From the sequence record PP526765: a stretch of 64,000 bases of DNA. The stretch is one strand, 5' to 3'. Positions within the stretch are counted from its first letter, which is position 1. Each line of letters starts with the position of its first letter. The position numbers were made by a program, and so were the translations under genes. The notes beneath the pieces are model-generated. The model did not search any database. It saw nothing but the letters and a program-made list of their open reading frames with translations, and was not told the origin of the DNA. This DNA comes from Escherichia phage HK3. This document shows positions 1-64,000 of this stretch, piece by piece.

Positions 1-67
1 CCAATCAAGTACTAGGTAGTTGCCTTCAACTTCTTTTAAGTTATCTTTTTCCATATCTATCACACCA

Positions 68-532
68 TTATCGTAAAACTTGGTAATCTGGTACTGCAAA
101 CTTATTGTTGTTGTTCTTAATGAGGTCTTCTTCTGTTACTAAAAATGTAAGACCACACAAGTGTGTATATCTGCTATCATACTCAAATATTTTAAGTAAG
201 TATTTACCATCATGGTAAACAGATTCTACTACACCTTTTGCAACAATCTTTCCAGTCTTGAAGTCTTTAAGGCGGTATACATTACCGGCTTTAGGAACTG
301 TTTTCATCTCAGGTTCTTTTAGTTTCTCACCAACTTCTACATCACCTAGTAAGTGAGAACTTTCAAAAGCTACATATTGCATATAAGCTTCTGAGCATTC
401 CCAGATAAAGCAATGTACAAGAGCCTTAGCAGCATGTCTTGAACAATTCAACTTGTCACAAATCTCTTTGTACATTTCATCTTTAGTTGAGTTGTCAAGC
501 ATTGCTTTTTGAACAACTTCTTTAATTTTCAT
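68..532 (-). CDS. hypothetical protein
   Basis: 154-aa ORF in compact leftward gene block; no motif recognised. Confidence 0.45.
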   Translation of the reverse strand: MKIKEVVQKAMLDNSTKDEMYKEICDKLNCSRHAAKALVHCFIWECSEAYMQYVAFESSHLLGDVEVGEKLKEPEMKTVPKAGNVYRLKDFKTGKIVAKGVVESVYHDGKYLLKIFEYDSRYTHLCGLTFLVTEEDLIKNNNNKFAVPDYQVLR

Positions 533-585
533 TTCGCTACCTTCTAAGTTTCTACAAAGGGGCTATCAAGTAACCCCTCAAGTTA

Positions 586-810
586 TTACTCAGACTTTTC
601 AGTCTTCTTGTCGGACTTCTTACTAGCCTTCTTCTCAGCTTTCTGCTCAGGTTCCTTCTCAGAAGTTTCCTTGATAATCATATCAAGAAGCTCTGACAGG
701 TCACTCTTCAGCAGAGTAACAGGCTGCTCATTGTAGAAGTTTTTGTCAAGATAATCTTTGAACTCTTCAATAGATGGAAATCCAAAAATTGGTACAGGTG
801 TCTTAATCAT
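586..810 (-). CDS. hypothetical protein (Lys/Glu-rich C-terminus)
   Basis: 74-aa ORF, co-oriented and tightly spaced with neighbours. Confidence 0.35.
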   Translation of the reverse strand: MIKTPVPIFGFPSIEEFKDYLDKNFYNEQPVTLLKSDLSELLDMIIKETSEKEPEQKAEKKASKKSDKKTEKSE

Positions 811-886
811 TACTTAGTTTCTCCATAGGCATCTTTTAAGATTGCCTTGTTAATCATTTCAGCGATTGCAAAACGAACACATACAG

Positions 887-1420
887 CTATAATTGTAGGT
901 TGCATTCTTTACTTACCTCTTCAAGTTTAACCTCAGAATCCTTAAGTCGTTTCTTATGAACTCTGAATCTTAGTAGTGAGATGATGATACCAGCTAAAGG
1001 AACAACATACAAGTACCAAACATCATATGCCTTTGCAGTAATCTGTGTAATGGTCAAGTCTTGAGCTATGGAACTGATTGCTGATACTGCCAGTATCGTT
1101 GCTAAGAAGAATGCCAGTACCATAATAATACTCAGGCATCCTCTGGCATGGTGTTCATGCTTAATGCACTTATTCTTTTCGTCAACAACCCTGTTGTAGT
1201 CATTTGTAAAGTCTCTGTAGAAAGCTTTCAAGTATTCTTGACTGTAGCCTTCAAAGCAACCTGTACCGTACCAATAATCACCACCAAAGTGTGCTATGAT
1301 ACCGGTATCTCCATTTGGTTTGGTTACTCTTAAAGAGACGTGATGACCAGTCTTCTGGTAGTCTATTTTATATCTTTCTTCGTAAATCATTTCCCAACCC
1401 CTCTCAATCGTTTGTTCCAC
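887..1420 (-). CDS. hypothetical membrane protein
   Basis: 177-aa ORF; two hydrophobic helices in C-terminal half (LSIIMVLAFFLATILAV, YLYVVPLAGIIISLL). Confidence 0.45.
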   Translation of the reverse strand: MEQTIERGWEMIYEERYKIDYQKTGHHVSLRVTKPNGDTGIIAHFGGDYWYGTGCFEGYSQEYLKAFYRDFTNDYNRVVDEKNKCIKHEHHARGCLSIIMVLAFFLATILAVSAISSIAQDLTITQITAKAYDVWYLYVVPLAGIIISLLRFRVHKKRLKDSEVKLEEVSKECNLQL

Positions 1421-1620
1421 TCAAGGTCAACAAGTCTTTGCAGGACTTTCCCTCTAGGTGTTACACCTTTTAAATCTGCATCGTAGCAACGGTAAAAGTC
1501 ACCTTCAGCGTGTTTACCATAGCATTTTCTGATATTCTGACTTCTACGATATTGTTCTAATAGAGATAGTCTGTAGTAATCTTCAACTGTAGTTAGTTTT
1601 TTCATTCTTTCACCACGCAT
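1387..1620 (-). CDS. hypothetical protein
   Basis: 77-aa ORF; overlaps downstream gene start by 34 nt. Confidence 0.35.
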   Translation of the reverse strand: MRGERMKKLTTVEDYYRLSLLEQYRRSQNIRKCYGKHAEGDFYRCYDADLKGVTPRGKVLQRLVDLEWNKRLRGVGK

Positions 1621-1688
1621 CTTCTTAAGAAACTAAAAAGGGAACTACCTCTCGATAGCTCCCATCATAGTTAACATTGTATATTCGG

Positions 1689-2270
1689 TCAAGAGTATTT
1701 TTTAGGCAGTAATGCGCTACGTTTGTTACTCTCTTCACTCAACAGTGCGATGAAGTCATCCCCTTTGCCTTTCCACGGGCTGAATGAAGGGATATGTTCA
1801 CGAATAGCCTCAATAACCGTCTTAAGTGCTGTATTTTTCATCCACCAATCGGAATCTGCTGATGCCACTACGTAGTATCCACCATCATCAGTAATGATTG
1901 GCTCTGAGATACATGGTGAAATAAGAGTGGTGATGATTGAGCCATTGTTCATGTAGTATGTGCGCTTCATAACCTTTTCAAGAAGCTTGTGAAGGTCACC
2001 AAACAGTGTTACAAGCTCTTTATGGTCAATGTCTTTTTCGAGATTTGCTCGATACTTCAAAAGTGCAGCATCAACTTCTCTGTCATTAAACTTGAAGTAC
2101 TGGACTTCCTCAACAAGACAAACACTGATGTTGTTGACATTCATAGTCAACTTGCAGACTTTTGCAGGAGAATTAATACTTGGTTGAAAAAGTGCAACAC
2201 ACCCTTCAATGTTCCCAAAATGTTGGACTAGTGTTACTTGTGGGGTAATATTCTGTTGCTCTTCGGACAT
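1689..2270 (-). CDS. hypothetical protein
   Basis: 193-aa ORF; no motif recognised. Confidence 0.45.
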   Translation of the reverse strand: MSEEQQNITPQVTLVQHFGNIEGCVALFQPSINSPAKVCKLTMNVNNISVCLVEEVQYFKFNDREVDAALLKYRANLEKDIDHKELVTLFGDLHKLLEKVMKRTYYMNNGSIITTLISPCISEPIITDDGGYYVVASADSDWWMKNTALKTVIEAIREHIPSFSPWKGKGDDFIALLSEESNKRSALLPKKYS

Positions 2271-2614
2271 TACAGTTTCCTCATTAAATACTTTTTAAGT
2301 TGTGTGTTAGGTTTCTCAAAAACTTCTATAGAAGATATCTTGACAGATTCACCACGCATACCTGTATGTTTGAATATATAGTACTCTAACATACCTATAT
2401 ACTTTGCTGGTAAGTCATGTTTGATATACACCGTTACAGAATCTTCAAATTCAACAACCTTCGTACCATCTTTGTAGTTAAACTCTTTAGGATGGTTGTA
2501 GTTGTCTATATCATACATTAAAAAGAGTCTTTTACGTTGTAGGTCAAGCTTATTTGTTAAAGACTCTTTAATGTCTGAGAAGTTTTTGTACACTGTGACA
2601 TGGAGCTTACTCAT
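2270..2614 (-). CDS. hypothetical protein
   Basis: 114-aa ORF, stop/start abutting neighbours. Confidence 0.45.
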   Translation of the reverse strand: MSKLHVTVYKNFSDIKESLTNKLDLQRKRLFLMYDIDNYNHPKEFNYKDGTKVVEFEDSVTVYIKHDLPAKYIGMLEYYIFKHTGMRGESVKISSIEVFEKPNTQLKKYLMRKL

Positions 2615-2900
2615 CGTTAAACTCTCTGACGAAGAAATAGTTGACTTTGTTATTACCTACCATAAGGTCAAAGCAGGTATTTTCAAAAGGTTTGTTGTAG
2701 GCATCATATGAAACATATGGGTCAGCTACTTGCTTAGTGCTTAACTTCTTACTTGATGGTTTTAAGAGGCCACCATACAGTTTCTTGATAGCCTCTTCTA
2801 CAACAGACCAGATAATCTCGTCAGTAATTTCTTCGTACAGGTCAAGTTCACGCTCTAGTGAGAAGTCACAAATAGGGAAAATAACCTGCACTTTACTCAT
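2607..2900 (-). CDS. hypothetical protein
   Basis: 97-aa ORF, overlapping start/stop with neighbours. Confidence 0.45.
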   Translation of the reverse strand: MSKVQVIFPICDFSLERELDLYEEITDEIIWSVVEEAIKKLYGGLLKPSSKKLSTKQVADPYVSYDAYNKPFENTCFDLMVGNNKVNYFFVREFNDE

Positions 2901-3301
2901 TAGCGAATGACCTGTGTTACCTGAATAGCTTCAGTTACTGACAAATCACCAACCGTTTCTTCTTTGACGAAGGTGAAGGTCAGTTCAACAGGCTCTTGCT
3001 CTTCTTCTTCTTGCTCAACTGGAACACCATTAAGCTCATCAAAGATTGATTGAGTTGTCCAGTCTTCTCCACCATCTGGGTAGTGGATTGCATAAAGAGG
3101 GAACTCTAAATTATACCAAGCAAAAACAGGGCAACCATCTACATCATCTCGGCATCTGTGGAGATATGTGTTTGTACCTTCAAAATGCAAATGGAGATTA
3201 CCATTCTCCTCAAAGATGAGAGCATCTTGCAGGTCTAGTTCCTCATTTTCGCTGTAACGGCTGACATCAACTTTAACGTGAATATGACTATTATTATTCA
3301 T
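2900..3301 (-). CDS. hypothetical protein (acidic)
   Basis: 133-aa ORF with EQEEEEQE stretch. Confidence 0.45.
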   Translation of the reverse strand: MNNNSHIHVKVDVSRYSENEELDLQDALIFEENGNLHLHFEGTNTYLHRCRDDVDGCPVFAWYNLEFPLYAIHYPDGGEDWTTQSIFDELNGVPVEQEEEEQEPVELTFTFVKEETVGDLSVTEAIQVTQVIR

Positions 3302-3692
3302 AAAAACCTCTCTCTGCTTGTTCGATTTTCGCTTTTAGAACTTCACACCGCTCTATGTGATATCTGGCTTCATGTTCATGTGTCGCCAAAGTTCTTTCAA
3401 GAATGGTTTTATAGTAACCTGCAAGTTGCTCTCTTGTCAATGGGTTCTCTGAAATAATATCAAGACCACTTTCACCTAGAGTATTAAACTGGCCATGTTC
3501 ATTTACATGGTAAGTCTCAAATTTGAATAAACCGTTATTAGCAGCCTCAATAGGTGAGAGTTCAACCAACTCAACAGTGAACATTGTATGCACCCTATCA
3601 CCAACTGTAACAATGTTACTTCCAATGATGCGTACAAGCGAACCATTACGAGTGTACTTAAAAGTCCCAAAGTCACTAGCCCAAAGTTTCAT
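3294..3692 (-). CDS. hypothetical protein
   Basis: 132-aa ORF. Confidence 0.45.
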   Translation of the reverse strand: MKLWASDFGTFKYTRNGSLVRIIGSNIVTVGDRVHTMFTVELVELSPIEAANNGLFKFETYHVNEHGQFNTLGESGLDIISENPLTREQLAGYYKTILERTLATHEHEARYHIERCEVLKAKIEQAERGFYE

Positions 3693-3704
3693 AGTTTTCT
3701 CCTT

Positions 3705-3733
3705 AGAAAATAAAAAAGGCTCCCGAAGGAGCC
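3705..3733 (-). terminator. rho-independent terminator downstream of endolysin gene
   Basis: minus-strand hairpin GGCTCC-TTCG-GGAGCC (3718-3733) followed by T7 run (plus-strand A run 3711-3717). Confidence 0.7.
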
Positions 3734-3743
3734 TATGAAGATA

Positions 3744-4208
3744 TTACTTTGGGTATACACTGTCAAGATAAATGTCAGCTTCCATTCTACGTCTGTTTTT
3801 CAGACCGTTTGAAGTGACCTTCTTACCTTTGACCGTAACCTTGTTCCACCACTGCATAGCTTCTGCACAACCGCCCTTATTACCAGCGTTGTGGCGCTTG
3901 ATAAATGTGGAGTCCTGCATAGCTGTGATGCCGATGTTGTATGTTTCACTTACAAGTGCATCGAACTCATTCTGAGAAGTTGGAACCTTGATAGCTTTAT
4001 TCACTGCTGCAACGAACTTCTCAACATCTGCGAGAAGATACTGTTCAGCTTGTTCAGCAGTAATTTTCATACCCATCTTAACAGGTTTTCCGTCCATACG
4101 GATTGTACCATACCCGATTGTCGGGATTCCGGCAGAATCTTCGTAAGCCTCTAACTTCAGACCTTCAAAGAACTTAATAGCTTCTAAACCTTTTCTTGAG
4201 AGTTGCAT
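3744..4208 (-). CDS. endolysin, GH24 (T4/lambda-type) lysozyme
   Basis: FEGLKLEAYEDSAGIPTIGYGT catalytic E/D/T signature typical of phage lysozymes; 154 aa. Confidence 0.85.
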   Translation of the reverse strand: MQLSRKGLEAIKFFEGLKLEAYEDSAGIPTIGYGTIRMDGKPVKMGMKITAEQAEQYLLADVEKFVAAVNKAIKVPTSQNEFDALVSETYNIGITAMQDSTFIKRHNAGNKGGCAEAMQWWNKVTVKGKKVTSNGLKNRRRMEADIYLDSVYPK

Positions 4209-4840
4209 TATTCCTCCCCTGCTGGGTTAACTGTAACTGTTGCTGCATTAGATGTCACAGAGCCACCTGCACCAGTAACTACACAGGTGTAGCTTCCTGC
4301 ATCAGCAGCAGTTGCACCTTCTTTGGTATAAGTTGCAGCAGTTGCTTCTGGGATAACTTCCTCACCCTTCTTCCACTGATAGCCTGTTGCATCAGTAGCA
4401 ACAACACTTAGTGTCAAGGTGTCACCTTCAGTGATTTCTTGATTGGTTGGCTGCTGAGTGATTGATGGTGGTTTGACAGCACCTTTCAACTTAGCATTCA
4501 GCATTGAGAATGGTTTAACTCTTGCCAGCCATTCACAGTAAATTGTGTCAACATCTTTACCATTGATGATTGCATATTGTAAGTCCATGAAGAAGTCAGA
4601 AGTTCTCATTTGAGCACCGATGCTGTAAAGCAACTCATCACTAAATGGGACTTTATAGGCTGGTTTGTAGTCAAACTTCTTAACTTCTGCAATATCAGCT
4701 TCAGGCCAATACGAACTATATGTAAGCGGTAAAATAGCCTCTTGATATGTTCTAAAATCATATCTCTTACCAGCCTTTACATTTGCAACGAAGCCCTTCA
4801 CAAACTCTTTGAAGTCTGGGTAAGTCTTTGCTTTAATCAT
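4208..4840 (-). CDS. hypothetical protein with C-terminal Ig-like domain; paralog of adjacent gene
   Basis: N-terminal 125 aa alignable to 4837..5208 product (shared FMDLQY motif); C-terminal about 80 aa resembles bacterial Ig-like domain (TLTLSVVATDATGYQWKKGEE...GSYTCVVTGAGGSVTSNAATVTV). Confidence 0.5.
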   Translation of the reverse strand: MIKAKTYPDFKEFVKGFVANVKAGKRYDFRTYQEAILPLTYSSYWPEADIAEVKKFDYKPAYKVPFSDELLYSIGAQMRTSDFFMDLQYAIINGKDVDTIYCEWLARVKPFSMLNAKLKGAVKPPSITQQPTNQEITEGDTLTLSVVATDATGYQWKKGEEVIPEATAATYTKEGATAADAGSYTCVVTGAGGSVTSNAATVTVNPAGEE

Positions 4841-5208
4841 TTCTTTTTAGCCTCTAAATGTGCGTTTAGTCTAAAATAACCTTTGTGATGCGGAGATACA
4901 TCACCAACAACAATACCCTTAACCTTATAACCTTTACCAATTACATACTGGATATCCATAAGGAATCTTCCAAGTCCAACAATATGGAACATTGGATATA
5001 ACAGTTTCTCAGAATCTGGAATATTGATTTCAGGTTTGTAGGTGCGTTGTTCGCTTGTTGGTGTAATATCTTCTTCAGGCCATTTACTGAGTCTCCATGT
5101 CAAAGGTGTTGGGATAACATCATTAAGGTTGTACCTTTCACCATTTTGCACGGAATTGATATAGGATTGTAGGAAGCAATAAAAGTCTTTTGCACTCTTA
5201 GCTTTCAT
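4837..5208 (-). CDS. hypothetical protein, paralog of 4208..4840 N-domain
   Basis: 123 aa; shares KAK..DF, FMDLQY, NAxL motifs with neighbour. Confidence 0.5.
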   Translation of the reverse strand: MKAKSAKDFYCFLQSYINSVQNGERYNLNDVIPTPLTWRLSKWPEEDITPTSEQRTYKPEINIPDSEKLLYPMFHIVGLGRFLMDIQYVIGKGYKVKGIVVGDVSPHHKGYFRLNAHLEAKKK

Positions 5209-5255
5209 TAAATATCCTTATAAATAGTTAAAGGGGCTGATGCCCCTATCCACAC

Positions 5256-5846
5256 TTAAGCTTTGGTCTTAAGTAGGTTCTTAAGTTTTTTAAGATTCAT
5301 ACTCTCATCAAACTTAAAACCAAATCCATTGACATAATCAATGAACTCGGATTTCTTACTGAGTGACAATGCGTAACTCATATCAAAGTTCTTACTTGTT
5401 TCTGCGTCTGGACTAGAGTTCACATCAAATGAAATTTCTGTCGGCTCTTGCTTACTTTTTCTAATATTATCAACCAACAAACATGTATAGTTTGCTGGAT
5501 AGAAATTTACACTACCATCAACGTAGCTGTACTTATTATTATGGATAAGGTTGGAAAAGACCTTAAGGAATGTTTCTGAGTCGTGGCAAACAAGCTTGAA
5601 TTGGCTGCTCTCTCCAAGCGCAACTAATGAGTACGGACTTTCACTATCGAAGTCATAGTTTGGATTCGATGTCGTAACTGTTACACGCATCAAGTTATTA
5701 GCAATAGTCTTCTGTTTAAAAGAATTTGGAACATAGTGAAGACCTCTATCGCACTGATTAACTAATTCTTTCAATAGGTCATTTGCATATGGTGAATTAA
5801 TTGATACAGAGCCATCACTATTATAATTAAAACTTACTGTTAACAT
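5256..5846 (-). CDS. hypothetical protein
   Basis: 196-aa ORF. Confidence 0.45.
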   Translation of the reverse strand: MLTVSFNYNSDGSVSINSPYANDLLKELVNQCDRGLHYVPNSFKQKTIANNLMRVTVTTSNPNYDFDSESPYSLVALGESSQFKLVCHDSETFLKVFSNLIHNNKYSYVDGSVNFYPANYTCLLVDNIRKSKQEPTEISFDVNSSPDAETSKNFDMSYALSLSKKSEFIDYVNGFGFKFDESMNLKKLKNLLKTKA

Positions 5847-6073
5847 TTTTCAGTTCTCCTGCGATTTATGATTTTGCTGCAATAGAGAAACGAAGTAAAC
5901 TCACTGGAAGAAACCATTAAGTGTTGTTCACTAGATTGAGCCATTGCCCTGAAATACATTCCAGTCAAAGCATCGTAGTGACTATTCTTTCCAATTGAGG
6001 TTATATAGCCATGACTCTTTGCAGTTTTATATAAATCTATAATATCTGCGATTTCTAATTGGGAACTACACAT
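5840..6073 (-). CDS. hypothetical protein
   Basis: 77-aa ORF. Confidence 0.3.
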   Translation of the reverse strand: MCSSQLEIADIIDLYKTAKSHGYITSIGKNSHYDALTGMYFRAMAQSSEQHLMVSSSEFTSFLYCSKIINRRRTEKC

Positions 6074-6237
6074 AGATAATCCTCTTGTCTTCTGTAATTT
6101 TGAAAGAACAGGTACAGACCAATTTCAGAGGATGAATAGTAGAGCAACTCTACCCTTTTTGATTCCTTACAGTGATTGGTATTTTTACCTTTCTTCGGGT
6201 TGTTTGATTTTCTCATTAAGTCTCCTTTGTAGAACAA
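6055..6237 (-). CDS. hypothetical protein
   Basis: 60-aa ORF, basic. Confidence 0.25.
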   Translation of the reverse strand: MFYKGDLMRKSNNPKKGKNTNHCKESKRVELLYYSSSEIGLYLFFQNYRRQEDYLCVVPN

Positions 6238-6315
6238 GGCAGACCTACAGCTTTAAGTAAGATGGTACAGTAATCCATACAACAAGTCAAGAACTATTGC
6301 AAGTTAAAAAAGTTG

Positions 6316-6344
6316 TTGACAAAGTACTTGACAAGGTGTAGGCT
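6316..6344 (+). promoter_or_regulatory. candidate promoter with conserved spacer motif (TTGACA-17-TAGGCT)
   Basis: TTGACA 6316-6321; 17-nt spacer AAGTACTTGACAAGGTG contains 13-mer ACTTGACAAGGTG also found at 48275 and 63533. Confidence 0.45.
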
Positions 6345-6465
6345 TATAAATACTTAGAAGATAACTTAAAAGGTTCCTCTAAAAAGGCTATTTAAACAGA
6401 TATCTTTCTGGATATCTATCTTTTATCTTAAAAGCCTTTTAAGAGGTCTTATAAGAGGCATACCA

Positions 6466-6837
6466 ATGAAAAACAGAACAAACAAAGGCCAGTTTAAAAA
6501 AGGCCAGTCTGGAAACCCATCTGGAAGACCAAAAGGCTCTCGTAACAAAAGCTCACTTGTAAAAGCTCAACTGACCATTGATAATTCTGCTGAGTTCGCT
6601 GCAAAGCTGTTTGAGGCGATTGTTACAAGGGACGCGGCTAAGCTTGCAGAGTTCGGTTTGACGACTGACGATGTAAACCTGAAGTCAATGATGGAAGCTG
6701 GTAAAACTATCATGACCCACTCAGCAGGTGAGATGAAAGCCATTGCAGCAGACACTAAGAAGACTCCTGATAATGGTGGTCAACAACAGACAGATAACAA
6801 ACCAACGTTCTCTGCTGTAGCGACTCTCAAAAAATAA
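6466..6837 (+). CDS. hypothetical protein with GNPxGRPKG motif
   Basis: 123 aa; N-terminal GNPSGRPKGSRN motif I recall from a phage/plasmid family of unknown function. Confidence 0.5.
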   Translation: MKNRTNKGQFKKGQSGNPSGRPKGSRNKSSLVKAQLTIDNSAEFAAKLFEAIVTRDAAKLAEFGLTTDDVNLKSMMEAGKTIMTHSAGEMKAIAADTKKTPDNGGQQQTDNKPTFSAVATLKK

Positions 6838-6849
6838 TTTTAAAAGGTG

Positions 6850-6879
6850 TTGACAGACTCTACAAAGTTGCTCTAAAGT
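6850..6879 (+). promoter_or_regulatory. sigma70-like promoter (TTGACA-18-TAAAGT) inside inverted repeat
   Basis: TTGACA 6850-6855, TAAAGT 6874-6879; inverted repeat GACAGACT (6852-6859) / AGTCTGTC (6877-6884). Confidence 0.5.
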
Positions 6880-6916
6880 CTGTCACATCAAACAAAATGA
6901 GAGAAGAGAGTAAAAT

Positions 6917-8332
6917 ATGAGCAAGTTATTTAAACATGCGCACCTTCATGCAGGTCGAACTGAAAATGGTGCTGTAAACCATACTTCATCAATGTCTGCT
7001 CTGGTAGACTTCTACAAAGCCGCTGGTTCAAGCCGTAGCAATGTAGAAATCTTACCAGACCTGTTCTACAAAGCTTTGCGTGAGGATGTTGATGTTGCAG
7101 TTCGTATTTTACTGCATATGCGAGATGTACGAGAAGGTATGGGCGAGCGTAAAGCTTTCCGAACTGTTTTGCTTCAAGCGATTGAAGATAAGGTTTTAGA
7201 ACCTACACAGGTTCTTCGCATTATGGATAAGATTGCAGAACTTGGTCGTTTTGATGACTTCAAAATCTTTGTAGGTACTCGTTTTGAGACAGACGCCTTC
7301 AAACATTTAGAAGCAGCATTACTAGACCCTGCAACAGCAGGTTTAGCAGCTAAGTGGTTGCCACGAGTAAAACCACGCCACAAACAGTTTGTAAAACGTT
7401 TCTGCAAGTTTGCAAACTTAAGTGAGAAGGAGTATCGCACACTGTTGTCTGCACTATCTGATACGGTTGAGCAAAAAATCTCTGCTAATGAGTTTGGTAA
7501 GATTGACTACAGCAAGATTCCTTCACTAGCTGCTGCACGTTACCAAAAACTCTTTAACCGTAAAGATGGTGAACGTTACAAAGCTTACATCGAGTCGCTC
7601 TCAAAGGGTGAGGCTAAGATTAATGCTGGTGCTGTTTACCCATACGATGTGATTAAATCTATTAAGTATGGTAATGCAGATGTTGCTAATGAGCAGTGGA
7701 AAGCACTTCCAAACTGGATGGCAGAAGGTGAAAACATCTTGTGTATGACTGATGTTTCAAGCTCAATGTCTTGGGTGAATCTTGGTTCAATCACTGCCCT
7801 TGATATTGGTGTATCACTTGCTTTGTATGTAGCAGAACGCAATACTGGTTGCTTTAAAGATGAGTTAATGGTTTACTCAACAAACCCTCACTTCATTGAA
7901 CTGAGTGGTGATTTACGAAACCGTCATCGTCAGGTGATGCGTCACGTTGAATATGGCTCAACTAACTTACAAGCAGCTTTTGACCGTATTCTTGAAATAG
8001 GTAAGAGAAACAACTTGACTCAGAAAGATATGCCAAGTAAGCTTATTATCTTCTCTGATATGGAGTTTAATCAGGTTGATGGTGCAAATGGTCATACAAA
8101 CTTTGAAGCAATTCAGAGTAAGTACAAAAAAGCCGGATACGAAATGCCACAACTAGTATTCTGGTACTTAGCAAACCGTAATGGTACTTGCGAAGTATCT
8201 GTTAAGGATAATGGTGTAGCAATGGTATCAGGGTTCTCTCCAGCCACTTTAAAAGCTCTACTTGGTGGTGAGAAGTTTGACCCAATCAGCGTAATGCTCA
8301 AAGCAGTAATGATTGACCGTTATATCTGGTAA
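6917..8332 (+). CDS. vWA-domain protein with Ro60-like architecture (alpha-helical N-domain + C-terminal vWA)
   Basis: 471 aa; MIDAS-like DVSSSMS ... GSTN ... IIFSDME in C-terminal half; helical N-terminal about 270 aa; lies immediately upstream of tRNA array. Confidence 0.6.
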   Translation: MSKLFKHAHLHAGRTENGAVNHTSSMSALVDFYKAAGSSRSNVEILPDLFYKALREDVDVAVRILLHMRDVREGMGERKAFRTVLLQAIEDKVLEPTQVLRIMDKIAELGRFDDFKIFVGTRFETDAFKHLEAALLDPATAGLAAKWLPRVKPRHKQFVKRFCKFANLSEKEYRTLLSALSDTVEQKISANEFGKIDYSKIPSLAAARYQKLFNRKDGERYKAYIESLSKGEAKINAGAVYPYDVIKSIKYGNADVANEQWKALPNWMAEGENILCMTDVSSSMSWVNLGSITALDIGVSLALYVAERNTGCFKDELMVYSTNPHFIELSGDLRNRHRQVMRHVEYGSTNLQAAFDRILEIGKRNNLTQKDMPSKLIIFSDMEFNQVDGANGHTNFEAIQSKYKKAGYEMPQLVFWYLANRNGTCEVSVKDNGVAMVSGFSPATLKALLGGEKFDPISVMLKAVMIDRYIW

Positions 8333-8350
8333 AAAGTTTTAAAAAGGGTA

Positions 8351-8379
8351 TTGACAATGTGTTTGATACCCTTTAATAT
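8351..8379 (+). promoter_or_regulatory. sigma70-like promoter (TTGACA-17-TAATAT) for tRNA array
   Basis: consensus -35 and near-consensus -10 with 17-nt spacer; flanked by inverted repeat AAGGGTAT / ATACCCTT. Confidence 0.65.
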
Positions 8380-8442
8380 GTTCTACATAGAAACGAGATG
8401 AGAGCTTTTCTAAGATACTGAAAAATATTTTAAAAAAGTTCT

Positions 8443-8471
8443 TGACAACCACTAAAAAATAATGTTAAAGT
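8443..8471 (+). promoter_or_regulatory. sigma70-like promoter (TTGACA-17-TAAAGT)
   Basis: TTGACA 8443-8448, TAAAGT 8466-8471; overlapping hairpin CCACT...AGTGG. Confidence 0.5.
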
Positions 8472-8497
8472 GGTTACATAGAGTTTGAAAAGTTTAT

Positions 8498-8574
8498 CTC
8501 TGTTTAGCTCAGCTTGGTAGAGCGTTCCGTTTGGGGCGGTAAGGCCGGAGGTTCAAGTCCTCCAACAGAGACCA
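8498..8574 (+). tRNA. tRNA-Pro (anticodon UGG)
   Basis: manual fold: acceptor CTCTGTT/AACAGAG, D-loop AGCTTGGTA, anticodon loop TTTGGGG, T-arm GGAGG-TTCAAGT-CCTCC, encoded CCA. Confidence 0.75.
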
Positions 8575-8581
8575 AATTAAT

Positions 8582-8659
8582 GTTCCAGTAGACAAAATGG
8601 TATAGTCACCACTCTTTCAAAGTGGATATTTGAGGGTTCAAATCCCTTCTGGAACGCCA
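8582..8659 (+). tRNA. tRNA-Glu (anticodon UUC)
   Basis: manual fold: acceptor GTTCCAG/CTGGAAC, anticodon stem CCACT/AGTGG loop CTTTCAA, T-loop TTCAAAT, CCA. Confidence 0.7.
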
Positions 8660-8666
8660 GTTTTGA

Positions 8667-8740
8667 CAGAAGACCAATTACAGCAAACTTAATCTTATTC
8701 ATCTGAAGGTAAATCGGACAAAGAAGAGATTTGGTCTGGT
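8667..8740 (+). ncRNA. inter-tRNA structured element a (conserved terminal helix)
   Basis: 5' CAGAAGACCAATTACAGCAA ... 3' TTGGTCTGG; terminal 7-bp helix AGACCAA/TTGGTCT. Confidence 0.45.
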
Positions 8741-8750
8741 CATTAAGAAT

Positions 8751-8827
8751 TGCGGGTATAGAGAAAGGGCGTCTCACATGTCTCATTAGCATGGTATCGG
8801 CAGGTTCGACTCCTGCACCCGCCTCCA
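8751..8827 (+). tRNA. tRNA-Met (anticodon CAU; 1:72 mismatch)
   Basis: manual fold: anticodon stem CATGT/GCATG loop CTCATTA, T-arm GCAGG-TTCGACT-CCTGC, acceptor TGCGGGT/ACCCGCC with U1xC72 mismatch, CCA. Confidence 0.6.
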
Positions 8828-8833
8828 AATTTA

Positions 8834-8897
8834 CAGAAGACCGTTTACAGCAATATTTATTAAATTTTTAGCGGAAAAATTGAAAGATACGGTCTGG
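8834..8897 (+). ncRNA. inter-tRNA structured element b
   Basis: 5' CAGAAGACCGTTTACAGCAA ... 3' ACGGTCTGG; helix AGACCGT/ACGGTCT (compensatory to element a); internal hairpin AATTTTT-AGCGG-AAAAATT. Confidence 0.45.
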
Positions 8898-8910
8898 TAA
8901 TACTAAACAT

Positions 8911-8987
8911 GGTTAGGAAGCACATAAGGTATGTGCGGTCGCCTGTTAAGCGAATGGCACAGGGTTCGAATCCCTGACTAACCGCCA
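8911..8987 (+). tRNA. tRNA-Asn (anticodon GUU)
   Basis: manual fold: acceptor GGTTAGG/ACTAACC, anticodon loop CTGTTAA, T-arm CAGGG-TTCGAAT-CCCTG, CCA. Confidence 0.7.
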
Positions 8988-9058
8988 AATTTAGGAGAGA
9001 AGCGATTGCTCACCGATTTGTAAGGTGCAAGTCCTTAGCCTGAATAGAATAATAAAAT

Positions 9059-9145
9059 GTGTCGTTATCCCGTAGATGGTAGCGGTGGGGACTGTAAATC
9101 CCTTGTCATTGAGACTCGGTAGGTTCGACTCCTACACGGCACACC
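9059..9145 (+). tRNA. tRNA-Tyr (anticodon GUA), long variable arm
   Basis: manual fold: acceptor GTGTCGT/ACGGCAC, anticodon stem GGGGA/TCCCT loop CTGTAAA, 15-nt variable arm, T-arm GTAGG-TTCGACT-CCTAC, CCA. Confidence 0.7.
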
Positions 9146-9207
9146 AATTTTGAGAGGGCTATTTAGCCCCTCCCTTAAAGAGTTCTTACGAGTACCCTTT
9201 AAAGGAG

Positions 9208-9281
9208 CAGAAGACCAAATACAGCAAGTTACTTAAAATTTCAAGCCAATTCAATTTTGAAAAATTTAAAACTTGGTCTGG
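9208..9281 (+). ncRNA. inter-tRNA structured element c
   Basis: 5' CAGAAGACCAAATACAGCAA ... 3' TTGGTCTGG; same terminal helix. Confidence 0.45.
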
Positions 9282-9294
9282 CTCAACAAATTTA

Positions 9295-9425
9295 CAGAAG
9301 ACCGTTTACAGCAAAACTTAAACAATCTATTTCTCGGTAAAGAAAAGGTGAAGGTTCGATTCCTTCACTCGGCAGATGTCGAGTTGGTGTAATGGTAGCA
9401 CTTAAGATGATAAACAACGGTCTGG
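9295..9425 (+). ncRNA. candidate Y-RNA-like (YrlA-like) RNA: terminal helix enclosing circularly permuted tRNA-like domain
   Basis: 5' CAGAAGACCGTTTACAGCAA ... 3' ACGGTCTGG helix; inside: T-arm GTGAAGG-TTCGATT-CCTTCAC (9348-9368), closed acceptor-like hairpin ACTCGGC-AGAT-GTCGAGT (9367-9384), D-arm GTGT-AATGGTA-GCAC (9387-9401); no anticodon arm. Confidence 0.5.
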
Positions 9426-9576
9426 TAATTATCTTTGCAGTAGCTTATGTGGCTAATTATATCGTCCCATGAGTGCCGATGAATTTCCTTAGCATGATTC
9501 TAGATTAGCTTAATAGGAAATGACTCTACAGACCCTTTAGCAAGGTCTGCGTAGGTTACTGCAAAGATAATTTAAT

Positions 9577-9652
9577 AGAAGTGTAGCAGAATGGTGATGC
9601 GGCAGACTTTTAATCTGATAGGTGATGGGTTCGAATCCCTCCACTTCTACCA
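9577..9652 (+). tRNA. tRNA-Lys (anticodon UUU)
   Basis: manual fold: acceptor AGAAGTG/CACTTCT, anticodon stem GCAGA/TCTGA loop CTTTTAA, CCA; T-stem weak (3 bp); homologous to Lys-CUU gene with compensatory changes. Confidence 0.6.
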
Positions 9653-9656
9653 ATAT

Positions 9657-9733
9657 GGTTCAGTCGCAGATAAGGTAATGCAGGGGTCTCATAAGCCCTA
9701 TGAATGTGGGTTCGATTCCCATCTGAGCCTCCA
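9657..9733 (+). tRNA. tRNA with anticodon CAU (Met or Ile-lysidine type)
   Basis: manual fold: acceptor GGTTCAG/CTGAGCC, anticodon stem GGGGT/GCCCT loop CTCATAA, T-arm GTGGG-TTCGATT-CCCAT, CCA. Confidence 0.65.
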
Positions 9734-9735
9734 AT

Positions 9736-9811
9736 GCTGTGAAAGCACATATGGATGTGCATTCGGCTGATAACCGAAAGGAAGAAGGTTCGAATCCTTC
9801 TCACAGTACCA
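9736..9811 (+). tRNA. tRNA-Ile (anticodon GAU)
   Basis: manual fold: acceptor GCTGTGA/TCACAGT, D-arm GCAC-ATATGGAT-GTGC, anticodon stem TTCGG/CCGAA loop CTGATAA, T-arm GAAGG-TTCGAAT-CCTTC, CCA. Confidence 0.8.
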
Positions 9812-9826
9812 ATTTCAATAAAGTTG

Positions 9827-9855
9827 TTGACATTGAGATGTGACCACTTTATAGT
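9827..9855 (+). promoter_or_regulatory. sigma70-like promoter (TTGACA-17-TATAGT) internal to tRNA region
   Basis: TTGACA 9827-9832, TATAGT 9850-9855. Confidence 0.6.
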
Positions 9856-10058
9856 AACCTTAGTTTTCGTTGCGTAGCGTCTATTTTGCAAATTTAAAAT
9901 AAATGCAAACGACAATGTTTTTCTGGCAGTAGCTTGATAGGCTAAACACCAGTGAGGTCTTCCAATCCCTCATCAAAGAATTTGGCGTACTAGCCCACGG
10001 TATGATTAATAAGGTGGGCATCTTTAAGGGTTTTTTAAGAGAGTCTTTAAAGATTAAT

Positions 10059-10135
10059 GCACCCTTAGTTCAACTGGACAGAACAAATGACTTCTAATCA
10101 TTAGGTTACAGGTTCGAATCCTGTAGGGTGTGCCA
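10059..10135 (+). tRNA. tRNA-Arg (anticodon UCU)
   Basis: manual fold: acceptor GCACCCT/AGGGTGT, D-arm GTTC-AACTGGACA-GAAC, anticodon stem AATGA/TCATT loop CTTCTAA, T-arm ACAGG-TTCGAAT-CCTGT, CCA. Confidence 0.8.
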
Positions 10136-10277
10136 AATAGTTAGCAGATTGCTTAGACGACCTTATCGGGTCTCCGTGTAGGGAGGTGGTCTGTATCTCA
10201 TGTTTTCCAGAACATGTAAATAATCTGAGAAGGGGCTTTACAGTGTTGAGATAATACGGTAAGCTTCGAATTATAGT

Positions 10278-10360
10278 ATGGGACGATGTTAAGACTCTAA
10301 GGCATGAGCAACGGCTTCCAACACCGTTTCAAAGGGATTCAACTCCTCCGTCCCATGCCA
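10278..10360 (+). tRNA. atypical tRNA-like gene (possible tRNA-Trp, anticodon CCA) with extra nucleotides between acceptor and D-arm
   Basis: perfect 7-bp acceptor ATGGGAC/GTCCCAT + G + CCA; anticodon-like loop TTCCAAC; D-region 8 nt longer than canonical; weak T-stem. Confidence 0.3.
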
Positions 10361-10373
10361 AAGTCTTATTAGG

Positions 10374-10461
10374 GGTAGGTAGCGGCTAATGGTAGCCAAA
10401 CTGTCTTGAAAACAGTTGCCACTGTAGAGATACGGTGAGGGTTCGACTCCTTTACTTACCG
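10374..10461 (+). tRNA. tRNA-Ser (anticodon UGA), long variable arm
   Basis: manual fold: acceptor GGTAGGT/ACTTACC, anticodon stem ACTGT/ACAGT loop CTTGAAA, about 20-nt variable arm, T-arm GAGGG-TTCGACT-CCTTT. Confidence 0.7.
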
Positions 10462-10617
10462 CCTAATAAGATTTAAAGCCAAGCTTCATTCGGATGTTGC
10501 TTTGGTATCCCTCGTGTATTGTCGTACACACTGATAAAGCACCTAGTAGGTGTCACGGAGAAGAGATAATATCAAGCTCTCCAAAGGTTCTAGTCACCGG
10601 ATTAAACAAGACTATGC

Positions 10618-10639
10618 AAAGACCTGTTTAGGTCTTTTT
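10618..10639 (+). terminator. terminator-like hairpin within tRNA region
   Basis: AAAGACC-TGTTTA-GGTCTTT followed by TTT. Confidence 0.3.
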
Positions 10640-10718
10640 AGAGGGCTTCTAAGGTTATTACAGCTTGTTGTGGAACCTTGTTGCTTAGGTTCTTAGAAGT
10701 TCTCTAAAAAGATTTAAT

Positions 10719-10795
10719 GCACCTATAGCCCAACTGGTAGAGGCAGCAGACTTAGAATCTGCTCAGTGTGAGTTCGAATCTCTCTAGGTGTACCA
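10719..10795 (+). tRNA. tRNA with anticodon UAG (Leu by code) but short variable arm
   Basis: manual fold: acceptor GCACCTA/TAGGTGT, anticodon stem GCAGA/TCTGC loop CTTAGAA, 5-nt variable loop, T-loop TTCGAAT, A73, CCA. Confidence 0.55.
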
Positions 10796-10802
10796 AATTA
10801 AT

Positions 10803-10878
10803 GCAGGTGTAGCAAAATGGTTATGCGGCTGACTCTTAATCAGTAAGACGATGGTTTCAATTCCCTCCACCTGTACCA
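10803..10878 (+). tRNA. tRNA-Lys (anticodon CUU)
   Basis: manual fold: acceptor GCAGGTG/CACCTGT, anticodon stem GCTGA/TCAGT loop CTCTTAA, CCA; paralog of Lys-UUU with compensatory stem changes. Confidence 0.6.
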
Positions 10879-10884
10879 GACATT

Positions 10885-10960
10885 GGGGATGTAGTTTACA
10901 TGGTTAAAACATAAGTTTTGCAAACTTAAGTACAGGGTTCAATTCCCTGCTTCTCCACCA
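10885..10960 (+). tRNA. tRNA-Ala (anticodon UGC)
   Basis: manual fold: acceptor GGGGATG/CTTCTCC with G3-U70 wobble (Ala identity), D-arm GTTT-ACATGGTTA-AAAC, anticodon stem TAAGT/ACTTA loop TTTGCAA, T-arm CAGGG-TTCAATT-CCCTG, CCA. Confidence 0.7.
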
Positions 10961-10966
10961 ATTAGT

Positions 10967-11041
10967 GCATCCATAGTTTAAACGGGAAAATTACAGTCTT
11001 CCAAACTGAGGTTGAGGGTTCGATTCCCTCTGGATGCTCCA
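10967..11041 (+). tRNA. tRNA-Gly (anticodon UCC)
   Basis: manual fold: acceptor GCATCCA/TGGATGC, anticodon loop CTTCCAA, T-arm GAGGG-TTCGATT-CCCTC, CCA. Confidence 0.7.
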
Positions 11042-11047
11042 AATAAT

Positions 11048-11124
11048 GCTGCTTTCGTATAATTGGCTATTACACATCCCTTGTAAGGATGGAAATGCAG
11101 GTTCGAGTCCTGTGAGCAGCACCA
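11048..11124 (+). tRNA. tRNA-Thr (anticodon UGU)
   Basis: manual fold: acceptor GCTGCTT/GAGCAGC, anticodon stem CATCC/GGATG loop CTTGTAA, T-arm GCAGG-TTCGAGT-CCTGT, CCA. Confidence 0.75.
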
Positions 11125-11219
11125 ATTCAGAGGTCAAGTGAAAGACCGCTGGTGTCAACTGAAGACCGTAACAAATTCCACGGAGTTGAGTTAGCGGCAC
11201 AACTTCAGACCTCTTTCAT

Positions 11220-11294
11220 ACTCGCTTAGTTTATATGGTAAAACACCACCCTTACAAGATGAAGAAAAAGGTTCAAGTCCTTTAGTGAGTACCA
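11220..11294 (+). tRNA. tRNA-like gene, possible tRNA-Val (anticodon UAC); weak anticodon stem
   Basis: acceptor ACTCGCT/AGTGAGT, D-arm GTTT-ATATGGTA-AAAC, T-arm AAAGG-TTCAAGT-CCTTT, CCA; anticodon stem only 3/5 paired. Confidence 0.4.
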
Positions 11295-11295
11295 T

Positions 11296-11373
11296 GTTCC
11301 AATATCCCAATTGGCAGAGGATGCAAGCTCAAACCTTGTACTAGTGACGGTTCGAATCCGTCTTGGAACACCA
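11296..11373 (+). tRNA. tRNA with anticodon CAA (Leu by code) but short variable arm
   Basis: manual fold: acceptor GTTCCAA/TTGGAAC, Leu-like D-loop AATTGGCAGAG, anticodon stem GCAAG/CTTGT loop CTCAAAC, 6-nt variable loop, T-arm GACGG-TTCGAAT-CCGTC, A73, CCA. Confidence 0.55.
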
Positions 11374-11487
11374 ATTTTGGGAGAGCACTATGAGTGATAA
11401 GTCAATAGCAAAAAAGTTTAGAGCGTCATACCTAAACAGACGTAAAAACAAAGATTGTGAAAAACTGTATGGTGTTCTTGTAGGTAA

Positions 11488-11563
11488 GCAGGATTAGTTC
11501 AAATGGATAGAGCAGCAGTCTACGAAGCTGTTAATAGGGGTTCGAATCCCTTATCCTGCGCCA
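11488..11563 (+). tRNA. tRNA-Arg (anticodon ACG)
   Basis: manual fold: acceptor GCAGGAT/ATCCTGC, D-arm GTTC-AAATGGATA-GAGC, anticodon stem GCAGT/GCTGT loop CTACGAA, T-arm AGGGG-TTCGAAT-CCCTT, CCA. Confidence 0.75.
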
Positions 11564-11582
11564 ATTTTAAGAGGCTATTTAG

Positions 11583-12140
11583 ATGAGATATTTGAAGTAT
11601 GCTTCATGGATTTTCCTAGCTTTGTTAGACCCATTGGCAGCAACCTTAGCAGTTATCTTAGCACCTTTTGTAGTTCCATTCTACAGTGAGAAGAAAGGGC
11701 ACTTACCTTTCGGCTTCAGATGGATGGAGACATATGACAACCCAATTGATGGTGATAAAGGTCATGTTGAACGATGGGCTAAGATTAGAAAGATTGGTAA
11801 GCTTGGTGTCTATATGCAGAGAGTCGGTTGGCTCTGGAGAAACAAAGCTTATAACTTCTCTTACCATGTGTTAGGAAGAGATGTAAAAGATGTTACTAAG
11901 TGGAAAGGTAATATCAACGTAAGCTCTGACCCTGAAGATAATCAGACAGGTTATCTCCTAATGTGGAACAGTAATGCTTGGGGATTATTCGCTTTTATCC
12001 CATCAATTAAAGTCTTTGGTAAACAATTCTACTGGAGAATTTATATTGGGTGGAAACTAAAAAGTGTTGTCCCAGAAGAAAGAGCATTCTCAAGGGAAAG
12101 AGTTATGTTGGCATTCTTTATTCATCCACTGAGAAAGTAA
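11583..12140 (+). CDS. hypothetical membrane-anchored protein embedded in tRNA array
   Basis: 185 aa, ATG with AAGAGG upstream; N-terminal hydrophobic segment ASWIFLALLDPLAATLAVILAPFVVPF. Confidence 0.5.
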   Translation: MRYLKYASWIFLALLDPLAATLAVILAPFVVPFYSEKKGHLPFGFRWMETYDNPIDGDKGHVERWAKIRKIGKLGVYMQRVGWLWRNKAYNFSYHVLGRDVKDVTKWKGNINVSSDPEDNQTGYLLMWNSNAWGLFAFIPSIKVFGKQFYWRIYIGWKLKSVVPEERAFSRERVMLAFFIHPLRK

Positions 12141-12148
12141 AGATTTAA

Positions 12149-12224
12149 AGGGGATTAGTTTACAAGGTTAAAACCTCGGTCTTTGAAATCGAAGAAGTTG
12201 GTTCAATTCCAACATCCCCCGCCA
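12149..12224 (+). tRNA. tRNA-Gln (anticodon UUG)
   Basis: manual fold: acceptor AGGGGAT/ATCCCCC (A1xC72), D-arm GTTT-ACAAGGTTA-AAAC, anticodon stem TCGGT/ATCGA loop CTTTGAA, T-arm GTTGG-TTCAATT-CCAAC, CCA. Confidence 0.65.
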
Positions 12225-12226
12225 AT

Positions 12227-12305
12227 GCTCCATTACTCCAATTGGCAGAGAGGCCAGACTTAAAATCTGTGTTATGTATCGGTTCGAATCCGATATGGAG
12301 TACCA
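12227..12305 (+). tRNA. tRNA with anticodon UAA (Leu by code) but short variable arm
   Basis: manual fold: acceptor GCTCCAT/ATGGAGT, Leu-like D-loop AATTGGCAGAG, anticodon loop CTTAAAA, 7-nt variable loop, T-arm ATCGG-TTCGAAT-CCGAT, A73, CCA. Confidence 0.55.
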
Positions 12306-12310
12306 AATTT

Positions 12311-12386
12311 AGCGGTATAGCATAACTGGCAATGCAACAGTCTCTGAAGCTGTCTTATTAAGGTTCAAATCCTTATGCCGCTGCCA
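12311..12386 (+). tRNA. tRNA-Gln (anticodon CUG)
   Basis: manual fold: acceptor AGCGGTA/TGCCGCT, D-arm GCAT-AACTGGCA-ATGC, anticodon stem ACAGT/GCTGT loop CTCTGAA, T-arm TAAGG-TTCAAAT-CCTTA, CCA. Confidence 0.7.
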
Positions 12387-12417
12387 CTTCTAAGGATTCT
12401 TACGAGAGTCCTTAAAT

Positions 12418-12493
12418 GTGGCCTTATCATAAACGGTAATGACCCATGCTGTGAACATGGTCTATACGGGTTCAAATCCCGTAGGTCACCCCA
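12418..12493 (+). tRNA. tRNA-His (anticodon GUG)
   Basis: manual fold: acceptor GTGGCCT/AGGTCAC, D-arm TCAT-AAACGGTA-ATGA, anticodon stem CCATG/CATGG loop CTGTGAA, T-arm ACGGG-TTCAAAT-CCCGT, C73, CCA. Confidence 0.75.
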
Positions 12494-12498
12494 ATTTA

Positions 12499-12575
12499 TA
12501 GTCCAAGTAGCTTATATGGTTAAAGCGCGTGTCTGAAAAACATGAGAAGAGGGTTCAAATCCCACTGGATTACCA
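12499..12575 (+). tRNA. tRNA-Phe (anticodon GAA); acceptor/D junction atypical
   Basis: D-arm GCTT-ATATGGTTA-AAGC, anticodon stem CGTGT/ACATG loop CTGAAAA, T-loop TTCAAAT; acceptor TAGTCCA/TGGATTA leaves 4 nt before D-stem. Confidence 0.5.
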
Positions 12576-12591
12576 ATTTCAAAGGTGCTTA

Positions 12592-13326
12592 ATGAAAGAG
12601 ATGACAGAACAAGGTAAGGAGATTTTTAATCTCTTAAAAACTGGTAAAGGGTTTTCTAACCCCCTTATTACTGGTGCAGCAGTTCTCGGTGGAACCGTAG
12701 CTGCCTCTACATCACTTGTAAGCTCTATTAGCTCTGTAACAGACCCTACAATAAAGGATAAACTTATTGCTGCTGGACTTACAACAGTTCTGCTTAACAG
12801 CTTTACAACGAGTCTGACAAGCACTACAGCAACTACTAAGACCCTAACAGACTATGGTCAAAAATCTATTGATGAGTTTTCATCACGTATGCAGGTAGCA
12901 AAGGGATACTCCAATGTTATGGGTGCAGTAGGAGAACAAGTTGGTTGTACACCATTTAGTGGTATTATGGGTGTTGCTACAGAGTATGGTCAAAAAGCTA
13001 TGGATACAATTAACAGCACACTAGATGGCGTTAATGATGTATTAAGCGACTTACAGGATGCTATTGATAAAGGTCTTAATACTATTTCTGATTTAGCTAA
13101 CCAAGCTGTTAGTAAGATTAATGAAGGTATCTCAAAGATTACAGCTTATGCAGATGAAGTTGTGCAGATGATTGAAGAAGAAGCTGCCCTTATTGCAGAG
13201 TACCTTAAAACGAATATCAATGGGTTCTTAGCAGGTATCTTACCAGACTGGTTTGATGATGCTTGTAAAACTGGTGTGATTGACACTATTGCAACACCAG
13301 AAATGAAGAACGCATTACAGAAATAA
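12592..13326 (+). CDS. hypothetical Ser/Thr-rich protein
   Basis: ATG at 12592 with AAAGGTG upstream (track ORF from 12529 would overlap tRNA-Phe); 244 aa. Confidence 0.5.
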   Translation: MKEMTEQGKEIFNLLKTGKGFSNPLITGAAVLGGTVAASTSLVSSISSVTDPTIKDKLIAAGLTTVLLNSFTTSLTSTTATTKTLTDYGQKSIDEFSSRMQVAKGYSNVMGAVGEQVGCTPFSGIMGVATEYGQKAMDTINSTLDGVNDVLSDLQDAIDKGLNTISDLANQAVSKINEGISKITAYADEVVQMIEEEAALIAEYLKTNINGFLAGILPDWFDDACKTGVIDTIATPEMKNALQK

Positions 13327-13327
13327 C

Positions 13328-13420
13328 GGAAGATTAACCCTAAAAGGTAAGGGAGCAGTTTGCTAAACTGCCAGTAGCTGAGAAATCGGTGTACCAGTTC
13401 AAGTCTGGTATCTTCCTCCA
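13328..13420 (+). tRNA. tRNA-Ser (anticodon GCU), long variable arm
   Basis: manual fold: acceptor GGAAGAT/ATCTTCC, anticodon stem GCAGT/ACTGC loop TTGCTAA, long variable arm, T-arm ACCAG-TTCAAGT-CTGGT, CCA. Confidence 0.7.
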
Positions 13421-13424
13421 ATTT

Positions 13425-13500
13425 GAATCCGTGACAGAAATGGCTATGTACCTGTCTGCAAAACAGGTTTATAAGGGTTCGAGTCCCTTCGGATTCTCCA
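13425..13500 (+). tRNA. tRNA-Cys (anticodon GCA)
   Basis: manual fold: acceptor GAATCCG/CGGATTC, anticodon stem CCTGT/ACAGG loop CTGCAAA, T-arm AAGGG-TTCGAGT-CCCTT, U73 (Cys identity), CCA. Confidence 0.75.
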
Positions 13501-13537
13501 AGTTATTTTACTCTCTCTCAATTAAAATAATAATAAT

Positions 13538-13597
13538 GCCCTGCTATAAGTATTCTTCCTTTCGCTACCGAAGAGTATTTTTAGACAGGGCTTTTTT
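13538..13597 (+). terminator. rho-independent terminator after tRNA array
   Basis: long imperfect hairpin GCCCTG...CAGGGC followed by TTTTTT (13592-13597). Confidence 0.6.
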
Positions 13598-13662
13598 ACA
13601 GAGTTATACTTTATAAGAAGACTTATACAGTATGTCTCTGACGTACATTGTGGTTTCTCCTT

Positions 13663-13686
13663 GACGGTCTCTGTACCGTCTTTTTT
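13663..13686 (+). terminator. rho-independent terminator
   Basis: GACGGT-CTCTGT-ACCGTC followed by TTTTTT. Confidence 0.6.
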
Positions 13687-13722
13687 AAGGAGAAACATGG
13701 TTAATTATTTGGAGAAAACATA

Positions 13723-13923
13723 ATGAGCGAGACCGTTTATAAAGAACTTTATGAAGCCAATAAAAAGCTGGAATTTATGCAGACTACTATTATGGCAATT
13801 GCAGACAGATTGTCTGTAGCAACAGGTATTGATATCAAAGAAGCCTCTATGGATGCACTTCTTGATGCTGTTGATGCAAAGTTCGAAGTTAAGAAAGAAG
13901 AGACTGCTACAGACTCTGAATAA
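13723..13923 (+). CDS. hypothetical small protein preceding large terminase
   Basis: 66 aa, ATG with GGAG RBS; position compatible with small terminase but too short to assert. Confidence 0.4.
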   Translation: MSETVYKELYEANKKLEFMQTTIMAIADRLSVATGIDIKEASMDALLDAVDAKFEVKKEETATDSE

Positions 13924-13944
13924 TTCTATTTGCGGAGGTGCTTA

Positions 13945-15546
13945 ATGGACTTAAATGCTGTTAAGCAGAAGCGAGTGGAAGATGTTAGGAAAGTCCTAGC
14001 TGGAGAGTTGGGGCTTTCTGATGAAGTAAAAGAAATTATCAAATCATTCGGTAAAGACCCCTCTAAATTCCTTCCAACTCAAATTCTGACTTTATTAAGA
14101 TACACACCAGACCAAGTTAGACTTATCTTCAAATTGATGACTGATAAGAACTATGTAGCCCCTCAGCCGGGTTCTCAAGAGGTGTTTTTAAATACTAATG
14201 CTGACTTGGTTTTATATGGTGGTGCTGCTGGTGCTGGTAAAACTGCTGCATTGTTAATGGACTCTTTAAGGTTTATTGAAGACCCTAACTATAATGCTGT
14301 ATATTTCCGTCGAAATACAACACAGTTACAAGGTGGTTTATGGCCTGCTGCAAAGAAACTATTTGGTAAGTTTGGTGGGGTTCCTCACGAGCAGAAGATG
14401 ACTATCACATTCCCTTCTGGGGCAACTATCAAGTTCACCTACCTAGAACTTGAAAAGCACGCTGAAGGTCATCAGGGTATTGAATACTCAGCTATTTACT
14501 TTGACGAAGGTACACACTTCTCTGCTTCACAGATTTCATACCTACAGACTCGTCTGCGTTCTGGTGCTGAAGGTGACTCATACATGAAGATTTCCATGAA
14601 CCCAGATAGAGACCACTTCATTTATGATTGGGTAGAACCCTTCTTAGATGAAGAAGGTTACCCAGACCCTGAGAAGTGCGGTCGTATTCGTTGGTATGTT
14701 ATGAATGATGGTGTGATGGTTTCTGATTGGGAAAGAGACAAGATTCTTGAAATGTTCCCTCTTGAGATTCCTCAGACATACACCTTCATCTCTGGTACGA
14801 TTGATGATAACCCAATTCTTGACTTCTTAGAACCTAAATATCGTGGTAAGTTGGAAAACAACACACCTGTAAACGTTGCAAGACTTCGTTTCGGTAACTG
14901 GAAGGCTCGTGCAGAAGGTTCAAACTATTGGCAAAGACAATGGTGTGAGATTGTTGATTCACTCCCAGAAGATGTGTTTGATGTCAGAGCATGGGACTTA
15001 GCAGCGACTTTACCATCTGAAATTAACCCTAACCCAGACTGGACAGCGGGTGTTAAGATGGGTAAATCTAAAAAAGACGGTTGCTATTATATCATTGATG
15101 TAGTAAGATTTAGAGATAGACCCTCTGGAGTCGAAACACAAATTAATTTGACTGCTGAAAGTGACGGTAAGCGAACTGGTATTTTTATCCCTCAAGACCC
15201 AGGCGCTGCTGGTAAATCCTATGCAACATCCCTCATCAGGAAACTTGCCGAGAAAGGTTATCGCGCAAGAGCTAAACCAACAAATAAAGATAAAGTTACC
15301 CGCTTTGCGGGATTTTCTGCTGCTTCGGAAGCTGGACTTGTAAAAGTCTTGAGAGGCAGTTGGAACGAAGCTTACTTTCAAGAACTTGAAGGCTTTTGTG
15401 GTGATGGTAAAACGAAAGATGACCAAGTGGATGCTACCAGTGATGCTTTCAACAGTCTTAACGAAGTTAAATTATTCAAGCCACCATCAATGGGTGCTCA
15501 CACAGATTTAGTGAGAGGAAACCCATATGAGGGGCTTAGACGTTGA
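13945..15546 (+). CDS. terL: terminase large subunit
   Basis: Walker A LYGGAAGAGKT, Walker B-like IYFDEGTHF; C-terminal nuclease-sized domain; ATG 13945 with GGAGG 6 nt upstream (track start 13930 is TTG). Confidence 0.85.
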   Translation: MDLNAVKQKRVEDVRKVLAGELGLSDEVKEIIKSFGKDPSKFLPTQILTLLRYTPDQVRLIFKLMTDKNYVAPQPGSQEVFLNTNADLVLYGGAAGAGKTAALLMDSLRFIEDPNYNAVYFRRNTTQLQGGLWPAAKKLFGKFGGVPHEQKMTITFPSGATIKFTYLELEKHAEGHQGIEYSAIYFDEGTHFSASQISYLQTRLRSGAEGDSYMKISMNPDRDHFIYDWVEPFLDEEGYPDPEKCGRIRWYVMNDGVMVSDWERDKILEMFPLEIPQTYTFISGTIDDNPILDFLEPKYRGKLENNTPVNVARLRFGNWKARAEGSNYWQRQWCEIVDSLPEDVFDVRAWDLAATLPSEINPNPDWTAGVKMGKSKKDGCYYIIDVVRFRDRPSGVETQINLTAESDGKRTGIFIPQDPGAAGKSYATSLIRKLAEKGYRARAKPTNKDKVTRFAGFSAASEAGLVKVLRGSWNEAYFQELEGFCGDGKTKDDQVDATSDAFNSLNEVKLFKPPSMGAHTDLVRGNPYEGLRR

Positions 15547-15562
15547 TAGCTAGGTGAGAAGA

Positions 15563-17029
15563 ATGGCAGATATTACAGAAACACAAGAAAGCTTACCACC
15601 ATTTAGAATGGGTGAAGTAGGTTCTTTGGGTCTGAAGGTTAAGAATGGAAGAATCTATGAAGAACCTCGTCAGGCACTAAGGTTCCCCGAAAGTATTAAA
15701 ACTTTCCAATTAATGATGCGTGACCCTGCTGTAGCAGCATCTGTAAATATTATTAAGATGTTTGTCAGAAAAGTCAACTGGAGATTCGTACCTCCAAAGG
15801 GAAAAGAGCAAGACCCTAAAATGCTTGAAAGAGCAGACTTCTTTAATTCTTTAATGGATGACATGGAGCATGATTGGGCAGATTTTATTAACTCTGTAAT
15901 GTCATTCTGCACTTATGGGTTCTGTGTTAATGAGAAGGTTTATAAGAAACGTCAGGGTAAGAAAGGAAAGTACCAGTCTAAGTTTGATGATGGTCTAATT
16001 GGATGGGCTAAGTTACCAATCAGAAACCAATCAACGCTTGATAAGTGGTACTTTGACGAAGACTTTAGAAAAGTTACTGGTGTTAGACAGAATCTGAGAA
16101 ATGTTTCACATATTGCTGGAGCAATTAATCTTGGAGAAAGACCACTAACAAGAAAACTCCCACGAGCTAAATTCATGCTGTTTAAGTATGATGATGAGTA
16201 TGGTAACCCAGAAGGTCGTTCACCATTACTTAACGCTTATGTACCGTGGAAGTATAAAGTACAGATTGAAGAGTATGAAGCTGTTGGTGTTTCAAGAGAC
16301 TTAGTAGGTATGCCAAAGATTGGTTTACCACCAGATTATCTGGATGAAAATGCAGAACCTGAAAAGAAAGCTTTCGTACAATACTGCAAAACTGTTGTTA
16401 ATGATATGATTGCTAATGACAGAGCAGGTTTAATCTGGCCTAGATATATCGACCCAGATACTAAAGAGGATATCTTTGAGTTCTCATTAGTTTCTAGACA
16501 GGGTGCTAAAGCATATGACACAGGCTCTATTATTGACAGATATTCCAAGCAAATTATGATGGCATTTATGTCAGATGTTCTTGCTATGGGTCAGTCAAAA
16601 TACGGTTCATTCTCTCTTGCAGATTCTAAGACAAGCTTATTAGCAATGTCAGTAGATATTCTGCTGAAGCAAATTAAGAACGTAATTAACCGTGATTTAG
16701 TTGCACAGACTTATGCTCTTAATATGTGGGACGATGAAGAACATGTACAAATCACATATGATGATATCGAAACTCCAGACCTTGAAGTAATTGGTTCTTA
16801 CATTCAGAAGACTGTTGCAGTAGGTGCTTTGGAAGTTGACAAAGAGCTATCTAATAAACTTAGAGAGCATATTGGTCTTCCTCCTGCTGATGAGTCTCAG
16901 CCAGTATCTGAAAAGCTTTCTCCAAATACCCAAAGCCGTTCAGGAGATGGCTATAAGACCGCTGGAGAAGGTACTGCAAAGACACCTTCAGCGAAAGACC
17001 CAAGCACAGCAAATAAGGCAAATAAATAA
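15563..17029 (+). CDS. portal protein
   Basis: about 490-aa protein immediately after terminase; size/position typical of portal; ATG 15563 with AGGTGA RBS. Confidence 0.65.
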   Translation: MADITETQESLPPFRMGEVGSLGLKVKNGRIYEEPRQALRFPESIKTFQLMMRDPAVAASVNIIKMFVRKVNWRFVPPKGKEQDPKMLERADFFNSLMDDMEHDWADFINSVMSFCTYGFCVNEKVYKKRQGKKGKYQSKFDDGLIGWAKLPIRNQSTLDKWYFDEDFRKVTGVRQNLRNVSHIAGAINLGERPLTRKLPRAKFMLFKYDDEYGNPEGRSPLLNAYVPWKYKVQIEEYEAVGVSRDLVGMPKIGLPPDYLDENAEPEKKAFVQYCKTVVNDMIANDRAGLIWPRYIDPDTKEDIFEFSLVSRQGAKAYDTGSIIDRYSKQIMMAFMSDVLAMGQSKYGSFSLADSKTSLLAMSVDILLKQIKNVINRDLVAQTYALNMWDDEEHVQITYDDIETPDLEVIGSYIQKTVAVGALEVDKELSNKLREHIGLPPADESQPVSEKLSPNTQSRSGDGYKTAGEGTAKTPSAKDPSTANKANK

Positions 17030-17529
17030 TGGCTGAAGTTATCTCTATTTCAAATGCTACACGAGTGCATTCGTATAGAGGTGTTCTTATCATTACTGAT
17101 AAGTTATCTGTAGAGGCTGGCTCAAGGGTCAGCCTTTCAGGTTATGTTGGTGATGGTGGAACCTCTGACGTTTTCACTATTTGTAGGTTACTTGATGCAC
17201 CAATGAGTGGAAAACCGTTTATTTCAGGAAATTGTAGTGAAATTGTTAAAATTCCATTTGACAGTTCATGCCTTTTGGGTGTAAAGTTATATAACTGCGA
17301 GAATAAACGTATCAATGTTAATAGCATTGAAGCCGCTTTCATTACCCTCGACACTGCATTTCAATCTCCAATGACAGTTAATAAAGAAACAAACAGACTT
17401 GAATACATTTTTTCACAAAATGATTACAAAGTACTTGTCAAAGGTAAAGTATATGATATGATTGTAAATGTGGTAGATGAATCTGGTAACCATTCAACAG
17501 TCCTTAAACAAAAAGTAAGGTTTAATTAA
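17029..17529 (+). CDS. hypothetical protein (head module)
   Basis: 166-aa ORF, start overlaps portal stop. Confidence 0.45.
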   Translation: MAEVISISNATRVHSYRGVLIITDKLSVEAGSRVSLSGYVGDGGTSDVFTICRLLDAPMSGKPFISGNCSEIVKIPFDSSCLLGVKLYNCENKRINVNSIEAAFITLDTAFQSPMTVNKETNRLEYIFSQNDYKVLVKGKVYDMIVNVVDESGNHSTVLKQKVRFN

Positions 17530-17861
17530 TGGGAACATTAACTATTGATGGTAAGAATAAAATCCTCGCCACGCTAACCCCAACGACTATTATTTTACAC
17601 AATGTAGACCCAACGGCAGACCCTACAGCAAATAAGGTTACTCAGCCAGTGGCTATTTATTTTTCTGAACCGGATAATGGCTTGATTGCCTCAGAAGACA
17701 CAGTTAATATTACTGTCCCAGCTTCTGCAACGGTCTCACACTATAGCTTGTGGGATGCTAACGATAAATGCGTGGCAACTGGTGCTCTTAGCAAACCTCA
17801 ATTCTTTGCTGAAGAAGGTATCTATGTTATCTCTTCAGTCTCTGTAGATTTAAACAAATAG
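17529..17861 (+). CDS. hypothetical protein (head module)
   Basis: 110-aa ORF, ATGA overlap with upstream gene. Confidence 0.45.
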   Translation: MGTLTIDGKNKILATLTPTTIILHNVDPTADPTANKVTQPVAIYFSEPDNGLIASEDTVNITVPASATVSHYSLWDANDKCVATGALSKPQFFAEEGIYVISSVSVDLNK

Positions 17862-17872
17862 GGTGAGTAAAA

Positions 17873-19219
17873 ATGAGTTCGAATATCTTCAGACTTGCTG
17901 ATAGATTGTTCAACCAACCTTTACTAGCCACTGAATCATTAGCTCACTCAGCAGCAACTTATGTGAATAACAGATTGCTGGGTGATGTCCAAGCAGCAGT
18001 AAACTTTGATAAACCCAAAGGTGAAGCAAGAAGTCTTTTAAAAGTAAAAGATGACATTGCTATTATTCCTATTATGGGTGGTTTAACTCATCGTATGACA
18101 TTCATTGATGCAATGTGTACAGGTGGTTTAAGCTCTTATGAAGGTTTGCGTAGAGGCTTTGACGAAGCTTTAGCAGATGAGTCAATTAAGACTATTGTTC
18201 TGCATATTGATTCTGGTGGTGGTGAAGCTTCAGGTTGCTTTGAATTAGCACGTCACATCATGGCTTCAAGAGGCCAAAAGAAAATTATTGCTTATGTAGA
18301 TGAGTTCGCTTGTTCCGCTGCATATGCTCTTGCATCTTCTGCTGAAGAAATTATTGCATCACCAGATGCAGATGTTGGTTCTATTGGTGTAATCATGGTT
18401 CATCAGGAATTAACTAAGGCATTTGAAAAGAATGGCGTAACAATTAACGTCATCAAAGCTGGTGAGTTTAAAGGTATGGGTTCACCATTCCAAGCACTCT
18501 CAGAAGAAAGCAAAGAAAGACTTCAAAAGAGAATTAATGATACCTACGCAACCTTTACAGGTTTTGTAGCTGAATCTCGTAATCTCTCTGAAGAAGCTGT
18601 AAAGAATACTGAGGCGAATGTTTATTCTGCTCAGGAAGCTCTTGAACTTGGTTTAATTAACTCAATCATGTCTCAAGATGATTTCTTAAATTACTTACAA
18701 GGTTCTGAAGAGGCTCCTGTAAGTTTAAACGTTAACAATTCAGGTGAAGAAATGACTGAACAAGAAAAGCAAGAACTAGAAGCTTTGCGTCTTCAGGTTG
18801 CTCAAATGAAAGCTAAAGAACAGGAAGCTGCTTTGTCAGATTTGACTAATAAGATTTCTGCTTCTGCTGAAGCTTTTGGATTTGATGCAAAAGAAGCTGC
18901 AACGACTATTTTAGGTGCTGGTCTTGATAACCCTCTGAGTGTTCTGTTTATGAATGCTATGGAAGGTGCTAACCAGAAACTTAATGAAACTATCGCATCC
19001 CATGCTTCTGCAATGGAAGAAAAAGAATCAGAAATTACCAAGTTGAAAGAAACTGCTGGTGCTGTTCTTGAACATTCCAACGCTATGGAAGAAGTGGGTA
19101 ATGACGGCGAAGCTGATTTGGTTGAAGAAGAAAAAGAACCAGCTAAGAATGCTTCCGAAGACACTGCTGAACAACGCAAACTGGCTCTCCAGAATGCTCT
19201 AAAATCTCTTATCAAATAA
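17873..19219 (+). CDS. prohead protease (S49/SppA-like) fused to scaffold-like coiled-coil C-terminus
   Basis: N-terminal half resembles S49 peptidase core (IVLHIDSGGGEASG...FACSAAYALASSA...GSIGVIMVH); C-terminal EQEKQELEALRLQVAQMKAKEQEA coiled-coil/acidic region. Confidence 0.65.
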   Translation: MSSNIFRLADRLFNQPLLATESLAHSAATYVNNRLLGDVQAAVNFDKPKGEARSLLKVKDDIAIIPIMGGLTHRMTFIDAMCTGGLSSYEGLRRGFDEALADESIKTIVLHIDSGGGEASGCFELARHIMASRGQKKIIAYVDEFACSAAYALASSAEEIIASPDADVGSIGVIMVHQELTKAFEKNGVTINVIKAGEFKGMGSPFQALSEESKERLQKRINDTYATFTGFVAESRNLSEEAVKNTEANVYSAQEALELGLINSIMSQDDFLNYLQGSEEAPVSLNVNNSGEEMTEQEKQELEALRLQVAQMKAKEQEAALSDLTNKISASAEAFGFDAKEAATTILGAGLDNPLSVLFMNAMEGANQKLNETIASHASAMEEKESEITKLKETAGAVLEHSNAMEEVGNDGEADLVEEEKEPAKNASEDTAEQRKLALQNALKSLIK

Positions 19220-19230
19220 GGAACACAATA

Positions 19231-19608
19231 ATGGCATATCAAGGTTTTACTAAGTTAGGTAAAAGAGAACCTCTGAATGATATCATTCTTTGGGAACAGG
19301 TTACCCCAACAGGCCACTCTCGTAAAGAGTATACTCCAAAAGCTTCTACAGAATACCGTGTAGGTGAAGTTCTGAAAGCAGATGGCTCTAAAGTTGCAGC
19401 AGGAGAAGAATCTCAGGCTGATTCTGTATGTATCGTTAACTTTTATGCAGACCTGCAACTGTCTTACCACGGTCAGTTGAAAGTTGTTGGTATCCACCGT
19501 GATGCAGAGCTAAAAGACCTGCTAATTCTTGAATCAAGCGTTGATGCTGCTGAAGTCAAGAAAGCTCTGGCTGCTAAAGGTATTGATTTCGTACCAACTG
19601 GCCTGTAA
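19231..19608 (+). CDS. head decoration-like protein
   Basis: 125 aa between protease/scaffold and major capsid gene (lambda D position); strongly biased highly-expressed codon usage. Confidence 0.45.
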   Translation: MAYQGFTKLGKREPLNDIILWEQVTPTGHSRKEYTPKASTEYRVGEVLKADGSKVAAGEESQADSVCIVNFYADLQLSYHGQLKVVGIHRDAELKDLLILESSVDAAEVKKALAAKGIDFVPTGL

Positions 19609-19641
19609 TAACAATAATAAGACATTCTGGAGAATTTTACA

Positions 19642-20748
19642 ATGTTGACTAATTCTGAAAAAAGCAGATTTTTCCTTGCTGACCTGACTGGTGAAGTCCA
19701 GTCTATCCCAAATACTTATGGGTATATTTCCAACTTAGGTCTGTTCCGTTCAGCACCAATCACCCAAACTACTTTCCTTATGGACTTGACTGATTGGGAT
19801 GTTAGCTTGCTTGATGCGGTAGACCGTGATAGCCGTAAAGCAGAGACTAGCGCACCTGAGCGTGTTCGTCAAATCAGCTTCCCAATGATGTACTTCAAAG
19901 AAGTTGAAAGCATTACTCCTGATGAGATTCAGGGTGTACGTCAGCCGGGTACTGCAAACGAACTGACTACTGAAGCTGTAGTACGTGCTAAGAAGCTGAT
20001 GAAGATTCGTACCAAGTTCGATATTACTCGTGAGTTCCTGTTTATGCAAGCTCTGAAGGGTAAAGTTGTTGATGCTCGTGGTACTCTGTACGCTGACCTG
20101 TACAAGCAGTTCGACGTTGAGAAGAAGACTGTTTACTTCGACCTTGCCAACCCTAATGCTGACATCGACGCTTCTATCGAAGAACTGCGTATGCACATGG
20201 AAGACGAAGCTAAGACTGGCACTGTAATCAACGGCGAAGAAATTCACGTAGTTGTTGACCGTGTATTCTTCAGCAAACTGGTTAAGCATCCTAAGATTCG
20301 TGACGCTTATCTTGCACAGCAGACTCCGCTGGCTTGGCAACAGATTACTGGTTCTCTGAGAACTGGTGGTACTGACGGCGTTCAGGCTCATATGAACACC
20401 TTCTACTACGGTGGTGTTAAGTTTGTCCAGTACAACGGTAAGTTCAAAGACAAGCGTGGTAAGGTTCACACTCTGGTGGGCATTGATGATGTAGCAGCAA
20501 CTGTTGGTGTTGGTCATGCCTTCCCTAACGTATCTATGCTGGGTGAAGCTAACAACATCTTCGAAGTGGCATATGGCCCATGTCCTAAGATGGGTTATGC
20601 AAATACACTTGGTCAGGAACTGTACGTATTTGAATACGAAAAAGACCGTGACGAAGGTATTGACTTCGAAGCTCACTCTTACATGCTGCCATACTGCACT
20701 CGTCCTCAGTTGCTAGTAGATGTTCGCGCTGACGCTCAAGGTGGCTGA
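19642..20748 (+). CDS. major capsid protein
   Basis: 368 aa; position after protease/scaffold and decoration gene; codon usage sharply shifted to CTG/CGT/AAC/TTC/GGT as in highly expressed structural genes. Confidence 0.75.
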   Translation: MLTNSEKSRFFLADLTGEVQSIPNTYGYISNLGLFRSAPITQTTFLMDLTDWDVSLLDAVDRDSRKAETSAPERVRQISFPMMYFKEVESITPDEIQGVRQPGTANELTTEAVVRAKKLMKIRTKFDITREFLFMQALKGKVVDARGTLYADLYKQFDVEKKTVYFDLANPNADIDASIEELRMHMEDEAKTGTVINGEEIHVVVDRVFFSKLVKHPKIRDAYLAQQTPLAWQQITGSLRTGGTDGVQAHMNTFYYGGVKFVQYNGKFKDKRGKVHTLVGIDDVAATVGVGHAFPNVSMLGEANNIFEVAYGPCPKMGYANTLGQELYVFEYEKDRDEGIDFEAHSYMLPYCTRPQLLVDVRADAQGG

Positions 20749-20768
20749 TAAACTTAGGAGGGTTATGA

Positions 20769-21218
20769 ATGTGTTATACAGGCGACCCAGCCAATAACCC
20801 TCTTGATAGAGTAAGAATCCTCTGCACAGACACCAATAATGATGAGATTCTTATTGAGCAGTCTGTGCTAGAGTGGTTCTATCTAGAATCTGGAAAGGAT
20901 GAAAAGAAAGCAGCCATCAAAGCTCTTAAATATTTACTCTTTCAAGTAGCCAAGATGGGAGATGAGAAGGTTGGTGGTGTTTATTTACGTAACTCTTCCA
21001 GATTCAAATCTCTGAAAGCTGTTTATGACGACCTTGTTAAAAGCTCTGTTTCAGGACTACCCTATGCAGGTGGTATTAGCCAGTGTGATATTGATATGCG
21101 TCGTCAGAATCCTTGCTCTGTCAAGAAATACACAGAATATGGTGATGCTGCCAGATACGAAGGCAGAGATTACTGCAACCGTGTTAATGGCGTATTTATT
21201 ATCGAGCGAGATGAATAA
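20769..21218 (+). CDS. hypothetical head-tail connector protein
   Basis: 149-aa ORF by position between capsid and tail genes. Confidence 0.4.
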   Translation: MCYTGDPANNPLDRVRILCTDTNNDEILIEQSVLEWFYLESGKDEKKAAIKALKYLLFQVAKMGDEKVGGVYLRNSSRFKSLKAVYDDLVKSSVSGLPYAGGISQCDIDMRRQNPCSVKKYTEYGDAARYEGRDYCNRVNGVFIIERDE

Positions 21219-21700
21219 TGGTTAAAAGGGTTATTCACCCCGCTAGAGCAAAATTAGTCGGGGCTATGAAGAACTTGCAAACGGCTAATGCTCAAGTTGG
21301 GTATTTTCAAGAACAAGGTCAACATAGCTCTGGTTTTTCTTATCCTGCTTTAATGTATTTACAAGAAGTTATTGGGGTTCCTTCAGCTTCTGGTAAAGTA
21401 TATCGTAGGTTGTTTGAAATCACTATGATGCTAAACAAACAGACCTTGTTAGAGCAGACTAAGAAGAATCTATATAAGCAACTTAGCAGTCTCAATACAG
21501 ACCCTTCAAATACCTTAGAAGCATTTGCAAAGAATGCTCAGAAGGCAATTAAAAGAGGTTTTGGTAATTCTGCTATCCTCCCTCCTAACGCACCTTCCAC
21601 AGTTAAGAAAAAAGGCTTTAATGCACCTCTTGTTGAGACAGGTGACTTAAGGGAGAACCTTGCTTATAAAATTTCTACTAAGAAGGGTATTAAAAAATGA
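21218..21700 (+). CDS. hypothetical head/neck protein
   Basis: 160-aa ORF, ATGA overlap. Confidence 0.4.
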   Translation: MVKRVIHPARAKLVGAMKNLQTANAQVGYFQEQGQHSSGFSYPALMYLQEVIGVPSASGKVYRRLFEITMMLNKQTLLEQTKKNLYKQLSSLNTDPSNTLEAFAKNAQKAIKRGFGNSAILPPNAPSTVKKKGFNAPLVETGDLRENLAYKISTKKGIKK

Positions 21701-22098
21701 GGCTCTTAAACAGACACAGCTTTATAGTAAAGCGTAAAGTCTCTGAAGACGGTTATTATAATGATGATGGTGATTGGGTAGCTTCACAAGATATTGTTGA
21801 GGTTAACTGTAAAGGCAATATCCAGCCATACATCAAAGGTTCTGTAAAGAACGGTACACAGATTGCTTTACCGGAAGGTATTAGACTCACCGATACAAGA
21901 ATCCTGTATACTGCATATAAACTTAGAACTTCAGATGATGTGGAGTGGAATGAGTCTGACATTGTTATGATTGATGGTCATGAGTATGAAGTATTTATGA
22001 CTATGGATTGGTCGCAACAATTAGCCCATACGTCCCATTACGAATATATCATTATTAGAAGGGATAAAATGAATGCAGTTAGAAACAGCAGAACTTGA
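21697..22098 (+). CDS. hypothetical neck/tail completion protein
   Basis: 133-aa ORF. Confidence 0.4.
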   Translation: MRLLNRHSFIVKRKVSEDGYYNDDGDWVASQDIVEVNCKGNIQPYIKGSVKNGTQIALPEGIRLTDTRILYTAYKLRTSDDVEWNESDIVMIDGHEYEVFMTMDWSQQLAHTSHYEYIIIRRDKMNAVRNSRT

Positions 22099-22672
22099 AA
22101 AAGGTCTAGTTAGAACCTTAGTGGATGTTATTGGTCACAGACTAGCTCGTGATAAAAATAATAGGCCAAACGTAATTAGAGCTTACCCTTCTGATAACTC
22201 AAATGACAAAGGTTTAAAACCTGACCAACCATTTATCACCGTATACTGTCAAGATGCTGCAACACCTTATGGTTGGGTTCTTGATAAGTTTGTTGAGGAT
22301 GATGTAGTTTGTTATAGAATTGCTTTTCAGATTCCTGTATTAATTACGGTAAATGGTAAAGGTGCTCATAGTATTATGCTTGAGCTTAAACAACGATTAG
22401 AGATGAGTTCAGTAAGAGATTTAATTCTTGAAGAAACAGGAGCTACAGTACTAGACACTGGAGCAATCCCAAATGATTACACTTATCTCAATACAGATTT
22501 CGAAAATTCTGCACCTCTTGTTGTAACACTTGTAAAAAACTCAGTCCTGAAAGATGAACGTGGAAGTATTATTGAGCGTGTCATTACTGATGGTGAGTTG
22601 GTTTATGAAGAAGGACAAGAGCCACCAGAATATACTATCCATCTAGATGTAGACTCCAAAGGGGTAAAATAA
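22073..22672 (+). CDS. hypothetical tail completion protein
   Basis: 199-aa ORF preceding sheath gene. Confidence 0.4.
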   Translation: MQLETAELEKGLVRTLVDVIGHRLARDKNNRPNVIRAYPSDNSNDKGLKPDQPFITVYCQDAATPYGWVLDKFVEDDVVCYRIAFQIPVLITVNGKGAHSIMLELKQRLEMSSVRDLILEETGATVLDTGAIPNDYTYLNTDFENSAPLVVTLVKNSVLKDERGSIIERVITDGELVYEEGQEPPEYTIHLDVDSKGVK

Positions 22673-24025
22673 ATGTGGAATCCAATTGTTAATGTAGATA
22701 TTACATTGAACACCGCAGGAACTACAAGAGAAGGTTTTGGTTTGCCACTATTCTTAGCTTCAACAGATAACTTTGAAGAAAGAGTTCGTGGTTACACTTC
22801 CTTAACTGAAGTTGCTGAAGATTTCGATGAGAAGTCTGCTGCATATAAGGCTGCTAAACAACTTTGGAGTCAAACTCCTAAAGTAACTCAGCTTTATATT
22901 GGTAGACGTGCTATGCAGTACACTGTGTCAATTCCTGACTCTGTTACTGAAAGTACCGATTATTCTTTAACTGTAGCTGTGGGCGGTGGAGTTTCTCAAC
23001 CATACCAGTACACATCAAAAAGCTCAGACACTGCTGAGAAGGTGTTACAGCAGCTTAAAACACAGATTGAAGCTGACCCAGCAATTAAAGATAAAGTTTC
23101 TGTGAATGTAACTGGTAGCAATGCTTCTGCCACAATGATTATTACCAAAGCTGGTGATAATGACTTTGTGAAAGTAACAACTACAGCGCATACTGTGTAT
23201 GTTGCAAGCACAACTGCTGATACAGCATCAACTGCTCTGGCAGCCATCGAAGCTTATTCTACCGACTGGTATTTCATTGCAGCAGAAGATAGAACTCAAC
23301 AGTTTGTCTTAGCAATGGCTTCTGAGATTCAGGCTCGTAAGAAAATATTCTTCACTGCTAACTCTGATGTAGCAGCACTGCAAGGCACAGAATTAAACAG
23401 TGCAAATGATGTTCCAGCACAGCTTGCTAAGAGTATGTACACCCGCACAGTTTGCTTGTGGCATCACACAGCAGCAGAAGACTATCCAGAGATGGCATAC
23501 ATTGCTTATGGCGCTCCGTATGATGCAGGTTCAATTGCTTGGGGCAATGCTCAGTTGACTGGTGTAGCTGCTTCTCTACAGCCAGCTAATAAGAGACCTC
23601 TGACAAGTATTCAGAAGTCAGCTTTAGATGCACGTCACTGTAACTTTATTGACCTTGATGGTGGTGTTCCAGTGGTTCGTAGAGGGATTACTTCTGGTGG
23701 GGAATGGATTGATATCATCCGTGGTGTTGACTGGTTAGAATCAGACCTGAAAACTTCTCTGAGAGACTTGCTAATTAACCAGAAGGGTGGTAAGATTACT
23801 TATGATGATACTGGTATTACTCGTATTCGTCAAGTCATTGAAACCTCTCTACAAAGAGCAGTCAACAGAAACTTCCTGTCATCTTACACAGTTAATGTTC
23901 CTAAAGCCTCTCAAGTTGCTTTAGCAGACAAGAAAGCTCGTATCCTGAAAGACGTTACCTTCGCAGGTATCTTAGCAGGTGCTATCTTGGATGTTGACTT
24001 GAAAGGTACAGTGGCTTACGAATAA
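22673..24025 (+). CDS. tail sheath protein
   Basis: 450 aa; followed by about 150-aa tube gene, chaperone pair and tape measure, the canonical contractile-tail order. Confidence 0.65.
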   Translation: MWNPIVNVDITLNTAGTTREGFGLPLFLASTDNFEERVRGYTSLTEVAEDFDEKSAAYKAAKQLWSQTPKVTQLYIGRRAMQYTVSIPDSVTESTDYSLTVAVGGGVSQPYQYTSKSSDTAEKVLQQLKTQIEADPAIKDKVSVNVTGSNASATMIITKAGDNDFVKVTTTAHTVYVASTTADTASTALAAIEAYSTDWYFIAAEDRTQQFVLAMASEIQARKKIFFTANSDVAALQGTELNSANDVPAQLAKSMYTRTVCLWHHTAAEDYPEMAYIAYGAPYDAGSIAWGNAQLTGVAASLQPANKRPLTSIQKSALDARHCNFIDLDGGVPVVRRGITSGGEWIDIIRGVDWLESDLKTSLRDLLINQKGGKITYDDTGITRIRQVIETSLQRAVNRNFLSSYTVNVPKASQVALADKKARILKDVTFAGILAGAILDVDLKGTVAYE

Positions 24026-24040
24026 TAGAGGTAAATTGGA

Positions 24041-24487
24041 ATGGCTATGTATCAGCAATATTCCCCTAAAGACGTTGTATGTAGCTGGAACGGCATTGCT
24101 ATTGAAGGCTTTGCTCCAGATTCATTCTTGCGTCTACAGAGAACATCACCACTTATCACACCAGTTGTAGGTGCAGGTGGTCAAGTTGCTCTGACAAGAA
24201 ATGCAGACAAGACAGGTACTATTGAGATTGAGCTAATGCAGACTTCTCTCTCTAATCAGATGCTTTCTGCAATTCAAGCTAAACAAGACAATATGGAACT
24301 TGAAGAAGATATCTCTTCTAACTTCGTAATCTACGACCCATCAGGCTCTGTTCTGGCAACTGGTATTAATGCTTGGTTGCAGGAACTACCACAGATTGAA
24401 CTTGGTCGTGACCAGAACTCTAAAACTTGGATTTTTGGTTGTGAGAAGCTAGACTACACTTCTACAATTCCAGCGTCAAGTGTTTAA
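24041..24487 (+). CDS. tail tube protein
   Basis: 148 aa directly after sheath gene. Confidence 0.6.
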   Translation: MAMYQQYSPKDVVCSWNGIAIEGFAPDSFLRLQRTSPLITPVVGAGGQVALTRNADKTGTIEIELMQTSLSNQMLSAIQAKQDNMELEEDISSNFVIYDPSGSVLATGINAWLQELPQIELGRDQNSKTWIFGCEKLDYTSTIPASSV

Positions 24488-24499
24488 TAAATCCTATAA

Positions 24500-24531
24500 G
24501 GGGGAGACTTTAAAAGGTCTTCCCCTTTTTT
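24500..24531 (+). terminator. rho-independent terminator after sheath/tube genes
   Basis: GGGGGAGAC-TTTAAAAG-GTCTTCCCC followed by TTTTTT. Confidence 0.7.
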
Positions 24532-24560
24532 GTTTCTTTTAAAAGTATTAAGGAATCACA

Positions 24561-24959
24561 ATGAAAACAGAATCTAGAGTAATTAATGGTAAGAAAGTAA
24601 ATATCATTCTGCTTGGGGCAAGAGATGGTATTAAGATGTCTATGAAGTTGGGTAAAATTGTTGTTCCAACTTTTGCACAGATGCTATCAAGTCTGACGGA
24701 TAAAGATAAGAAAGAGGCTCCAATGGTTCCATTTAAAGAACTTGTTGAAGCTTGTTTTGACAGAATTGAGGAAATTAACCTAGAAGAAATGGCTACCCTG
24801 CTATTTCAAGGGGCAACTGTTGATGACTTCCCACTTAATATTGATACATACTTCCAAGCAAACTATGGTGAATTTATTGATTACTTAGCATTTGCGCTGG
24901 AGGCAAACTTCGGAAGTTTTTTCGAAGCAAGCATTTTCAAAAGCCTAACTTCTCAGTAA
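24561..24959 (+). CDS. tail assembly chaperone (G-like)
   Basis: 132 aa between tube and tape measure; contains slippery heptamer near 3' end. Confidence 0.55.
   Translation: MKTESRVINGKKVNIILLGARDGIKMSMKLGKIVVPTFAQMLSSLTDKDKKEAPMVPFKELVEACFDRIEEINLEEMATLLFQGATVDDFPLNIDTYFQANYGEFIDYLAFALEANFGSFFEASIFKSLTSQ
24917..24923 (+). other. candidate -1 programmed frameshift slippery site T_TTT_TTC
   Basis: heptamer in zero frame of 24561..24959 (codons AGT TTT TTC); -1 frame is open through 24962..25201 ORF. Confidence 0.5.
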
Positions 24960-24961
24960 AC

Positions 24962-25200
24962 ATGGGTAACACTCTACAGACACCACTGACTGATGCTGCT
25001 GTAGAGTCAACCTATGAAGAAGCAGACGAGATGAAATTTGTGCTTGCTATTTATGGTATGGAAGGGTGTAAAGAAACACTTGACCAACTCTTTGCTATGA
25101 CATTCTCTGATTTATTATCATTGAGACAATTTCTTGAAATTCAGAGGTCGTATAAAGAGGAAATTGCTTACAACGAACTTAGAAGAGCAGGAAAAATGTA

Positions 25201-25201
<1 letters not shown>
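24962..25201 (+). CDS. tail assembly chaperone extension (GT-like; probably expressed as frameshift fusion)
   Basis: 79-aa ORF in -1 frame relative to upstream chaperone; located immediately before tape measure gene. Confidence 0.5.
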
Positions 25202-33232
<8,031 letters not shown>

Positions 33233-33234
33233 TA

Positions 33235-34404
33235 ATGGCAGTAGGTGAAATTCAAATTAGTGCCTTGCCTCAAGCAGCCTTACCGATTGACCTTAGTGAT
33301 ATCTTCCATCTTAAGCAGGGTATTGAGGATAAGAGATGTACTCTTGAGCAACTACTTGCTCCACACTCAAGCTTAAGAAATAACCCTCATGGTGTTACTA
33401 AAACACAAATTGGTTTAGATAATGTTATTAATGCTCTTCAGTTAGTTGCTGCAAATAACTTATCAGATATTGTTAATGTAGCTGAGGCAAGAAAAAATCT
33501 ACAGATTATGTCTTCAGAAGAGGTTAATAGTCTTATTCAACAGCATATTAATGACAAGAGCAACCCACACAATACAACTAAGGCACAGGTTGGTTTAAGT
33601 AATGTCCAGAACTGGACAACATCTAACCTTTATAATGAAGATGCAGATAAGTATGCTACAGCAAGAGCAGTAAATAACTTGTACAAGGCTGTTCAGGCTT
33701 CTTATCCAGTAGGTACTATCCATCTCTCTATGAATCCTGCAAACCCTTCTACATATTTAATTTGTGGAGGTACTTGGGAGTTAGTCTCAAAAGGGAGAGC
33801 ACTTGTAGGTTATGATAGTGATTCTAGGCCAGTTGGTAGTAACTTTGGCTCTAGCAGTGTTAGTTTGTCTAGCAACAATTTACCATCACACAGCCATTCT
33901 ATCTACCTAACAGGTGGGAATCATAGTCATGGTGCAAATGTCTCAGTTAGTGCGTTTGATTATGGTACTAAATCAACCTCATCATTTGATTACGGTACTA
34001 AGACTACAAACACTACGGGTGCTCATACACACTCTGTGAGTGGTTCAACAAATACAACAGGTGCTCACACGCATGGATATGTCACTGGTTACCAAGATAC
34101 TGGTGCATCAGGTGATTGGGATAGGGATGGACACAGGAATACTGTTCAGACCGATAGTGCTGGTAACCACTCTCACTCCATCAGTGGTACTGCTGCATCC
34201 AATGGTAATCATAATCACACGGTGGCTATTGGTTCGCACTCACACACTGTTGCTATCGGAGCGCATTCACACAATGTAACAGCTAGTGTTACTGGAGCCG
34301 GAGAACACACCCATTCAGGTACTACCGGTGCTACTGGTGCTGGTCAAGCATTTAGTGTTGAGCAACCATCTTTTGTAGTTTATGTATGGCAAAGAACAGC
34401 TTAA
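33235..34404 (+). CDS. tail fiber protein with His-x-His repeat tip
   Basis: 389 aa; N-terminal repeats [15 protein letters not shown] / [15 protein letters not shown] (phage fiber repeat); C-terminal SHSHS, GNHSHG, GAHTHS, GSHSHT repeats. Confidence 0.7.
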
Positions 34405-34451
34405 AATTCTTTACAGGGGGCTGTATAGCCCTCTTTCTAGAGGACAAAATA

Positions 34452-36974
34452 ATGGCAGATTACAAATTGAGTCAATTGAACTCAATCGACACAATCCGTT
34501 CAGATGACCTTCTTCATGTCAGAGTTAAAAAGAGACCTGAAATGCTGGGTGATGAAGACCGTCGAATGACCTATCAAGACTTCTTAGCGTCTTTTAAACT
34601 AGAAAGGTTTGTTCAGATTGCTGGTAGCACTATGACGGGTGACTTAGGAATTGTTAAGTTACTTTATGGTGGCAAGGTAGTCTTTGACCCTACAGGCTCT
34701 TCTGAGATTACTATGGGGGATGTTTTAAAGACTTTTAAAATTAATGCAAATGGTCTTAAACTAACTATTGCAGATGCTTCAAGGTCTGCAACCGTTTATC
34801 ATACTCTGAATAAGCCAAGCCCTAATGAACTTGGGATGAGAACTAATGAAGAGAATGATGAAAGATATGCAAGACTTGCTGTTACAAACTCATTCCAAGC
34901 TAAACAGAGTGTCGTAGCAAATGGTGAGCAGTTGACACTGAAGACCCCTGCGGGTGCAAGTGAGGCATACTCCGCTATTGTAGGTCGAAATGCCAATAAT
35001 GATAAAACTTGGGCTGTTGGGAATCTAACTCAAGGAAGTCTTGATGTCCATCTCGAAAACAGCAGAGGTTCAAGAATCACTCTAGGTGCAATTGTGTCTG
35101 TTAATAAGGCTCTCGCTATTACTGGACAGGTTCAACCTTCTGACTTCTCTAACTTAGATGCTAGATACTTTACTCAGACAGTGGCTAATCAGAGATTTGC
35201 GCAGTTAGCTGCGAATAACACTTTTAGTGGTTTAAACACCTTCAGCAATTATGTTAGTGTTAGCTCTAATGCTGCCGCTATCATGCTAAAAAATAAAGCT
35301 GTTAATGAATCTTTGTTCATCCTAGCAAAAGATGTTGAAAACAATAACCTGTGGTATATTGGTAAAGGTGGTGCAAATGATAATATCACATTTTATGATT
35401 ACAAGGGTAACACCTCTCTTGTCTTCAACTCATCTGGTGCTGCATTTAACAAACCTGTAAAAATCACTGGTCAAGTTCAACCCTCTGATTGGTCTAACAT
35501 TGACGCTAGATACATCCCAGCAGGAACATTAAGTACAATTGCCAGAACTAATGCAAGTAACACGTTCACTGCAAAGCAGGTTATTAACACTAATGGTGAA
35601 GCCCTTACGTTACAAGGAAAGACAACCGCAGCACTTTACATTAGAGGTAAGGATTATGATGGAACGAATAGGTGGTATGTTGGTAATGACAGTGAGAGTG
35701 ACACTCTTAGTGTATATAACTATAAAACTGGTAAAAGCCTAAGCATTGGTTCCGAAGTAGCAATTAATGCAACATTAGTAATTGATGGTCAAGTACAACC
35801 TAGCAACTGGTCTAACTTAGATGCTAGATACTTCACTCAAAGTTCTAGCGACGGCAGATACCTGATAATTAGAAGCGCAGGCTTTAATTTAGGAGACGGT
35901 GAAAAGTGGGCTAAAATTGCTACTGTTGTGATGCCGCAATCAGCATCAACGGCAGTTATTGAGGTTTTTGGTGGCGCAGGGTTTACTATCAATAAACCAA
36001 ATCAAGCAGGGAAGTGTGAGATTGTTTTACGAACATCAAATAACAACCCAAAAGGTTTGAATGCTGTAGCTTGGAAAACCGCTGAGAATAACATCATCAC
36101 TGATATCGGTCATGTGAATACGTCTGGTGACACTTATGATATTTACTGTCGAGTTGGTCCGTACCAAAATGGTACAACAGCAAGAGTTCAATCTTCTAGT
36201 AATGCAAGTGTACAGTTGTTTGAAGTCCCACAGACATTTAATGATGCACCACAAGGTATTGTGAAGGGTACAGTTGCAAAATACTACACTAGTTTGCAAA
36301 AACCAACCCCTTCAGAGATTGGTGCATACACTAAAACTGAAACTGACCAGAAGATTGCACAGGCAGTAAGTGATTCTACAGACCTTAATAAAATCTATCC
36401 AGTGGGTATTGTGACATGGTTTAACAGTAATGTTGACCCTAATACAGCACTGCCTGGTCTAACTTGGACGTACCTCAACAATGGCGTTGGTAGAACTATC
36501 AGAATTGCAGCGGCAAACGGTTCAGATGTTGCTACAACTGGTGGTTCAGACTCTGTGACGTTAGCTGTTGGGAACCTGCCTTCACACACTCACAGTTTTT
36601 CTGCTACCACTTCATCTTTTGACTACGGAACAAAAAACACTAACACGACTGGTGCTCACACTCACTCTGTGAGTGGTTCAACGAATACAACAGGTGCTCA
36701 CACACATGGTTATACTACTGGTGCGCAACCAAGTGGTACAAGGGGTGATTGGGATTCTGACGGTAACAGGAATACCGTACAAACGGGTAGTGCTGGGAAT
36801 CACTCACACACTGTATCTGGTACTGCTGCATCAAATGGTAACCATGCTCACAGTGTTGGTATTGGTGCTCACAACCACACAGTTAGTGGTAACACTGGTG
36901 GTACAGGTTCTGGTTCAGCATTTAGTGTTACTAACCAGTTCTATAAGTTAATGGCTTGGGTGAGAACTGCTTAA
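34452..36974 (+). CDS. long tail fiber protein
   Basis: about 840 aa from ATG 34452 (track ORF from 34386); three internal about 100-aa repeats ([54 protein letters not shown]); C-terminal HxH module near-identical to 33235..34404 tip. Confidence 0.7.
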
Positions 36975-36981
36975 TCCCTTA

Positions 36982-37010
36982 TTGACTGATTGTTAAGATG
37001 GTGTTAATAT
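36982..37010 (+). promoter_or_regulatory. sigma70-like promoter (TTGACT-17-TAATAT) flanked by inverted repeat
   Basis: TTGACT 36982-36987, TAATAT 37005-37010; 9-bp inverted repeat AAGATGGTG (36995-37003) / CACCATCTT (37027-37035). Confidence 0.55.
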
Positions 37011-37053
37011 TCTTTATGGGTATTCTCACCATCTTGGCTGATGAGGTGATTAA

Positions 37054-37251
37054 ATGCCTACAATCCTAGCAATTATTCTAAAAAATCTAGGTAGCTTCTT
37101 CTGGAAACTCATTTTATCCCTTCTAAGTGAATACATGATTGAGAAAGTGTTCTTTAGGCTTGCAAGATACCTTGCTAGTAAAACAGACACACCTATTGAT
37201 GATGAGTTCGTAGATAACTTAGAAAAAGCTTTTAAGGGGGAGAATAAATGA
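37054..37251 (+). CDS. small membrane protein (holin-like candidate)
   Basis: 65 aa, single hydrophobic helix ILAIILKNLGSFFWKLILSLL. Confidence 0.4.
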   Translation: MPTILAIILKNLGSFFWKLILSLLSEYMIEKVFFRLARYLASKTDTPIDDEFVDNLEKAFKGENK

Positions 37252-37619
37252 AGTGGCTAGAGGAAGCTTTTAAAAATAATATTGGTGCAATTGTAGTAGG
37301 TATTTTTAGTGTTATTGGGATGTATACCACAATGCAGGTTGCAAGTGGTAAACAAGAAGTGTCTATCACAACAAAGTTACAGCAGCTAGATAATTATTCC
37401 AAAAGTAACTATTCAGCTATTCGTGATTTACAGTCTGACATGAGATTGCTTCAGCTAGGGATGGAGAACCAGAAAGTTCAGTTAGAGAATGTTAAGGGTG
37501 AGAACGCAAAACTTACTAAGACTCTTGATAAGTTCTCTGACAGTGTGAACAATCTGGCTCAATCAGTATCAGCCCTCCAAGCTATTACTGAAAAGAACAC
37601 AAAGAGTACTGAAAAGTAA
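37248..37619 (+). CDS. membrane-anchored coiled-coil protein (spanin-like candidate)
   Basis: 123 aa; N-terminal TM IGAIVVGIFSVIGMYTTM then heptad-rich region. Confidence 0.4.
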   Translation: MKWLEEAFKNNIGAIVVGIFSVIGMYTTMQVASGKQEVSITTKLQQLDNYSKSNYSAIRDLQSDMRLLQLGMENQKVQLENVKGENAKLTKTLDKFSDSVNNLAQSVSALQAITEKNTKSTEK

Positions 37620-37624
37620 AGTTT

Positions 37625-37652
37625 AAGGCTCCTTTTTACGGGAGCCTTTTTT
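37625..37652. terminator. bidirectional terminator between convergent modules
   Basis: AAGGCTCC-TTTTTACG-GGAGCCTT with T runs on both sides; lies between + strand gene end 37619 and - strand gene end 37656. Confidence 0.7.
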
Positions 37653-37655
37653 GTT

Positions 37656-38555
37656 TTATTTACCTACTGACAAAGGTGCTTCAATCTTTCCTGCATGTTG
37701 GTAATTGCTAATACCACCAATAAAGTCACTTGCAGTCAGATGTTTCAGGTCACTTAAAGTATTAAGCTGTAAACCAATCTCAAAAGTCGGTGCATGAAAC
37801 TCTTCATTGTTCATCAGTTCATAGACCTGCTTCATATGATTCTGATAAATCTGAGTATCTCCAAAGACACCTATCAAGTACCGTGGAGTGTACCCAGTCA
37901 TCTTGCAAAGAACTTCCAGAATAAAACCATAAGATGCAATATTAAACGGAAGTCCTAAAAAGGTGTCTACAGAACGCTGATACCATTGTAAGTCAACTTC
38001 ACCTTCGTTAGTGATATAAATCTGAAACAGAACATGACAAGGTGCTAAAGCCATCGAGTTGGATGCAATATCTGCTGCATTCCAAGCATTAACAAGCATG
38101 TAGCGGTCTGTAATATCACCCTTCATCTTCGTCACTAAGGTCTCTAACTGGTCTACAACACAACCGTTATGGCCTTCAAAGTTTCTCCACTGAACTCCGT
38201 AGATTCTTCCACCTGCATCCTCTAACCAATCCTGTTCAGAAGAATAATTAGAGCTTAACCAACGTTTAAAATCATCTGACCAGATAGTCCAGCGTTCCCC
38301 ATCATTTTCACCCCAAGTACGGTAACGGAGTTCACCCAGCTTATTCTCACCATTCAGGAACCATAAAGCTTCCCCGATAACTTGCCGTGTAAACACCTGT
38401 TTAGATGTTAAGAGTGGGAAACCAGTTCGCATATCAAAACGAAACTGAGGTGGAGCAAATGCAGAGATAACATCTCCAGTTCGTGTAGTACGCAATTCAC
38501 CAACGGATAAAACATGGTTCAGGATATTTTTGTAGCTTGAATCTGCTTGTGACAT
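37656..38555 (-). CDS. thyA: thymidylate synthase
   Basis: LAPCHVLFQIY...QRSVDTFLGLPFNIASY nearly identical in pattern to ThyA active-site region; GRIYGVQWR, AWN motifs. Confidence 0.85.
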   Translation of the reverse strand: MSQADSSYKNILNHVLSVGELRTTRTGDVISAFAPPQFRFDMRTGFPLLTSKQVFTRQVIGEALWFLNGENKLGELRYRTWGENDGERWTIWSDDFKRWLSSNYSSEQDWLEDAGGRIYGVQWRNFEGHNGCVVDQLETLVTKMKGDITDRYMLVNAWNAADIASNSMALAPCHVLFQIYITNEGEVDLQWYQRSVDTFLGLPFNIASYGFILEVLCKMTGYTPRYLIGVFGDTQIYQNHMKQVYELMNNEEFHAPTFEIGLQLNTLSDLKHLTASDFIGGISNYQHAGKIEAPLSVGK

Positions 38556-38556
38556 A

Positions 38557-39102
38557 TCAAAAGTGTCCTTTTACTTGTGGAACATAAATCTCAAAAGTTG
38601 CTTTACCATCCTCTGATGGTTTTGACTGTACCTTTGTAAATACACGGTTATCATACAACTTCTCAAAGAAGTTTTCAAAAGGTAAATGCACAGTGGCCTC
38701 TTCAGTAACTTTATGGAAAACAGTATGGAACACCACACTAGCATACGGTAAAGCATTGACAAGGACACCTGCACCACCAATTACAAAGACATCTTCATCA
38801 ATAGAGCTATCAAGATACTTCAAAAATGCTCCAAATGACTCTTTACTGGCTTTTGCATACATTACATCATCTTTGCCAAAGTCTATACCTAAGTATGGTA
38901 CAGAATTTGTTAAGATGAGGTTTGCACGTTCTGGTAAAGGTTTACTACCCAGAGTCTTAAAAGTCTCATTACCCATGACTACTAAGTTATTTTTAGTGAG
39001 TCTCTTAAACTCTTGCATATCCTGTTTATGTCGAGGCCACGGCATACCAGTTGGAGTACCAAACTCCCCATTTTCACCACTTGCAAAGATTAATTTAATC
39101 AT
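38557..39102 (-). CDS. folA: dihydrofolate reductase
   Basis: GMPWPRHKQDMQEFKRLT...VVMG...VIGGAGV pattern of DHFR; adjacent to thyA as in many phages. Confidence 0.8.
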   Translation of the reverse strand: MIKLIFASGENGEFGTPTGMPWPRHKQDMQEFKRLTKNNLVVMGNETFKTLGSKPLPERANLILTNSVPYLGIDFGKDDVMYAKASKESFGAFLKYLDSSIDEDVFVIGGAGVLVNALPYASVVFHTVFHKVTEEATVHLPFENFFEKLYDNRVFTKVQSKPSEDGKATFEIYVPQVKGHF

Positions 39103-39359
39103 TTTGTAAATCCTTTCTTAATGAACCAGTTGATAACATTCTTCACAGCTTTATTGCTGTGATAGATTAAGTGTGGTGTAGGTTGGTATGAACCATAAGC
39201 CCAGAATGATAGATGCTCACCACAACCAACACATGTAGTACTTTCTTCAGCTATATGACCATTAACAATCACATGAACTTCACCTTGTAAGTCTGTACAC
39301 CCACAATGTGGACAACGGATAGGTGTTCCATCAGACTCATAGCAGTGTTCAATTTTCAT
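39099..39359 (-). CDS. zinc-ribbon protein
   Basis: 86 aa with CPHCGC ... CVGCGEH pairs. Confidence 0.5.
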   Translation of the reverse strand: MKIEHCYESDGTPIRCPHCGCTDLQGEVHVIVNGHIAEESTTCVGCGEHLSFWAYGSYQPTPHLIYHSNKAVKNVINWFIKKGFTK

Positions 39360-39875
39360 TTATTTAACCTCAAAAACTGGCTCAAGAACCAATATAAAGT
39401 CTACACAGTCATCTTCTTCATCCAGAATACCATCAAAGTTCTTAGGAACGAAGTCGAAGAGGCTCATAACAAAACAGTCAGAAGTGACCCTGATAGTTCC
39501 TCCAATGTTCTCTACAGTTAACACTGTACGACTTTCTTTTACCTCCCTCAGAAGATTACCCACAAAGTCATCTAAGAAGTACTTCATCAGTGACTTAAAA
39601 CCTTTAGGGTAATCTGTACCAGAGTATGTTTCAATCTGAGGTACAAGCTTAACATTTATACTAGTCTTTGTTAAGAATGTATTAGAGAACATACTATCAG
39701 GTAACTTACAAACAGTCTTTCCAGTACCTTCATGTTCAATCTCAACAAAACCAGCTTCATCGCCACACGTAACTATTTTAAAAGATGCTTCATTCTCATA
39801 CTGTGAAGCCATAAACTTTTTAAGCATTTCTTTAAGGAAATCTGCATGAGCATCTTGTAAGTAGATATCAATCAT
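39360..39875 (-). CDS. hypothetical protein
   Basis: 171-aa ORF. Confidence 0.45.
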   Translation of the reverse strand: MIDIYLQDAHADFLKEMLKKFMASQYENEASFKIVTCGDEAGFVEIEHEGTGKTVCKLPDSMFSNTFLTKTSINVKLVPQIETYSGTDYPKGFKSLMKYFLDDFVGNLLREVKESRTVLTVENIGGTIRVTSDCFVMSLFDFVPKNFDGILDEEDDCVDFILVLEPVFEVK

Positions 39876-39888
39876 AATTCATCACCTA

Positions 39889-40248
39889 TTATGGGAACAG
39901 ACACTTAATGTCATCGTTTTTGAAAACGAAGCTTGTGTAGTTGTGACCGTCAACATCCAGCCAAACAGCCTGAACATCTACACCATCAAGATTGTGGTAA
40001 AGCTCTTTGATGAAGTGGTCTTTCACAATCTTGCTGCTAGTTGTTTCCAGCTTAATGTTTGAGATTGCTGAACCTACAGCCATATAACCCATGACACGTT
40101 TCTTCTCAGTATGCTTAATCTTACCATCTTTGTAAGCCATAATAAGATTGGAAAGAATCTTCACACCATAATACTTTTCAAGGTGAGTTGGTACACCATA
40201 AAAACCTAATGCGAAGTTTTCAGAGTGGATAATGTTTTCACGTTTCAT
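39889..40248 (-). CDS. hypothetical protein
   Basis: 119-aa ORF. Confidence 0.45.
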   Translation of the reverse strand: MKRENIIHSENFALGFYGVPTHLEKYYGVKILSNLIMAYKDGKIKHTEKKRVMGYMAVGSAISNIKLETTSSKIVKDHFIKELYHNLDGVDVQAVWLDVDGHNYTSFVFKNDDIKCLFP

Positions 40249-40249
40249 A

Positions 40250-40579
40250 TTAATCTGCCAACCTTAAATTAAAATTAACACCAAATTTTTCGCATACTTC
40301 CAACATAAACTCAAGAGAGACATTACCAGTGAGATTGATTATGTTGGATACACGAGCCTGAGAGATACCACAAATTTTAGCAACTTGCTCTTGAGAAAGA
40401 CCTCTGGATTTAATCTCTCTCTTAAAACGATGTGCAACGAAGTCTCTCATTTCGTCTACATCCATTGGACAAATATAACTCTCCATTTCAGCCTCTCTGT
40501 CAGCCTCCCAATCATCTTGTGGAGCATAAGGGTCAAAAACCTCATTCATCTTTCTTCTTCCGTTTGCGTGAAGTGTCAA
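40250..40579 (-). CDS. HTH (XRE-type) transcriptional regulator
   Basis: GLSQEQVAKICGISQARVSNI helix-turn-helix signature in C-terminal half. Confidence 0.6.
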   Translation of the reverse strand: MTLHANGRRKMNEVFDPYAPQDDWEADREAEMESYICPMDVDEMRDFVAHRFKREIKSRGLSQEQVAKICGISQARVSNIINLTGNVSLEFMLEVCEKFGVNFNLRLAD

Positions 40580-40754
40580 TCAATGAATCTATGTTTGTAG
40601 CCCTAACCTTTTCACGTTCATCGTTAAGATAATCATCAAGAGCCTTTTCAATCTGTGAATCATCTTGACAGATAACTGTAAAGACTGTAAAGCCGTCTGT
40701 ATCATCAATTATCTTACCATAACCGCTTCTGGGATGTAACTTTTTAAGAGCCAT
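40542..40754 (-). CDS. hypothetical protein
   Basis: 70-aa ORF overlapping downstream gene start. Confidence 0.3.
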   Translation of the reverse strand: MALKKLHPRSGYGKIIDDTDGFTVFTVICQDDSQIEKALDDYLNDEREKVRATNIDSLIDTSRKRKKKDE

Positions 40755-40755
40755 A

Positions 40756-41139
40756 TCAAATACCTGTGCAGCTTCTGTTTTCTAAGAAATACTCAACACC
40801 ATACATAGCTTTTTGCATCAAATCCTCTTTAAACTGGATGCGATGATTGAGCATAGTCTGTACATCAATATCCTCATGGTGCTTCTCTTTAATGTTTGCA
40901 GATTGCAGGAAATACTCTGCAAGAACACGATACTGATAGTCAGTCACCTTATCAGTCATCTCTGTTAAAGACTCTTCAGAGATTGGTTTAAGTAACTCAC
41001 CATTAGCCAGAGCAACACCTTTAACAATCTGGCAAGTGTCTTCTGGAACACCTGATAAGTCCACATTGGGAAGTTCTGTTGCATTAGCTGGTAAATTCAT
41101 TGCCATAACCATTGCAGCAGCTAATAAAATCTTTTTCAT
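40756..41139 (-). CDS. secreted/periplasmic protein
   Basis: N-terminal signal peptide MKKILLAAAMVMAMNLPANA with AxA cleavage site. Confidence 0.5.
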   Translation of the reverse strand: MKKILLAAAMVMAMNLPANATELPNVDLSGVPEDTCQIVKGVALANGELLKPISEESLTEMTDKVTDYQYRVLAEYFLQSANIKEKHHEDIDVQTMLNHRIQFKEDLMQKAMYGVEYFLENRSCTGI

Positions 41140-41261
41140 AATGACCTCAAAGTTATATTAAATTTTGTATTACATTGAGTATAAAAATAAGCTATAACAC
41201 CTGACTTGTCAACAGATTTTATAGCTTATTTGGCAGATTTTTTATAAGGCTACTGCCATCC

Positions 41262-41785
41262 TTCCATACCAAACCCTACCTTACCACACCATACCATACC
41301 AAACCCGACCAAACCCGACCGAGCATCGCTTAAAAATCCTCTTAGAAGACTCTTAAGTGATGTAATCGAATTTTAATGTAGCTCCGATTAACTACCCATA
41401 CCTCACCTTACTTAACCGTACCGCACAGAACCACACCAAACCTAACACCACTTCTCATCACCTTATTAAAAACCATGTTTAAAGACCTTTTAAAAAGATG
41501 AGTCTCATTTTAATGTAGATGAGACTAACTACCCACACCAGACCTAGCCTTGCCTTACCATACCGAACAATACATCACAATACATCACTTAAAAATCCTC
41601 TTAGAAGACTCTTAAGTGATGTAATCGAATTTTAATGTAGCTCCGATTAACTACCCATACCAGACCGCACCAGACAAAACCACGCCAAACCGCACCTTAC
41701 CCAACCTTACCACACCAGACCCAACCTTATTAAAAGACCATGTTTAAAGACCTTTTAAAAAGGAGCCTCCGAAGAGGCTACCTAG
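41262..41785. repeat. tandem about 260-bp repeat units (x2) with identical 74-bp cores and strand-biased CA-rich tracts
   Basis: exact 74-bp direct repeat at 41329-41402 and 41588-41661; second conserved element CCTTATTAAAA..CATGTTTAAAGACCTTTTAAAAAG at 41461-41497 and 41725-41762; tracts almost devoid of G/T. Confidence 0.8.
41756..41779 (-). terminator. rho-independent terminator downstream of 41791..42231 gene
   Basis: minus-strand hairpin AGCCTC-TTCG-GAGGCT followed by TTTTT. Confidence 0.6.
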
Positions 41786-41790
41786 TCAAC

Positions 41791-42231
41791 TTAGAAAGGT
41801 TTTCTACGTTGCTTGTTAATGTTAGCTTTCATAGCAGCTAAATGGTTTTGCTGTTCAATCAGTCGTGAACGTTCTTGATGACTAAGTGCCATAGTGTTCA
41901 CATTCTCAATCGCTTGAGTGGCTTGCTTTAAAGCACGACCAATCTTACCAGACATTTTACGTTTTGCAATAGTTGCTTGATGCTTAGGTTCAACCACACG
42001 ATAGCCAACACCCATTGAAGCAACCAGATAAATCTTCTCTTCTTTAAGAAGCTTCTCAATAAACTTCTCAAGTCGGTTTAGACGTGTAAGCGCATAAGCC
42101 TTCATTTCATCTTCGTACTTAACAATGTCACCTTGATAAGTTGGCTTCACAATACCTAAGAAGGTGTCCATCTCAGAATGTGATACCGTGTCACCGTAAC
42201 TGAACTTTGCTGCTAATGCTTTTGTATTCAT
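41791..42231 (-). CDS. hypothetical protein (repeat-flanked cassette gene 2)
   Basis: 146-aa ORF; no motif recognised. Confidence 0.5.
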   Translation of the reverse strand: MNTKALAAKFSYGDTVSHSEMDTFLGIVKPTYQGDIVKYEDEMKAYALTRLNRLEKFIEKLLKEEKIYLVASMGVGYRVVEPKHQATIAKRKMSGKIGRALKQATQAIENVNTMALSHQERSRLIEQQNHLAAMKANINKQRRKPF

Positions 42232-42233
42232 AA

Positions 42234-42839
<606 letters not shown>

Positions 42840-42915
42840 TTAGTTTATTGTTAAGTTGTTTGTAAAGAACCCTCAACAGAAGACTCTTTAGAAACTTGGT
42901 AGATTTTTAACGTGG

Positions 42916-43043
42916 CTACTACCATCCACCCATACCGCGCCAGACCCTACATTACCAGACCATACAAAGCCATACCCAACCAAACACTACCGCACCATAC
43001 CGAACATCACTTAAAAACCCTCTTAGAAGACTCTTAAGTGATG
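42916..43043. repeat. third partial copy of CA-rich tract + conserved core
   Basis: CA-rich tract 42916-43009 followed by CTTAAAAACCCTCTTAGAAGACTCTTAAGTGATG (43010-43043), one mismatch to the 41329/41588 core. Confidence 0.75.
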
Positions 43044-43108
43044 CTGGTGAGTATCCGTTGGTTTATGCTGCTCAGTATACTCACCAAATTTTCTATGTCA
43101 ACAACTTT

Positions 43109-44209
43109 TTATTCGTAGTCTCGAATAACTAACCCGACAGGGAACTGTAAAGACCCCTTACGAGTCATCTTCTGGAACTGAACCGTTAAAGGTTTCCCGA
43201 TAAACTCTTCAGGATGCTCAGCAAGGTACTGTTTTTTCTCATGAGTAGTCTTCCATGAGACATCTACAAAGACGTTAGGAAGAGTCTCTACAACGAACTT
43301 ACCATGACCACGTTTATCGGTCTTGACACCAGTCACTTTAAACTCTTCAGTGTGCATCTTCTTGTGCTTAATCAAGAAGTATGAACGGTGACAACACTCA
43401 TAGAAGGAGTCTTCAGAGATTGAACGGTACATTGCACCTTCAAACTTAGCTTCAACCCACTTATCATGAGCTTCATCAAACTCTTCCCAAGAATTTACAC
43501 GACGAGATTTAACAGGAACAACTTTACAGCCATCTCTAAAGTCATTCAATGGTGAAGTCTCAATAATATCTCTACGCTCAGGCCACGTCTTAGTACTGTC
43601 ACAGATATCATACCAGTAGAACTGGAGTAGATGTCGGTCTGGATTGTCAGCATTCTTAATCATAGACACAATATCTTCTAAGTCCCAACCATGAGCATAA
43701 ATCTCACCATCAAAGTCTTCGACTTGTGGATGTAATTTAAGCAACAAAAGCAAATCTGGGATTAGTTCTGCTGGGACGTTGTAAACAGTATTCTCACGAG
43801 AATAAGCCGTGAAACTAACTGAATCAGCGTCTCTTGAAATTCTACAACGTACACCATCCAGTTTCGGTTGAGCATCAGCAGGGAATATCAAATACTTTGC
43901 ATGACTAACCTTTGCAGCATCATGAGCAAGCTGTACACCTACCTTCTCAGTATTCTGTGCAGACTCTTTTGTGTAAGCATAACCCTTGCGGTCAACTTGC
44001 TTTTTATACTTAGCAGCAACTTCAAAGAGGGCTTGCTGTTCAGCGTTACGCTCATTCTTTTTACCGATGTTCTTAGGCTCTGCTGTATACTCTTCAAACA
44101 TCATCTTGCCATTCTCTTTACCATAGGTTGTAATAACTTTGTCACCTACAGCAACGCATGACCAGACATTGAAAGAACCATCTTTATTTTGTTTGTACAG
44201 AATTGTCAT
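43109..44209 (-). CDS. ATP-dependent DNA ligase
   Basis: adenylation motif KLDGVRC (KxDGxR), FDGEIY, EGAMYR; 366 aa as in T7-type ligases. Confidence 0.8.
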   Translation of the reverse strand: MTILYKQNKDGSFNVWSCVAVGDKVITTYGKENGKMMFEEYTAEPKNIGKKNERNAEQQALFEVAAKYKKQVDRKGYAYTKESAQNTEKVGVQLAHDAAKVSHAKYLIFPADAQPKLDGVRCRISRDADSVSFTAYSRENTVYNVPAELIPDLLLLLKLHPQVEDFDGEIYAHGWDLEDIVSMIKNADNPDRHLLQFYWYDICDSTKTWPERRDIIETSPLNDFRDGCKVVPVKSRRVNSWEEFDEAHDKWVEAKFEGAMYRSISEDSFYECCHRSYFLIKHKKMHTEEFKVTGVKTDKRGHGKFVVETLPNVFVDVSWKTTHEKKQYLAEHPEEFIGKPLTVQFQKMTRKGSLQFPVGLVIRDYE

Positions 44210-44412
44210 TTTCTCTTACCACCAATCTCTACGTCGATAACTTGAACATCACCAGCAACATCAAACTTATGAATGATGCTTTCCACAGTGTAAGTACAAC
44301 CTTCGATGCGAACCAACTCACCTTCTCGTGGGACGATTGGGTTACGTTGAGCTACGGTTGTAGTGGAGTGAACAACATCATAACAGTAGATGTAGTTTAC
44401 TAGGACTTCCAT
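44206..44412 (-). CDS. hypothetical protein
   Basis: 68-aa ORF. Confidence 0.4.
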   Translation of the reverse strand: MEVLVNYIYCYDVVHSTTTVAQRNPIVPREGELVRIEGCTYTVESIIHKFDVAGDVQVIDVEIGGKRK

Positions 44413-44421
44413 ATCTTTTCC

Positions 44422-44640
44422 TTAAAATGATAAGTCAATGCTAATACGTTCACCCTTAAGGACTCCTGTGCGGTCTCTTGCAATCTTACCGTCAACGATA
44501 ATGATATGCGCAGACATTAAGGAGTCACGATTAAAACCTTTTACGAGCTTACTAGGCATTACTACAATAAGCATCTCCTGAATCAACTCTGGAGTATAGC
44601 AATTGTCGTGAAGTTGCTGAATAACGTCTGAAAGTGTCAT
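44422..44640 (-). CDS. hypothetical protein
   Basis: 72-aa ORF. Confidence 0.4.
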   Translation of the reverse strand: MTLSDVIQQLHDNCYTPELIQEMLIVVMPSKLVKGFNRDSLMSAHIIIVDGKIARDRTGVLKGERISIDLSF

Positions 44641-44701
44641 ATGACCTCCTATACAAGATATAGTATAAGGTACTCTTCCATGAGCACCTTGTCAATACTA
44701 A

Positions 44702-45265
44702 TCAGTGTACTTCAAGCCAATTTTTACCAACTTTACCAGTACCAGTTACAAGCGTTTCCTCCTTAAGCCCTAAATTTCTTGACGCTTGACCATACATCCA
44801 GTCAATTACTGCTTTAACATCCTGCGTCATGTCTTCTGGGCACTCCCAACTATTCTCATCGTGATATGCTAAAAGCAATCTAGCGCCAATAGCTGGTTTT
44901 CGACCATTCAACTTTGTAAGACCCTCTTCACAAGTTCTTCTACAAGCAAGGTTGATGGCTTCATTCTGAACCTGACTTTCAGAACCCATAAGCAAATAAT
45001 TCAATAACTTATGTGGAGATTTACACCACAACCAAGCTCCAGCAACCTTTACAAAACCCCCTTTAGAGATTGCGGCAGTCTTACCAAATACCTCTTCAAG
45101 AGCCTTCTTAGTGGCTTTGAAGTCTGCTTCTAAATTATCCAGCAGCTTCTTAATTTTAGGGAGACGTACAAAGTATGTTTGCTTAGTTAAAGCACCTTCC
45201 TCAGTTGTAGATGCTTTAATCGTCTTAGCAAATTTCTCATCGCCAGCCCCGAACAATACATCTGG
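44702..45265 (-). CDS. DNA polymerase family A, C-terminal segment (motif B end + motif C)
   Basis: LFGAGDEKFAKT matches T7 Pol LYGAGDEK; LLAYHDENSWECPED carries motif C HDE; no ATG in frame (track start is TTG), frame open back to 45265. Confidence 0.7.
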   Translation of the reverse strand, partial: PDVLFGAGDEKFAKTIKASTTEEGALTKQTYFVRLPKIKKLLDNLEADFKATKKALEEVFGKTAAISKGGFVKVAGAWLWCKSPHKLLNYLLMGSESQVQNEAINLACRRTCEEGLTKLNGRKPAIGARLLLAYHDENSWECPEDMTQDVKAVIDWMYGQASRNLGLKEETLVTGTGKVGKNWLEVH

Positions 45266-46064
45266 TCAATACACTCGCAAGGTGTACCAGTTCTCTTATG
45301 AACTTCTCCGCATTTCTACGGAGTGTCGGACTATATCACGTAGCAGTGATGCTACCGTTGCACTTGGGGATGGTCATTAGCTTACCACCCTACTCTACTC
45401 AGTTCATACGTTAAGTATGCTTTTCGATAGTCTCTGAACGTTTCTCTGTTAGGAATCTCTATAGTTATATCATTTGCTTAGATAGTCAATTGCTCTTTGC
45501 ATGTTATCAACACTATCTGCAAGCAACCCCAAAGCTCTGTTGCAATTGTGGCATAACATACCTCTTACCTTTCCGGTTTTATGGTCATGGTCAACAACAA
45601 GTTTAGCCTTGTGTCGTGAACCATTCATGATAAAACCTTCACCGCCACAAATTTGACATTTGTAATCACAGTCACGGAGTAGAGCCTCAACCTCTTCTCT
45701 TTCCAATCCATATGTTCTTAGGTAGTAATTCTTAACTCTACCTTTCTCACCGCAATGTGACGAACAATAAACTTGCCTTGCTGTTCTCGGCATGAACACC
45801 TTCTCACAACTAGGGCATTTCTTAGTAAGAACCCTGTGTTCTGCCCTTCTGTCAAACTTTAATACACAACTTCTGCACCGTTTCTGATTGTATTGATATG
45901 GTTTAAACTCCGTACCACACTCAGTGCATAATCTCTCTTCGTAACCTGCCATTGTCTCTCTCCTTTGTTTTAGGAGTCCTAACAGAGACTTCGCTGCTGA
46001 TTACCATATCTTTACAGACTTAGGCTTCCAGCAATTCACAACGTTTTACATGCGCCACTGACGC
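45266..46064 (-). mobile_element. intervening sequence in DNA polymerase gene carrying HNH endonuclease (candidate group I intron / homing element)
   Basis: about 800 bp separating pol motif B halves; upstream and downstream pol segments in different frames; contains free-standing HNH ORF with its own AAGGAG RBS. Confidence 0.55.
45470..45952 (-). CDS. HNH homing endonuclease
   Basis: VVDHDHKTGKVRGMLCHNCNRALG HNH motif; N-terminal CxxC zinc fingers; 160 aa. Confidence 0.8.
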   Translation of the reverse strand: MAGYEERLCTECGTEFKPYQYNQKRCRSCVLKFDRRAEHRVLTKKCPSCEKVFMPRTARQVYCSSHCGEKGRVKNYYLRTYGLEREEVEALLRDCDYKCQICGGEGFIMNGSRHKAKLVVDHDHKTGKVRGMLCHNCNRALGLLADSVDNMQRAIDYLSK

Positions 46065-48203
46065 ATAGATGCCATTTTTGGCTTTCTTACGACCTTTACT
46101 AATTTCTTGAAGAAGACTTGTATCCTGAGTAGCTCGACATGTCAAGATGTCTTCCTCTTTATTAAGACTGAAGTAGATACTATTCAAAGTGTGTGCATCA
46201 GTCCCTGAGTACACCACGTATAAGTCATTTTCAGAATCATAATGTAAATACTTGTCAATAGCTGGGTTTAGATACTGGTCAAAATGTTTGCAATAGTATC
46301 TACCATCCTCTTGTTTGACAAATTCAACCTCTTCTTTACCCTCTGTCACCGCTTTAGTGAAATCTTTATCGCCCATAAAGTTACACAGTAGCACAAGTTG
46401 GGCGCTATTCATGTCGGCTGAAACAATATTAGTACCTTCTTCACAAGTCCAAACTTCCCTCATAGGTGCTCCATAGACAGCAGCACCAGACGGTACGTTT
46501 ACAATACCATATTGTGTCATACGTCCAGTTGAAGTACCAAATACCATTGCACCAGCACTAAGGCGACCATCAGGACGAATCTGGTTCAACCAACCTTTTT
46601 CATCATCCTTTGAGTTCTCAATAGTTCTGCGTCGGTGCATCAAAGTATAGTACTTAGCAATCTTCTGTCCAAGCTCACCTTCAATCGTATCATAAGATGA
46701 TTCAGTAAGTTTTGGTGAAGTACGGATTAAGCAAGGCTCAAGCAAATCTGTGTACTTCTTCACAGACCAGTTATGTTCAATGTACTGGACACCTTCATGT
46801 TCAACATAACTCAAACCACACCGTTCCACCATCTCATCCCACTTAGGATGTTTTGTAATCATCTTTTTGTTGTCTTTGAAACGACAAACCTTCACAGGAC
46901 GACCATCTGAGTCTTTCTTGTAGTTCCAGTCATCTGGAATCCAACCAACTGATTTCAAGTAGTCTTTAACAACTGCTACCTGAGTCATACGAGAAACTTC
47001 GAACTCAATTGGTGTATATGGTGCATCAATCAAACCTGTGTAGCGACTTGACTCAAGTTCAAAGTGGTTAACAACATGGCTGTTATAGTACTTCACAGTT
47101 TTAACTGTTTTTACTGGCTTCCAGTCTTTGCACTTCTTACCAATCTTTGCATTCAACTCATTGCAAATTGCACGAGCATCCTTCATTGCTACAAAACCTT
47201 CCTTGTACTCTTCACCAGTTACAGAGTTAGTTGGTGTATAGCAATTTCTCTTTTCAATGTTAAAAATCTTTGTAGTTGGCTTACCAAATGGCTTGATTTC
47301 ATATGTCTGCATCTCACCGTTACGTACCTGCTGACGATACTTTGTCTTAGGGTACTTGGTAATCCTCTTCAGTCCATCTGCATGACCAAATGTTTCAACA
47401 TACTCATTCCAAGCCTTTGCAAACTCTTCTCCAGTAACTTTACCTTTGGTTTTAATAGTTGGAGGAAGATGTGGTTCAACTTCTGAAGCAAGCTCATTAG
47501 TCAACTTGTCAAGTTCCTTTACATGAAACTCCATAAGCTCTTTATCAGCTTTCCAACCATTGATAGCCTGTTGACTCATCCAGAAAGATGTTTCTTTAGC
47601 TCGCATGTAGGTTTCATAGGTGTCTACGCCACACTTCTTTAGCTTCAGATATTCATTATCCAATGCACGTTTAGTTTTGGCGTTGATGCGGATATCTTCT
47701 ACAACACGAGTGAAGATTTCTGCATTCCACACACCCCAATGTTCAATCTCTGGTTTACGGACACCAACACGAGCACCCCATGCTGCCAAGCCATGAGCAC
47801 CTTTATAGCCTTTTGGAGTTGGTCTATCCATCCATTGAACACGAGACTGGATAAGAGAATCCTGAAAGAAATTACTCCACGGCTTACACTTTGGATTATC
47901 AAAGTTCCACAAATCTGGTGCAATGTGATTGAAAACCCACCAGTCATACCCCAGACCATTATGGATGCAAAGTCGTTTTGCCTTTAACGCAAATTCAACA
48001 CCTTCACGTAAGCCGCCCTTGATGTACTTGGTATACTTGTGACCGAGGATAGGCTCATCTGTAAAGACCCATACAGGTGGCTCTTCATCGTCAGATTTAT
48101 AGTCTGCGAAAGCCATTACGTGTACTTTAGTGAACTCAAGGAGTAAACCATCAGTTTCTGTATCACCAACCAAATGTAAGTTTTTAAAATCTACGTTTTC
48201 CAT
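46020..48203 (-). CDS. DNA polymerase family A, N-terminal segment (3'-5' exonuclease + palm through motif B start)
   Basis: Exo I VGDTETDGL; motif A-like SADMNSAQLVLL; RKKAKNGIY beginning of motif B, then frame runs into stop. Confidence 0.85.
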   Translation of the reverse strand: MENVDFKNLHLVGDTETDGLLLEFTKVHVMAFADYKSDDEEPPVWVFTDEPILGHKYTKYIKGGLREGVEFALKAKRLCIHNGLGYDWWVFNHIAPDLWNFDNPKCKPWSNFFQDSLIQSRVQWMDRPTPKGYKGAHGLAAWGARVGVRKPEIEHWGVWNAEIFTRVVEDIRINAKTKRALDNEYLKLKKCGVDTYETYMRAKETSFWMSQQAINGWKADKELMEFHVKELDKLTNELASEVEPHLPPTIKTKGKVTGEEFAKAWNEYVETFGHADGLKRITKYPKTKYRQQVRNGEMQTYEIKPFGKPTTKIFNIEKRNCYTPTNSVTGEEYKEGFVAMKDARAICNELNAKIGKKCKDWKPVKTVKTVKYYNSHVVNHFELESSRYTGLIDAPYTPIEFEVSRMTQVAVVKDYLKSVGWIPDDWNYKKDSDGRPVKVCRFKDNKKMITKHPKWDEMVERCGLSYVEHEGVQYIEHNWSVKKYTDLLEPCLIRTSPKLTESSYDTIEGELGQKIAKYYTLMHRRRTIENSKDDEKGWLNQIRPDGRLSAGAMVFGTSTGRMTQYGIVNVPSGAAVYGAPMREVWTCEEGTNIVSADMNSAQLVLLCNFMGDKDFTKAVTEGKEEVEFVKQEDGRYYCKHFDQYLNPAIDKYLHYDSENDLYVVYSGTDAHTLNSIYFSLNKEEDILTCRATQDTSLLQEISKGRKKAKNGIYASVAHVKRCELLEA

Positions 48204-48264
48204 TTTTTACTCCCTCTAAAACCATTAACCTCATACATTACTGCAAAAAATTATAAAAAGCAAG

Positions 48265-48293
48265 TTGACAATGCACTTGACAAGGTGTTAATC
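48265..48293 (+). promoter_or_regulatory. candidate promoter with conserved spacer motif
   Basis: TTGACA 48265-48270 + spacer ATGCACTTGACAAGGTG (13-mer ACTTGACAAGGTG at 48275-48287) + TTAATC. Confidence 0.4.
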
Positions 48294-48376
48294 TTTGCGA
48301 AGTGGGTTTTTACTTAAAAGGTTACTTAACAGTTTAACTATACAGATACTTTAAAACTCTTAAAAGATTATTTAAT

Positions 48377-48417
48377 AGCTTTTAAAAAGCTTTAAAGTAT
48401 AACGTATAGAATACGTT
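48377..48417. promoter_or_regulatory. pair of palindromes (operator-like) in divergent intergenic region
   Basis: AGCTTTT-A-AAAAGCT (48377-48391) and AACGTAT-AGA-ATACGTT (48401-48417). Confidence 0.4.
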
Positions 48418-48461
48418 AAGATAAAAGATTAAAACTTAATAGTTACTTAAAAGAGGCTTAC

Positions 48462-48884
48462 ATGCAGAAAATGTTTGTTCACCCAGACATAGCTGACTTT
48501 GTTAGAGCTTTGCAGAAGTTGGAAGAACTTGACATTGCTGCTCAACGGGAATATGCTCACCATCACAGGAGAATGGTCGATATACAACATGAAATAGAGT
48601 TGTCTGAAAACTATGAAGATGACTTAAAATGCTCTGTATTTGAGCATATGAAAGATGTTGCTACAGCGAGACGTAAAGCTAAAGACACAGTTGCTTTACT
48701 AGATTCTCTTAAAAAGAGGTTGCAAAGTGGTACAGACCTGTGTAATCTAGCGTCACTGATTAACGATGTTGAAACTTCTTGGGATAGGCATTACTATCCA
48801 CGTTCTGAAAAGACACTTGACTTTTCTTCATCCGAAAACTTAAAATGCTCTAGAAAGAAACTTAACCAACTGAGAGAGAAATAA
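48462..48884 (+). CDS. hypothetical protein
   Basis: 140-aa ORF with AAAGAGG RBS. Confidence 0.5.
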   Translation: MQKMFVHPDIADFVRALQKLEELDIAAQREYAHHHRRMVDIQHEIELSENYEDDLKCSVFEHMKDVATARRKAKDTVALLDSLKKRLQSGTDLCNLASLINDVETSWDRHYYPRSEKTLDFSSSENLKCSRKKLNQLREK

Positions 48885-48885
48885 T

Positions 48886-49686
48886 ATGAATATTGATGTA
48901 GAAAAGATGCTTGAAGAAAAAGGTATTGACGAAGCATTTTTAATCAATGCCGTAGAAAGCATGGCTATGATTCTTCGTGGGAACAACTACACAGAACAGT
49001 TTATGCCTGCAAGCTATAACTTGCCTGAAGACAAGTCTGATAACGGTGCTTTTGCAGAACAGGTTAACATGATGCTGACAGATACTACACTTGCTCTGGC
49101 ATCTATTGCGGTTGGTGTTGATGCTCTTGCAGAGTTCATTTTTTATGAAATGCAAAAGAATGACTATATCAGGATGTCAGACGAAGATAAGGAACTGTTA
49201 CTGACTAAGGACACTGATTTCATTATTGATACGCTTATCTCATCAACGAGTGCTGTAATGGCTGTTCTTGAGAAGCGTATGGAAGAGAAACTTTCACGAT
49301 ATGAAAAACTTGATTGGGGCGTAGAAGAACTAAACCCACGAATCAAGGAGATTATCCAGCAAACTAAAGAGTCTTTGGAAGAAGCTGTTGAGAATGACTC
49401 TGTAGCTGATGTAGAACCACTACAGGTGAAGGTCGCTCTGATGATTCCAGCTATTTCTACAATGATGAATATCGTTGCACTAATCCAACTTTCACAGATG
49501 ATGGGTGTGAGTATGGAGTTCATTGAGGAGATGACTGGTGGTGTTAGTATGCAAGCAATCAATGATGTTTTGGTGAACATTGGTGCTTCAATCATTGAAG
49601 AGAAACTACGCATTAACTTCGGTGATGATTTTGTGAAGCAACTCTCAGCTATGGCTGAAAAAGAGTCTGCTGAGCAACTGCACTAA
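48886..49686 (+). CDS. hypothetical acidic protein
   Basis: 266-aa ORF. Confidence 0.5.
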   Translation: MNIDVEKMLEEKGIDEAFLINAVESMAMILRGNNYTEQFMPASYNLPEDKSDNGAFAEQVNMMLTDTTLALASIAVGVDALAEFIFYEMQKNDYIRMSDEDKELLLTKDTDFIIDTLISSTSAVMAVLEKRMEEKLSRYEKLDWGVEELNPRIKEIIQQTKESLEEAVENDSVADVEPLQVKVALMIPAISTMMNIVALIQLSQMMGVSMEFIEEMTGGVSMQAINDVLVNIGASIIEEKLRINFGDDFVKQLSAMAEKESAEQLH

Positions 49687-49747
49687 GTCTTTATAAACCC
49701 TACAAGCCTCCTTAGTTGGGGGCTTTTTAGTAATTAAGGGAGATAAA

Positions 49748-50491
49748 ATGAGTAATATTATTGCATTTACTGGAAAGGCACGTTCTGGAAAAGACACCTC
49801 ATGTTCTATTGTGAAGAACATCTTAGAGGATGAGTACTGCTACAATGTTGCAGTAATGGCCTATGCAGACAATCTTAAGCTATCTGCATCAAAGATATTT
49901 GACTTGACGTGGAATGACCTGTACGGTGAAACTAAAGAGACTCCACAGGTTTTTGATTTATCATACCCTGAACTTATGAGTAAAGTTACGGAAGCTATGG
50001 AGTTTACCTTCAGAGATGAACGTTACCATATGGACTTTAAGCTTATGTCTGAGTTAACCGGACGATTAATCATGGAACTTAAGAGGGTTGCTAAACCGAC
50101 ATTATTAACACGTCTGGGAATTAGCAAGAAGTATAAATTCTCATCAAGACAAATTCAACAGATTTGGGGAACTGAAGTTATCCGTAAAGTTATGGGTGAC
50201 AAATTCTGGGCTAAAGACCTTGAAAAACGAATGGTTCGCTTCTTTGAATCTTGTTCACTTAGGCATCAAGAAGGTGTTGTTTTAATCAGTGACTTAAGGT
50301 TTGACTCTGAAGCTGAGTGGCTGAGTAGATTTGCACACCAGACTATTGAAGTAAAAAGAGACAATGTGGACAAGGTTTCATCACATGTTTCAGAAAATGG
50401 CATTTCTACAAAATATGAGCGTGACATTATTCATAATAATGGTACTCTTGCAGACCTTGAAAGCAAGCTAAGAGCTATCCTGAAGATTTAA
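49748..50491 (+). CDS. deoxynucleoside monophosphate kinase (T4 gp1-like)
   Basis: N-terminal FTGKARSGKDT P-loop, ISDLRFDSE and SSHVSENG motifs paralleling T4 gp1 (SGVKRSGKDT, VPDTRQDHE, NDTHITEAG). Confidence 0.7.
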   Translation: MSNIIAFTGKARSGKDTSCSIVKNILEDEYCYNVAVMAYADNLKLSASKIFDLTWNDLYGETKETPQVFDLSYPELMSKVTEAMEFTFRDERYHMDFKLMSELTGRLIMELKRVAKPTLLTRLGISKKYKFSSRQIQQIWGTEVIRKVMGDKFWAKDLEKRMVRFFESCSLRHQEGVVLISDLRFDSEAEWLSRFAHQTIEVKRDNVDKVSSHVSENGISTKYERDIIHNNGTLADLESKLRAILKI

Positions 50492-50499
50492 AAGAGAGA

Positions 50500-50700
50500 A
50501 TGAAGATGAGAGTAAAAGACAATTTTAAAGTTATTGACCACCGTTTAGTGGAACTCTCATCTCTTTCCAATGAGGTAATGATTGAACGTCTTAAGAGAGT
50601 TGAATCACGAAGGAAAGAGATTGCAGATGAAATTCATGAACTGGACAAGATTGAAAACGGATTGAAGGCAGAACTACAACGAAGAGGTGCTAATGTCTAA
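50500..50700 (+). CDS. hypothetical coiled-coil protein
   Basis: 66-aa ORF. Confidence 0.4.
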   Translation: MKMRVKDNFKVIDHRLVELSSLSNEVMIERLKRVESRRKEIADEIHELDKIENGLKAELQRRGANV

Positions 50701-52678
50701 AGGTCGTAAATTGAAAGAGGCTGGTCAGTTTATTGGTCATTGTGCATGTCCACGTTGTGGTTCATCAGATGCTGGTTCAATCTACCATCATGACGATGAT
50801 TCTTATTCGATGACTTGCTTTAGCTGTAACAAAGGTTTCCCAGAGTGGGATTTTGATAAAGGACAAATCGTGAGCACTTATTCTACTGGTTCAGATAATA
50901 AAAACCGTACTTTCCGTGGAATGGATTTAGATGATGTAAAAGAAAACCTAGAAGCAATGGACTTGAAAGACAGGAAGATTCCTGCAAAAGTCCTTGAACG
51001 TTTAGGTATCAAGGTTGACATTGATAGTGACGGTGAAATTGACGCACATTTCTATCCAACTTACAAACGTAATGAAGATGGAAAGCTAGAACATGTTGGC
51101 TACCGTGTTCGTCACCGTTACCCAGAAGACCATCCAAAAGAACACCTACGTGGAAAGTTAAAAGATTTTTCAGGTGGCATTGGAGACATTAAAGGTGAAC
51201 TGGCAATGTTCGGTTCATGGATTGCTCCAGAAGGTGGTAACCGTCTATTCATCTGGGAAGGTGAGATGGAGTGTGCCACAGCAATCTACATGACTTCTCT
51301 GGCAATTAAAGATAAGTCTCGTCGTAAGAATTACTGTCACGTGTCTGTTCCATCAGGAGCAAACATTAAGTCTATCAAAGACAACTATCAGTACATCACA
51401 TCATTTGATGAGATTTACTTGTGCTTTGATAACGATGAAGCAGGTGCTAAAGCTACCAAAGAGGCTGCTGGTATCCTTCCTATTGAGAAGGTTCGTTTAT
51501 TCCAGTATCCAGAAGGTGTAAAAGACCTTAATGAATGGTGGACAAAGTTCTATAAAGAGAAAGACACAGTTCTGGAAGGATTTAAGCAGCGTATCTACAA
51601 TGCACCTCGTTATTGCCCTGCTGGTATCAAGAACTTCGCAGATGGTTTTGAGGCAATGAAGAATCGTGGTCAGATTCCATTGATTCCTTTCCCAGAATCT
51701 TTCGGGGATTTGAACAGGCTGACTTATGGTGGTTATGGTTTAGGTGAGATTACAACTATTGCAGCACCATCTTCAGTAGGTAAGTCAGCTTACACTCGTG
51801 AGATGATTTATTCAGCTTGGAAAGAAACTGATTATAATATCGGTGTAATCCCTGTAGAAGATACCTATGAAGAGTTGATGGAGATGCTCTGTGCAATCCA
51901 CCTGAGCAAGCAGATTTCTGAGATTCCTTATGATGAACGGGATTGGGATGAATTAAAAGGAGCACACGCAGAACTATCTAAAGGCCGTCGTATCCATATC
52001 GTTGACCATCAAGGGGCAATTGACCAAGATAACCTGCTAGAGTTTGTTGACTATCTTGTTAACAGTTTAGACTGTAAGATTATCATTCTTGACCCTATCA
52101 CGTTAGCCCTGTCACGTTCTGATACGGATGAAGAAGAAGTTTTGTCTGAGCTATTGCGTCGTTGCAAACGCTACCAGTATGCGCAGGTAAACGTATGTCA
52201 CGTTCGTAAGAGTGCAGGTGGTCAGAAAGCCAACTCTGAAGGTGGAGATATCTCTGAAGAGGACATTAAGGGTTCTGGTGCGTATTTTCAGATTTCTATG
52301 AATAACATTCTGTTAATGCGTAACAAGGTTGACCCAGACCCTGTTAAGAAAAACTTGACAAAAATCAAGTTAACTAAGTGTCGTCGTCATGGTAAGTCAA
52401 CAGGTATTGCTGGTCATACTTGGTACAATCCAGATACAGGACGTCTTATCAAAGCTTCTGGATGTGGTGTTGATATTGATGGTGCAGCAGAAAATATTCG
52501 CCAGCAGTTTGGTATTGGTGAAGCTGAAGACCATTATGATGACTCTTTACCTCATTATGAGGATGAAGTGTTTGACCGTGAGACTGGTGAAGTCTATACT
52601 GAAGAACAGCGTCAAAGTTCAACGATTCCACCTGTATTAAGTGAGGATGCAGATGACTGCCCGTTCGAAACTGAGTGA
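50687..52678 (+). CDS. DNA primase-helicase (T7 gp4-like)
   Basis: N-terminal zinc ribbon CACPRCG...CFSCNKG; TOPRIM-like YLCFDNDEAG; helicase Walker A IAAPSSVGKSAYT and Walker B IIILDPI. Confidence 0.85.
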   Translation: MLMSKGRKLKEAGQFIGHCACPRCGSSDAGSIYHHDDDSYSMTCFSCNKGFPEWDFDKGQIVSTYSTGSDNKNRTFRGMDLDDVKENLEAMDLKDRKIPAKVLERLGIKVDIDSDGEIDAHFYPTYKRNEDGKLEHVGYRVRHRYPEDHPKEHLRGKLKDFSGGIGDIKGELAMFGSWIAPEGGNRLFIWEGEMECATAIYMTSLAIKDKSRRKNYCHVSVPSGANIKSIKDNYQYITSFDEIYLCFDNDEAGAKATKEAAGILPIEKVRLFQYPEGVKDLNEWWTKFYKEKDTVLEGFKQRIYNAPRYCPAGIKNFADGFEAMKNRGQIPLIPFPESFGDLNRLTYGGYGLGEITTIAAPSSVGKSAYTREMIYSAWKETDYNIGVIPVEDTYEELMEMLCAIHLSKQISEIPYDERDWDELKGAHAELSKGRRIHIVDHQGAIDQDNLLEFVDYLVNSLDCKIIILDPITLALSRSDTDEEEVLSELLRRCKRYQYAQVNVCHVRKSAGGQKANSEGGDISEEDIKGSGAYFQISMNNILLMRNKVDPDPVKKNLTKIKLTKCRRHGKSTGIAGHTWYNPDTGRLIKASGCGVDIDGAAENIRQQFGIGEAEDHYDDSLPHYEDEVFDRETGEVYTEEQRQSSTIPPVLSEDADDCPFETE

Positions 52679-52930
52679 TAGTTATAAAAGAGAGGGGTTC
52701 ATACCCTTCTTTGAAGAAAAAAGTTTAAATAAATTTCATGAAGAGTGTTTGACAAAGGTTGATAGGTTCTATAGAATGCTCCACATGAAATGCAATGGGG
52801 GAGTTGAGATAGAACAAGATTTCCACCAGAGCATGATTACGGTCATCATTGCGCTACCTCAGCATAATATTAGTTGGCTGTTTATAATTAAAGAAAATGT
52901 GTTTGAATATCAAGTATATCGGAGAATATC

Positions 52931-53080
52931 ATGAAACACTCTAAAGCATTTGAAAAAGTTTTTGGGGATTCCTTAAAAGCCACTGCTGGTAAACCAGCAA
53001 AATACTATGAAGAGAAGCGTGTAAGAACTGGAAAAACTGCACGTAAAGCAGCTTCTAAAGATAAGCACAACTTCCAGTAA
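52931..53080 (+). CDS. small basic protein (49 aa)
   Basis: ATG 52931 with GGAG RBS; below track size cutoff. Confidence 0.3.
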   Translation: MKHSKAFEKVFGDSLKATAGKPAKYYEEKRVRTGKTARKAASKDKHNFQ

Positions 53081-53087
53081 TTAATGT

Positions 53088-53116
53088 TTGACAATAGAGT
53101 ATCAACAAATTAGAAT
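53088..53116 (+). promoter_or_regulatory. sigma70-like promoter (TTGACA-17-TAGAAT)
   Basis: TTGACA 53088-53093, TAGAAT 53111-53116. Confidence 0.6.
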
Positions 53117-53152
53117 TGGTACTCTTCATAAATTGAGATAGAGGTTTAAATA

Positions 53153-54010
53153 ATGTCTAAAGTTGTTAAAATGAAAGCTCCGGTAGAGAAGTACAAGGGT
53201 ACTGAACGCCAAACTCTACGTTACCTTCTGAAAGATGTCTGGTTTTATTACCTGAACACTTCACCATATCCGGGAAAAGGTAAATCCATTGATAAGAAAT
53301 TCCCAGGCAAGGACTGTAACTACAGTGTTTCAATTCTGGCAGAAGATGGCAATAAGCTGTTTAAAGAATTTACTAAGTCTAAGAAAAACCCAGAAGGTTG
53401 GGATAAAGTTACTACTGAAGCAGTTGATGCAGATGACTTCGAAGAGAAGTTTGGTTGCAAACCACCATTTGAAGCAGACACTTACCACATCTTGAAAGTA
53501 AGTCGTGCAGCAGCTTATAAAGATGGTGCTGTGTGGACAGCTAAACAGTCATTCCCTGTGATGCTGATTGAAGAAGTAAATGGTAAGCGTGTAGCTGTTA
53601 AACAGCCGATGAAGAAAATCAAAGCTCAAGCATCTGACAAACATGAAGATGACAAGAACTATGATGTAATTCATCCAGATATTGCAGTCGGTAACGGTTC
53701 TTTTGGTAGTGTGATTCTTTCTACTCACTTCTACACTTTTGAGAACAATGTTCTGACAAAACCTATTCAGGAACAGTTTATCATCGACACCCTTGTACCT
53801 TACACTGGTGGTAACGGTGCTAATGGCGAACCTGAACTGGATGAAGACGAACTGGCTATGCTTGGTCTTGATGGCGTTGAAGATAACGGTGAAATCACTG
53901 AAGGAGATGCAAAAGACCACAAACCTTCTAATGATTCTGATGATGGTGACGATGAAGACTTGCCAGACCCAGATGACGAAGAAGATGAAGACTTCGATAC
54001 AGAAGACTAA
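53153..54010 (+). CDS. ssDNA-binding protein-like (acidic C-terminal tail)
   Basis: 285 aa; C-terminal DDGDDEDLPDPDDEEDEDFDTED tail as in T7 gp2.5/T4 gp32-type SSBs; located in replication block. Confidence 0.45.
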   Translation: MSKVVKMKAPVEKYKGTERQTLRYLLKDVWFYYLNTSPYPGKGKSIDKKFPGKDCNYSVSILAEDGNKLFKEFTKSKKNPEGWDKVTTEAVDADDFEEKFGCKPPFEADTYHILKVSRAAAYKDGAVWTAKQSFPVMLIEEVNGKRVAVKQPMKKIKAQASDKHEDDKNYDVIHPDIAVGNGSFGSVILSTHFYTFENNVLTKPIQEQFIIDTLVPYTGGNGANGEPELDEDELAMLGLDGVEDNGEITEGDAKDHKPSNDSDDGDDEDLPDPDDEEDEDFDTED

Positions 54011-54072
54011 TCTCTAAAAGTTACTTTAAAGCCCTGTACTCAGTATGGGGCTTTTTCATATGGAGAGTCACA

Positions 54073-55113
54073 ATGGAGAAGTATACACTAACAAAACTTC
54101 CCGATTCAGTTACACATGTCTTTATTGACTCTGACAGTATTGCCTATAAAGGTGCTTGTGTAGTTGAGAAAGCAAAATATAAATATGTCAATAAACTCAC
54201 AGCAGAAGAATCTGAACCATTTGATAATGCAAAAGATGCCGCAAGATGGTTAGCAGACCAGAGAATCTTTGTAGAAGAGCTTGGCCTAGCATTTGATGAA
54301 GATGAATGGGAAAGACAGACTTGGAAAGAAGCTAAGAGTGAAAAAGAAGCTATCATGGCTACTCAGCAGGTTCTTCAGGAATGGCTTAAGGTTGTTGGTA
54401 AAGAAAGAACTTGGGTAGGTTACTTAACAGAGAAAGGTGTGCATAAACATAAAGACATTAAAGGTCTTGAGCACCAATATCAAGGTAACCGTAAAGATGC
54501 TGTCACACCAACACACTTAGTCGCTTGTCGTGAATATCTTTTATCCAGACCAGAGTTCAAACTCTTAAGGGGTGGCTTCGAAGCCGATTCAATCGTAATT
54601 GCTAAAGCTGAAAAGATGGGTAAGAAAGCTGCTCTTATGAGTATTGACAAAGACCTTCGACAAGCTGAAGGTACTTATTGTATTGATATGACTTATGAAA
54701 AGTCACCACTAATTTTTATTGCTGACAATAATGTTGGTGATATCTGGGATTGCCCTATCAAATCAAAACCAAAAGCTGCAAAAACAGTTGGTGTAGGTTT
54801 TAAATTCTTGTGTTATCAGGCTGTTGCTGGAGATAATGCAGACAACTACTTCGGACTTAAAGGTGCTGGAAAAGTAGCTGTGATGAATGCTTTAGATGGT
54901 AAAGAGACTTATAAAGAGTGTCTTGATGCTATCTATGAACTCTATGCTAAAAAAGAGTCTTATACCTATGTATCATGGGATGGACAGACTGTTACCAAAA
55001 CACCATTAGAGTTAATGGAACAGCATTTCTGGATAGCATATCAAGAGAGAAATCCAAAAGATAATTTCTCTTTTAAGAAATATAATTGGGAGCCGTGTAT
55101 GAATGAAGATTAA
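54073..55113 (+). CDS. 5'-3' exonuclease / flap endonuclease (FEN-like)
   Basis: N-terminal VFIDSDSIAY and MSIDKDLRQ motifs resembling FEN/RNase H acidic clusters; 346 aa. Confidence 0.55.
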   Translation: MEKYTLTKLPDSVTHVFIDSDSIAYKGACVVEKAKYKYVNKLTAEESEPFDNAKDAARWLADQRIFVEELGLAFDEDEWERQTWKEAKSEKEAIMATQQVLQEWLKVVGKERTWVGYLTEKGVHKHKDIKGLEHQYQGNRKDAVTPTHLVACREYLLSRPEFKLLRGGFEADSIVIAKAEKMGKKAALMSIDKDLRQAEGTYCIDMTYEKSPLIFIADNNVGDIWDCPIKSKPKAAKTVGVGFKFLCYQAVAGDNADNYFGLKGAGKVAVMNALDGKETYKECLDAIYELYAKKESYTYVSWDGQTVTKTPLELMEQHFWIAYQERNPKDNFSFKKYNWEPCMNED

Positions 55114-55600
55114 AGGATTTGGCAATTGTCCTACCTATGGTCATTGGGTATCTTTATGTGGGGAAGTTGACCCCACTAAACATTTTGGTTTTGTCTATTT
55201 AGTACACTGTAAGAAAACCGGACAATATTATATCGGAAAGAAACAGCTTAATAGCGTGACCAAAAGAAAAGTTGCTGGCAAGACTCGGAAGAAGGTAGTC
55301 ACTAAGGAGAGTGATTGGATGTCTTATGAGACTTCTTCTGAGTATATTAAAAAAGATATCGAGAGCTTTGGAAAAGAATTTTTTGACTTTTACATTATCC
55401 AAACCTACTACACGAAAGGTGGCCTAGTTTATGGTGAAGCAAACCTCCAACATAAGTTCGATGTAATGACAAAAAGGATTGACTCTAAGCTCAGACTCTT
55501 CTACAATGCCAATATTGCAGCAATTAAGTTTATTACTAAAGAAACTTATGAAGATGCTGAAAAAAGAATCCATAAGGTGATGAAAGCAAACTGTGCTTGA
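55103..55600 (+). CDS. GIY-YIG family endonuclease-like protein
   Basis: FGFVYLVHCKKTGQYYIGKK matches GIY-(10)-YIG spacing; free-standing between replication genes. Confidence 0.45.
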   Translation: MKIKGFGNCPTYGHWVSLCGEVDPTKHFGFVYLVHCKKTGQYYIGKKQLNSVTKRKVAGKTRKKVVTKESDWMSYETSSEYIKKDIESFGKEFFDFYIIQTYYTKGGLVYGEANLQHKFDVMTKRIDSKLRLFYNANIAAIKFITKETYEDAEKRIHKVMKANCA

Positions 55601-55606
55601 TAACTA

Positions 55607-55870
55607 TTGAGAGAGAATAAAATGTTTAACAAAAGTAAAGCTGTGAGTCATGTAGCAAAAGTTGACAGCAAGATTGAAGAACTTGAGCGCATTCTTGCAA
55701 ATGCCAGAGAGTCAATAATTAAAGAAGTTGAAGCTGTTGAATCTCAAATGCAGCACCTAATGCTTAAACGTCAAGAGCTACGTGAGCATCTAGAATATAT
55801 TGAAACGCGAGAGCTAAAGGTTAACAAATATTTTAAGGAGTCCGAATGTTTAACTCAAGAGAATCAGTAA
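55607..55870 (+). CDS. hypothetical coiled-coil protein
   Basis: 87-aa ORF. Confidence 0.4.
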   Translation: MRENKMFNKSKAVSHVAKVDSKIEELERILANARESIIKEVEAVESQMQHLMLKRQELREHLEYIETRELKVNKYFKESECLTQENQ

Positions 55871-56601
55871 AAAACTGGAACCTTCGTTGTGGAAACACTC
55901 AAAAGCAACCTTACAGTGACGAGTATTGGGAATCTTTAAAGTCTCAATCTTTATGTATGCTGGAAGAAGCAAAAGAGCTTGTGAAAGCAATTGAAGAGAA
56001 AGACCCTATTGAGACACTGGATGCTCAGGCAGATTTGCAATATGTTCTTGATGGTTTGATTTACCTGTCACAACATGACCATAATGGTGCTATGAAAGCT
56101 GTTTGCCATAATAATGACCTGAAGTACACAGACGACTATGAAGAAGCTTTAAAACGTCTTGCAGATATTGAGAAGCGTACTGGTCAAGAGTGTATTATTC
56201 GAATGTCAGTGGTTGATGGTAAAGAGTGGTATGCGATTGTCCGTGCAGCCGATGGGAAGATTATGAAGCAATCAAATCTCCCTAAAGTACAGCTTGGTGA
56301 ATACATTGTAGAGCTTGAAAGCCAAGAACTTTTTGTGGTAGTATCTGAGACATGCGTTATCTGCAAAGGTATTGTAGGTAGCTTAAAGGATTTGGGTGTA
56401 GATGGTTTTGTAGAAGTTAATCCAATTACCTCTAAAGCAGATAAAGATTTCTGTAAAGAGAATGGACTATGGATTGCAGATATTGTCTACTATGATGGTG
56501 AGCAGTTCCATGTAACCTCATACCCGAAACTGAATTATGATGCTAATAACCTGAAGTGCTGGTTAAAAGGGGTTGGTTATAATGGATTCACAGAACATTA
56601 A
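55846..56601 (+). CDS. hypothetical protein with MazG-like N-terminal helical region
   Basis: 251 aa; EEAKELVKAIEEKD...E.LDAQADLQYVL pattern weakly reminiscent of all-alpha NTP pyrophosphohydrolases. Confidence 0.35.
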   Translation: MFNSRESVKNWNLRCGNTQKQPYSDEYWESLKSQSLCMLEEAKELVKAIEEKDPIETLDAQADLQYVLDGLIYLSQHDHNGAMKAVCHNNDLKYTDDYEEALKRLADIEKRTGQECIIRMSVVDGKEWYAIVRAADGKIMKQSNLPKVQLGEYIVELESQELFVVVSETCVICKGIVGSLKDLGVDGFVEVNPITSKADKDFCKENGLWIADIVYYDGEQFHVTSYPKLNYDANNLKCWLKGVGYNGFTEH

Positions 56602-56905
56602 TAAAGAGGTTGTGGCTCAGAAGAGCCACTTCTCAAACTACAATATTTCTATGACGGTATTTATGAATGACCCGTTACTTGAGAAGTATGGTGAGACTCC
56701 AGATACACTTCTGGATAATGAACAAGTTTTAAAAGCAGTCCTGTACAAATATGGGATTGATATTGAGAAAGAGTATTCCTTTGAAATCTGCCTACACAGA
56801 AATACTTTTGGTAAAGTTGTAATGGCTCCACTCTTCATGGGTGTAGAAAGAACTGACTATGGTTGGTTATATCTAAAAAGAAACTTGGAGAAATACCGTG
56901 TCTAA
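56573..56905 (+). CDS. hypothetical protein
   Basis: 110-aa ORF. Confidence 0.4.
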   Translation: MVIMDSQNINKEVVAQKSHFSNYNISMTVFMNDPLLEKYGETPDTLLDNEQVLKAVLYKYGIDIEKEYSFEICLHRNTFGKVVMAPLFMGVERTDYGWLYLKRNLEKYRV

Positions 56906-57233
56906 AGCAAAAAAGCTATCTTATGATGACATTATCTCAGGTGCTAAGTTAGGTGTTGATAGTATCGGACAAGATGTTAAGCACGGGGACACAGTTATGT
57001 ACTGTGATGACCGAAGAGGCAGAAGTGCAATCTTGTTTGGGAGAATTGTTTGCAAGATGCGAGGTAATTACGTTGTTGCAGACATGGATGTGAACGTTAC
57101 ACAAAAACTTGAAACAATTATGGATGCTAATACACCATCATGGTTCCTGAATTGTATGCACACTTCTTCAGTCACAAAAGTAAGTGATAAGTTTTACGAT
57201 ATGTGGCAGAATGAGCAAATTTTCAAGATTTAA
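56898..57233 (+). CDS. hypothetical protein
   Basis: 111-aa ORF, GTG start. Confidence 0.4.
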   Translation: MSKAKKLSYDDIISGAKLGVDSIGQDVKHGDTVMYCDDRRGRSAILFGRIVCKMRGNYVVADMDVNVTQKLETIMDANTPSWFLNCMHTSSVTKVSDKFYDMWQNEQIFKI

Positions 57234-57239
57234 ACTAGG

Positions 57240-57261
57240 GAGCCTCTTCGGAGGCTCTTTT
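57240..57261 (+). terminator. rho-independent terminator
   Basis: GAGCCTC-TTCG-GAGGCTC followed by TTTT. Confidence 0.65.
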
Positions 57262-57279
57262 CATCTGTAGGATTTAAAA

Positions 57280-59514
57280 ATGATTAAGACAATTAAAAAA
57301 TCAAACGGTACAGTAGTAAGCTTTGACCCAGAAAGACCGAATAAGTGGGCATCATGGGCAGATAAGCATGGTATTATCTGGTCAGAAGTCACTATGGAAG
57401 CCTTGAAACGTGTCTATGAGGGTTGCACTACAAAAGAGATGCACCAAGCCATGATTGATGTTTGTGTTGATAAACAAACTCAAGAGCACTCAGATATGGC
57501 TGGACGGCTACTTCTAGGGATTATCTACAAAGAAGCCTTTGGAGGCTTTACTAAGGTTCCTACGCTGATTACCTTCGTTAAAAATATGGAGAGAGCAGGA
57601 CTTTGGGAGAAGATGGACTATTCACAGGAAGAACTTGAATACCTGCAAGGGTATATCGTCCACTCAAAAGATGTCTCTTACGGTTATGCAGTCTTGAAAC
57701 AGTTCAGAGACAAGTATGGTATCCGTGATATTAAAACAGGAAGACTTTTTGAGTCACCACAATTTATGTTTATGGGTATGGCTATGAAAGCCTTTGAGAA
57801 GCAACCAAAACACCGTAGGCTGCAAGATGTGATTAAGCTGTACACTTACCTATCTGACCTGAAGATTAATGCTCCTACGCCTTATCTGAATGGTTTAAGA
57901 GCTACTAAATCAGGTTATGCGTCGTGCTGTTTGATTAAGGCAAATGATACCGCTGAGTCTCTAGGTATTGCTGCAAAGGTTGCCTATGACATGACCACAA
58001 AGCAAGCTGGTATTGGTATGCTGATGGAGACTCGCACTATTGGTGATGGTATCCGTCAAAACACTATTGAGCACATGGGTAAACTGCCTTATTACAAGCT
58101 TGTACGCTCATCTGTAGAGGCAAACAAACAGAAGAGTCGTGGTGGTTCAGCTAACAACTTCTACACTGCTCTAGACCCGCAGATTGAAGATTTACTGCGT
58201 TTGAAGCATCCTACAACGGTTCCTTCTAAACGTATTAACGAGATGGACTACTCATTTGGTACAAATGATTACTTCTGGCAGTGTGTTCAATATGATACAG
58301 ACTGGTTGCTATTCTCTTACAAGGATGCACCAAAGCTCTATGACATGTTCTACACAGCATCTGCTGATGAGTTTGCTATGGCAGTTGGTCATGCAGTGCA
58401 TTCAGGTGTCAAACACAGACGTGTGAAGGCTCGTGAAATTGCTAAACTGTTTATCCAGCAGCGTTATGCAACAGGCCGTGTGTATCCATTCTTCACAAAT
58501 AATGCAAACACACATACACCATTTAAAGAGCCTTTGAAGATGTCAAATCTTTGTATGGAAATTGTGTTGCCAGTGTACGGCTTTGAGAAAGAGACAGACC
58601 TTTACAGAGATGACGCTGTGAAAGAGGATGGTGAGGTAGCTCTTTGCTTCCTAGCTAGTTTGGTTGCAGGGAGAATTTCAGAAGATGAATACGCTGACGT
58701 TGCTTATTATGCTCTTGCAATGGTTGACTCCGTTATTGACCTTATGGATTATCCGTATCCGTCGATGCGTAACCATGTTCAGAAGCGTCGTTCTGTTGGG
58801 ATTGGCCTTACAAATGTGGCTCATTACCTTGCGAAAAACTACGTGAACTATTCTTCAAGAGCAGGTAAGACAAAGCTCCATGAGCTTGCTGAAATGCACT
58901 CTTACTACTTACACGAAGCCTCTTTAAGACTTGCTAAAGAACGTGGTGTGCCTGAGTATATGCAGTTCACTAAGTATCCTGAAGGTTGGGTTCCTCCGAA
59001 GACAGCTAACAGGAAGATTGATGAGAAGCATGATGCAAAACTTCGTTATGATTGGGATGACTTAGCACAACGTATTAAAGAAAATGGTGGAATCCGTAAC
59101 TCTGTATTAGAGGCTTACATGCCTAATGAGAGTTCTTCACTGGCAACTAATACGACAAATGGCTTGTATCCAATTCGTGACTTTATTTTAACTAAAAAGT
59201 CTGCAACTGGTAACGTACTGTTTATTGTTCCAGATTACGAAGAGTTGAAGTATGTCTATGAAATTGCTTGGGATATTGACACCTTTGACCTGATTGATTG
59301 TTATGCAATTGTTCAAAAGTTCACTGGTCAAGCTATCTCTTCAGATTTCTATGTTGACTATGCAAAGTCTAAGAAGGTATCATTGGCTCAAGCTTTGAAG
59401 TACATGATTTATGCCAACTCAGTAGGTATGAAAACCATGTACTACCTTAACAGTCGCATTGGTGTAGGTAAATCTGCACTGCAAGATGCTTATTGCGAGG
59501 GTTGTGGTGTTTAG
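57280..59514 (+). CDS. nrdA: ribonucleotide reductase class I large subunit
   Basis: 744 aa; active-site MSNLCMEI; C-terminal CEGCGV redox tail; followed by nrdB. Confidence 0.85.
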   Translation: MIKTIKKSNGTVVSFDPERPNKWASWADKHGIIWSEVTMEALKRVYEGCTTKEMHQAMIDVCVDKQTQEHSDMAGRLLLGIIYKEAFGGFTKVPTLITFVKNMERAGLWEKMDYSQEELEYLQGYIVHSKDVSYGYAVLKQFRDKYGIRDIKTGRLFESPQFMFMGMAMKAFEKQPKHRRLQDVIKLYTYLSDLKINAPTPYLNGLRATKSGYASCCLIKANDTAESLGIAAKVAYDMTTKQAGIGMLMETRTIGDGIRQNTIEHMGKLPYYKLVRSSVEANKQKSRGGSANNFYTALDPQIEDLLRLKHPTTVPSKRINEMDYSFGTNDYFWQCVQYDTDWLLFSYKDAPKLYDMFYTASADEFAMAVGHAVHSGVKHRRVKAREIAKLFIQQRYATGRVYPFFTNNANTHTPFKEPLKMSNLCMEIVLPVYGFEKETDLYRDDAVKEDGEVALCFLASLVAGRISEDEYADVAYYALAMVDSVIDLMDYPYPSMRNHVQKRRSVGIGLTNVAHYLAKNYVNYSSRAGKTKLHELAEMHSYYLHEASLRLAKERGVPEYMQFTKYPEGWVPPKTANRKIDEKHDAKLRYDWDDLAQRIKENGGIRNSVLEAYMPNESSSLATNTTNGLYPIRDFILTKKSATGNVLFIVPDYEELKYVYEIAWDIDTFDLIDCYAIVQKFTGQAISSDFYVDYAKSKKVSLAQALKYMIYANSVGMKTMYYLNSRIGVGKSALQDAYCEGCGV

Positions 59515-59569
59515 TTTTAATAACTACGAGGGTCGTAAAAGACCCTCTAAAATTAACTTTGGAGAAACT

Positions 59570-59827
59570 ATGAAAGACTTAATAGAAAAACATGAGTGGC
59601 CTATATACTTGCTCCATAAACCTCGGAAAACGCTATACTATGTGAGTAGCACAGATATGATGATAAAACAGAATGATGACTCATGGGTCGCTGGTGTCTC
59701 TTACATCTCTACAGCAGATGGTAAAATCTATGCAAGACCTTATGACATGTTTAACAAAGAAAATTGGGAAGTTTTAGACAGAAAACAAGCCTTAGAGATG
59801 ATAAAGAAAGGAGAAATCACACTATGA
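59570..59827 (+). CDS. hypothetical protein between nrdA and nrdB
   Basis: 85 aa from ATG 59570 with GGAGAAA RBS. Confidence 0.4.
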   Translation: MKDLIEKHEWPIYLLHKPRKTLYYVSSTDMMIKQNDDSWVAGVSYISTADGKIYARPYDMFNKENWEVLDRKQALEMIKKGEITL

Positions 59828-60897
59828 TTAACCAACACCCAATCTTTTTAGGTGGTGAAAGAAAAACATTTGACTCCCTTAATAAACACTACCCAAAAAT
59901 CTTTGAGCTATACAAACAACAAAAAGCGCAAGACTGGTCAGAGGATGAGTTCCCTTTTGAACAATCACGTCTTGATTTTGAGAGTGTTCCAGCATCAATG
60001 TCAGGTGTAATGCTTGAGATTCTTAAGTGGCAGTGGGAAGCAGACACCCAAGTTGCTAAGAGCTTAGCATTTGCCTTTGCACCATTTATCTCTGATGACA
60101 TTTATGCAACTGCAATTATGAAGCAGTCTGAGATTGAAAACCTACATGCTCTTACTTACTCGGAGATTGTAAGACAATGTATTAAAAATCCTGAAACAAT
60201 CTTAGATGAGATTAACCAGAACATTGCTGTACAAGACCGATTAAAAACTGTGAATCGTGTTCTTGAAGAATTACTAGATGAAGGTATAAACTATCGGCTA
60301 AGCTATGTCCGTGACTCACTTCTGGACAAAGACCCTTTGCACTTCCATAAAGTGATTCTAAAAGGTCTATTTGCAGTGACTGCACTTGAAGGCATTTCTT
60401 TTATGGCATCCTTTGCATGCACTTTTGCACTTGATGCTCAAGATAAATTTCAAGGTATTGCTCAAGCTGTCCAGAAAATTATGCTTGACGAAATCCTTCA
60501 CACTAAAATTGATATTGAAGTTTTAAAAGAAACTTTAAGAGATGATGAGTGGCAAAAAGCTTTCCAACAAATTCTTCCAGAGATTAAAGTAATCTTAGAT
60601 GAAGTAGTTGAAAGTGAAGAGAAATGGTCGTATTATATCTTCTCCGAAGGACGTGCTGTAGTTGGGTTAAATACAAAGCTTCTTCATGAGTGGGTTTACT
60701 ATAATGCTGCCCCACTGTATGATATGTTTGGCATTCCCAGAGATTTTGTAGCTCCTAAAGAACCACCTTTGAAGTATATGATTAAGAAGATGGAAATTGA
60801 TAAAGAGCAGAATGCTAATCAGGAGCAACAGAACGGTGCGTATTTATTGAATACTGTTGTAGATGATTTGAATAGTGGATTTTTAGAGGTTCCTTAA
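59824..60897 (+). CDS. nrdB: ribonucleotide reductase class I small subunit
   Basis: 357 aa from ATG 59824 (AAAGGAG RBS); ferritin-like EGISFMASFA and DEILHT iron-ligand regions. Confidence 0.8.
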   Translation: MINQHPIFLGGERKTFDSLNKHYPKIFELYKQQKAQDWSEDEFPFEQSRLDFESVPASMSGVMLEILKWQWEADTQVAKSLAFAFAPFISDDIYATAIMKQSEIENLHALTYSEIVRQCIKNPETILDEINQNIAVQDRLKTVNRVLEELLDEGINYRLSYVRDSLLDKDPLHFHKVILKGLFAVTALEGISFMASFACTFALDAQDKFQGIAQAVQKIMLDEILHTKIDIEVLKETLRDDEWQKAFQQILPEIKVILDEVVESEEKWSYYIFSEGRAVVGLNTKLLHEWVYYNAAPLYDMFGIPRDFVAPKEPPLKYMIKKMEIDKEQNANQEQQNGAYLLNTVVDDLNSGFLEVP

Positions 60898-61139
60898 TGA
60901 CTTATGTAATTTACTCCAAAACTGGATGCCCTCAGTGTGAGACTGCAAAGAATTTTGCAAAAGCTCGTGGTATTGACCATGTTGTGAGAATGTTAGGGCA
61001 GGATTATGAGCTATCAGACCTGATGGATATTGCACAGATGCCAGTTCGTCAGATGCCATTCATCATGAAAACTGACGGTCAAAACCTAAAACCTGTTGGA
61101 ACGCTACAGAATTTCATGGCAGAGGTGAATAATGCTTAA
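60897..61139 (+). CDS. glutaredoxin/NrdH-like redoxin
   Basis: 80 aa with N-terminal CPQC dithiol motif; sits between nrdB and nrdD. Confidence 0.65.
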   Translation: MTYVIYSKTGCPQCETAKNFAKARGIDHVVRMLGQDYELSDLMDIAQMPVRQMPFIMKTDGQNLKPVGTLQNFMAEVNNA

Positions 61140-61338
61140 ACGCCTTTGGGAAGGTTTGGTTGTTGATGCACCAGCTATTGTGATTGGTATGCTTGTTGTT
61201 AACCTATTTACTGATTTTGAACAAGGTTCGTTGTTCGGAGCTATGTTACTATGGGTTATCTTTGAGATATTAGAGATACAGTTAGGTATCACTGAAAAAC
61301 TAAGAGAACTCTTTTCGAAGTTTTCTAAAAAGATTTAA
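61132..61338 (+). CDS. small membrane protein
   Basis: 68 aa, two hydrophobic segments. Confidence 0.4.
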   Translation: MLKRLWEGLVVDAPAIVIGMLVVNLFTDFEQGSLFGAMLLWVIFEILEIQLGITEKLRELFSKFSKKI

Positions 61339-61345
61339 AATGAAA

Positions 61346-61367
61346 GGGTCTCTTCGGAGACCTTTTT
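61346..61367 (+). terminator. rho-independent terminator
   Basis: GGGTCTC-TTCG-GAGACC followed by TTTTT. Confidence 0.65.
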
Positions 61368-61386
61368 AGCATGTAAAGGGGCAATA

Positions 61387-63531
61387 ATGAACAAAGTACA
61401 AATTATTAAAAAGAATGGCTCACTTGAAGAACCGGATATCAAAAAAGTTTTAGCAGCAGTAACTAAGTCAGCTAACAGGGTTGGGTATAAAGAACTCCCA
61501 CCAGATGTTACCCAAGCTCTTGAATCAGCATTTATGAGGATTCTGGTAAAGTCCACTAAGCAGAATAATTTGCTCATCTCAGTAAACGATATTCACAGCA
61601 TTGTTGAGGGTGCTTTGGCAGAAGTAAATCACGAGATTTATGAGTCTTACTCAACATATAGAAATTACCGTAAAGAGGTTGCTCAAAATTGGGATGAGCT
61701 TTACCAGAAGACTAAAGACACACTCTTCTTAGGTGACCGTGAAAATGCTAACTTTGACAGCAGTTTAATTTCTACAAAAGGTTCAATTATTCGTGGTTAC
61801 CTGACTAAAGAAATCTTTAAACAGTACCATCTAACACCAGAGGAACTTGAAGCCATTGAAAAAGGGTTTATCTATATCCATGATTTAAGAGACCTGATTT
61901 TTGGTGGTATCAACTGTTGCCTGTTCGACATTGGTAAAGTACTGAAAGGTGGCTTTGAAATGTCTGGCATCGAATACTGTGAACCAAAGTCTGTGCTGTC
62001 AGCCTTACAGGTTATTGGTGATGTAGTTCTTTCAGCAACTGCACAGCAATTTGGTGGATTTACTTTAGCAGAGATTGATAAGGTGCTTGTACCGTATGCT
62101 AAGAAGTCTCTACGCTATCATGCTGAGAAAGCAGCATCTTACGGTATTCCTAAAGAACATTACCATAATTATGTCATGGAGCAGCTACAGCTTGAATTAA
62201 CTCAAGGTTTTCAGTCACTTGAGATGAAACTGAACACTGTACCTTGCAGCCGTGGTGATTTTGCATTCACAACTTTAACATTTGGTTTACTTGACTCAGA
62301 CATGTCTAATGAAGACAACCAACTACAATACATGATTGCAAACACCATTCTTGATGTTCGCATGAATGGACAAGGCAAGAGTAAGAAGCCTGTTGTATTC
62401 CCTAAACTGGTTTATATTCATGACCAGAAGAGACACGATGAGAATATCTGTCAAGGTCAACTGTACAGTAAAGCTATTGAGTGTTGCTCTAAAGCTATGT
62501 ATCCAGATTTCTTAAGTGTATCTGGTCATGGTGCTGTAGCAGAGGCTTTTGAGCGTTCTGGCAAGGTAATTTCACCGATGGGTTGCAGAGCTTTCTTGTC
62601 TCCATATCTTAATGAGGATGGGGAAGAGTTCTACGTTGGTCGTGCTAATATTGGTGCTGTATCTTTGAACTTACCTATGATTTACCAGTATTCTAAAGAG
62701 AATGGCTTAGATTTCTGGAAAGAGCTTGATAAGTACCTAGAGATGATTCGCAGCTTCCACAAGAAACGCTACGAAATGATTGCTAATATGCCAGCAAGTT
62801 CTAACCCTCTTGCATTCACACAAGGTGGTCTGTACAAAGGAACTAAAAAACCCACCGACAAGGTTGGTTGGGATATCGTGAAGTCTTTCACAGCTTCTTT
62901 TGGGGTTACTGCTCTTGATGAGTTGTCTGTTCTCGCTGAGGGTAAACGACTTCATGAAGTTGGAAGCTGTAGTTTTGCATACGATGTTCTGGCATACATT
63001 AACATGAAAACTGAAGAGTTTAAGAATGAAGATGGATTCTTGTATGCGGTATATGGCACTCCAGCAGAGTCATTATGTGGGACTCAGCTAAAACAGTTCA
63101 GAGATATGTTTGGCGTTATTAAAGGTGTCTCTGACAAGGAATACTTTACAAACAGTTTCCATATGAATGTTGCAGCAGACATCTCACCATTTGAGAAGCA
63201 GGACTTAGAAGAACCATTCTTCCATATCTGTAGAGGTGGCAGAATCCAGTATGTAAGGGTGGCTAACCCAGAAAACTTACCAGCACTTAAAAGTTGTATT
63301 ACAAGAGGGATGTTGAAGGGTTTTTATCAAGGACTTAACTTTGACTTAGCAATCTGTGAGCATTGTGGTAACAGACCAAAGGCTGATGTTGAAGAGTGTG
63401 AGGTTTGCCATTCACATGATATCTCTGTGATTAACAGGGTGTGCGGGTATCTGGGATGGACTAAGATTAAAGGTGAATCCCGAATGAATGATGCAAAAAT
63501 TGCTGAGATTCGTGACAGGGTTTCTATGTAA
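61387..63531 (+). CDS. nrdD: anaerobic ribonucleoside-triphosphate reductase (class III)
   Basis: 714 aa; C-terminal zinc ribbon CEHCGN...CEVCHSHD and glycyl-radical motif RVCGYLG. Confidence 0.85.
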   Translation: MNKVQIIKKNGSLEEPDIKKVLAAVTKSANRVGYKELPPDVTQALESAFMRILVKSTKQNNLLISVNDIHSIVEGALAEVNHEIYESYSTYRNYRKEVAQNWDELYQKTKDTLFLGDRENANFDSSLISTKGSIIRGYLTKEIFKQYHLTPEELEAIEKGFIYIHDLRDLIFGGINCCLFDIGKVLKGGFEMSGIEYCEPKSVLSALQVIGDVVLSATAQQFGGFTLAEIDKVLVPYAKKSLRYHAEKAASYGIPKEHYHNYVMEQLQLELTQGFQSLEMKLNTVPCSRGDFAFTTLTFGLLDSDMSNEDNQLQYMIANTILDVRMNGQGKSKKPVVFPKLVYIHDQKRHDENICQGQLYSKAIECCSKAMYPDFLSVSGHGAVAEAFERSGKVISPMGCRAFLSPYLNEDGEEFYVGRANIGAVSLNLPMIYQYSKENGLDFWKELDKYLEMIRSFHKKRYEMIANMPASSNPLAFTQGGLYKGTKKPTDKVGWDIVKSFTASFGVTALDELSVLAEGKRLHEVGSCSFAYDVLAYINMKTEEFKNEDGFLYAVYGTPAESLCGTQLKQFRDMFGVIKGVSDKEYFTNSFHMNVAADISPFEKQDLEEPFFHICRGGRIQYVRVANPENLPALKSCITRGMLKGFYQGLNFDLAICEHCGNRPKADVEECEVCHSHDISVINRVCGYLGWTKIKGESRMNDAKIAEIRDRVSM

Positions 63532-63532
63532 A

Positions 63533-63578
63533 ACTTGACAAGGTGATGTGGGTCTTGATAGGCTTACATCACCTTTTT
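63533..63578 (+). terminator. terminator hairpin after nrdD overlapping conserved 13-mer
   Basis: ACTTGACAAGGTG at 63533-63545; hairpin GGTGATGT (63542-63549) / ACATCACC (63566-63573) followed by TTTTT. Confidence 0.55.
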
Positions 63579-63593
63579 ATTTGGAGTTGCATC

Positions 63594-63929
63594 ATGGACT
63601 TGTGGCTTTATGTAGCAGTTTGTGGGATTGTATGTCTGATAATCTTATTTATTCTTGGAATAATGAGATTTAGAGACATCATACAGTCAGATTTTTTGCC
63701 TGAGTTTGCCATGATAGTTGGGGTTATTACACTTTGTGTCTTGGCGGTGTTCTATTCATACAAAACTGTGATATGGATGGAGGCAAACAATTGTGTAAAA
63801 ACTCATCAACATCGTGAAGTTACTTATTTTGTGAGTGTACTTAGTGGGAACACCACTATACTTGTCCCACAAACTTCTGTAGAGTATCTTTACACATGTG
63901 ATAATGGTAAAACTATATGGTGGAATTAA
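63594..63929 (+). CDS. small membrane protein
   Basis: ATG 63594 with GGAG RBS; two hydrophobic helices. Confidence 0.4.
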   Translation: MDLWLYVAVCGIVCLIILFILGIMRFRDIIQSDFLPEFAMIVGVITLCVLAVFYSYKTVIWMEANNCVKTHQHREVTYFVSVLSGNTTILVPQTSVEYLYTCDNGKTIWWN

Positions 63930-64000
63930 CAATGACAACACTCTTAAGGGTATTAGCACCCATACTACACATAGCAATCTTCTTCTTTGGAGTTAGTGTT

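What the first reader, a model, noticed from the sequence alone, without database searches (positions are those of the whole stretch)
8667..9281. Family of inter-tRNA elements with conserved termini and compensatory changes in the terminal helix
Four 64-131 nt elements (8667-8740, 8834-8897, 9208-9281, 9295-9425) begin CAGAAGACC-NN-(T/A)TACAGCAA and end NN-GGTCTGG. The NN pairs covary (AA/TT in two copies, GT/AC in two), preserving a 7-bp helix, which argues for selection on RNA structure rather than chance. Interiors differ. They may be Y-RNA paralogs, stable small RNAs processed with the tRNAs, or miniature inverted-repeat elements.
Basis: seen in the sequence. Interest (0 to 1): 0.7.

Follow-up and report, generated by a model that had tools for sequence, protein, structure and literature searches.

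The report
Phage Y-like RNAs beside Ro-like gene
Four small structured RNA genes tucked between the tRNA genes of a Felix O1-type phage look like the missing RNA partners (Y-RNA-like) of the Ro60-shaped protein encoded just upstream. The same RNA signature sits next to this protein in very different phages, so a long-guessed phage RNA-protein particle can now be tested directly.

Summary
The 20-nt 5' signature occurs exactly four times in 64 kb, all on the + strand (0.17 expected), and each copy closes with a complementary 3' arm. The window is a Felixounavirus. The four elements are syntenic in about 30 relatives, with termini 96-100% conserved and interiors 68-85%.

The gene immediately upstream (6917-8332; Pfam DUF2828+DUF7788) is predicted to fold like Ro60; its 11 best PDB matches are all Ro60/TROVE. 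Next to homologues of this gene in Klebsiella, Mycobacterium, Listeria, Staphylococcus, Enterococcus, Bacillus, Campylobacter and metagenomic phages I find the same design on the gene's strand. It is a 7-9 bp terminal helix of entirely different sequence (48 distinct helices), then about 2 nt, then an invariant (A/U)CAGCAA, with a G after the 3' arm.

Element 4 and its counterparts also carry a permuted tRNA-like module (T arm, closed acceptor stem, D arm), as in bacterial YrlA. They score below Rfam's YrlA threshold and lack the YrlA/Y-RNA Ro-binding motif.

Verdict: these are Y-RNA-like partner RNAs of a divergent Ro-fold protein, a new variant of a known kind. Binding and expression are inferred, not shown.

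The parts
6917..8332 (+). Gene for a 471-aa protein predicted to have the Ro60 fold (HEAT-repeat ring plus vWA domain). It is the presumed protein partner of the RNAs and the orthologue of Bas63 gp130.
   Evidence: Pfam finds DUF2828, DUF7788 and a weak VWA_2 match, with no TROVE match even at E<=10. The AF2 model has pLDDT 88. The 11 best Foldseek PDB matches are all Ro60/TROVE over the full length, e.g. 2i91_A with TMq 0.67 and E 4.5e-8. It belongs to PHROG 850 'RNA-binding protein'. Homologues in mycobacteriophages are annotated 'Ro-like RNA binding protein'. bas63_0130 has the same size and position.
8351..8379 (+). Promoter-like site (TTGACA-17-TAATAT) ahead of the tRNA / Y-like RNA array.
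   Evidence: Consensus scan, 10 of 12 matches. Function is inferred only.
8442..8471 (+). Second promoter-like site (TTGACA-18-TAAAGT, with TG before the second hexamer), 27 nt before tRNA-Pro.
   Evidence: Consensus scan, 10 of 12 matches. Function is inferred only.
8667..8739 (+). E1, a short Y-like RNA. Helix 8671-8677 pairs with 8731-8737; linker UU; ACAGCAA at 8680-8686; GG at 8738-8739.
   Evidence: Syntenic in Felix-like contigs, where two alternative interiors occur but the termini are conserved.
8834..8897 (+). E2, a short Y-like RNA. Helix 8838-8844 pairs with 8889-8895; ACAGCAA at 8847-8853; GG at 8896-8897.
   Evidence: (z -2.1).
9208..9281 (+). E3, a short Y-like RNA. Helix 9212-9218 pairs with 9273-9279; ACAGCAA at 9221-9227 (UCAGCAA in many relatives); GG at 9280-9281.
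9295..9425 (+). E4, the long YrlA-like RNA. The terminal helix 9299-9306 pairs with 9416-9423, and ACAGCAA lies at 9308-9314. An anticodon-stem-like helix pairs 9317-9320 with 9403-9406, and a variable-arm-like hairpin spans 9325-9349. The tRNA-like parts are the T arm (9350-9366), a 7-bp acceptor-like stem closed by an AGAU loop (9367-9384), and the D arm (9386-9402).
   Evidence: MFE -34.2 kcal/mol, z -2.7. Felix-like relatives carry three versions of the closed acceptor stem with compensatory changes. The consensus of 18 long forms gives the same four helices, with 20 of 23 pairs showing double changes. Rfam sees only a tRNA 3'-half-like partial match and no YrlA match.
9427..9572 (+). Adjacent 146-nt structured element, a possible fifth partner RNA (uncertain). 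It has a closing stem of about 23 bp and an internal hairpin, cuACAGACC-cuuUAGCAA-GGUCUGcguag, that echoes the family signature.
   Evidence: MFE -51.9 kcal/mol, z -5.85. Two sequence versions in relatives show compensatory changes in both the long stem and the hairpin. Membership of the family is not shown.

Best explanation
E1-E4 are genes for small non-coding RNAs that work like Y RNAs. They are most likely the RNA partners of the Ro60-fold ring protein encoded directly upstream (6917-8332).

Proposed mechanism:
(1) The elements are transcribed with the tRNA array from the sigma-70-like promoters at 8351 and 8442. They are released when the flanking tRNAs are processed and are trimmed back to the terminal helix. 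This step is inferred.
(2) The protein recognises the constant module: the base of the terminal helix (5'-AGR...YCU-3' followed by G) plus the single-stranded UU-(A/U)CAGCAA that follows the 5' strand. This is inferred from conservation and from analogy with Ro60-Y RNA and Rsr-YrlA.
(3) The variable module specifies what the particle touches. In E4 it is a permuted tRNA mimic (T arm, closed acceptor stem, D arm), which could recruit or decoy tRNA-binding enzymes or nucleases. E1-E3 are short forms analogous to YrlB. This is inferred.
(4) The particle modulates RNA decay or repair during infection and contributes to counter-defence. The orthologous protein Bas63 gp130 is reported to counter the ppl defence system.

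What is shown here: the structure-level conservation, the Ro60-like predicted fold, and the strict genetic linkage across phages. Binding, RNA ends and function are not shown.
For: - **Real repeat family.** There are four copies on one strand against 0.17 expected.
- **Conserved termini.** Orthologues in about 30 Felixounavirus-like contigs keep the termini (column identity 0.96-1.00) while the interiors drift or are replaced (0.68-0.85).
- **RNA-level pairing.** The A->G variants CAGAAGGCC keep G.U pairing with GGTCTGG, which works only in + strand RNA.
- **Ro60-like neighbour.** AF2 model pLDDT 88; the 11 best PDB matches are all full-length Ro60/TROVE. Independent reports say the same for Bas63 gp130 (10.1101/2024.10.10.617714) and Listeria phage CKA15_055 (PMC12282133).
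- **Same design in distant phages.** It sits beside the homologous gene, on the gene's strand, in Klebsiella FBKp34, Mycobacterium Samty, Listeria LMSP-25, Staphylococcus S-CoN_Ph16, Campylobacter CP81, Enterococcus EFDG1, Bacillus Nate, Sinorhizobium phiM7 and IMG/VR contigs.
- **Fixed-geometry test.** I asked whether the 7 nt at -9..-3 from ACAGCAA have a perfect Watson-Crick partner 12-210 nt downstream. This held at 52 of 101 same-strand sites near the gene, 0 of 17 sites inside the CDS and 0 of 33 on the opposite strand.
- **Covariation.** There are 48 distinct helices, 3-4 Watson-Crick pair types at each of the 7 positions, and G after the 3' arm in 43 of 48. The covariation score is 0.968 against 0.21 for shuffles.
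- **Linkage.** A strict element is present in 38 of 74 loci on the gene strand and 0 of 74 on the other strand.
- **Whole-genome specificity.** In phage Samty (75 kb) there are exactly 3 hits, all 43-300 nt after the Ro-like gene and 21 kb from its tRNA cluster.
- **Long forms.** On a structure-agnostic MAFFT alignment, 88.5% of cells pair against 64% for shuffles; the covariation score is 0.629 against 0.224 (0 of 500 shuffles reach it); 20 of 23 pairs show double changes.
- **Resemblance to YrlA.** Long forms of other phages give sub-threshold YrlA matches, 34-45 bits with E 8e-7 to 1e-3.
Against: - There is no expression, end-mapping or binding data for these RNAs in any Felix-like phage.
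- The conserved motif (CAGCAA) resembles no known Ro-binding site (YrlA GNCGAAN0-1G; metazoan GGUCCGA; phiLo CGAA).
- The protein is not a TROVE-family member by sequence, so "Ro-like" rests on a predicted fold.
- E4 gets no YrlA match at all.
- 19 of 74 homologous loci show no element within the flanks even with a relaxed motif.
- The 3' arms used for the short-form statistics were found by complementarity, so the percentage paired is circular. Only the negative controls carry weight there.
- A covariance model of the constant module could not bridge the variable loops.
Confidence: 0.7

Rival explanations
1. The elements are stable or regulatory small RNAs that act on their own, for example as decoys or sponges for a host nuclease, a defence protein or a tRNA-modifying enzyme. 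Under this reading they do not bind the neighbouring Ro-fold protein, and the linkage reflects a shared pathway or co-regulation only.
For: The covariation and motif conservation prove a structured RNA but do not identify its ligand. CAGCAA matches no known Ro-binding motif (PMC4201824). The tRNA-like module could itself be the functional decoy.
Against: The linkage is very tight and strand-specific across unrelated phage families, often within tens of nucleotides of the gene. The constant module (helix base plus motif) is shared by RNAs with unrelated variable parts, which is the expected pattern for a common protein-docking site. The parallel with Ro60/Y RNA and Rsr/YrlA-YrlB is close.
Confidence: 0.17
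2. The elements are cis-acting spacer hairpins of the polycistronic tRNA precursor. They would serve as processing, punctuation or stability signals for RNase E, RNase P or RNase III and have no function after excision.
For: In this window all four lie 6-13 nt from tRNA boundaries. DUF2828 loci are often next to tRNA clusters.
Against: In Mycobacterium phage Samty and Staphylococcus phage S-CoN_Ph16 the elements follow the Ro-like gene, while the tRNA cluster is 21 kb away or only a single tRNA is nearby. Most tRNA junctions in this window have no such element. A processing hairpin would not need an invariant single-stranded heptamer or a tRNA-mimic insert with covarying T, acceptor and D stems.
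Confidence: 0.07
3. The elements are miniature inverted-repeat or other mobile DNA elements, or DNA-level inverted repeats bound by a DNA-binding protein.
For: The termini AGACCNN/NNGGTCT are inverted repeats, and there are several copies with different interiors.
Against: All copies are in one orientation and at fixed syntenic positions in about 30 genomes. No dispersed copies occur in the other 62 kb. The asymmetric motif lies on one strand only. The G.U pairs are valid only in + strand RNA. Helix sequences differ completely between phages while pairing is kept, which DNA-site recognition would not allow. I saw no target-site duplications on reading the flanks.
Confidence: 0.02

Closest known systems
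Bacterial YrlA / YrlB Y RNAs with Rsr (Ro60) of Salmonella Typhimurium and Mycobacterium smegmatis (Chen et al. 2014, PMC4201824; Rfam RF02553)
   Same: They are encoded next to, and on the same strand as, a Ro60-type ring protein. The 5' and 3' ends pair in a terminal stem, with a conserved motif just after the 5' strand. One long RNA per genome carries a permuted tRNA-like domain (T arm, acceptor stem closed by a loop, D arm, V and AS arms), accompanied by shorter RNAs that lack it. Long forms in related phages give sub-threshold YrlA matches.
   Different: The conserved motif is (A/U)CAGCAA, not GNCGAAN0-1G. The partner protein belongs to Pfam DUF2828/DUF7788, not TROVE. E4 gets no YrlA match, and relatives reach only 34-45 bits against a gathering score of 69. 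Here the genes are embedded in a phage tRNA array, and there are 3-4 copies per genome.
Thermus phage phiLo phiRo60 with Yrl1/Yrl2 (Hu et al. 2025, PMC12135203; PDB 9KOP, 9L5Y)
   Same: This is a phage-encoded Ro60-fold protein with small stem-bulge-stem RNAs encoded beside it. 9kop and 9l5y are among the best structural matches to the window protein.
   Different: The phiLo RNAs carry the canonical CGAA motif and the protein is a recognisable Ro60 homologue. In that system binding and a PNPase complex were shown experimentally, whereas nothing has been shown for the present family.
Bas63 (Escherichia phage JohannRWettstein) gp130, proposed to be Ro60-like and to counter the ppl defence system (PhageMaP preprint 10.1101/2024.10.10.617714)
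   Same: bas63_0130 is the orthologue of the window gene and sits in the same position before the tRNA array. The authors already suspected that Y RNAs exist there.
   Different: They suggested that some of the annotated tRNA genes might be the Y RNAs. No RNA, motif or structure was identified. The candidates found here are the unannotated spacers between the tRNAs, partly covered by spurious minus-strand CDS such as bas63_0137 and bas63_0138.
Highly transcribed unannotated regions upstream of the Rsr-like CKA15_055 in Listeria phage CKA15 (PMC12282133)
   Same: The protein is a homologue, and three CAGCAA-type elements lie 74-338 nt upstream of it in the related phage LMSP-25. The authors speculated that Y RNAs are present.
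   Different: No sequence or structure definition was given. Their most transcribed region (about 490 nt) probably corresponds to the near-threshold ROOL RNA match I see 1 kb upstream, not to these elements. I could not establish how their regions map onto the elements.
Phage T4 species 1 and species 2 stable RNAs (rnaC/rnaD) encoded in the T4 tRNA cluster (from my own knowledge, not checked here)
   Same: They are small stable RNAs of unknown function that are co-transcribed and co-processed with phage tRNAs.
   Different: No Ro-like partner and no CAGCAA signature are known for them. I made no comparison.

Membership tests
Y RNA / YrlA (Ro60-associated ncRNA) | Encoded within about 4 kb of, and on the same strand as, the Ro60-type protein gene | tested here: met
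   E1-E4 lie 335-1093 nt downstream of 6917-8332 on the + strand. The same linkage holds in 38-55 of 74 homologous loci, against 0-10 on the opposite strand.
Y RNA / YrlA (Ro60-associated ncRNA) | The partner protein is a Ro60 orthologue (TROVE domain plus vWA) | tested here: inconclusive
   By fold the answer is yes: the 11 best PDB matches are all Ro60/TROVE, with TMq up to 0.67. By sequence it is no: Pfam gives DUF2828/DUF7788 and no TROVE match at E<=10, and a profile search gives only a marginal match to the Ro60 vWA domain, E 0.43.
Y RNA / YrlA (Ro60-associated ncRNA) | The 5' and 3' ends pair in a terminal stem | tested here: met
   The helix is 7-8 bp in all four copies, with full covariation across 48 distinct helices and in the long-form alignment.
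Y RNA / YrlA (Ro60-associated ncRNA) | Conserved Ro-binding sequence: GNCGAAN0-1G (YrlA/YrlB) or the GGUCCGA bulged helix (metazoa) | tested here: not met
   No such motif is present in E1-E4. The invariant motif is (A/U)CAGCAA, preceded by UU. The reference motif is taken from PMC4201824.
Y RNA / YrlA (Ro60-associated ncRNA) | At least one RNA per genome has a tRNA-like domain (T arm, acceptor stem closed by a loop, D arm) | tested here: met
   In E4 these parts span 9350-9402. The consensus of 18 long forms has covarying T, acceptor and D helices.
Y RNA / YrlA (Ro60-associated ncRNA) | Scores at or above the Rfam RF02553 gathering threshold (69 bits) | tested here: not met
   E4 gets no YrlA match even at E<=10. 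Counterparts in other phages score 34-45 bits.
Y RNA / YrlA (Ro60-associated ncRNA) | Physically bound and stabilised by the Ro protein | not testable with these tools
   This needs RIP/CLIP, EMSA or a structure.
tRNA | Cloverleaf with an open acceptor stem, an anticodon arm and a 3' CCA end; detected by ARAGORN or Rfam RF00005 | tested here: not met
   ARAGORN calls none of E1-E4. For E4, RF00005 gives only a truncated 3'-half match of 15.6 bits against a threshold of 29. The acceptor stem is closed by a loop.
MITE / mobile inverted-repeat element | Terminal inverted repeats with target-site duplications, dispersed copies in both orientations, and related interiors | tested here: not met
   The elements have one orientation, are clustered and syntenic, have unrelated interiors, and show no copies elsewhere in 64 kb.

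The most novel reading that the evidence does not exclude
A previously undefined RNA-protein particle that is widespread in phages. It would consist of a divergent Ro60-fold ring (DUF2828/DUF7788), found in at least 709 records of the searched phage collection from Gram-negative, Gram-positive and actinobacterial hosts, and its own class of Y-like RNAs. These RNAs are defined by a covarying terminal helix plus UU-(A/U)CAGCAA and include tRNA mimics. The particle would be a general counter-defence or RNA-surveillance device, for example against ppl or tRNA-targeting nucleases. In some phages the same motif in the gene's own 5' UTR would let the protein autoregulate its translation.
Probability: 0.45. 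Interest if true: 0.85.

Novelty: new variant of a known kind. Interest (0 to 1): 0.72.

Why it matters
Ro60-Y RNA particles are known in animals, some bacteria and a few phages, but only for canonical TROVE proteins and CGAA-type RNAs. The DUF2828 Ro-fold protein is much more common in phages: 709 phage records in the searched collection and more than 2,800 protein clusters. It has been reported to counter a defence system (Bas63 gp130), to be packaged in virions (CKA15_055) and to be toxic when overexpressed (LeBron gp53).

Two groups have guessed that it has Y-RNA partners without finding them. A concrete RNA signature, with coordinates in many phages and an obvious mutational design (motif, helix, compensatory changes), makes that question directly testable. 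It also corrects mis-annotated ORFs and adds a new tRNA-mimic class to phage biology.

Tried and rejected
- **Rfam.** Gathering and E-value scans of the window found only tRNAs plus noise for E1-E4, such as Dictyostelium class I RNA at E of about 4.
- **Exact-pattern scan of IMG/VR.** The Felix-type 5' signature recovered only Felixounavirus-like contigs plus six chance matches without a 3' arm (L031, L032, L034-L037). The lineage-specific termini are therefore not the family signature.
- **Covariance model of the constant module.** The model (R1, built from 36-nt trimmed constructs) could not bridge the 20-110 nt variable loops and returned only motif-level matches at E>0.1. I considered a second model with longer loops and dropped it for the same architectural reason.
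- **Sequence search of the protein against PDB.** The single sequence gave nothing relevant and the profile gave only a marginal Ro60 match. Only the fold comparison was decisive.
- **Extra ACAGCAA sites.** Those at 17006 and 17625 (preceded by AGACC) and the geometry hit at 31987-32032 lack a convincing partner arm or a trailing G, and are in line with the chance hits expected among the 24 ACAGCAA sites in the window. I treat them as chance.
- **Literature.** Supplementary tables of Chen et al. 2014, Burroughs & Aravind 2016 and Sim et al. 2020 were not available. I therefore cannot exclude that a few of the mycobacteriophage long forms were listed there as YrlA candidates.
Full report
**Observation.** The window is a Felix O1-type phage (Felixounavirus): 259 phage records match 8340-9600 at 80-98% identity. 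A + strand array of 25 tRNA genes runs from 8498 to 13500. All four are on the + strand, nothing else matches at up to three mismatches, and 0.17 matches are expected by chance. Each copy ends NN-GGTCTGG. The helix is AGACCAA/TTGGTCT in E1 and E3 and AGACCGT/ACGGTCT in E2 and E4 (8 bp in E4); the interiors are unrelated.

**Conservation in close relatives.** An exact-pattern scan of IMG/VR returned about 30 Felixounavirus-like contigs in which the four elements keep the same positions between the same tRNAs. Among distinct orthologues, the first 20 and last 9 columns are 96-100% identical, while the interiors are 68-85% identical. E1 and E2 exist with wholly different interiors between the same termini. 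Variants with CAGAAGGCC keep a G.U pair with GGTCTGG, which is possible only in + strand RNA. In E4 the closed stem occurs in three versions that differ by compensatory changes: ACTCGGC/GTCGAGT, ACACG/CGTGT and ACCCTTC/GAAGGGT.

**The neighbouring gene.**
- The ORF at 6917-8332 ends 335 nt before E1. Pfam assigns DUF2828, DUF7788 and a weak vWA match, and finds no TROVE match even at E<=10.
- An AlphaFold2 model built on 39 homologues (pLDDT 88, pTM 0.88) was searched against the PDB. The 11 best matches are all Ro60/TROVE structures aligned over the full length: X. laevis Ro60 2i91_A (TMq 0.67, E 4.5e-8), human Ro60, D. radiodurans Rsr and Thermus phage phiLo Ro60. Generic vWA domains follow at TMq of about 0.22.
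- Homologues occur in 709 phage records. They are annotated 'Ro-like RNA binding protein' in mycobacteriophages and 'RNA-binding protein' elsewhere.
- The orthologue in phage Bas63 (bas63_0130) was reported to resemble Ro60 and to counter the ppl defence system. The authors guessed that some tRNA genes downstream might be Y RNAs.
- For Listeria phage CKA15 the homologue was linked by HHpred to Rsr, was found in virions, and highly transcribed unannotated regions upstream were guessed to be Y RNAs.
- Neither study identified an RNA.

**E4 is a tRNA mimic of the YrlA type.** Its minimum-energy fold (-34.2 kcal/mol, z -2.7) has these parts:
- the terminal helix;
- a short anticodon-stem-like helix;
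- a variable-arm-like hairpin;
- a T arm (GAAGG-UUCGAUU-CCUUC);
- a 7-bp acceptor-like stem closed by an AGAU loop;
- a D arm (GUGU-AAUGGUA-GCAC).

This is the circularly permuted tRNA layout described for bacterial YrlA (PMC4201824). Neither ARAGORN nor Rfam calls it a tRNA or YrlA.

**The family extends far beyond this phage.** I read the DNA around homologues of the protein in distant phages and found the same design on the gene's strand, immediately upstream or downstream.

| Phage | Copies | Position and notes |
|---|---|---|
| Klebsiella FBKp34 | at least 3 | downstream; one long form |
| Mycobacterium Samty | 3 | downstream; one long form |
| Listeria LMSP-25 | 3 | upstream |
| Staphylococcus S-CoN_Ph16 | 3 | downstream |
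| Campylobacter CP81 | 2 | upstream |
| Enterococcus EFDG1 | 3 | upstream; two long forms |
| Bacillus Nate | 4 | in and after the tRNA array |
| Sinorhizobium phiM7 | 2 candidates | upstream; long-form candidate has an ACAGCAC variant |
| many IMG/VR contigs | varies | up- or downstream |

The helix sequence differs completely from phage to phage. What is constant is the geometry and a heptamer: 7-9 bp, then about 2 nt (UU in 23 of 48), then ACAGCAA (UCAGCAA is a genuine variant), with the outer pairs 5'-(A/U)GR...YC(U/A)-3' and a G after the 3' arm (43 of 48). The Felix-specific CAGAAGACC/GGTCTGG is therefore only the local version of the helix.

**Statistics with controls.**
- *Fixed-geometry test.* I required the 7 nt at -9..-3 from ACAGCAA to have a perfect Watson-Crick partner 12-210 nt downstream. 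This held at 52 of 101 same-strand sites near the gene, 0 of 17 sites inside the CDS and 0 of 33 on the opposite strand.
- *Helix diversity.* The 48 distinct helices show 3-4 Watson-Crick pair types at each of the seven positions. On trimmed constructs the covariation score is 0.968, against 0.21 for shuffles and at most 0.15 for slid registers. The percentage paired is circular there, because the 3' arms were chosen by complementarity.
- *Linkage.* A strict element is present on the gene strand in 38 of 74 non-Felix loci and on the other strand in none. With a one-mismatch motif the figures are 55 and 10.
- *Whole genomes.* Phage Samty (75 kb) has exactly three hits, all 43-300 nt after the Ro-like gene and 21 kb from its tRNA cluster. 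The Staphylococcus phage (88 kb) has the three clustered elements plus three weak scattered hits in coding sequence. In the 64-kb window the scan returns E1-E4 plus one probable chance hit at 31987.
- *Long forms.* Eighteen long forms were aligned by MAFFT without reference to structure. RNAalifold recovers the terminal helix, T arm, closed acceptor stem and D arm, and 20 of 23 pairs show double changes. 88.5% of cells pair against 64% for shuffles, and the covariation score is 0.629 against 0.224 (0 of 500 shuffles reach it; slid registers at most 0.18).
- *Rfam.* The YrlA model gives sub-threshold matches to long forms in other phages (34-45 bits, E 8e-7 to 1e-3, gathering score 69).

**Interpretation.** These features together are those of Y RNAs paired with a Ro-type protein, including the YrlA/YrlB-like split into long and short forms:
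- a constant docking module (helix base plus single-stranded CAGCAA);
- variable effector modules, one of them a tRNA mimic;
- several paralogues per genome;
- strict same-strand linkage to a Ro60-fold gene.

I therefore take E1-E4 to be the RNA partners of the upstream protein. They are probably made by co-transcription with the tRNAs from the promoter-like sites at 8351 and 8442 and released by tRNA processing. The structure, the linkage and the predicted fold are shown here. Binding, RNA ends, stability and function are inferred.

The function is most plausibly modulation of RNA decay or repair, and counter-defence, for three reasons:
- Bas63 gp130 is reported to counter ppl.
- Ro60-Y RNA recruits PNPase in bacteria and in phage phiLo.
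- RNA ligase, polynucleotide kinase or RtcB genes co-occur in several of these phages.

**Rivals.**
- *Autonomous small RNAs that do not bind the protein.* This remains possible, because the motif resembles no known Ro site.
- *tRNA-precursor processing hairpins.* This fits poorly, because the elements follow the protein gene and not the tRNAs in Samty and the Staphylococcus phage, and because a tRNA-mimic insert and an invariant heptamer would be unnecessary.
- *MITEs or DNA-binding sites.* These are excluded by orientation, synteny, the strand-specific G.U pairs and complete helix turnover.

**Comparison and novelty.** The closest known systems are bacterial Rsr with YrlA/YrlB and phage phiLo Ro60 with Yrl1/2. 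The present RNAs work like them in design but fail three membership criteria:
- the Ro-binding motif is not met;
- the Rfam threshold is not met;
- a TROVE partner by sequence is not met (the fold match counts only as inconclusive).

They are absent from Rfam 15, and I found no description in the searchable literature. Some key references could not be read. I rate the finding a new variant of a known kind.

**Limits.** There are no transcript data for this phage. The protein's Ro-likeness is a prediction, although three independent lines agree. A quarter to a half of homologous loci show no element within the fetched flanks. The covariance-model route failed for architectural reasons.

Noticed in passing
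window 9427-9572 (+): Directly after E4 lies a 146-nt element with a very stable fold (-51.9 kcal/mol, z -5.85) closed by a stem of about 23 bp. Felix-like relatives carry two sequence versions with compensatory changes in the stem. An internal hairpin, ACAGACC-cuuUAGCAA-GGUCUG (AAACC/GGUUU in some relatives), echoes the E-family signature. It may be another partner RNA or a different ncRNA.
   Followed up: partly
window 9905-9940 (+), within 9860-10058: Downstream of a strong promoter-like site (9827-9855) lies GCA AAC GAC AAT GTT TTT CTG GCA GTA GCT TGA TAG, which reads ANDNVFLAVA** and looks like a tmRNA tag (E. coli: ANDENYALAA). It is exact in 32 Felix-like loci. Divergent relatives show GAC>GAT (synonymous), GTT>GCT (V>A) and TGA>TAA. 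Rfam tmRNA and tmRNA_permuted give weak matches that align AUAAAUGCAAACGA...GCUUGA. Neither ARAGORN nor I found a tRNA-like domain, and tRNA-Arg follows at 10059.
   Followed up: partly
window 9147-9207: Felix O1 and Bas63 have a tRNA-Asp between tRNA-Tyr and E3. This window has only a 61-nt spacer there, and ARAGORN finds no tRNA-Asp anywhere in the array.
   Followed up: partly
L121 928-1479 (Listeria phage LMSP-25): There is a near-threshold ROOL RNA match (88.5 bits, gathering score 99.1) about 1 kb upstream of the Ro-like gene, among tRNAs. It probably corresponds to the about 490-nt 'most transcribed, non-coding' region 26,236-26,727 reported for the related phage CKA15.
   Followed up: partly
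L040 2964-3010; L056, L057, L062, L067, L099, L102 (just before the DUF2828 start codon): In Vibrio Schizotequatrovirus and some metagenomic phages a helix plus ACAGCAA motif sits in the 5' UTR of the Ro-like gene itself. In the Vibrio (Schizotequatrovirus) case the 3' arm overlaps the start codon, and in L099 it ends immediately before the ribosome-binding site. This suggests translational autoregulation by the protein.
   Followed up: partly
L039 5003-5116 (Klebsiella phage FBKp34): A 114-nt gene annotated 'tRNA-Asp' carries an insertion between the D arm and the anticodon arm. The insertion contains a hairpin ACTTCT/AGAAGT followed by TTTACAGCA, so the family motif appears inside a tRNA.
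   Followed up: no
L001 2738-2989, 3224-3388 and 3533-3763; L127 2807-3081; L038 4535-4729; L122 3971-4060: Deposited annotations place small hypothetical CDS over these RNA elements, several of them on the opposite strand: Felix O1 ORF91/92/94, bas63_0137/0138, SEA_SAMTY_55 and CoNPh16_CDS0153. They are probably spurious.
   Followed up: partly
window 11583-12140 and 12529-13326 (+): Two protein genes of unknown function (Pfam DUF7338 and DUF7217) are embedded inside the tRNA array on the same strand.
   Followed up: no
window 31987-32032 (+): This is the only other site in 64 kb that fits the strict geometry (CAGTATA-ct-ACAGCAA...TATACTG), but it has no trailing G. With 24 ACAGCAA sites in the window, one chance hit is expected.
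   Followed up: no

What the first reader, a model, noticed from the sequence alone, without database searches (positions are those of the whole stretch)
9295..9425. Candidate Y-RNA-like (YrlA-type) RNA: terminal helix enclosing a circularly permuted tRNA-like domain
Between tRNA-Tyr and tRNA-Lys lies a 131-nt element whose ends (AGACCGT / ACGGTCT) pair. Inside, in this order, are a canonical T-arm (GTGAAGG-TTCGATT-CCTTCAC), an acceptor-like helix closed by a tetraloop (ACTCGGC-AGAT-GTCGAGT) and a D-arm (GTGT-AATGGTA-GCAC), with no anticodon arm. That is the architecture described for bacterial Y RNAs (YrlA): a tRNA mimic whose free ends form the Ro60-binding stem. A gene for a vWA protein with Ro60-like domain order sits 1 kb upstream. 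I know of no report of this in a phage of this type.
Basis: partly seen in the sequence, partly recalled or inferred. Interest (0 to 1): 0.85.

Follow-up and report, generated by a model that had tools for sequence, protein, structure and literature searches.

The report
Phage Y-like RNAs beside Ro60-like gene
Inside the tRNA gene cluster of a Felix O1-type phage lies a small RNA that folds like a rearranged tRNA closed by a conserved stem; the same kind of RNA sits beside a Ro60-like protein gene in very different phages, pointing to a widespread phage version of the Ro60/Y-RNA particle whose RNA partner I found described nowhere.

Summary
Window 9295-9427 (+) folds into a terminal helix (9299-9305 / 9417-9423) that encloses a V hairpin, a canonical T arm, a 7-bp acceptor-like hairpin and a D arm, with no anticodon arm. 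ARAGORN calls no tRNA there.

The structure covaries strongly. In 17 long copies from enterobacterial, Vibrio, Klebsiella, Mycobacterium and Enterococcus phages, 97.9% of cells are paired and 21 of 23 pairs show compensatory changes.

The protein encoded at 6917-8332 carries Pfam DUF2828 + DUF7788, not TROVE. Its AlphaFold model nevertheless matches Ro60/Rsr over its full length.

A covariance model found this RNA, and shorter hairpins with the same closing helix plus a UNCAGCAA motif, beside homologous genes. It hit 50 of 67 distant viral loci and 6 of 7 cultured phage loci examined. All 85 hits lay on the gene's strand, and many of these loci hold no tRNA. The window itself holds four such RNAs.

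The family differs from canonical YrlA. It lacks the GNCGAA motif, and the window copy has no Rfam YrlA hit. Relatives score only 34-38 bits against a threshold of 69.

A 2024 preprint noted that the Bas63 orthologue gp130 is Ro60-like and guessed at Y RNAs, but did not find them.

Verdict: a real RNA family and a new variant of the Ro60/Y-RNA kind. Binding and expression remain untested.

The parts
6917..8332 (+). Gene for a 471-aa Ro60-like protein (helical-repeat ring plus C-terminal vWA domain with MIDAS motif). It is the orthologue of Bas63 gp130 and Felix O1 ORF86.
   Evidence: Pfam finds DUF2828 + DUF7788 and no TROVE hit. PHROG 850 is named 'RNA-binding protein'. The AF2 model has pLDDT 87. 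The top six Foldseek PDB hits are all Ro60/Rsr over the full length. D279, S281, S283, T349 and D381 are invariant.
8351..8471 (+). Two sigma-70-like promoters (8351-8379 and 8442-8471) that precede the tRNA/small-RNA array. No terminator-like site lies on the + strand before the next promoter at 9827.
   Evidence: Consensus scan. Co-transcription is an inference.
8667..8741 (+). Short module RNA a, between tRNA-Glu and tRNA-Met: CAGAAGACCAA-UUACAGCAA...UUGGUCUGG. It has no tRNA-like domain (YrlB-like).
   Evidence: R1 scores 36.6 bits and R2 36.8 bits. Sequence, fold.
8834..8899 (+). Short module RNA b, between tRNA-Met and tRNA-Asn: CAGAAGACCGU-UUACAGCAA...ACGGUCUGG.
   Evidence: R1 scores 45.1 bits and R2 39.6 bits. 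Sequence, fold.
9208..9283 (+). Short module RNA c (E1), immediately upstream of the finding: CAGAAGACCAA-AUACAGCAA...UUGGUCUGG.
   Evidence: R2 scores 32.5 bits. It is conserved in 12 Ounavirinae. Fold.
9295..9427 (+). The finding (E2): a long module RNA whose terminal helix and UUACAGCAA motif enclose a circularly permuted tRNA-like domain.
   Evidence: R1 scores 150.8 bits and R2 107.4 bits. MFE fold. Covariation.
9299..9305 (+). 5' strand of the terminal helix (AGACCGU). It pairs with 9417-9423.
   Evidence: All 7 pairs covary across the family. G-U variants occur in Moogle and Shy.
9306..9314 (+). Conserved single-stranded motif UUACAGCAA. This is the proposed protein-contact motif and the positional counterpart of YrlA's GNCGAA.
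   Evidence: C.GCA is invariant, the A between C and G is present in 76 of 80 and the last A in 74 of 80 family sequences. The motif always sits at a fixed distance from the helix start. The Rfam YrlA alignment places CAGCAAA on CGGCGAA.
9330..9345 (+). V (variable-arm-like) hairpin: UUUCU-CGGUAA-AGAAA.
   Evidence: MFE folds. It is conserved in Felix- and SUSP-type phages; its register differs in Moogle.
9350..9366 (+). T arm: GAAGG-UUCGAUU-CCUUC.
   Evidence: 4 of 5 pairs covary across the family.
9367..9384 (+). Acceptor-like 7-bp hairpin: ACUCGGC-AGAU-GUCGAGU.
   Evidence: Three compensatory versions occur within Ounavirinae. All 7 pairs covary in the family.
9387..9401 (+). D arm: GUGU-AAUGGUA-GCAC, with G18/G19-like GG in the loop.
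9417..9423 (+). 3' strand of the terminal helix (ACGGUCU), followed by a conserved G.
9424..9577 (+). E3, an adjacent ~150-nt element with a 23-bp closing stem. Its inner hairpin AGACC[CUUUAGCAA]GGUCU looks like a minimal copy of the module. Whether it belongs to the system is uncertain.
   Evidence: Two sequence versions carry compensatory stem changes. MFE is -51.5 kcal/mol. Models R1 and R2 do not detect it.

Best explanation
Window 9295-9427 (+) encodes a phage Y-RNA-like non-coding RNA. It is the tRNA-mimic (YrlA-type) member of a set of four small RNAs in this window.

All four share one module: a ~7-bp helix formed by the RNA's two ends (A-AGR...YCU-G), followed on the 5' side by the single-stranded motif UNCAGCAA.

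Shown here by computation:
- The RNA structure is real and under selection on the + strand.
- Its interior is a circularly permuted tRNA-like domain (V, T, acceptor-like, D; no anticodon arm) with canonical T- and D-loop sequences.
- The neighbouring 471-aa protein has the Ro60 fold.
- RNAs with this module lie beside homologues of that protein, on its strand, in phages of Proteobacteria, Firmicutes, Actinobacteria and Campylobacter.

Inferred by analogy with Ro60/Y RNA and Rsr/YrlA/YrlB:
1. The RNAs are cut out of the polycistronic tRNA precursor that starts at the promoters at 8351/8442.
2. The shared end-helix plus UNCAGCAA is the docking site for the Ro60-like ring.
3. The variable interior is an effector module. 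In the long form this is a tRNA-shaped handle that recruits tRNA-recognising host factors. Candidates are modification enzymes, RNase P and CCA-adding enzyme where the acceptor-like stem has 7 bp, or an exoribonuclease such as PNPase as in the RYPER complex.
4. Through that handle the RNA would gate or tether the protein during RNA surveillance or counter-defence.
For: Structure: the MFE fold is. Within Ounavirinae there are three compensatory versions of the acceptor-like stem and + strand-only G-U changes. In the family alignment A6, 97.9% of cells pair, 21 of 23 pairs show double changes, and the covariation score is 0.98 against 0.24 shuffled and at most 0.18 slid (likewise A5).

Not a tRNA.

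Protein: the top six Foldseek PDB hits are Ro60 (2i91, 9nfa), Rsr (2nvo) and phage phiLo Ro60 (9kop, 9l5y), with E of 1e-7 to 5e-6. The best PDB sequence hit of the family profile is Ro60's MIDAS region. The MIDAS residues are invariant.

Linkage:
- Model R2 gave 85 hits at E<=0.1 in 1.02 Mb, all on the gene's strand.
- 50 of 67 distant loci have a hit, 41 of them within 1 kb of the gene, and 50 of 81 hits lie within 500 nt.
- About half of the loci with hits hold no tRNA at all, including L027 with seven copies.
- Hits also occur beside the gene in Klebsiella phi1_175008, Mycobacterium Whirlwind, Campylobacter F370, Staphylococcus BE02, Listeria WIL-1 and Enterococcus EfV12-phi1, and 6.2 kb from it, in the tRNA cluster, in Vibrio KVP40.

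Motif: the CAGCA(A) core is essentially invariant at a fixed offset in 80 sequences.

Kinship with YrlA:
- R2 finds the Bxz1 YrlA next to a TROVE-type Ro gene.
- Rfam YrlA gives 34-38-bit hits to family members.
- Rfam YrlA aligns CAGCAAA with its CGGCGAA motif.

Literature:
- YrlA/YrlB architecture and the criterion of lying within 4 kb on the same strand (PMC4201824).
- Phage Ro60 binds phage Yrl RNAs and host PNPase (PMC12135203).
- Bas63 gp130 is Ro60-like and counters the Ppl defence (PMC11482910).
Against: - There are no expression, end-mapping or binding data. The RNA-protein contact is inferred only from co-location and analogy.
- The canonical Rsr-binding motif GNCGAAN0-1G is absent.
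- The window RNA gets no Rfam YrlA or Y_RNA hit even at E<=10.
- The protein has no Pfam TROVE match.
- gp130 alone, expressed from a plasmid or from T7, is enough to counter Ppl (PMC11482910). The RNAs are therefore not needed for that activity.
- One natural Felixounavirus (L014) has lost the 3' half of this RNA by fusion to tRNA-Lys, so it is dispensable at least there.
- 17 of 67 distant loci and Pseudomonas phage Milchi gave no hit.
- In KVP40, L025 and L054 the best long copy lies 3-8 kb from the gene, inside a tRNA cluster.
- Alignments A5 and A6 were fitted to the model's structure, which inflates pairing somewhat.
Confidence: 0.75

Rival explanations
1. The elements are cis-acting parts of longer transcripts rather than free trans-acting RNAs. 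They would be operators or stability and processing signals that the Ro60-like protein, or an RNase, recognises in its own mRNA leader or trailer and in the tRNA precursor, for example for autoregulation or to order precursor cleavage.
For: Many copies end 12-60 nt before the start codon or begin 20-50 nt after the stop codon of the gene. In the window they are interleaved with tRNAs in one promoter-to-promoter unit with no terminator. E3 has a 23-bp stem that would suit RNase III.
Against: - There are up to seven tandem copies per locus (L027), which is more than an operator needs.
- In the window the copies lie 330-1000 nt beyond the gene and behind two promoters.
- An elaborate, covarying tRNA-like domain is not expected of a simple operator.
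- Half of the loci have no tRNA to process.
- Known YrlA/YrlB are likewise cut from a precursor next to rsr and are still free RNAs (PMC4201824).
Confidence: 0.12
2. The tRNA-like RNA works on its own as a decoy or substrate mimic for host tRNA-targeting enzymes or defences, and is independent of the Ro60-like protein. Under this reading the shared end module is only a processing or stability signal, and the linkage to the gene reflects a common 'tRNA biology' neighbourhood.
For: The element sits in a 25-tRNA array. The gene is often next to tRNA or tmRNA genes. Some acceptor-like loops encode N-CCA (Moogle/HP1, L048, L087). gp130 acts without the RNAs against Ppl.
Against: The module without any tRNA-like part is the commonest form, and it hugs the gene in loci with no tRNA. 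Strand and distance linkage to the gene holds across phages of four bacterial phyla. The conserved motif occupies the same place as the Rsr-binding motif of YrlA.
Confidence: 0.1
3. The element is a decayed or rearranged tRNA gene (a dimeric-tRNA remnant or a permuted tRNA gene), or a small minus-strand protein gene as annotated in several relatives, with no RNA function of its own.
For: It has tRNA-like T and D arms inside a tRNA cluster. Minus-strand CDSs are annotated over it in Felix O1 (ORF94), Bas63 (0137/0138), ESh22 and HP1. A 41-aa minus-strand ORF exists at 9292-9417.
Against: - The T-side and D-side acceptor strands pair with each other and covary. Neighbouring tRNAs would not do this.
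- There is no anticodon arm, and ARAGORN and Rfam call no tRNA.
- The structure is conserved at 26-47% protein divergence, so it is not a pseudogene.
- Indels between relatives are 1, 4, 5, 6 and 9 nt, and the substitutions preserve pairing rather than a reading frame.
- The G-U changes fit only the + strand.
Confidence: 0.03

Closest known systems
Bacterial and mycobacteriophage YrlA (Rfam RF02553; Chen et al. 2014, PMC4201824)
   Same: - The stem is formed by the 5' and 3' ends.
- The interior is a permuted tRNA-like domain in the order V, T, acceptor-like stem-loop, D, with canonical T- and D-loop sequences.
- It is encoded near a Ro60-type protein gene and on the same strand, often with a shorter companion RNA.
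- Some copies have a 7-bp acceptor-like stem followed by N-CCA, as in M. smegmatis YrlA, which is cut by RNase P and receives CCA.
- Cross-detection works both ways at sub-threshold level.
   Different: - The conserved 5' motif is UNCAGCAA, not GNCGAAN0-1G.
- The window copy gets no Rfam YrlA hit at E<=10, and relatives score 34-38 bits against a threshold of 69.
- The partner protein is DUF2828 + DUF7788, not TROVE + vWA_Ro60.
- In this phage the RNAs are embedded in a tRNA array and occur in four copies.
YrlB (Salmonella, M. smegmatis) and Yrl1/Yrl2 of Thermus phage phiLo (PMC12135203)
   Same: These are short Y-like RNAs that keep the protein-binding stem but lack a full tRNA-like domain, and they are encoded in tandem next to the Ro60 gene. 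The phiLo pair shows that a phage Ro60 binds phage-encoded Y-like RNAs and host PNPase. The window's 8667-8741, 8834-8899 and 9208-9283 elements look like this type.
   Different: phiLo and the bacterial RNAs carry a CGAA motif in a bulged stem, and their protein is a sequence-recognisable TROVE Ro60. Here the motif is CAGCAA and no binding has been tested.
Bas63 (Felixounavirus JohannRWettstein) gp130, PhageMaP preprint (PMC11482910)
   Same: It is the direct orthologue of window 6917-8332. The authors noted its structural similarity to Ro60 and its position upstream of the tRNA genes, suggested that Y RNAs might exist there, and showed that gp130 counters the Ppl defence.
   Different: They proposed that some annotated tRNA genes might be the Y RNAs. 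The candidates found here are unannotated elements between the tRNAs (Bas63 MZ501086.1 82068-82142, 82235-82300, 82690-82765, 82777-82910). Two of them lie under minus-strand 'hypothetical protein' CDSs. gp130 worked without them in T7.
Metazoan Y RNAs (Rfam RF00019) with Ro60
   Same: The general plan is the same: the ends pair to form the protein-binding stem, conserved bases lie mainly on the 5' strand, and a variable interior acts as an effector module. The partner is a ring-shaped protein with a vWA domain.
   Different: Metazoan Y RNAs have no tRNA-like domain, a different binding motif (GGUCCGA with a bulged helix), and no Rfam match here.
Small stable RNAs co-transcribed with phage T4 tRNAs (species 1 and 2 / RNAs C and D). 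Recalled from memory, not tested here.
   Same: They are small non-tRNA RNAs embedded in a phage tRNA cluster and released by tRNA-processing enzymes. Their function is unknown.
   Different: No Ro60-like partner is known for them. I did not compare the sequences, so this is a lead only.

Membership tests
YrlA (Y RNA-like, Rfam RF02553; Chen et al. 2014) | tRNA-like domain with stem-loops in the order V, T, acceptor-like (AS), D, enclosed by a stem formed from the RNA's ends | tested here: met
   MFE fold. The same architecture appears in all variants. Covariation of the terminal, T, AS and D helices is shown.
YrlA (Y RNA-like, Rfam RF02553; Chen et al. 2014) | Encoded within about 4 kb of the Ro60-type gene and on the same strand | tested here: met
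   The window RNA starts 963 nt downstream of 6917-8332 on the same strand. Across the family, all 85 hits are on the gene's strand and 41 of 67 loci have one within 1 kb.
YrlA (Y RNA-like, Rfam RF02553; Chen et al. 2014) | GNCGAAN0-1G motif near the 5' end (the proposed Rsr contact) | tested here: not met
   The sequence at 9295-9330 has no CGAA. The conserved motif is UUACAGCAA. It occupies the equivalent position in the Rfam alignment.
YrlA (Y RNA-like, Rfam RF02553; Chen et al. 2014) | Scores at or above the Rfam gathering threshold (69 bits) | tested here: not met
   There is no RF02553 hit at E<=10 on window 9100-9600. Relatives score 34-38 bits. As a control, the genuine Bxz1 YrlA scores 32.5 bits.
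YrlA (Y RNA-like, Rfam RF02553; Chen et al. 2014) | A discrete stable RNA that is bound by the Ro60 orthologue in vivo and carries tRNA-type modifications or RNase P/CCA processing | not testable with these tools
   This needs RNA sequencing or northern blots, immunoprecipitation and modification mapping.
Ro60/Rsr protein family (for the partner gene 6917-8332) | Ring of helical (HEAT-like) repeats followed by a vWA domain | tested here: met
   AF2 model with pLDDT 87 and pTM 0.87. The top six Foldseek hits are Ro60/Rsr/phiLo Ro60 aligned over 511-539 columns, TM up to 0.66.
Ro60/Rsr protein family (for the partner gene 6917-8332) | MIDAS metal site in the vWA domain (DxSxS...T...D) | tested here: met
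   D279, S281, S283, T349 and D381 are invariant in 30 homologues. DVSGSM aligns with Ro60's DVSASM.
Ro60/Rsr protein family (for the partner gene 6917-8332) | Sequence signature: Pfam TROVE (PF05731) plus vWA_Ro60 (PF25045) | tested here: not met
   Pfam gives DUF2828 + DUF7788 only. The control Bxz1 gp220 gives TROVE + vWA_Ro60. phmmer against PDB finds no Ro60, and the family profile finds it only weakly (E 0.15).
Canonical tRNA | Cloverleaf with an anticodon arm and an acceptor stem made from the two free ends | tested here: not met
   ARAGORN makes no call at 9147-9576. The Rfam tRNA model matches only positions 43-63, at 14.9 bits. No family member is called as a tRNA.
Circularly permuted tRNA genes (Cyanidioschyzon type; from general knowledge) | The 3' half precedes the 5' half, yet all four arms including the anticodon arm are present, so that processing yields a normal tRNA | tested here: not met
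   There is no anticodon stem-loop. 14-20 nt of unpaired, poorly conserved sequence separate the D and V arms from the terminal helix. The same terminal module encloses non-tRNA interiors in paralogues.
Metazoan Y RNA (Rfam RF00019) | Match to the family model, with a bulged Ro-binding helix containing GGUCCGA | tested here: not met
   No hit at E<=10, and the motif is absent.

The most novel reading that the evidence does not exclude
The DUF2828-type Ro60-like protein and these RNAs may form a pan-phage ribonucleoprotein system. The gene is present in at least 709 sequenced phages, including Felix O1, KVP40, A511/P100-like Listeria phages, Campylobacter, Staphylococcus, Enterococcus and cluster L mycobacteriophages.

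In this reading one universal docking module (the end helix plus UNCAGCAA) presents interchangeable cargo domains:
- nothing;
- a permuted tRNA mimic;
- a non-permuted tRNA body without an acceptor stem;
- CCA-bearing acceptor mimics.

The particle would use tRNA mimicry to hijack host tRNA- or RNA-decay machinery, or to blunt RNA/tRNA-directed immunity such as Ppl. That would make it a new class of RNA-guided or RNA-scaffolded anti-defence factor.
Probability: 0.4. Interest if true: 0.88.

Novelty: new variant of a known kind. Interest (0 to 1): 0.78.

Why it matters
Ro60/Y-RNA particles are known from animals, about 5% of bacteria and a few phages with sequence-recognisable TROVE proteins. 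Their tRNA-like module is still functionally unexplained.

This finding supplies the missing RNA partners for a much larger, sequence-divergent Ro60-like family (DUF2828) that occurs in hundreds of cultured phages of Gram-negative, Gram-positive and actinobacterial hosts, several of them classic model or therapy phages.

It gives a simple, testable definition of the family: an end helix plus UNCAGCAA. It shows natural 'cargo swapping' on one scaffold. It also connects to a published phenotype, because the Bas63 orthologue counters the Ppl defence.

Practical consequences:
- Unannotated gaps and spurious small CDSs in many phage genomes can be re-annotated.
- The role of tRNA mimicry in Y RNAs becomes testable in tractable phage-host pairs.

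Tried and rejected
- Rfam at gathering and at E<=10 gave nothing but tRNAs and chance miRNA or snoRNA matches at the locus.
- ARAGORN called no tRNA there.
- phmmer of the protein against PDB found no Ro60. NCBIfam gave nothing. A literature search for DUF2828 returned only plant and tardigrade papers.
- My first RNAalifold run used wrongly cut locus coordinates that truncated the 3' ends and produced a partly wrong consensus. I replaced it with column-sliced sequences.
- An 'anticodon-stem-like' helix joining the tRNA-like domain to the terminal helix (CUUA/UAAG in the window) is not reproduced in SUSP1, KMM2 or Moogle folds. I left it out of the models.
- The V hairpin is real in Felix/SUSP types but sits in another register in Moogle, so I left it unpaired in the models.
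- The supplementary tables of Chen et al. 2014 are not held. I used Bxz1 gp220 as the positive control instead.
- The hypothesis that the module is a tRNA-spacer processing signal was rejected, because about half of the loci with hits contain no tRNA.
- Minus-strand coding was rejected on indel lengths and strand-specific G-U pairs.
- The paper on 10,006 candidate viral structured RNAs (PMC10690425) does not mention Ro60, Y RNA or TROVE.
Full report
**Source and setting**

The window is a Felix O1-like phage (Felixounavirus, Ounavirinae). The region 8400-10100 is 92-98% identical to many such phages. ARAGORN finds 25 tRNA genes on the + strand between 8498 and 13500. The finding lies in the 430-nt gap between tRNA-Tyr (9059-9146) and tRNA-Lys (9577-9652).

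**The observation**

The terminal helix is AGACCGU 9299-9305 with ACGGUCU 9417-9423. Inside it, in order, are:
- a V hairpin (9330-9345);
- a T arm (GAAGG-UUCGAUU-CCUUC, 9350-9366);
- a 7-bp acceptor-like hairpin (ACUCGGC-AGAU-GUCGAGU, 9367-9384);
- UG;
- a D arm (GUGU-AAUGGUA-GCAC, 9387-9401).

RNAfold reproduces exactly this arrangement (-34.2 kcal/mol, z = -2.4). There is no anticodon arm. ARAGORN and Rfam call no tRNA, and no Rfam family (including YrlA and Y_RNA) matches at E<=10.

**Conservation within Ounavirinae**

I aligned the whole tRNA-Asp/Tyr to tRNA-Lys interval from 12 phages of three genera, Felixounavirus, Suspvirus and Mooglevirus.
- The T and D arms are almost invariant.
- The acceptor-like stem occurs in three different sequences that all pair: UCGGC/GUCGA, CACGU/GCGUG and CCCUUC/GAAGGG.
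- Single changes in the terminal helix and T stem give G-U pairs (Moogle, Shy, Felix O1). On the other strand these would be C-A mismatches.
- Indels are of 1, 4, 5, 6 and 9 nt. This rules out the small minus-strand ORFs that several records annotate over this stretch.
- In Moogle and HP1 the acceptor-like loop reads G-CCA-AACA, that is, a discriminator base plus CCA.

The same alignment showed that the interval holds three consecutive structured elements:
- E1 (9208-9283);
- the finding, E2 (9295-9427);
- E3 (9424-9577).

E1 and E2 begin and end with nearly the same sequences: CAGAAGACC(AA/GU)(A/U)UACAGCAA ... (UU/AC)GGUCUGG.

**The protein**

ORF 6917-8332 (471 aa) matches Pfam DUF2828 + DUF7788 (vWA) and not TROVE. 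PHROG 850 calls it 'RNA-binding protein'.

Sequence searches barely see Ro60. phmmer against PDB finds nothing. A profile of 30 homologues finds Ro60's MIDAS region as its best hit, but only at E = 0.15.

An AlphaFold2 model built on that alignment is confident (pLDDT 87, pTM 0.87). Its six best PDB matches are all Ro60-type proteins aligned end to end:
- Xenopus Ro60 (2i91; E 1.3e-7, TM 0.66);
- human RO60 (9nfa);
- Deinococcus Rsr (2nvo);
- Thermus phage phiLo Ro60 (9kop, 9l5y).

All other matches are isolated vWA domains with E above 0.007. The MIDAS residues D279, S281, S283, T349 and D381 are invariant. The protein is therefore a structural Ro60 homologue that the TROVE sequence model does not reach.

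**Linkage of RNA and protein across phages**

The protein family is large:
- 2836 clusters at E<=1e-3 among the candidates scored;
- at least 590 IMG/VR stretches;
- 709 cultured-phage records, from Escherichia, Salmonella, Vibrio, Klebsiella, Campylobacter, Mycobacterium, Listeria, Staphylococcus, Enterococcus, Bacillus and others.

Some of these records already annotate the gene as 'Ro-like RNA binding protein'.

I built covariance model R1 from nine Ounavirinae copies of E2 (terminal helix, T, AS and D). I searched 80 viral loci fetched around homologues of the protein. It found full-length matches in phages whose protein is only 39-46% identical. In these matches the terminal and acceptor-like helices have entirely different sequences that still pair.

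A second model, R2, built from those hits, gave 85 matches at E<=0.1 in 1.02 Mb, and every one lies on the strand of the gene.
- 50 of 67 distant loci have a match.
- 41 loci have a match within 1 kb of the gene.
- 50 of 81 matches lie within 500 nt.
- About half of the loci with matches contain no tRNA gene. This includes L027, which has seven copies upstream of the gene.

The elements therefore follow the gene, not tRNAs.

In cultured phages the same holds:
- Klebsiella phi1_175008: four copies just downstream of the gene, two of them long (80.5 and 68.9 bits).
- Mycobacterium phage Whirlwind: 65.5 bits, 100 nt after gp55.
- Enterococcus EfV12-phi1: four copies in an unannotated 830-nt gap upstream.
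- Staphylococcus BE02: three tandem short copies after the stop codon.
- Listeria WIL-1: three copies upstream.
- Campylobacter F370: one copy 18 nt upstream.

One locus is Vibrio phage KVP40, where the long copy lies between tRNA-Gln-1 and tRNA-Thr-1. Pseudomonas phage Milchi gave nothing.

**Anatomy of the family**

In 80 distinct sequences:
- the 5' end reads (A)A-G-R;
- the 3' end reads Y-C-U-G;
- the motif U-(A/U)-C-A-G-C-A-A follows the 5' strand at a fixed offset, with C, G, C and the next A invariant and the last A in 74 of 80.

The helix between covaries completely.

Most members are short (45-75 nt) hairpins with an unstructured A/U-rich interior. A subset (100-160 nt) carries the permuted tRNA-like domain. 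One, L087 10325-10431, carries a tRNA body in the normal D-anticodon-T order without an acceptor stem.

For 17 long copies from very different phages, 97.9% of cells pair, against 60% after shuffling and 39-47% with slid partners. 21 of 23 pairs show changes on both sides, and the covariation score is 0.98 against 0.24 (similar for A5). These alignments were fitted to the model, so the absolute figures lean towards the structure, but the margins are wide.

The whole 64-kb window contains exactly four matches, all within 8667-9427 on the + strand:
- 8667-8741;
- 8834-8899;
- 9208-9283;
- 9295-9427.

Two sigma-70-like promoters (8351, 8442) precede the array, and no terminator-like site follows before the next promoter at 9827. 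The RNAs are therefore probably cut from a polycistronic tRNA precursor. This is an inference.

**Comparison with the known kind**

Chen et al. 2014 (PMC4201824) define YrlA by four features:
- its position within 4 kb of the Ro60 orthologue, on the same strand;
- a 5' GNCGAAN0-1G motif;
- a tRNA-like domain with V, T, AS and D stem-loops;
- often a shorter companion, YrlB.

They also report that M. smegmatis YrlA, which has a 7-bp AS stem, is cut by RNase P and receives CCA.

The window RNA meets the architectural and positional criteria. It fails the motif criterion and the Rfam score.

As a positive control I used mycobacteriophage Bxz1 gp220, which has Pfam TROVE + vWA_Ro60. Its upstream YrlA is found by Rfam RF02553 (32.5 bits, E 1.9e-4). 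My model R2 finds it too, but only through its tRNA-like part, model positions 30-116 (26 bits, E 0.003).

Conversely, RF02553 gives sub-threshold hits of 34-38 bits (gathering score 69) to family members in Whirlwind, L027 and the Klebsiella phage. Its alignment lays the family's CAGCAAA on YrlA's CGGCGAA.

The two RNA families therefore share the effector domain and the overall plan, but differ in the presumed protein-contact motif. This matches the deep divergence of the two protein families.

**Prior reports**

- Thermus phage phiLo provides experimental precedent that a phage Ro60 binds phage Y-like RNAs and host PNPase (PMC12135203).
- The PhageMaP preprint (PMC11482910) reported three things about Bas63 gp130, the orthologue of this window's protein. 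[quoted passage not shown] It did not identify the elements described here.
- I found no paper or Rfam family describing them.

**Mechanism: what is shown and what is inferred**

Shown by computation:
- a selected + strand RNA structure;
- tRNA-like T and D loops able to form a tRNA elbow;
- a Ro60 fold in the neighbouring protein;
- tight, strand-specific co-occurrence of the two.

Inferred:
- the end helix plus UNCAGCAA docks the protein, as the Y-RNA stem docks Ro60;
- the interior recruits tRNA-recognising factors or an exoribonuclease;
- the particle acts in RNA surveillance or counter-defence.

Points against a strict dependence of protein on RNA:
- gp130 works alone against Ppl;
- a natural variant, L014, has lost the 3' half of E2 by fusion to tRNA-Lys.

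**Verdict**

It is best described as a new variant of the Ro60/Y-RNA (YrlA/YrlB) kind, with a distinct binding module and a distinct, far more widespread phage protein partner.

I put 0.75 on the Y-RNA-like-partner explanation. The main rival is a cis-acting role in the gene's mRNA or the tRNA precursor (0.12). An autonomous tRNA decoy gets 0.10, and a tRNA relic or minus-strand ORF 0.03.

Noticed in passing
window 9424-9577: E3 is a ~150-nt element with a 23-bp closing stem (MFE -51.5 kcal/mol). It exists in two very different interior versions (Felix O1 type, and window/SUSP1/Moogle type) whose stems differ by compensatory changes. Its inner hairpin AGACC[CUUUAGCAA]GGUCU looks like a minimal copy of the family module. 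My models do not detect it, and its function is unknown.
   Followed up: partly
window 9147-9200, versus L001 3251-3327 and L092 3252-3329: This phage lacks the tRNA-Asp(GTC) gene that Felix O1, Bas63, Moogle and most relatives carry between tRNA-Tyr and the first small RNA. No tRNA-Asp is found anywhere in the window.
   Followed up: partly
L014 10456-10579 (IMGVR_UViG_2706796742): A natural deletion variant. The 5' half of the tRNA-mimic RNA is fused at its T loop to the 3' end of tRNA-Lys(UUU). This removes the RNA's acceptor-like and D arms, E3 and most of tRNA-Lys, apparently by recombination between the two T arms.
   Followed up: partly
L096 5266-6455 (Listeria phage WIL-1): An RtcB RNA ligase gene lies 1.3 kb downstream of the Ro60-like gene. 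This echoes the Salmonella rsr-yrlBA-rtcBA RNA-repair operon.
   Followed up: no
L087 10325-10431: The same end module encloses a tRNA body in the normal order (D arm, anticodon-like arm with loop CUUUUAA, T arm) but with no acceptor stem. This is a second, non-permuted way of mounting a tRNA mimic on the scaffold.
   Followed up: no
L023 10402-10526 (Moogle), L048 9943-10069, L087 10435-10535: In these copies the acceptor-like stem is followed directly by N-CCA (GCCA, ACCA, GCCA) inside the loop. This looks as if RNase P cleavage and trimming would expose a tRNA-like CCA end.
   Followed up: partly
L043, L056, L064/L067, L091 (13.8-15.6 kb in each locus): tmRNA genes lie 4-7 kb downstream of the Ro60-like gene in several metagenomic phages. 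In L056 and L064/L067 short module RNAs and tRNA-Met genes lie within 1.3-1.8 kb of the tmRNA.
   Followed up: no
L001 3473-3703 (Felix O1 ORF94); L092 3449-3723 (bas63_0137/0138); L006 667-813; L008 1056-1184: Small 'hypothetical protein' CDSs are annotated over the small RNAs E1, E2 or E3 in several GenBank records: on the minus strand in Felix O1 and Bas63, on the + strand in ESh22 and HP1. Given the RNA covariation and the frame-breaking indels, they are probably spurious.
   Followed up: partly
window 6466-6837: A 123-aa DUF5681 / phrog_4114 protein gene sits immediately upstream of the Ro60-like gene and is syntenic in Felix O1, Bas63, SUSP1 and Moogle. Whether it belongs to the same system is unknown.
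   Followed up: no
window 9152-9172: A conserved G+C-rich hairpin, GAGAGGGC-UAUUU-AGCCCCUC, follows tRNA-Tyr/Asp in all 12 Ounavirinae aligned. It has no U tract, so it is not an obvious terminator.
   Followed up: no

Follow-up and report, generated by a model that had tools for sequence, protein, structure and literature searches.

What is made from the best-matching promoter of a phage tRNA array when the 200 nucleotides downstream of that promoter contain no tRNA? The question is raised by positions 9856 to 10058 of a 64,000-nucleotide sequence of Escherichia phage HK3 (record PP526765; this whole stretch is called the window below). The sequence is Felixounavirus-like, carries 25 tRNA genes between 8498 and 13500, all on the + strand, and is 98% identical to Salmonella phage vB_SenM-pSJ21 over 9500-10500. 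The original prediction, made from the letters alone, was that a promoter at 9827-9855, the best in the array, is followed by a tRNA-free region with several helices, which might be another small RNA or a long leader. The coordinates and the 17-nt spacer of this promoter were verified (TTGACA at 9827-9832 and TATAGT at 9850-9855, on the + strand as are all features described here), and its 11/12 match is the top sigma-70 match within 8000-14000. Sites that resemble promoters are, as a group, not over-represented in that interval (16 found versus 14.6 expected), and hence the weight of this promoter comes from its position and conservation and not from the scan. The predicted transcription start lies near A9862/G9863. 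As claimed, no tRNA is present between tRNA-Ile, which ends at 9811, and tRNA-Arg(UCU), at 10059-10135; nor is there a terminator-like site between 9856 and 10058, ahead of tRNA-Arg, so that the transcript carrying the downstream tRNAs also has this region as its 5' leader. Cleavage by RNase P at 10058/10059, the 5' boundary of tRNA-Arg, would set the 3' end of a released RNA of about 195-197 nt (9862-10058). The last part of this RNA can form, on the + strand only, a G.U-rich 16-bp hairpin with no U-tail (10020-10054); this hairpin is common only to other Ounavirinae, with similar sequence in SunLIRen and Felix-like contigs, and is probably a stabilising or processing structure.

A region of this kind might be transcribed only as a precursor spacer that is rapidly removed. 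A sensitive BLASTN search with 9812-10058 as the query, run on 50,697 phage records, matched 660 of them, which puts the element in about 1.3% of the phage genomes deposited. Full-length matches came from 253 Felix-like records, while hundreds of unrelated phages matched the core only (the matches span about 9896-10020 and the core as a whole about 9861-10019), with 70-82% identity across unrelated phage groups. Carriers include the Kolesnikvirus SunLIRen, an Erwinia phage; Det7 and many other 157-kb phages of the genus Kuttervirus; TR2 (Schitoviridae); KLPPOU148 (Jedunavirus); the 46-48 kb phages swi2 and C1; the 108-kb phage Cyrano; and HK620, which is temperate and P22-like. The element is also found in Felix O1-like therapeutic and typing phages and in phages of the BASEL collection, among them the Felixounavirus JohannRWettstein (Bas63), which is 98.8% identical in this region. 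In the unrelated phages named above it carries no annotation. Flanking genes vary by family and, although tRNA genes are often close by, no neighbouring element is common to all contexts. P22 has no copy and retains the junction sequence, so that the element behaves as an accessory module. In IMG/VR, at least 120 contigs were matched by each of two independent patterns, one describing the open reading frame (ORF) and the other the second pseudoknot (both are described below). A search of the genomes of 185,579 bacterial species with the ORF pattern gave five real copies and two chance hits; the five copies all lie on enterobacterial contigs of 20-109 kb and are probably of phage origin. The core is thus kept across unrelated phage families while the flanks are unrelated, and this conservation, together with the compensatory changes considered next, points to strong selection and argues against a mere spacer. 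Judged from these comparisons of sequence, the region encodes a conserved, structured small RNA and is not a spacer. In a scan of the window, related loci and HK620 against Rfam, at gathering and at permissive thresholds, only tRNAs and sub-threshold tmRNA matches were returned, and no Rfam 15 family corresponds to the element.

The predicted fold of the core consists of a hairpin followed by two pseudoknots. The hairpin (9923-9952) resembles helix 5 of tmRNA in carrying a stop codon in its loop and has an outer stem, CUGG (9923-9926) with CCAG (9949-9952), and an inner stem, UAGCU (9930-9934) with GGCUA (9940-9944). Pseudoknot A (9953-9985) pairs UGAGG (9953-9957) with CCUCA (9968-9972) in S1 and CCAA (9962-9965) with UUGG (9982-9985) in S2, while pseudoknot B (9986-10019) pairs CGUACU (9986-9991) with GGUAUG (9999-10004) in S1 and GCCCAC (9993-9998) with GUGGGC (10014-10019) in S2. 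Folding of the single sequence is only modestly better than that of shuffles (z -2.4; 4 of 200 as good), and it is the comparison between phages that is telling. We built a covariance model, aligned 85 elements (82 of them distinct) and counted 25 pairs in seven helices: 94.4% of the paired cells in the 82 distinct homologues hold a pair, versus 35-42% with slid partners, 17 of the 25 pairs change on both sides and no shuffle of 500 reached any of these measures, figures that lean towards the nested helices to which the alignment was fitted, the two pseudoknot helices having been left outside the fit. The outer stem of the hairpin is 99.7% paired, with G-C replaced by A-U in 26 sequences. In pseudoknot A, S1 is 99.5% paired and S2 97%, with two-sided changes in all four pairs of S2 (CCAA/UUGG, CCGA/UCGG and CCAG/CUGG). 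S1 of pseudoknot B is 99.2% paired, five of its six pairs having changed on both sides, and S2 covaries between types (GGCCC/GGGC, GGCGGGAG/CUCCCGCC and GCG/CGC). Hence the three helices noticed originally (CTGG/CCAG, TAGC(T)/(G)GCTA and TGAGG/CCTCA) are all present and supported by covariation. A proposed link to a site near 63553 did not survive: the 10-mer shared by the two places, TTGATAGGCT (9934-9943 and 63555-63564), is a coincidence, since some 190 10-mers set against 128,000 positions (64 kb, both strands) are expected to give about 20 chance matches. The covariance model finds a single copy of the element in the window, and at 9934-9943 the 10-mer is made up of two in-frame stop codons and the loop of the hairpin.

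Those stop codons end an ORF of the type that encodes the peptide tag of tmRNA. At 9905-9940 the sequence reads GCA AAC GAC AAU GUU UUU CUG GCA GUA GCU UGA UAG, specifying ANDNVFLAVA and two stops, where the E. coli tmRNA specifies ANDENYALAA and two stops. Tags in other phage families include ANDDVVLMAA, ANEEVYLAVA, ANEEMYLAVA, ANDEQFLAVA and ANDDLMLMAA, with others similar to these; AAAUGCAAACGA is invariant in an alignment of element types. A 10-codon frame opening with GCA is present in all 122 elements, among the matches listed, that were retrieved with the pseudoknot pattern alone. Substitutions among the 82 distinct sequences follow the codon period: codons 1-3 vary at the third position only (entropies of 0, 0 and 1.22 by position in codon 3), the last alanine, codon 10, uses all four synonymous codons (0, 0 and 1.55), and the stop is always kept (UAA in 78, UGA in 3 and UAG in 1). 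This codon periodicity and the preserved stop make the ORF look translated. Just 5' of the resume codon GCA lies an A/U-rich linker (9890-9904) that ends in AUAAAU (9899-9904), which we take to be the equivalent of A84-U85-A86...C89 of tmRNA, where the A84-U85-A86 context sets the reading frame. The hexamer in front of GCA conforms to A-U-A-A-N-U, with A at -4, A at -3 and U at -1 in all 82 sequences, U at -5 in 76 and A at -6 in 79. The Rfam models for tmRNA and permuted tmRNA align precisely at this resume region with scores far below the gathering threshold of 47 bits (10.7-14.3 bits for RF00023 and 14.9-30.6 bits for RF04321), and the score does not place the element in either family. [quoted passage not shown] In its predicted anatomy it is the coding half of a tmRNA.

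The other half is missing. A tRNA-like domain, with a 7-bp acceptor stem containing G3.U70, a T-arm and a CCA end, is absent from the window and from every relative, and no T-arm occurs between 9856 and 10058. With default settings, ARAGORN found no genuine tmRNA in the window, the fetched loci, 129 extracted elements or HK620; the single call that it made, at L001 (one of the first eight loci fetched), takes in a tRNA-Met and gives a different, spurious tag. Because it has no tRNA-like domain, the element fails the test that defines membership of the tmRNA class. There is also no intramolecular partner for the 5' region such as PK1 or helix 2 would require. The element of HK620 lies inside the pR'-tR' leader, a transcript without tRNA-like sequence, and no separate acceptor piece, that is, no tRNA-like partner, was found in HK620, KLPPOU148 or C1. 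In the window, the gap at 10136-10373 was considered as an acceptor piece and rejected, being confined to Ounavirinae. A degenerate or intron-containing tRNA, with TAGC..GCTA resembling a D-arm and CUUCCAA as an "anticodon" loop, was likewise dropped in view of the tag ORF and the pseudoknots. An ORF that has no tRNA-like domain would, if it is translated, therefore need a partner.

The 5' end of the element suggests what this partner may be. Where tmRNA has PK1, the element has an arm (9861-9889) that is complementary to the host tmRNA and is predicted to form a duplex with it. UAGUUUUCGUUG (9861-9872) would form 12 bp with nt 95-106 of E. coli ssrA, within tag codons 2-6; GCG (9877-9879) would pair with nt 89-91, the resume codon; and CUAUUUUGC (9881-9889) would pair with nt 77-87, in the 3' strand of PK1 and the linker. 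The arm type met most often, of which HK620 and swi2 are examples, differs from this in sequence and is predicted to form four collinear blocks of pairs along ssrA 54-108, with an energy of -41 to -49 kcal/mol. Taken together, the arms are complementary to nt 54 to 108 or so of the host tmRNA, comprising the 3' strand of PK1, the resume codon and tag codons 1-6, and arms that differ in sequence take different registers on this same target. Every one of the 68 distinct arms contains the motif GUUUUCG, which is perfectly complementary to CGAAAAC, a run within the host codons GAC GAA AAC. Predicted energies for the 68 arms range from -23 to -49 kcal/mol, with z below -2 in every case and below -3 in 63; coverage extends to ssrA 97-104 in 67 of the 68 and to the resume codon in all. 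The longest Watson-Crick run (10 nt) falls at the same ssrA site in nine of nine arm types, and the arm columns predicted to pair are more conserved than the unpaired ones (0.34 versus 0.74 bits).

How far this complementarity exceeds chance depends on the target that is offered. Against ssrA 54-110, a target chosen after the first hit, none of 500 shuffles equalled the duplex of the arm in the window (-27 kcal/mol in total) and 0 to 4 of 500 equalled those of six arm types, which are related by descent, compared with 170 of 500 for the 5' region of tmRNA itself; these shuffles kept base composition only. The duplexes of the Cyrano arm and of one other (L021) are better than shuffles against this ssrA region only and no better against the whole tmRNA, and a full-length duplex prediction of the element with the whole tmRNA was likewise no better than shuffles. 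Full-length cofolding retains the duplex between arm and tmRNA, for which the net gain is -3 to -15 kcal/mol. Two isolate genomes contain both a prophage copy of the element and an ssrA gene, and these cognate pairs are predicted to form duplexes of -43.0 and -46.5 kcal/mol. The target stretch is nearly invariant, being conserved in 117 of 119 enterobacterial ssrA genes captured next to prophages; a host variant with ACC (ANDETY) would mismatch the core of the arm. Pairing of the arms with the phage's own ORF is predicted to be weak (-14 to -18 kcal/mol), and the codons by which the phage ORF departs from the host's are just those, 4-6, to which the arm is predicted to bind. The predicted pairing therefore shows the conserved complementarity beyond chance that is expected of an antisense small RNA.

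Other contacts of the arm were also considered. The arm in the window is able to fold back on its own resume region, and pairing of GUUUUCG with its own resume codon or with the region between the pseudoknot strands was rejected in view of weak energies and a lack of covariation. A second intermolecular contact that appeared in cofolding, between pseudoknot A and PK1 of the host, was discounted because covariation shows that the bases concerned pair within the phage RNA. Sequence variants occur on both sides, CUGACC and CGAACC among the arms and GGUUGG and GGUUUG in PK1 of the host. With the arm in place, the original reading of the region can be seen to hold in part: it is a small RNA in spirit, being discrete, promoter-driven, structured and conserved with compensatory changes, and it is physically a leader; what had been missed is that the stops of a tag ORF lie inside the helices, that there are two pseudoknots and that the first 30 nt are antisense to the host tmRNA.

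The position of the arm at the start of a transcript recurs in other phages. We compared 134 distinct upstream contexts, and 40 of them have a sigma-70-like promoter whose end lies 6-12 nt 5' of GUUUUCG, which would make the arm the 5' end of the RNA; the types that abut a promoter in this way are those of the window, Cyrano, swi2, KLPPOU148 and SunLIRen. An upstream motif, CAGUGCUCUUUCC, is present in 48 of the 134 contexts and pairs with GGUAAGAGCAUUG just 3' of the second pseudoknot to form a closing helix of 13 bp, which is found in many phages of 40-48 kb and whose third pair is a conserved G.U. We considered whether this helix might be a minimal acceptor for alanine and set the idea aside, as no CCA follows it and it is absent from the window and the other promoter-driven types. 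As the same pair of motifs also brackets an unrelated second module, we read the closing helix as a processing or cassette boundary.

An ORF that is seemingly decoded but has no tRNA-like domain, joined to an arm that could tether it to a host RNA possessing one, is most simply explained by a swap of tags. Transcription from the promoter at 9827-9855 and the cut by RNase P ahead of tRNA-Arg would free the RNA, and its arm would anneal to the host tmRNA at nt 54/76 to about 108, opening PK1 and covering the resume codon and the first six codons of the host tag. The intermolecular duplex would then stand in for PK1. In this arrangement the phage resume signal (AUAAAU followed by GCA) would be placed 9-14 nt from the end of the duplex that adjoins helix 2 and the alanyl-tRNA-like domain of the host, the native distance between PK1 and the resume codon being 10 nt. 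A ribosome rescued by host Ala-tmRNA and SmpB might thus resume on the phage ORF, add (A)ANDNVFLAVA in place of (A)ANDENYALAA and stop at UGA UAG. In this way ribosomes would still be recycled, and the C-terminal protease determinant YALAA would be replaced. The analysis shows a conserved and structured RNA, an ORF with a coding signature, the lack of a tRNA-like domain and an arm complementary to the host tmRNA; that the two RNAs anneal in vivo, that ribosomes read the phage ORF and what becomes of the tagged proteins we infer. We know of no precedent for a template supplied in trans and tethered on its 5' side only, and such a template may load poorly into the mRNA channel. The benefit to the phage is uncertain, as tags that end in LMAA or LAAA might still be substrates of ClpXP. 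For the proposal that the RNA of about 195 nt is a tmRNA derivative that lacks a tRNA-like domain, carries an anti-tmRNA arm, anneals to the host tmRNA and swaps the tag, we find belief and doubt evenly balanced. The more general proposition, that a mobile phage RNA hijacks host trans-translation in trans by pairing with tmRNA, silencing the host template and substituting its own, is advanced tentatively, as a possibility on which we are somewhat more doubtful than convinced.

The main rival of the tag swap is a purely antisense role, as an inhibitor or sponge whose arm would mask the resume codon of the host RNA or expose the long duplex to cleavage by RNase III, with the ORF and pseudoknots reduced to an untranslated scaffold or relic. 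The same complementarity between arm and tmRNA fits this role, as does the missing tRNA-like domain, and long imperfect duplexes are typical substrates of RNase III. A purely antisense RNA accounts for the arm but not for the coding signature: a scaffold needs no fixed run of 10 codons, no variation confined to third positions, no use of all four alanine codons, no preserved stop and no UA at -5/-4. We therefore consider this explanation unlikely, though it deserves serious attention. A decoy that titrates a factor such as S1, RNase R, the SmpB tail or a defence sensor, without pairing to tmRNA, would agree with the tmRNA-like resume context, helix 5 and pseudoknots. Such mimicry is limited, because the covariance model of the element has no hit on E. 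coli ssrA, and a decoy leaves unexplained both the conserved arm and the fact that the tag differs from that of the host at just those codons where the arm would bind; we regard it as improbable.

Two further explanations would do without the host tmRNA. The element could be the coding piece of a genuine two-piece, permuted-type tmRNA of the phage, with its acceptor elsewhere, for example in an odd tRNA-like stretch or a neighbouring tRNA. It is here that the permuted-tmRNA model has its best sub-threshold hits, and ARAGORN with thresholds relaxed to 80% reports "tmRNAp*" at 9560-10028 with the tag ANDNVFLAVA and both stops; the closing helix, with its conserved third-pair G.U, could also be seen in this light. 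Yet all the scores are under gathering, the relaxed call is one of ten, of which the other nine are plainly spurious, and it borrows an ordinary tRNA upstream of the promoter. Moreover, HK620 and KLPPOU148 have no tRNA-like gene nearby, the closing helix is missing from the window, Cyrano, swi2 and SunLIRen types, which begin at the promoter, and elsewhere brackets an unrelated module, and the odd region at 10136-10373 does not extend beyond Ounavirinae. A two-piece tmRNA encoded by the phage is, on this evidence, very improbable. Finally, the region might be an ordinary leader or spacer of a tRNA operon, in keeping with the lack of a terminator before tRNA-Arg, or a short peptide gene initiated at AUG 9903 (MQTTMFFWQ), this AUG overlapping the resume codon in most types. 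A leader or spacer would not be expected to show covariation and 70-82% identity across unrelated families with unrelated flanks. As for the peptide, the AUG is replaced by GUG or CUG in Cyrano-type elements, no Shine-Dalgarno sequence precedes it and the peptide in the +2 frame varies in length and sequence. We find either version scarcely credible.

Trans-translation is the main pathway of ribosome rescue and quality control in bacteria, a drug target and a process on which some phages depend. If the tag swap is correct, no earlier natural case would be known of a template RNA that reaches tmRNA in trans, nor of a phage RNA aimed at SsrA; rescued proteins would receive a tag chosen by the phage, ending in LAVA or LMAA and not in ALAA. 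A phage RNA able to bind tmRNA and either displace or block the template for its tag would add a further level to the takeover of the host, would demonstrate from nature that the template of tmRNA works in trans and would offer an existing means of changing the tags that rescued proteins receive. The carriers of the element are diverse enterobacterial phages, both virulent and temperate, and it accounts for some of the gaps in phage tRNA arrays that have lacked an explanation. Annotation pipelines miss the element because it is unannotated and invisible both to Rfam and to ARAGORN at default settings. A full-text search of the literature found no report of a tmRNA mimic without a tRNA-like domain or of a phage RNA directed at SsrA.

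Among known systems, the small stable RNAs of T4, species 1 and 2 (rnaC/rnaD), which are co-transcribed and co-processed with phage tRNAs, come to mind as a parallel; we know of no tmRNA-like tags in them. The closest likeness is to one-piece tmRNA (RF00023), with which the element shares a GCA resume codon that follows a stretch rich in A and U and bearing U(-5)A(-4), a tag of 10 codons with an AND start and a small hydrophobic end, one or more stops in the loop of helix 5, and H-type pseudoknots downstream. It differs in having no acceptor stem, T-arm, CCA end or helix 2, in carrying a single-stranded arm antisense to tmRNA at the position of PK1, and in its size, about 195 versus 363 nt, with only two downstream pseudoknots. 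Two-piece tmRNAs (RF04321 and related families), found in alpha-proteobacteria, cyanobacteria and some beta-proteobacteria, resemble the element in that the coding RNA is apart from the acceptor 3' end and functions through RNA-RNA pairing. In those, however, one gene yields both pieces, which pair through the acceptor stem and helix 2, whereas the element encodes no acceptor piece and its predicted partner is the complete host tmRNA, bound through the coding region. Base-pairing small RNAs and sponges likewise have a conserved 5' seed, here GUUUUCG, directed at a conserved host RNA, and in many phages the seed of the element lies at a promoter-proximal 5' end. Unlike them, the element has as its predicted target a stable non-coding RNA and not an mRNA, with pairing over 30-50 nt; in the window it has no Rho-independent terminator or obvious Hfq module, and it carries an ORF with a coding signature. 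Complete tmRNA genes have been described in phages, for example in cluster C mycobacteriophages (such as Bxz1 and LordLeafolot) and a marine methylophage; these too are phage-borne RNAs related to trans-translation, often located beside tRNA genes, but they possess a tRNA-like domain and are detectable by ARAGORN, whereas the element has no such domain and has an arm against the host RNA. The parts are familiar; their combination, and the mode of action that it implies, are new.

In HK620 (L211), a second conserved, unannotated RNA module lies 3' of the tmRNA-like module, at positions 2711-2815. The same second module is present in the contigs L015, L050, L010 and L001, and many contigs of 40-48 kb carry it after the tmRNA-like module. 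It has the sequence GUGCUCUUUCC-G(U/G)UGUGGUGAAUGCGCAGGCUGAUGCG ... GCCGGAGAUCAGCNCCGGCCACCACA and a long terminal stem, and a search of Rfam gave no match to it. The RNA modules in L015, L050, L010 and L211 are flanked by two complementary motifs, CAGUGCUCUUUCC and GGUAAGAGCAUUG, which form a helix of 13 bp whose third pair is a conserved G.U. Such bracketing motifs were found in approximately 48 of the 134 distinct upstream contexts, and the modules that they bracket make up one-strand cassette arrays. Pairing of CAGUGCUCUUUCC with GGUAAGAGCAUUG could occur either across a module or across a spacer, and the putative role of the pair is that of a processing site, a cassette boundary or a protein site.

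In the window, the second pseudoknot is followed on its 3' side by a 16-bp hairpin (10020-10054, plus strand) that is rich in G.U pairs. Because these pairs are abundant, the hairpin folds solely as RNA of the plus strand; it has no U-tail and is common to other Ounavirinae only. Conservation of the second unassigned gap of the tRNA array (10136-10373) is confined to the Ounavirinae (258 records). A tRNA-like end (GGGACG ... CGTCCCA) lies in this gap, together with a hairpin, AACGG-CUUCCAACA-CCGUU, whose loop is similar to that of pseudoknot A. HNH homing-endonuclease ORFs occupy the position of the gap in several relatives. In two further gaps of the array, with relaxed thresholds, ARAGORN called an intron-containing tRNA-Arg(tct)-like gene at 9271-9374 and a tRNA-Leu(tag)-like gene at 11613-11694, both of which may be degenerate or unusual tRNAs; a perfect T-arm-like sequence, GAAGGTTCGATTCCTTC, is located at approximately 9348-9368. 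The Felixounavirus tRNA region of the window is also 93.6% identical to DNA in GU169904.1, a 147-kb record named Staphylococcus phage SA1, which is probably mixed or mis-assembled.

Two element-carrying prophage contigs can occur in one bacterial genome, as with L019 and L186 (IMG genome 2869131919) and with L041 and L172 (IMG genome 2663762948); the L019 copy is of the Cyrano-like type. Comparison of P22 (L213, 37946-37975) with the loci L133 and L031 shows that P22 is without the tmRNA-like module but retains CACGACATTTCTGAAAGC, the sequence found 3' of the module in its relatives. The late leader of P22-like phages is therefore polymorphic for the presence or absence of the module. An abundant sRNA, P22E, has been reported (PMC13397905), and the retained CACGACATTTCTGAAAGC is the start of this sRNA.

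Follow-up and report, generated by a model that had tools for sequence, protein, structure and literature searches.

In tRNAs the link between the acceptor and D stems is universally two nucleotides long (U8-N9). Phage T4 encodes in its tRNA cluster two small structured stable RNAs, C and D (species 1 and 2), which are of unknown function and are co-encoded and co-processed with the tRNAs; these RNAs lack a recognisable anticodon identity, whereas the element described here reads as a clear derivative of tRNA-Trp. From acidobacterial polycistrons, Mukai et al. 2017 (PMC5389517; review PMC7609411) described irregular tRNAs of the (8/4) type in which an extra loop (E-loop) separates the acceptor stem from the D stem. 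The tRNA-Other of Bacillus cereus is a tRNA-like gene, aberrant to standard annotation, for which a non-translational role has been proposed (PMC3399842), and variants of tRNA-Trp(CCA) with changes in the tRNA body are able to read UGA.

The element analysed here lies in the tRNA array of a Felix O1-like myovirus of the genus Felixounavirus, Escherichia phage HK3, of which a stretch of 64,000 nucleotides (hereafter the window) was studied. With the E-loop tRNAs of Mukai et al. it shares the unpaired loop between acceptor and D stems, the location in a tRNA gene cluster and, as a prediction, the 8-bp acceptor and 4-bp T stem, a likeness of layout; those tRNAs come from soil metatranscriptomes with no cultured source, bear other anticodons and are linked to toxin-antitoxin genes, whereas the element has the anticodon and identity elements of tRNA-Trp and belongs to lytic phages of E. 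coli and Salmonella. The UGA-reading tRNA-Trp(CCA) variants resemble it in having body changes at position 9 or in the D arm and an effectively 4-bp anticodon stem, but its D-region change is an insertion where theirs is a point mutation, and in its anticodon stem it is the bottom that a C·A mismatch opens, the 26-44 pair at the top being Watson-Crick. In contrast to tRNA-Other, a chromosomal gene flanking a genomic island and reported to be non-functional in translation, it occupies a phage array and is allelic with a tRNA-Trp gene. Canonical tRNA-Trp(CCA) genes (71 nt in wV8-type phages, 74 nt in an unrelated metagenomic contig) share with it the anticodon CCA, G73, A1-U72, the encoded CCA, a 5-nt variable loop, the T loop UUCRAnU, the D-loop GG and the position in the array; it is unlike them in its 6-7 extra nucleotides, G8 for U8, A·C at 49-65, C·A at 31-39 and a D stem of 3 bp. 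Non-canonical tRNAs with an extra loop are thus a known kind of element, and what is new is the Trp identity and the setting in classical lytic coliphages and Salmonella phages.

Anatomy of the element and its response to tRNA finders

Read 5' to 3', the element runs ATGGGAC GATGTTAAGA CTC TAAGGCAT GAG C AACGG CTTCCAACA CCGTT TCAAA GGGA TTCAACT CCTC C GTCCCAT G CCA, and its parts are located in Table 1. An earlier note on this DNA had described an 83-nt sequence closed by a perfect 7-bp acceptor helix and followed by a discriminator and an encoded CCA, and the sequence bears this out: ATGGGAC (10278-10284) pairs with GTCCCAT (10350-10356), after which come G and CCA. The anticodon-like loop TTCCAAC with the anticodon CCA, also reported there, is present on the stem AACGG/CCGTT that encloses CTTCCAACA, as is the C·A mismatch in this stem, which adjoins the 7-nt loop and is formed by bases 10315 and 10323, the equivalent of positions 31-39. 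The D hairpin consists of CTC/GAG closing TAAGGCAT. In the stretch GAUGUUAAGAC, which spans the connector, the distance from acceptor to D stem is 9-10 nt versus 2 nt in canonical tRNAs, with G at position 8; the expansion ahead of the D stem, which the note had put at about eight nucleotides, is therefore real, although slightly smaller in size (6 nt by deletion scanning, 7-8 nt by alignment). Compared with canonical tRNAs, U33, CCA and A37 are invariant in the anticodon arm, 31-39 is a conserved C·A and 26-44 is a Watson-Crick pair; the T loop UUCAACU matches the canonical T-psi-C-R-A pattern, and the 49-65 equivalent is A·C in all copies. RNAfold returned a cloverleaf for the single window sequence, with an unremarkable energy (z = -1.1).

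Table 1. Positions in the window of the tRNA-Trp(CCA)-like gene and of its parts.
Feature	Position	Strand	Remarks
Non-canonical tRNA-Trp(CCA)-like gene, whole	10278..10360	+	83 nt; family covariance model score 108.9 bits
Acceptor stem 5' strand (A1-C7) and G8	10278..10285	+	G8 can pair with C72, giving an 8-bp acceptor
Expanded connector (extra loop), AUGUUAAGA	10286..10294	+	carries the 6-7 surplus nt
D arm, 3-bp stem CUC/GAG, loop UAAGGCAU	10295..10308	+	loop includes the GG of G18-G19
Anticodon arm, stem AACGG/CCGUU	10310..10328	+	anticodon CCA at 10318-10320
Variable region and A49 equivalent	10329..10333	+	A56 opposite C72 is an A·C mismatch in the 7/5 reading
T arm, stem GGGA/UCCU-CCUC, loop UUCAACU	10334..10348	+	A at 10337 private to the window copy
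C72, acceptor 3' strand GUCCCAU, discriminator G (10357) and encoded CCA (10358-10360)	10349..10360	+	

ARAGORN called 25 tRNA genes in the window, all on the + strand between 8498 and 13500; in agreement with the earlier note, neither Trp nor Asp was among them, and no call was made at 10278-10360 in the default mode. The element was not called in the intron and lowered-threshold modes either, and a tRNA-Pyl proposed in another register by ARAGORN at the 80% threshold was rejected as spurious. The Rfam tRNA model RF00005 gave no match at E<=10, even when only a 103-nt stretch was offered, and the Felix O1 copy was matched by the Rfam tRNA-Sec model alone, with 16.9 bits against a threshold of 47. 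A canonical tRNA in a different register, which the note had named as the result that would speak against its reading, was thus found neither with ARAGORN nor with Rfam. When 6 nt were removed from the common form of the element, anywhere within positions 9-19, ARAGORN called a 77-nt tRNA-Trp(CCA), whereas none of the deletion variants of the window copy, which has A at 10337, was recognised.

Conservation, covariation and descent

A random sequence of 64 kb is expected to contain about 1.7 matches per strand to a perfect 7-bp helix followed by NCCA, and a single sequence therefore proves little by itself. This expectation speaks for a chance resemblance, and the short hypothetical ORFs placed across the element in some GenBank records speak for a small protein-coding region; the ORFs that overlap the element have, however, only 22 and 36 codons, and chance is refuted by the covariation, the synteny with tRNA-Trp, the homology to canonical tRNA-Trp and the covariance-model matches given below. 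Because of its position in a tRNA array, its conservation in about 200 phage records and its covariation, the element is not a chance occurrence, and we give chance and coding together next to no credence.

The record closest to the window was that of Salmonella phage BPSELC-1, with 99.4% identity over 1 kb around the site. Megablast with the 83-nt element retrieved 198 phage records, and blastn with a 238-nt stretch retrieved 253, 229 of them with near-full coverage; the element was also found in the Mooglevirus phages Mordin, Sf18 and KPS64, in about 25 IMG/VR contigs and in several metagenome contigs. No paper annotating the gene was found, and none of about 70 record rows inspected annotates a tRNA at the element. 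The genome paper of Felix O1 reported 22 tRNAs obtained with tRNAscan-SE, and the table rows and record annotation inspected for this phage hold no tRNA at the position of the element (PMC3185647); records whose annotation was made with tRNAscan-SE likewise show nothing there. Outside this group, a degenerate family pattern gave 120 IMG/VR matches, none of them tRNA-like, a signature of T arm plus acceptor gave no match in 185,579 bacterial and archaeal genomes, and the matches of an acceptor pattern in metagenomes were mostly due to chance.

About 45 element-bearing loci were fetched, yielding 13 distinct 83-nt variants, and base pairs were counted on the cloverleaf. In this alignment 98.8% of the cloverleaf cells were paired, and six pairs had changed on both sides: four of the anticodon stem's five pairs, and one pair each of the D and T stems. 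Covariation of this extent was reached by 0 of 500 shuffles, and sliding the structure by 1-3 columns left no compensatory change. The acceptor pairs 1-7 with 73-79 were 100% paired in the 13 variants, A1-U72 becoming G1·U72 in three of them; the D-stem pair 19-30 changed from U-A to A-U in the Mooglevirus copies, the T-stem pair 57-71 from G-C to U-A in the Sf18-type copies, and positions 32 and 38 changed jointly, being either U and C or C and A. While the stems turned over, the anticodon CCA, U33, A37, the D-loop GG, the C·A mismatch and the connector GAUGUUAAGA remained unchanged, and the T loop was kept as UUCRAnU. The connector was invariant in 13/13 variants and 36 loci; variable columns amounted to 19/83 in the element, 0/10 in the connector and 78/142 in the upstream spacer, the last figure being somewhat inflated by indels. 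RNAalifold independently recovered the cloverleaf and added G8-C72, a pair that stacks immediately on a T stem of 4 bp.

These results show that the element is a structured RNA under selection for the cloverleaf, not a neutral relic. The earlier note had listed a tRNA-derived pseudogene among its readings, and an insertion-inactivated tRNA-Trp decaying in the array would account for several features: the silence of ARAGORN and of the Rfam tRNA model, the mismatches at the equivalents of 10-25, 31-39 and 49-65, the scattered pair-breaking changes, including the G-to-A of the window, and the dispensability of tRNA genes in the array, from which tRNA-Asp has been deleted in the window. At the level of the family, however, such decay is disfavoured and largely refuted, since six compensatory double changes and 98.8% pairing are unlike a neutral relic, since the anticodon-loop core and the connector are invariant across two genera and a distant metagenomic relative, and since the conserved mismatches are identical in all lineages and look like fixed features; a relic is accordingly quite improbable. 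Pair-breaking T-stem changes occur in some lineages (the window, L160/L161 and L084), a hint that the constraint is less than strict.

The change in the window, which the earlier note did not mention, is a G-to-A at 10337 (element position 60) that breaks a further pair in the T stem. A was found in the window only, G being present in every other copy seen, namely in BPSELC-1, the approximately 45 fetched loci with their 13 variants and the 198 GenBank records (best identity 98.8%). The substitution converts the G53-C61 equivalent, which is G-C in all other copies, to A·C, and the predicted T stem of the window copy slips to a 6-nt loop. The window copy may be a weakened allele or contain a sequencing error, and a partial loss of function through A at 10337 may apply to this one copy.

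A different content was found in the same slot in 23 records, about 10% of the relatives (wV8; the O157 typing phages 8, 11, 12 and 15; GE_vB_7A; phiSUSP1; Sf19; and others). Homology of the wV8-type phages to the window stops at 10277/10278 and resumes at about 10362, some 2 nt past the CCA, and the slot between these points is occupied by a canonical tRNA-Trp(CCA) of 71 nt and, after it, an ORF of 134 codons that is weakly similar to HNH endonucleases; the two always co-occur in the 23 records. As the breakpoints fall at the ends of the element and a tRNA-Trp lies in the same slot, the two forms are alleles of one slot, and both were found in more than one genus. Side observations on the cassette concern its mobility. 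The HNH-type endonuclease gene (L003 2641-3138, with equivalents in the 23 records) and the canonical tRNA-Trp travel together as one unit; the odd allele is present in VpaE1 and the canonical cassette in the record named VpaE1_ev78, a difference that, going by these record names only, fits movement of the cassette by recombination or homing. Further HNH-type endonuclease genes lie between tRNA genes (L001 1138-1623, 2111-2503 and 3421-3834), their placement varying by phage. Together, these observations suggest homing-driven replacement of tRNA genes.

The unrelated IMG/VR contig 3300021168_000019 (L010), of 98.6 kb, carries a canonical 74-nt tRNA-Trp, called by ARAGORN, whose acceptor stem is identical to that of the element and whose T arm reads AGGGG-TTCAAGT-CCTCT versus AGGGG-TTCAACT-CCTCC in the common form. 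All tRNA-Trp genes compared, including that of E. coli, aligned with the element end to end save for a gap of 7-8 nt in the 5' D region. The covariance model built on the 13 variants scored ordinary tRNAs at 20-36 bits over their full length, canonical tRNA-Trp at 44-46 bits and L099 at 60 bits. The last is a second atypical form, of 80 nt, which in the tRNA array of a metagenomic phage comes after Met, Ile and Arg(tct), in that order; it has the acceptor, the T arm and the C·A mismatch of the element and a different expanded D region. Taken together, the slot, the alignment, the deletion test and the covariance model lead us to regard the element as clearly a derivative of tRNA-Trp. An unusual tRNA-Trp and a tRNA with an insertion, offered as separate possibilities in the earlier note, come to one and the same reading, which the slot, the alignment, the deletion test and the identity elements support.

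In the acceptor/T branch, canonical relatives have U8 and a Watson-Crick 49-65 pair, whereas the atypical forms have G8 and an A·C at that place, so that G8 can pair with the former position-65 C. The acceptor is probably an 8-bp helix on a 4-bp T stem, which keeps the usual total of 12 bp; this layout is predicted rather than demonstrated, because G8 and C72 never vary. Since a 9-nt connector replaces the U8-N9 link, core contacts of the U8-A14 type cannot be canonical. Other foldings that involve the connector were considered. The segment AUGUU can pair with GGCAU of the D loop in an alternative fold that excludes the D stem supported by covariation. A pairing of connector UAAGACU (13-19) with the 3' trailer AGUCUUA was rejected: U19 covaries with A30 and not with the trailer, L099 keeps the trailer without a complementary connector, and the trailer also occurs in wV8-type phages that lack the element. 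A pseudoknot of 9-13/24-28 with 18-20/29-31 would have a zero-length crossing loop, and its helices were treated as mutually exclusive alternatives.

Neighbouring elements of the tRNA array

A consensus scan found no terminator-like site on the + strand between 8374 and 13663, which makes it probable that transcription of the array yields a single long RNA or a few. A promoter belonging to the element itself, at 10246-10274, was rejected, as it has 9/12 matches and such sites are no more frequent in the region than in shuffles.

The upstream spacer (10136-10277) shows both conservation and structure: a long hairpin lies at about 10144-10194 and another at 10199-10216. This spacer is kept whichever tRNA-Trp allele a phage has; in L099 a different sequence takes the place of the second hairpin and still folds into one. 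Ahead of this spacer lies a tmRNA-like messenger domain (9862-10058, core 9896-10020), which reads GCA AAC GAC AAT GTT TTT CTG GCA GTA GCT TGA, that is, ANDNVFLAVA-stop, closely resembling the ssrA tag of E. coli, ANDENYALAA. A strong promoter-like site (9827-9855, 11/12 matches) is situated just upstream. The tags ANDAQFLAVA, ANEEMYLAVA, ANDNTFLAVA and ANDDVVLMAA are encoded by homologs from unrelated phages, in which third codon positions change synonymously and the helices downstream covary, and blastn with the core retrieved hundreds of phage records, without annotation. ARAGORN called no tmRNA, the Rfam tmRNA models scored 14-27 bits, below their thresholds, and an alanine-type tRNA-like domain was not found in the window; in Carvaje and in E. 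coli phage C1 a T-arm-like domain lies near the 3' end. In VpaE1_ev78 (L002 2060-2141), between tRNA-Ile and an endonuclease gene and roughly at the position of the tmRNA-like element in the window, the record annotates an untyped 82-nt 'tRNA' that ARAGORN did not call.

Two other irregularities were observed on the 5' side of the array. The tRNA-Asp(GTC) that follows tRNA-Tyr in Felix O1 is missing in the window, at 9146/9147, and in BPSELC-1. A CCAAT repeat stands at the 3' end of tRNA-Tyr and another at that of tRNA-Asp, and the gene was lost by a deletion of exactly 82 nt between the two. No tRNA was called in the 430 nt that separate tRNA-Tyr from tRNA-Lys; within them, the region 9340-9420 contains an orphan perfect T arm, GAAGG TTCGATT CCTTC (9350-9371), without CCA, after which come a hairpin of 6 bp and the D-arm-like GTGT-AATGGTA-GCAC. 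This region may represent a fragment of a tRNA or a tRNA-like piece in permuted order.

Relatives of the phage hold aberrant tRNA-like genes of their own, in KPS64 (L033, ~1165-1285; also in Mordin, L004), SUSP2 (L026, ~9932-10085) and Hafnia phage SPARTY (L035, 2667-2752). They combine a normal-looking acceptor and T arm with a body of 85-155 nt and are called by no program, and those of KPS64/Mordin and SUSP2 have a clean GCCA end. The tRNA arrays of the Ounavirinae seem to contain several aberrant tRNA-like elements.

Proposed function and its implications

The main bacterial determinants of Trp identity are G73, the first pair A1-U72 and C34-C35-A36, and those of B. subtilis tRNA-Trp include the acceptor pairs G2-C71, G3-C70 and G4-C69 (PMC9976931). 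The element has the anticodon CCA, G73 (10357) and A1-U72, with G1·U72 in three variants; versus the B. subtilis determinants, 2-71 is U-A and not G-C, and G3-C70, G4-C69 and G5-C68 are present. We favour, with modest confidence, the reading that the element is a charged, UGG-decoding, non-canonical tRNA-Trp(CCA) that is selectively maintained, because the Trp determinants are present and the window has no other tRNA-Trp; its transcription, processing, charging and decoding are what we infer. Points that weigh against it are U2-A71 for G2-C71, C·A for U-A at 31-39, the core contacts altered by the 9-nt connector, the uncharged E-loop tRNAs of Mukai et al., the pair-breaking T-stem changes of some lineages and the silence of the Rfam tRNA model, and allelism with the canonical tRNA-Trp is no proof of equal function. 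A literature search for Felixounavirus transcriptome or tRNA-seq data returned nothing but an unrelated preprint on the isolation of phages.

According to this proposal, the element would descend from a canonical phage tRNA-Trp lineage with the acceptor AUGGGAC/GUCCCAU by a gain of about 7 nt in the 5' D region, and would fold into an 8-bp acceptor, a 4-bp T stem (G8-C72 standing in for the lost 49-65 pair), a 9-nt extra loop and a short D arm, with an anticodon stem that ends in the conserved C·A mismatch. It would probably be co-transcribed with the tRNA array and be released by RNase P and 3' processing. The acceptor/T-arm stack, the T loop and an encoded CCA are the requirements of these two steps. 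Charging would most likely be carried out by the host TrpRS through G73, A1-U72 and C34-C35-A36, and the tRNA would read UGG during infection, doing the same job as the canonical tRNA-Trp in the slot of the sister phages.

A less probable possibility, which we nevertheless take seriously, is a processed and conserved tRNA-like RNA that does not decode. Such an RNA might, as a decoy or sponge, titrate TrpRS or a host nuclease that targets tRNAs; it might also have a regulatory role or direct the processing of the polycistronic tRNA transcript. The connector and the D loop are wholly invariant while the stems turn over, which suits a sequence-specific binding site better than a spacer, and the AUGUU/GGCAU pairing between them would hide the GG needed for the L shape. 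Pseudo-tRNAs with non-translational roles are known, tRNA-Other of B. cereus being one example (PMC3399842), in vitro, E. coli GlyRS and ThrRS, the two enzymes used, failed to charge the irregular E-loop tRNAs assayed by Mukai et al. (PMC5389517), and host defences cleave tRNAs, tRNA-Trp included (PMC12916289). The invariant CCA, U33 and A37, the joint change of 32 and 38 and the Trp identity of the acceptor are, however, what decoding needs; a decoy for a nuclease aimed elsewhere on the tRNA could do without them, but a sponge that binds TrpRS or an anticodon nuclease could not. The sister phages, moreover, have an ordinary tRNA-Trp in its place.

The altered body of the element also raises the question of whether a charged tRNA-Trp of this shape reads UGA besides UGG, as a phage-encoded near-cognate opal suppressor. 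Changes that allow tRNA-Trp(CCA) to read UGA are A9C, G24A (the Hirsh suppressor) and a 4-bp anticodon stem (PMC13092985), and the element is altered where these fall, at position 9/D arm and in an anticodon stem of effectively 4 bp; the C·A at 31-39 is, in addition, common to the element, L099 and L011. The documented effect, however, concerns stems opened at the top (27-43), and the element is opened at the bottom (C31·A39), a class set aside as unstudied (PMC13092985). A top-opened stem like that of Blastocrithidia was not found, the top of the element's stem being formed by Watson-Crick pairs that covary. About 21% of the long ORFs in the window end in TGA, and no credible in-frame candidate for UGA read-through was found there: one candidate was rejected as lying within a 727-codon gene on the other strand, and a second, formal candidate is a 95-codon ORF on the minus strand. 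UGA reading is for these reasons improbable. If it were true, most Felix O1-like phages would bring a natural opal-suppressing tRNA of odd shape into E. coli and Salmonella, and termination at UGA would be altered during infection, or a defence that depletes or cleaves the normal tRNA-Trp would be bypassed.

About 200 genomes of Felixounavirus and Mooglevirus carry the element, unannotated in the rows inspected, so that one tRNA is missing from the tRNA counts and codon-coverage tables of these genomes. If the element is charged and used, as in the reading that we favour, it would be a natural tRNA with a 9-nt connector that works with the TrpRS, EF-Tu and ribosome of E. coli or Salmonella, and extra-loop tRNAs, so far found only in soil metatranscriptomes, would become testable in classical phages that are easy to grow, Felix O1 for example. 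The odd tRNA on the one hand, and the canonical tRNA-Trp with its HNH-like gene on the other, form a natural pair of alleles for asking what purpose the odd shape serves.
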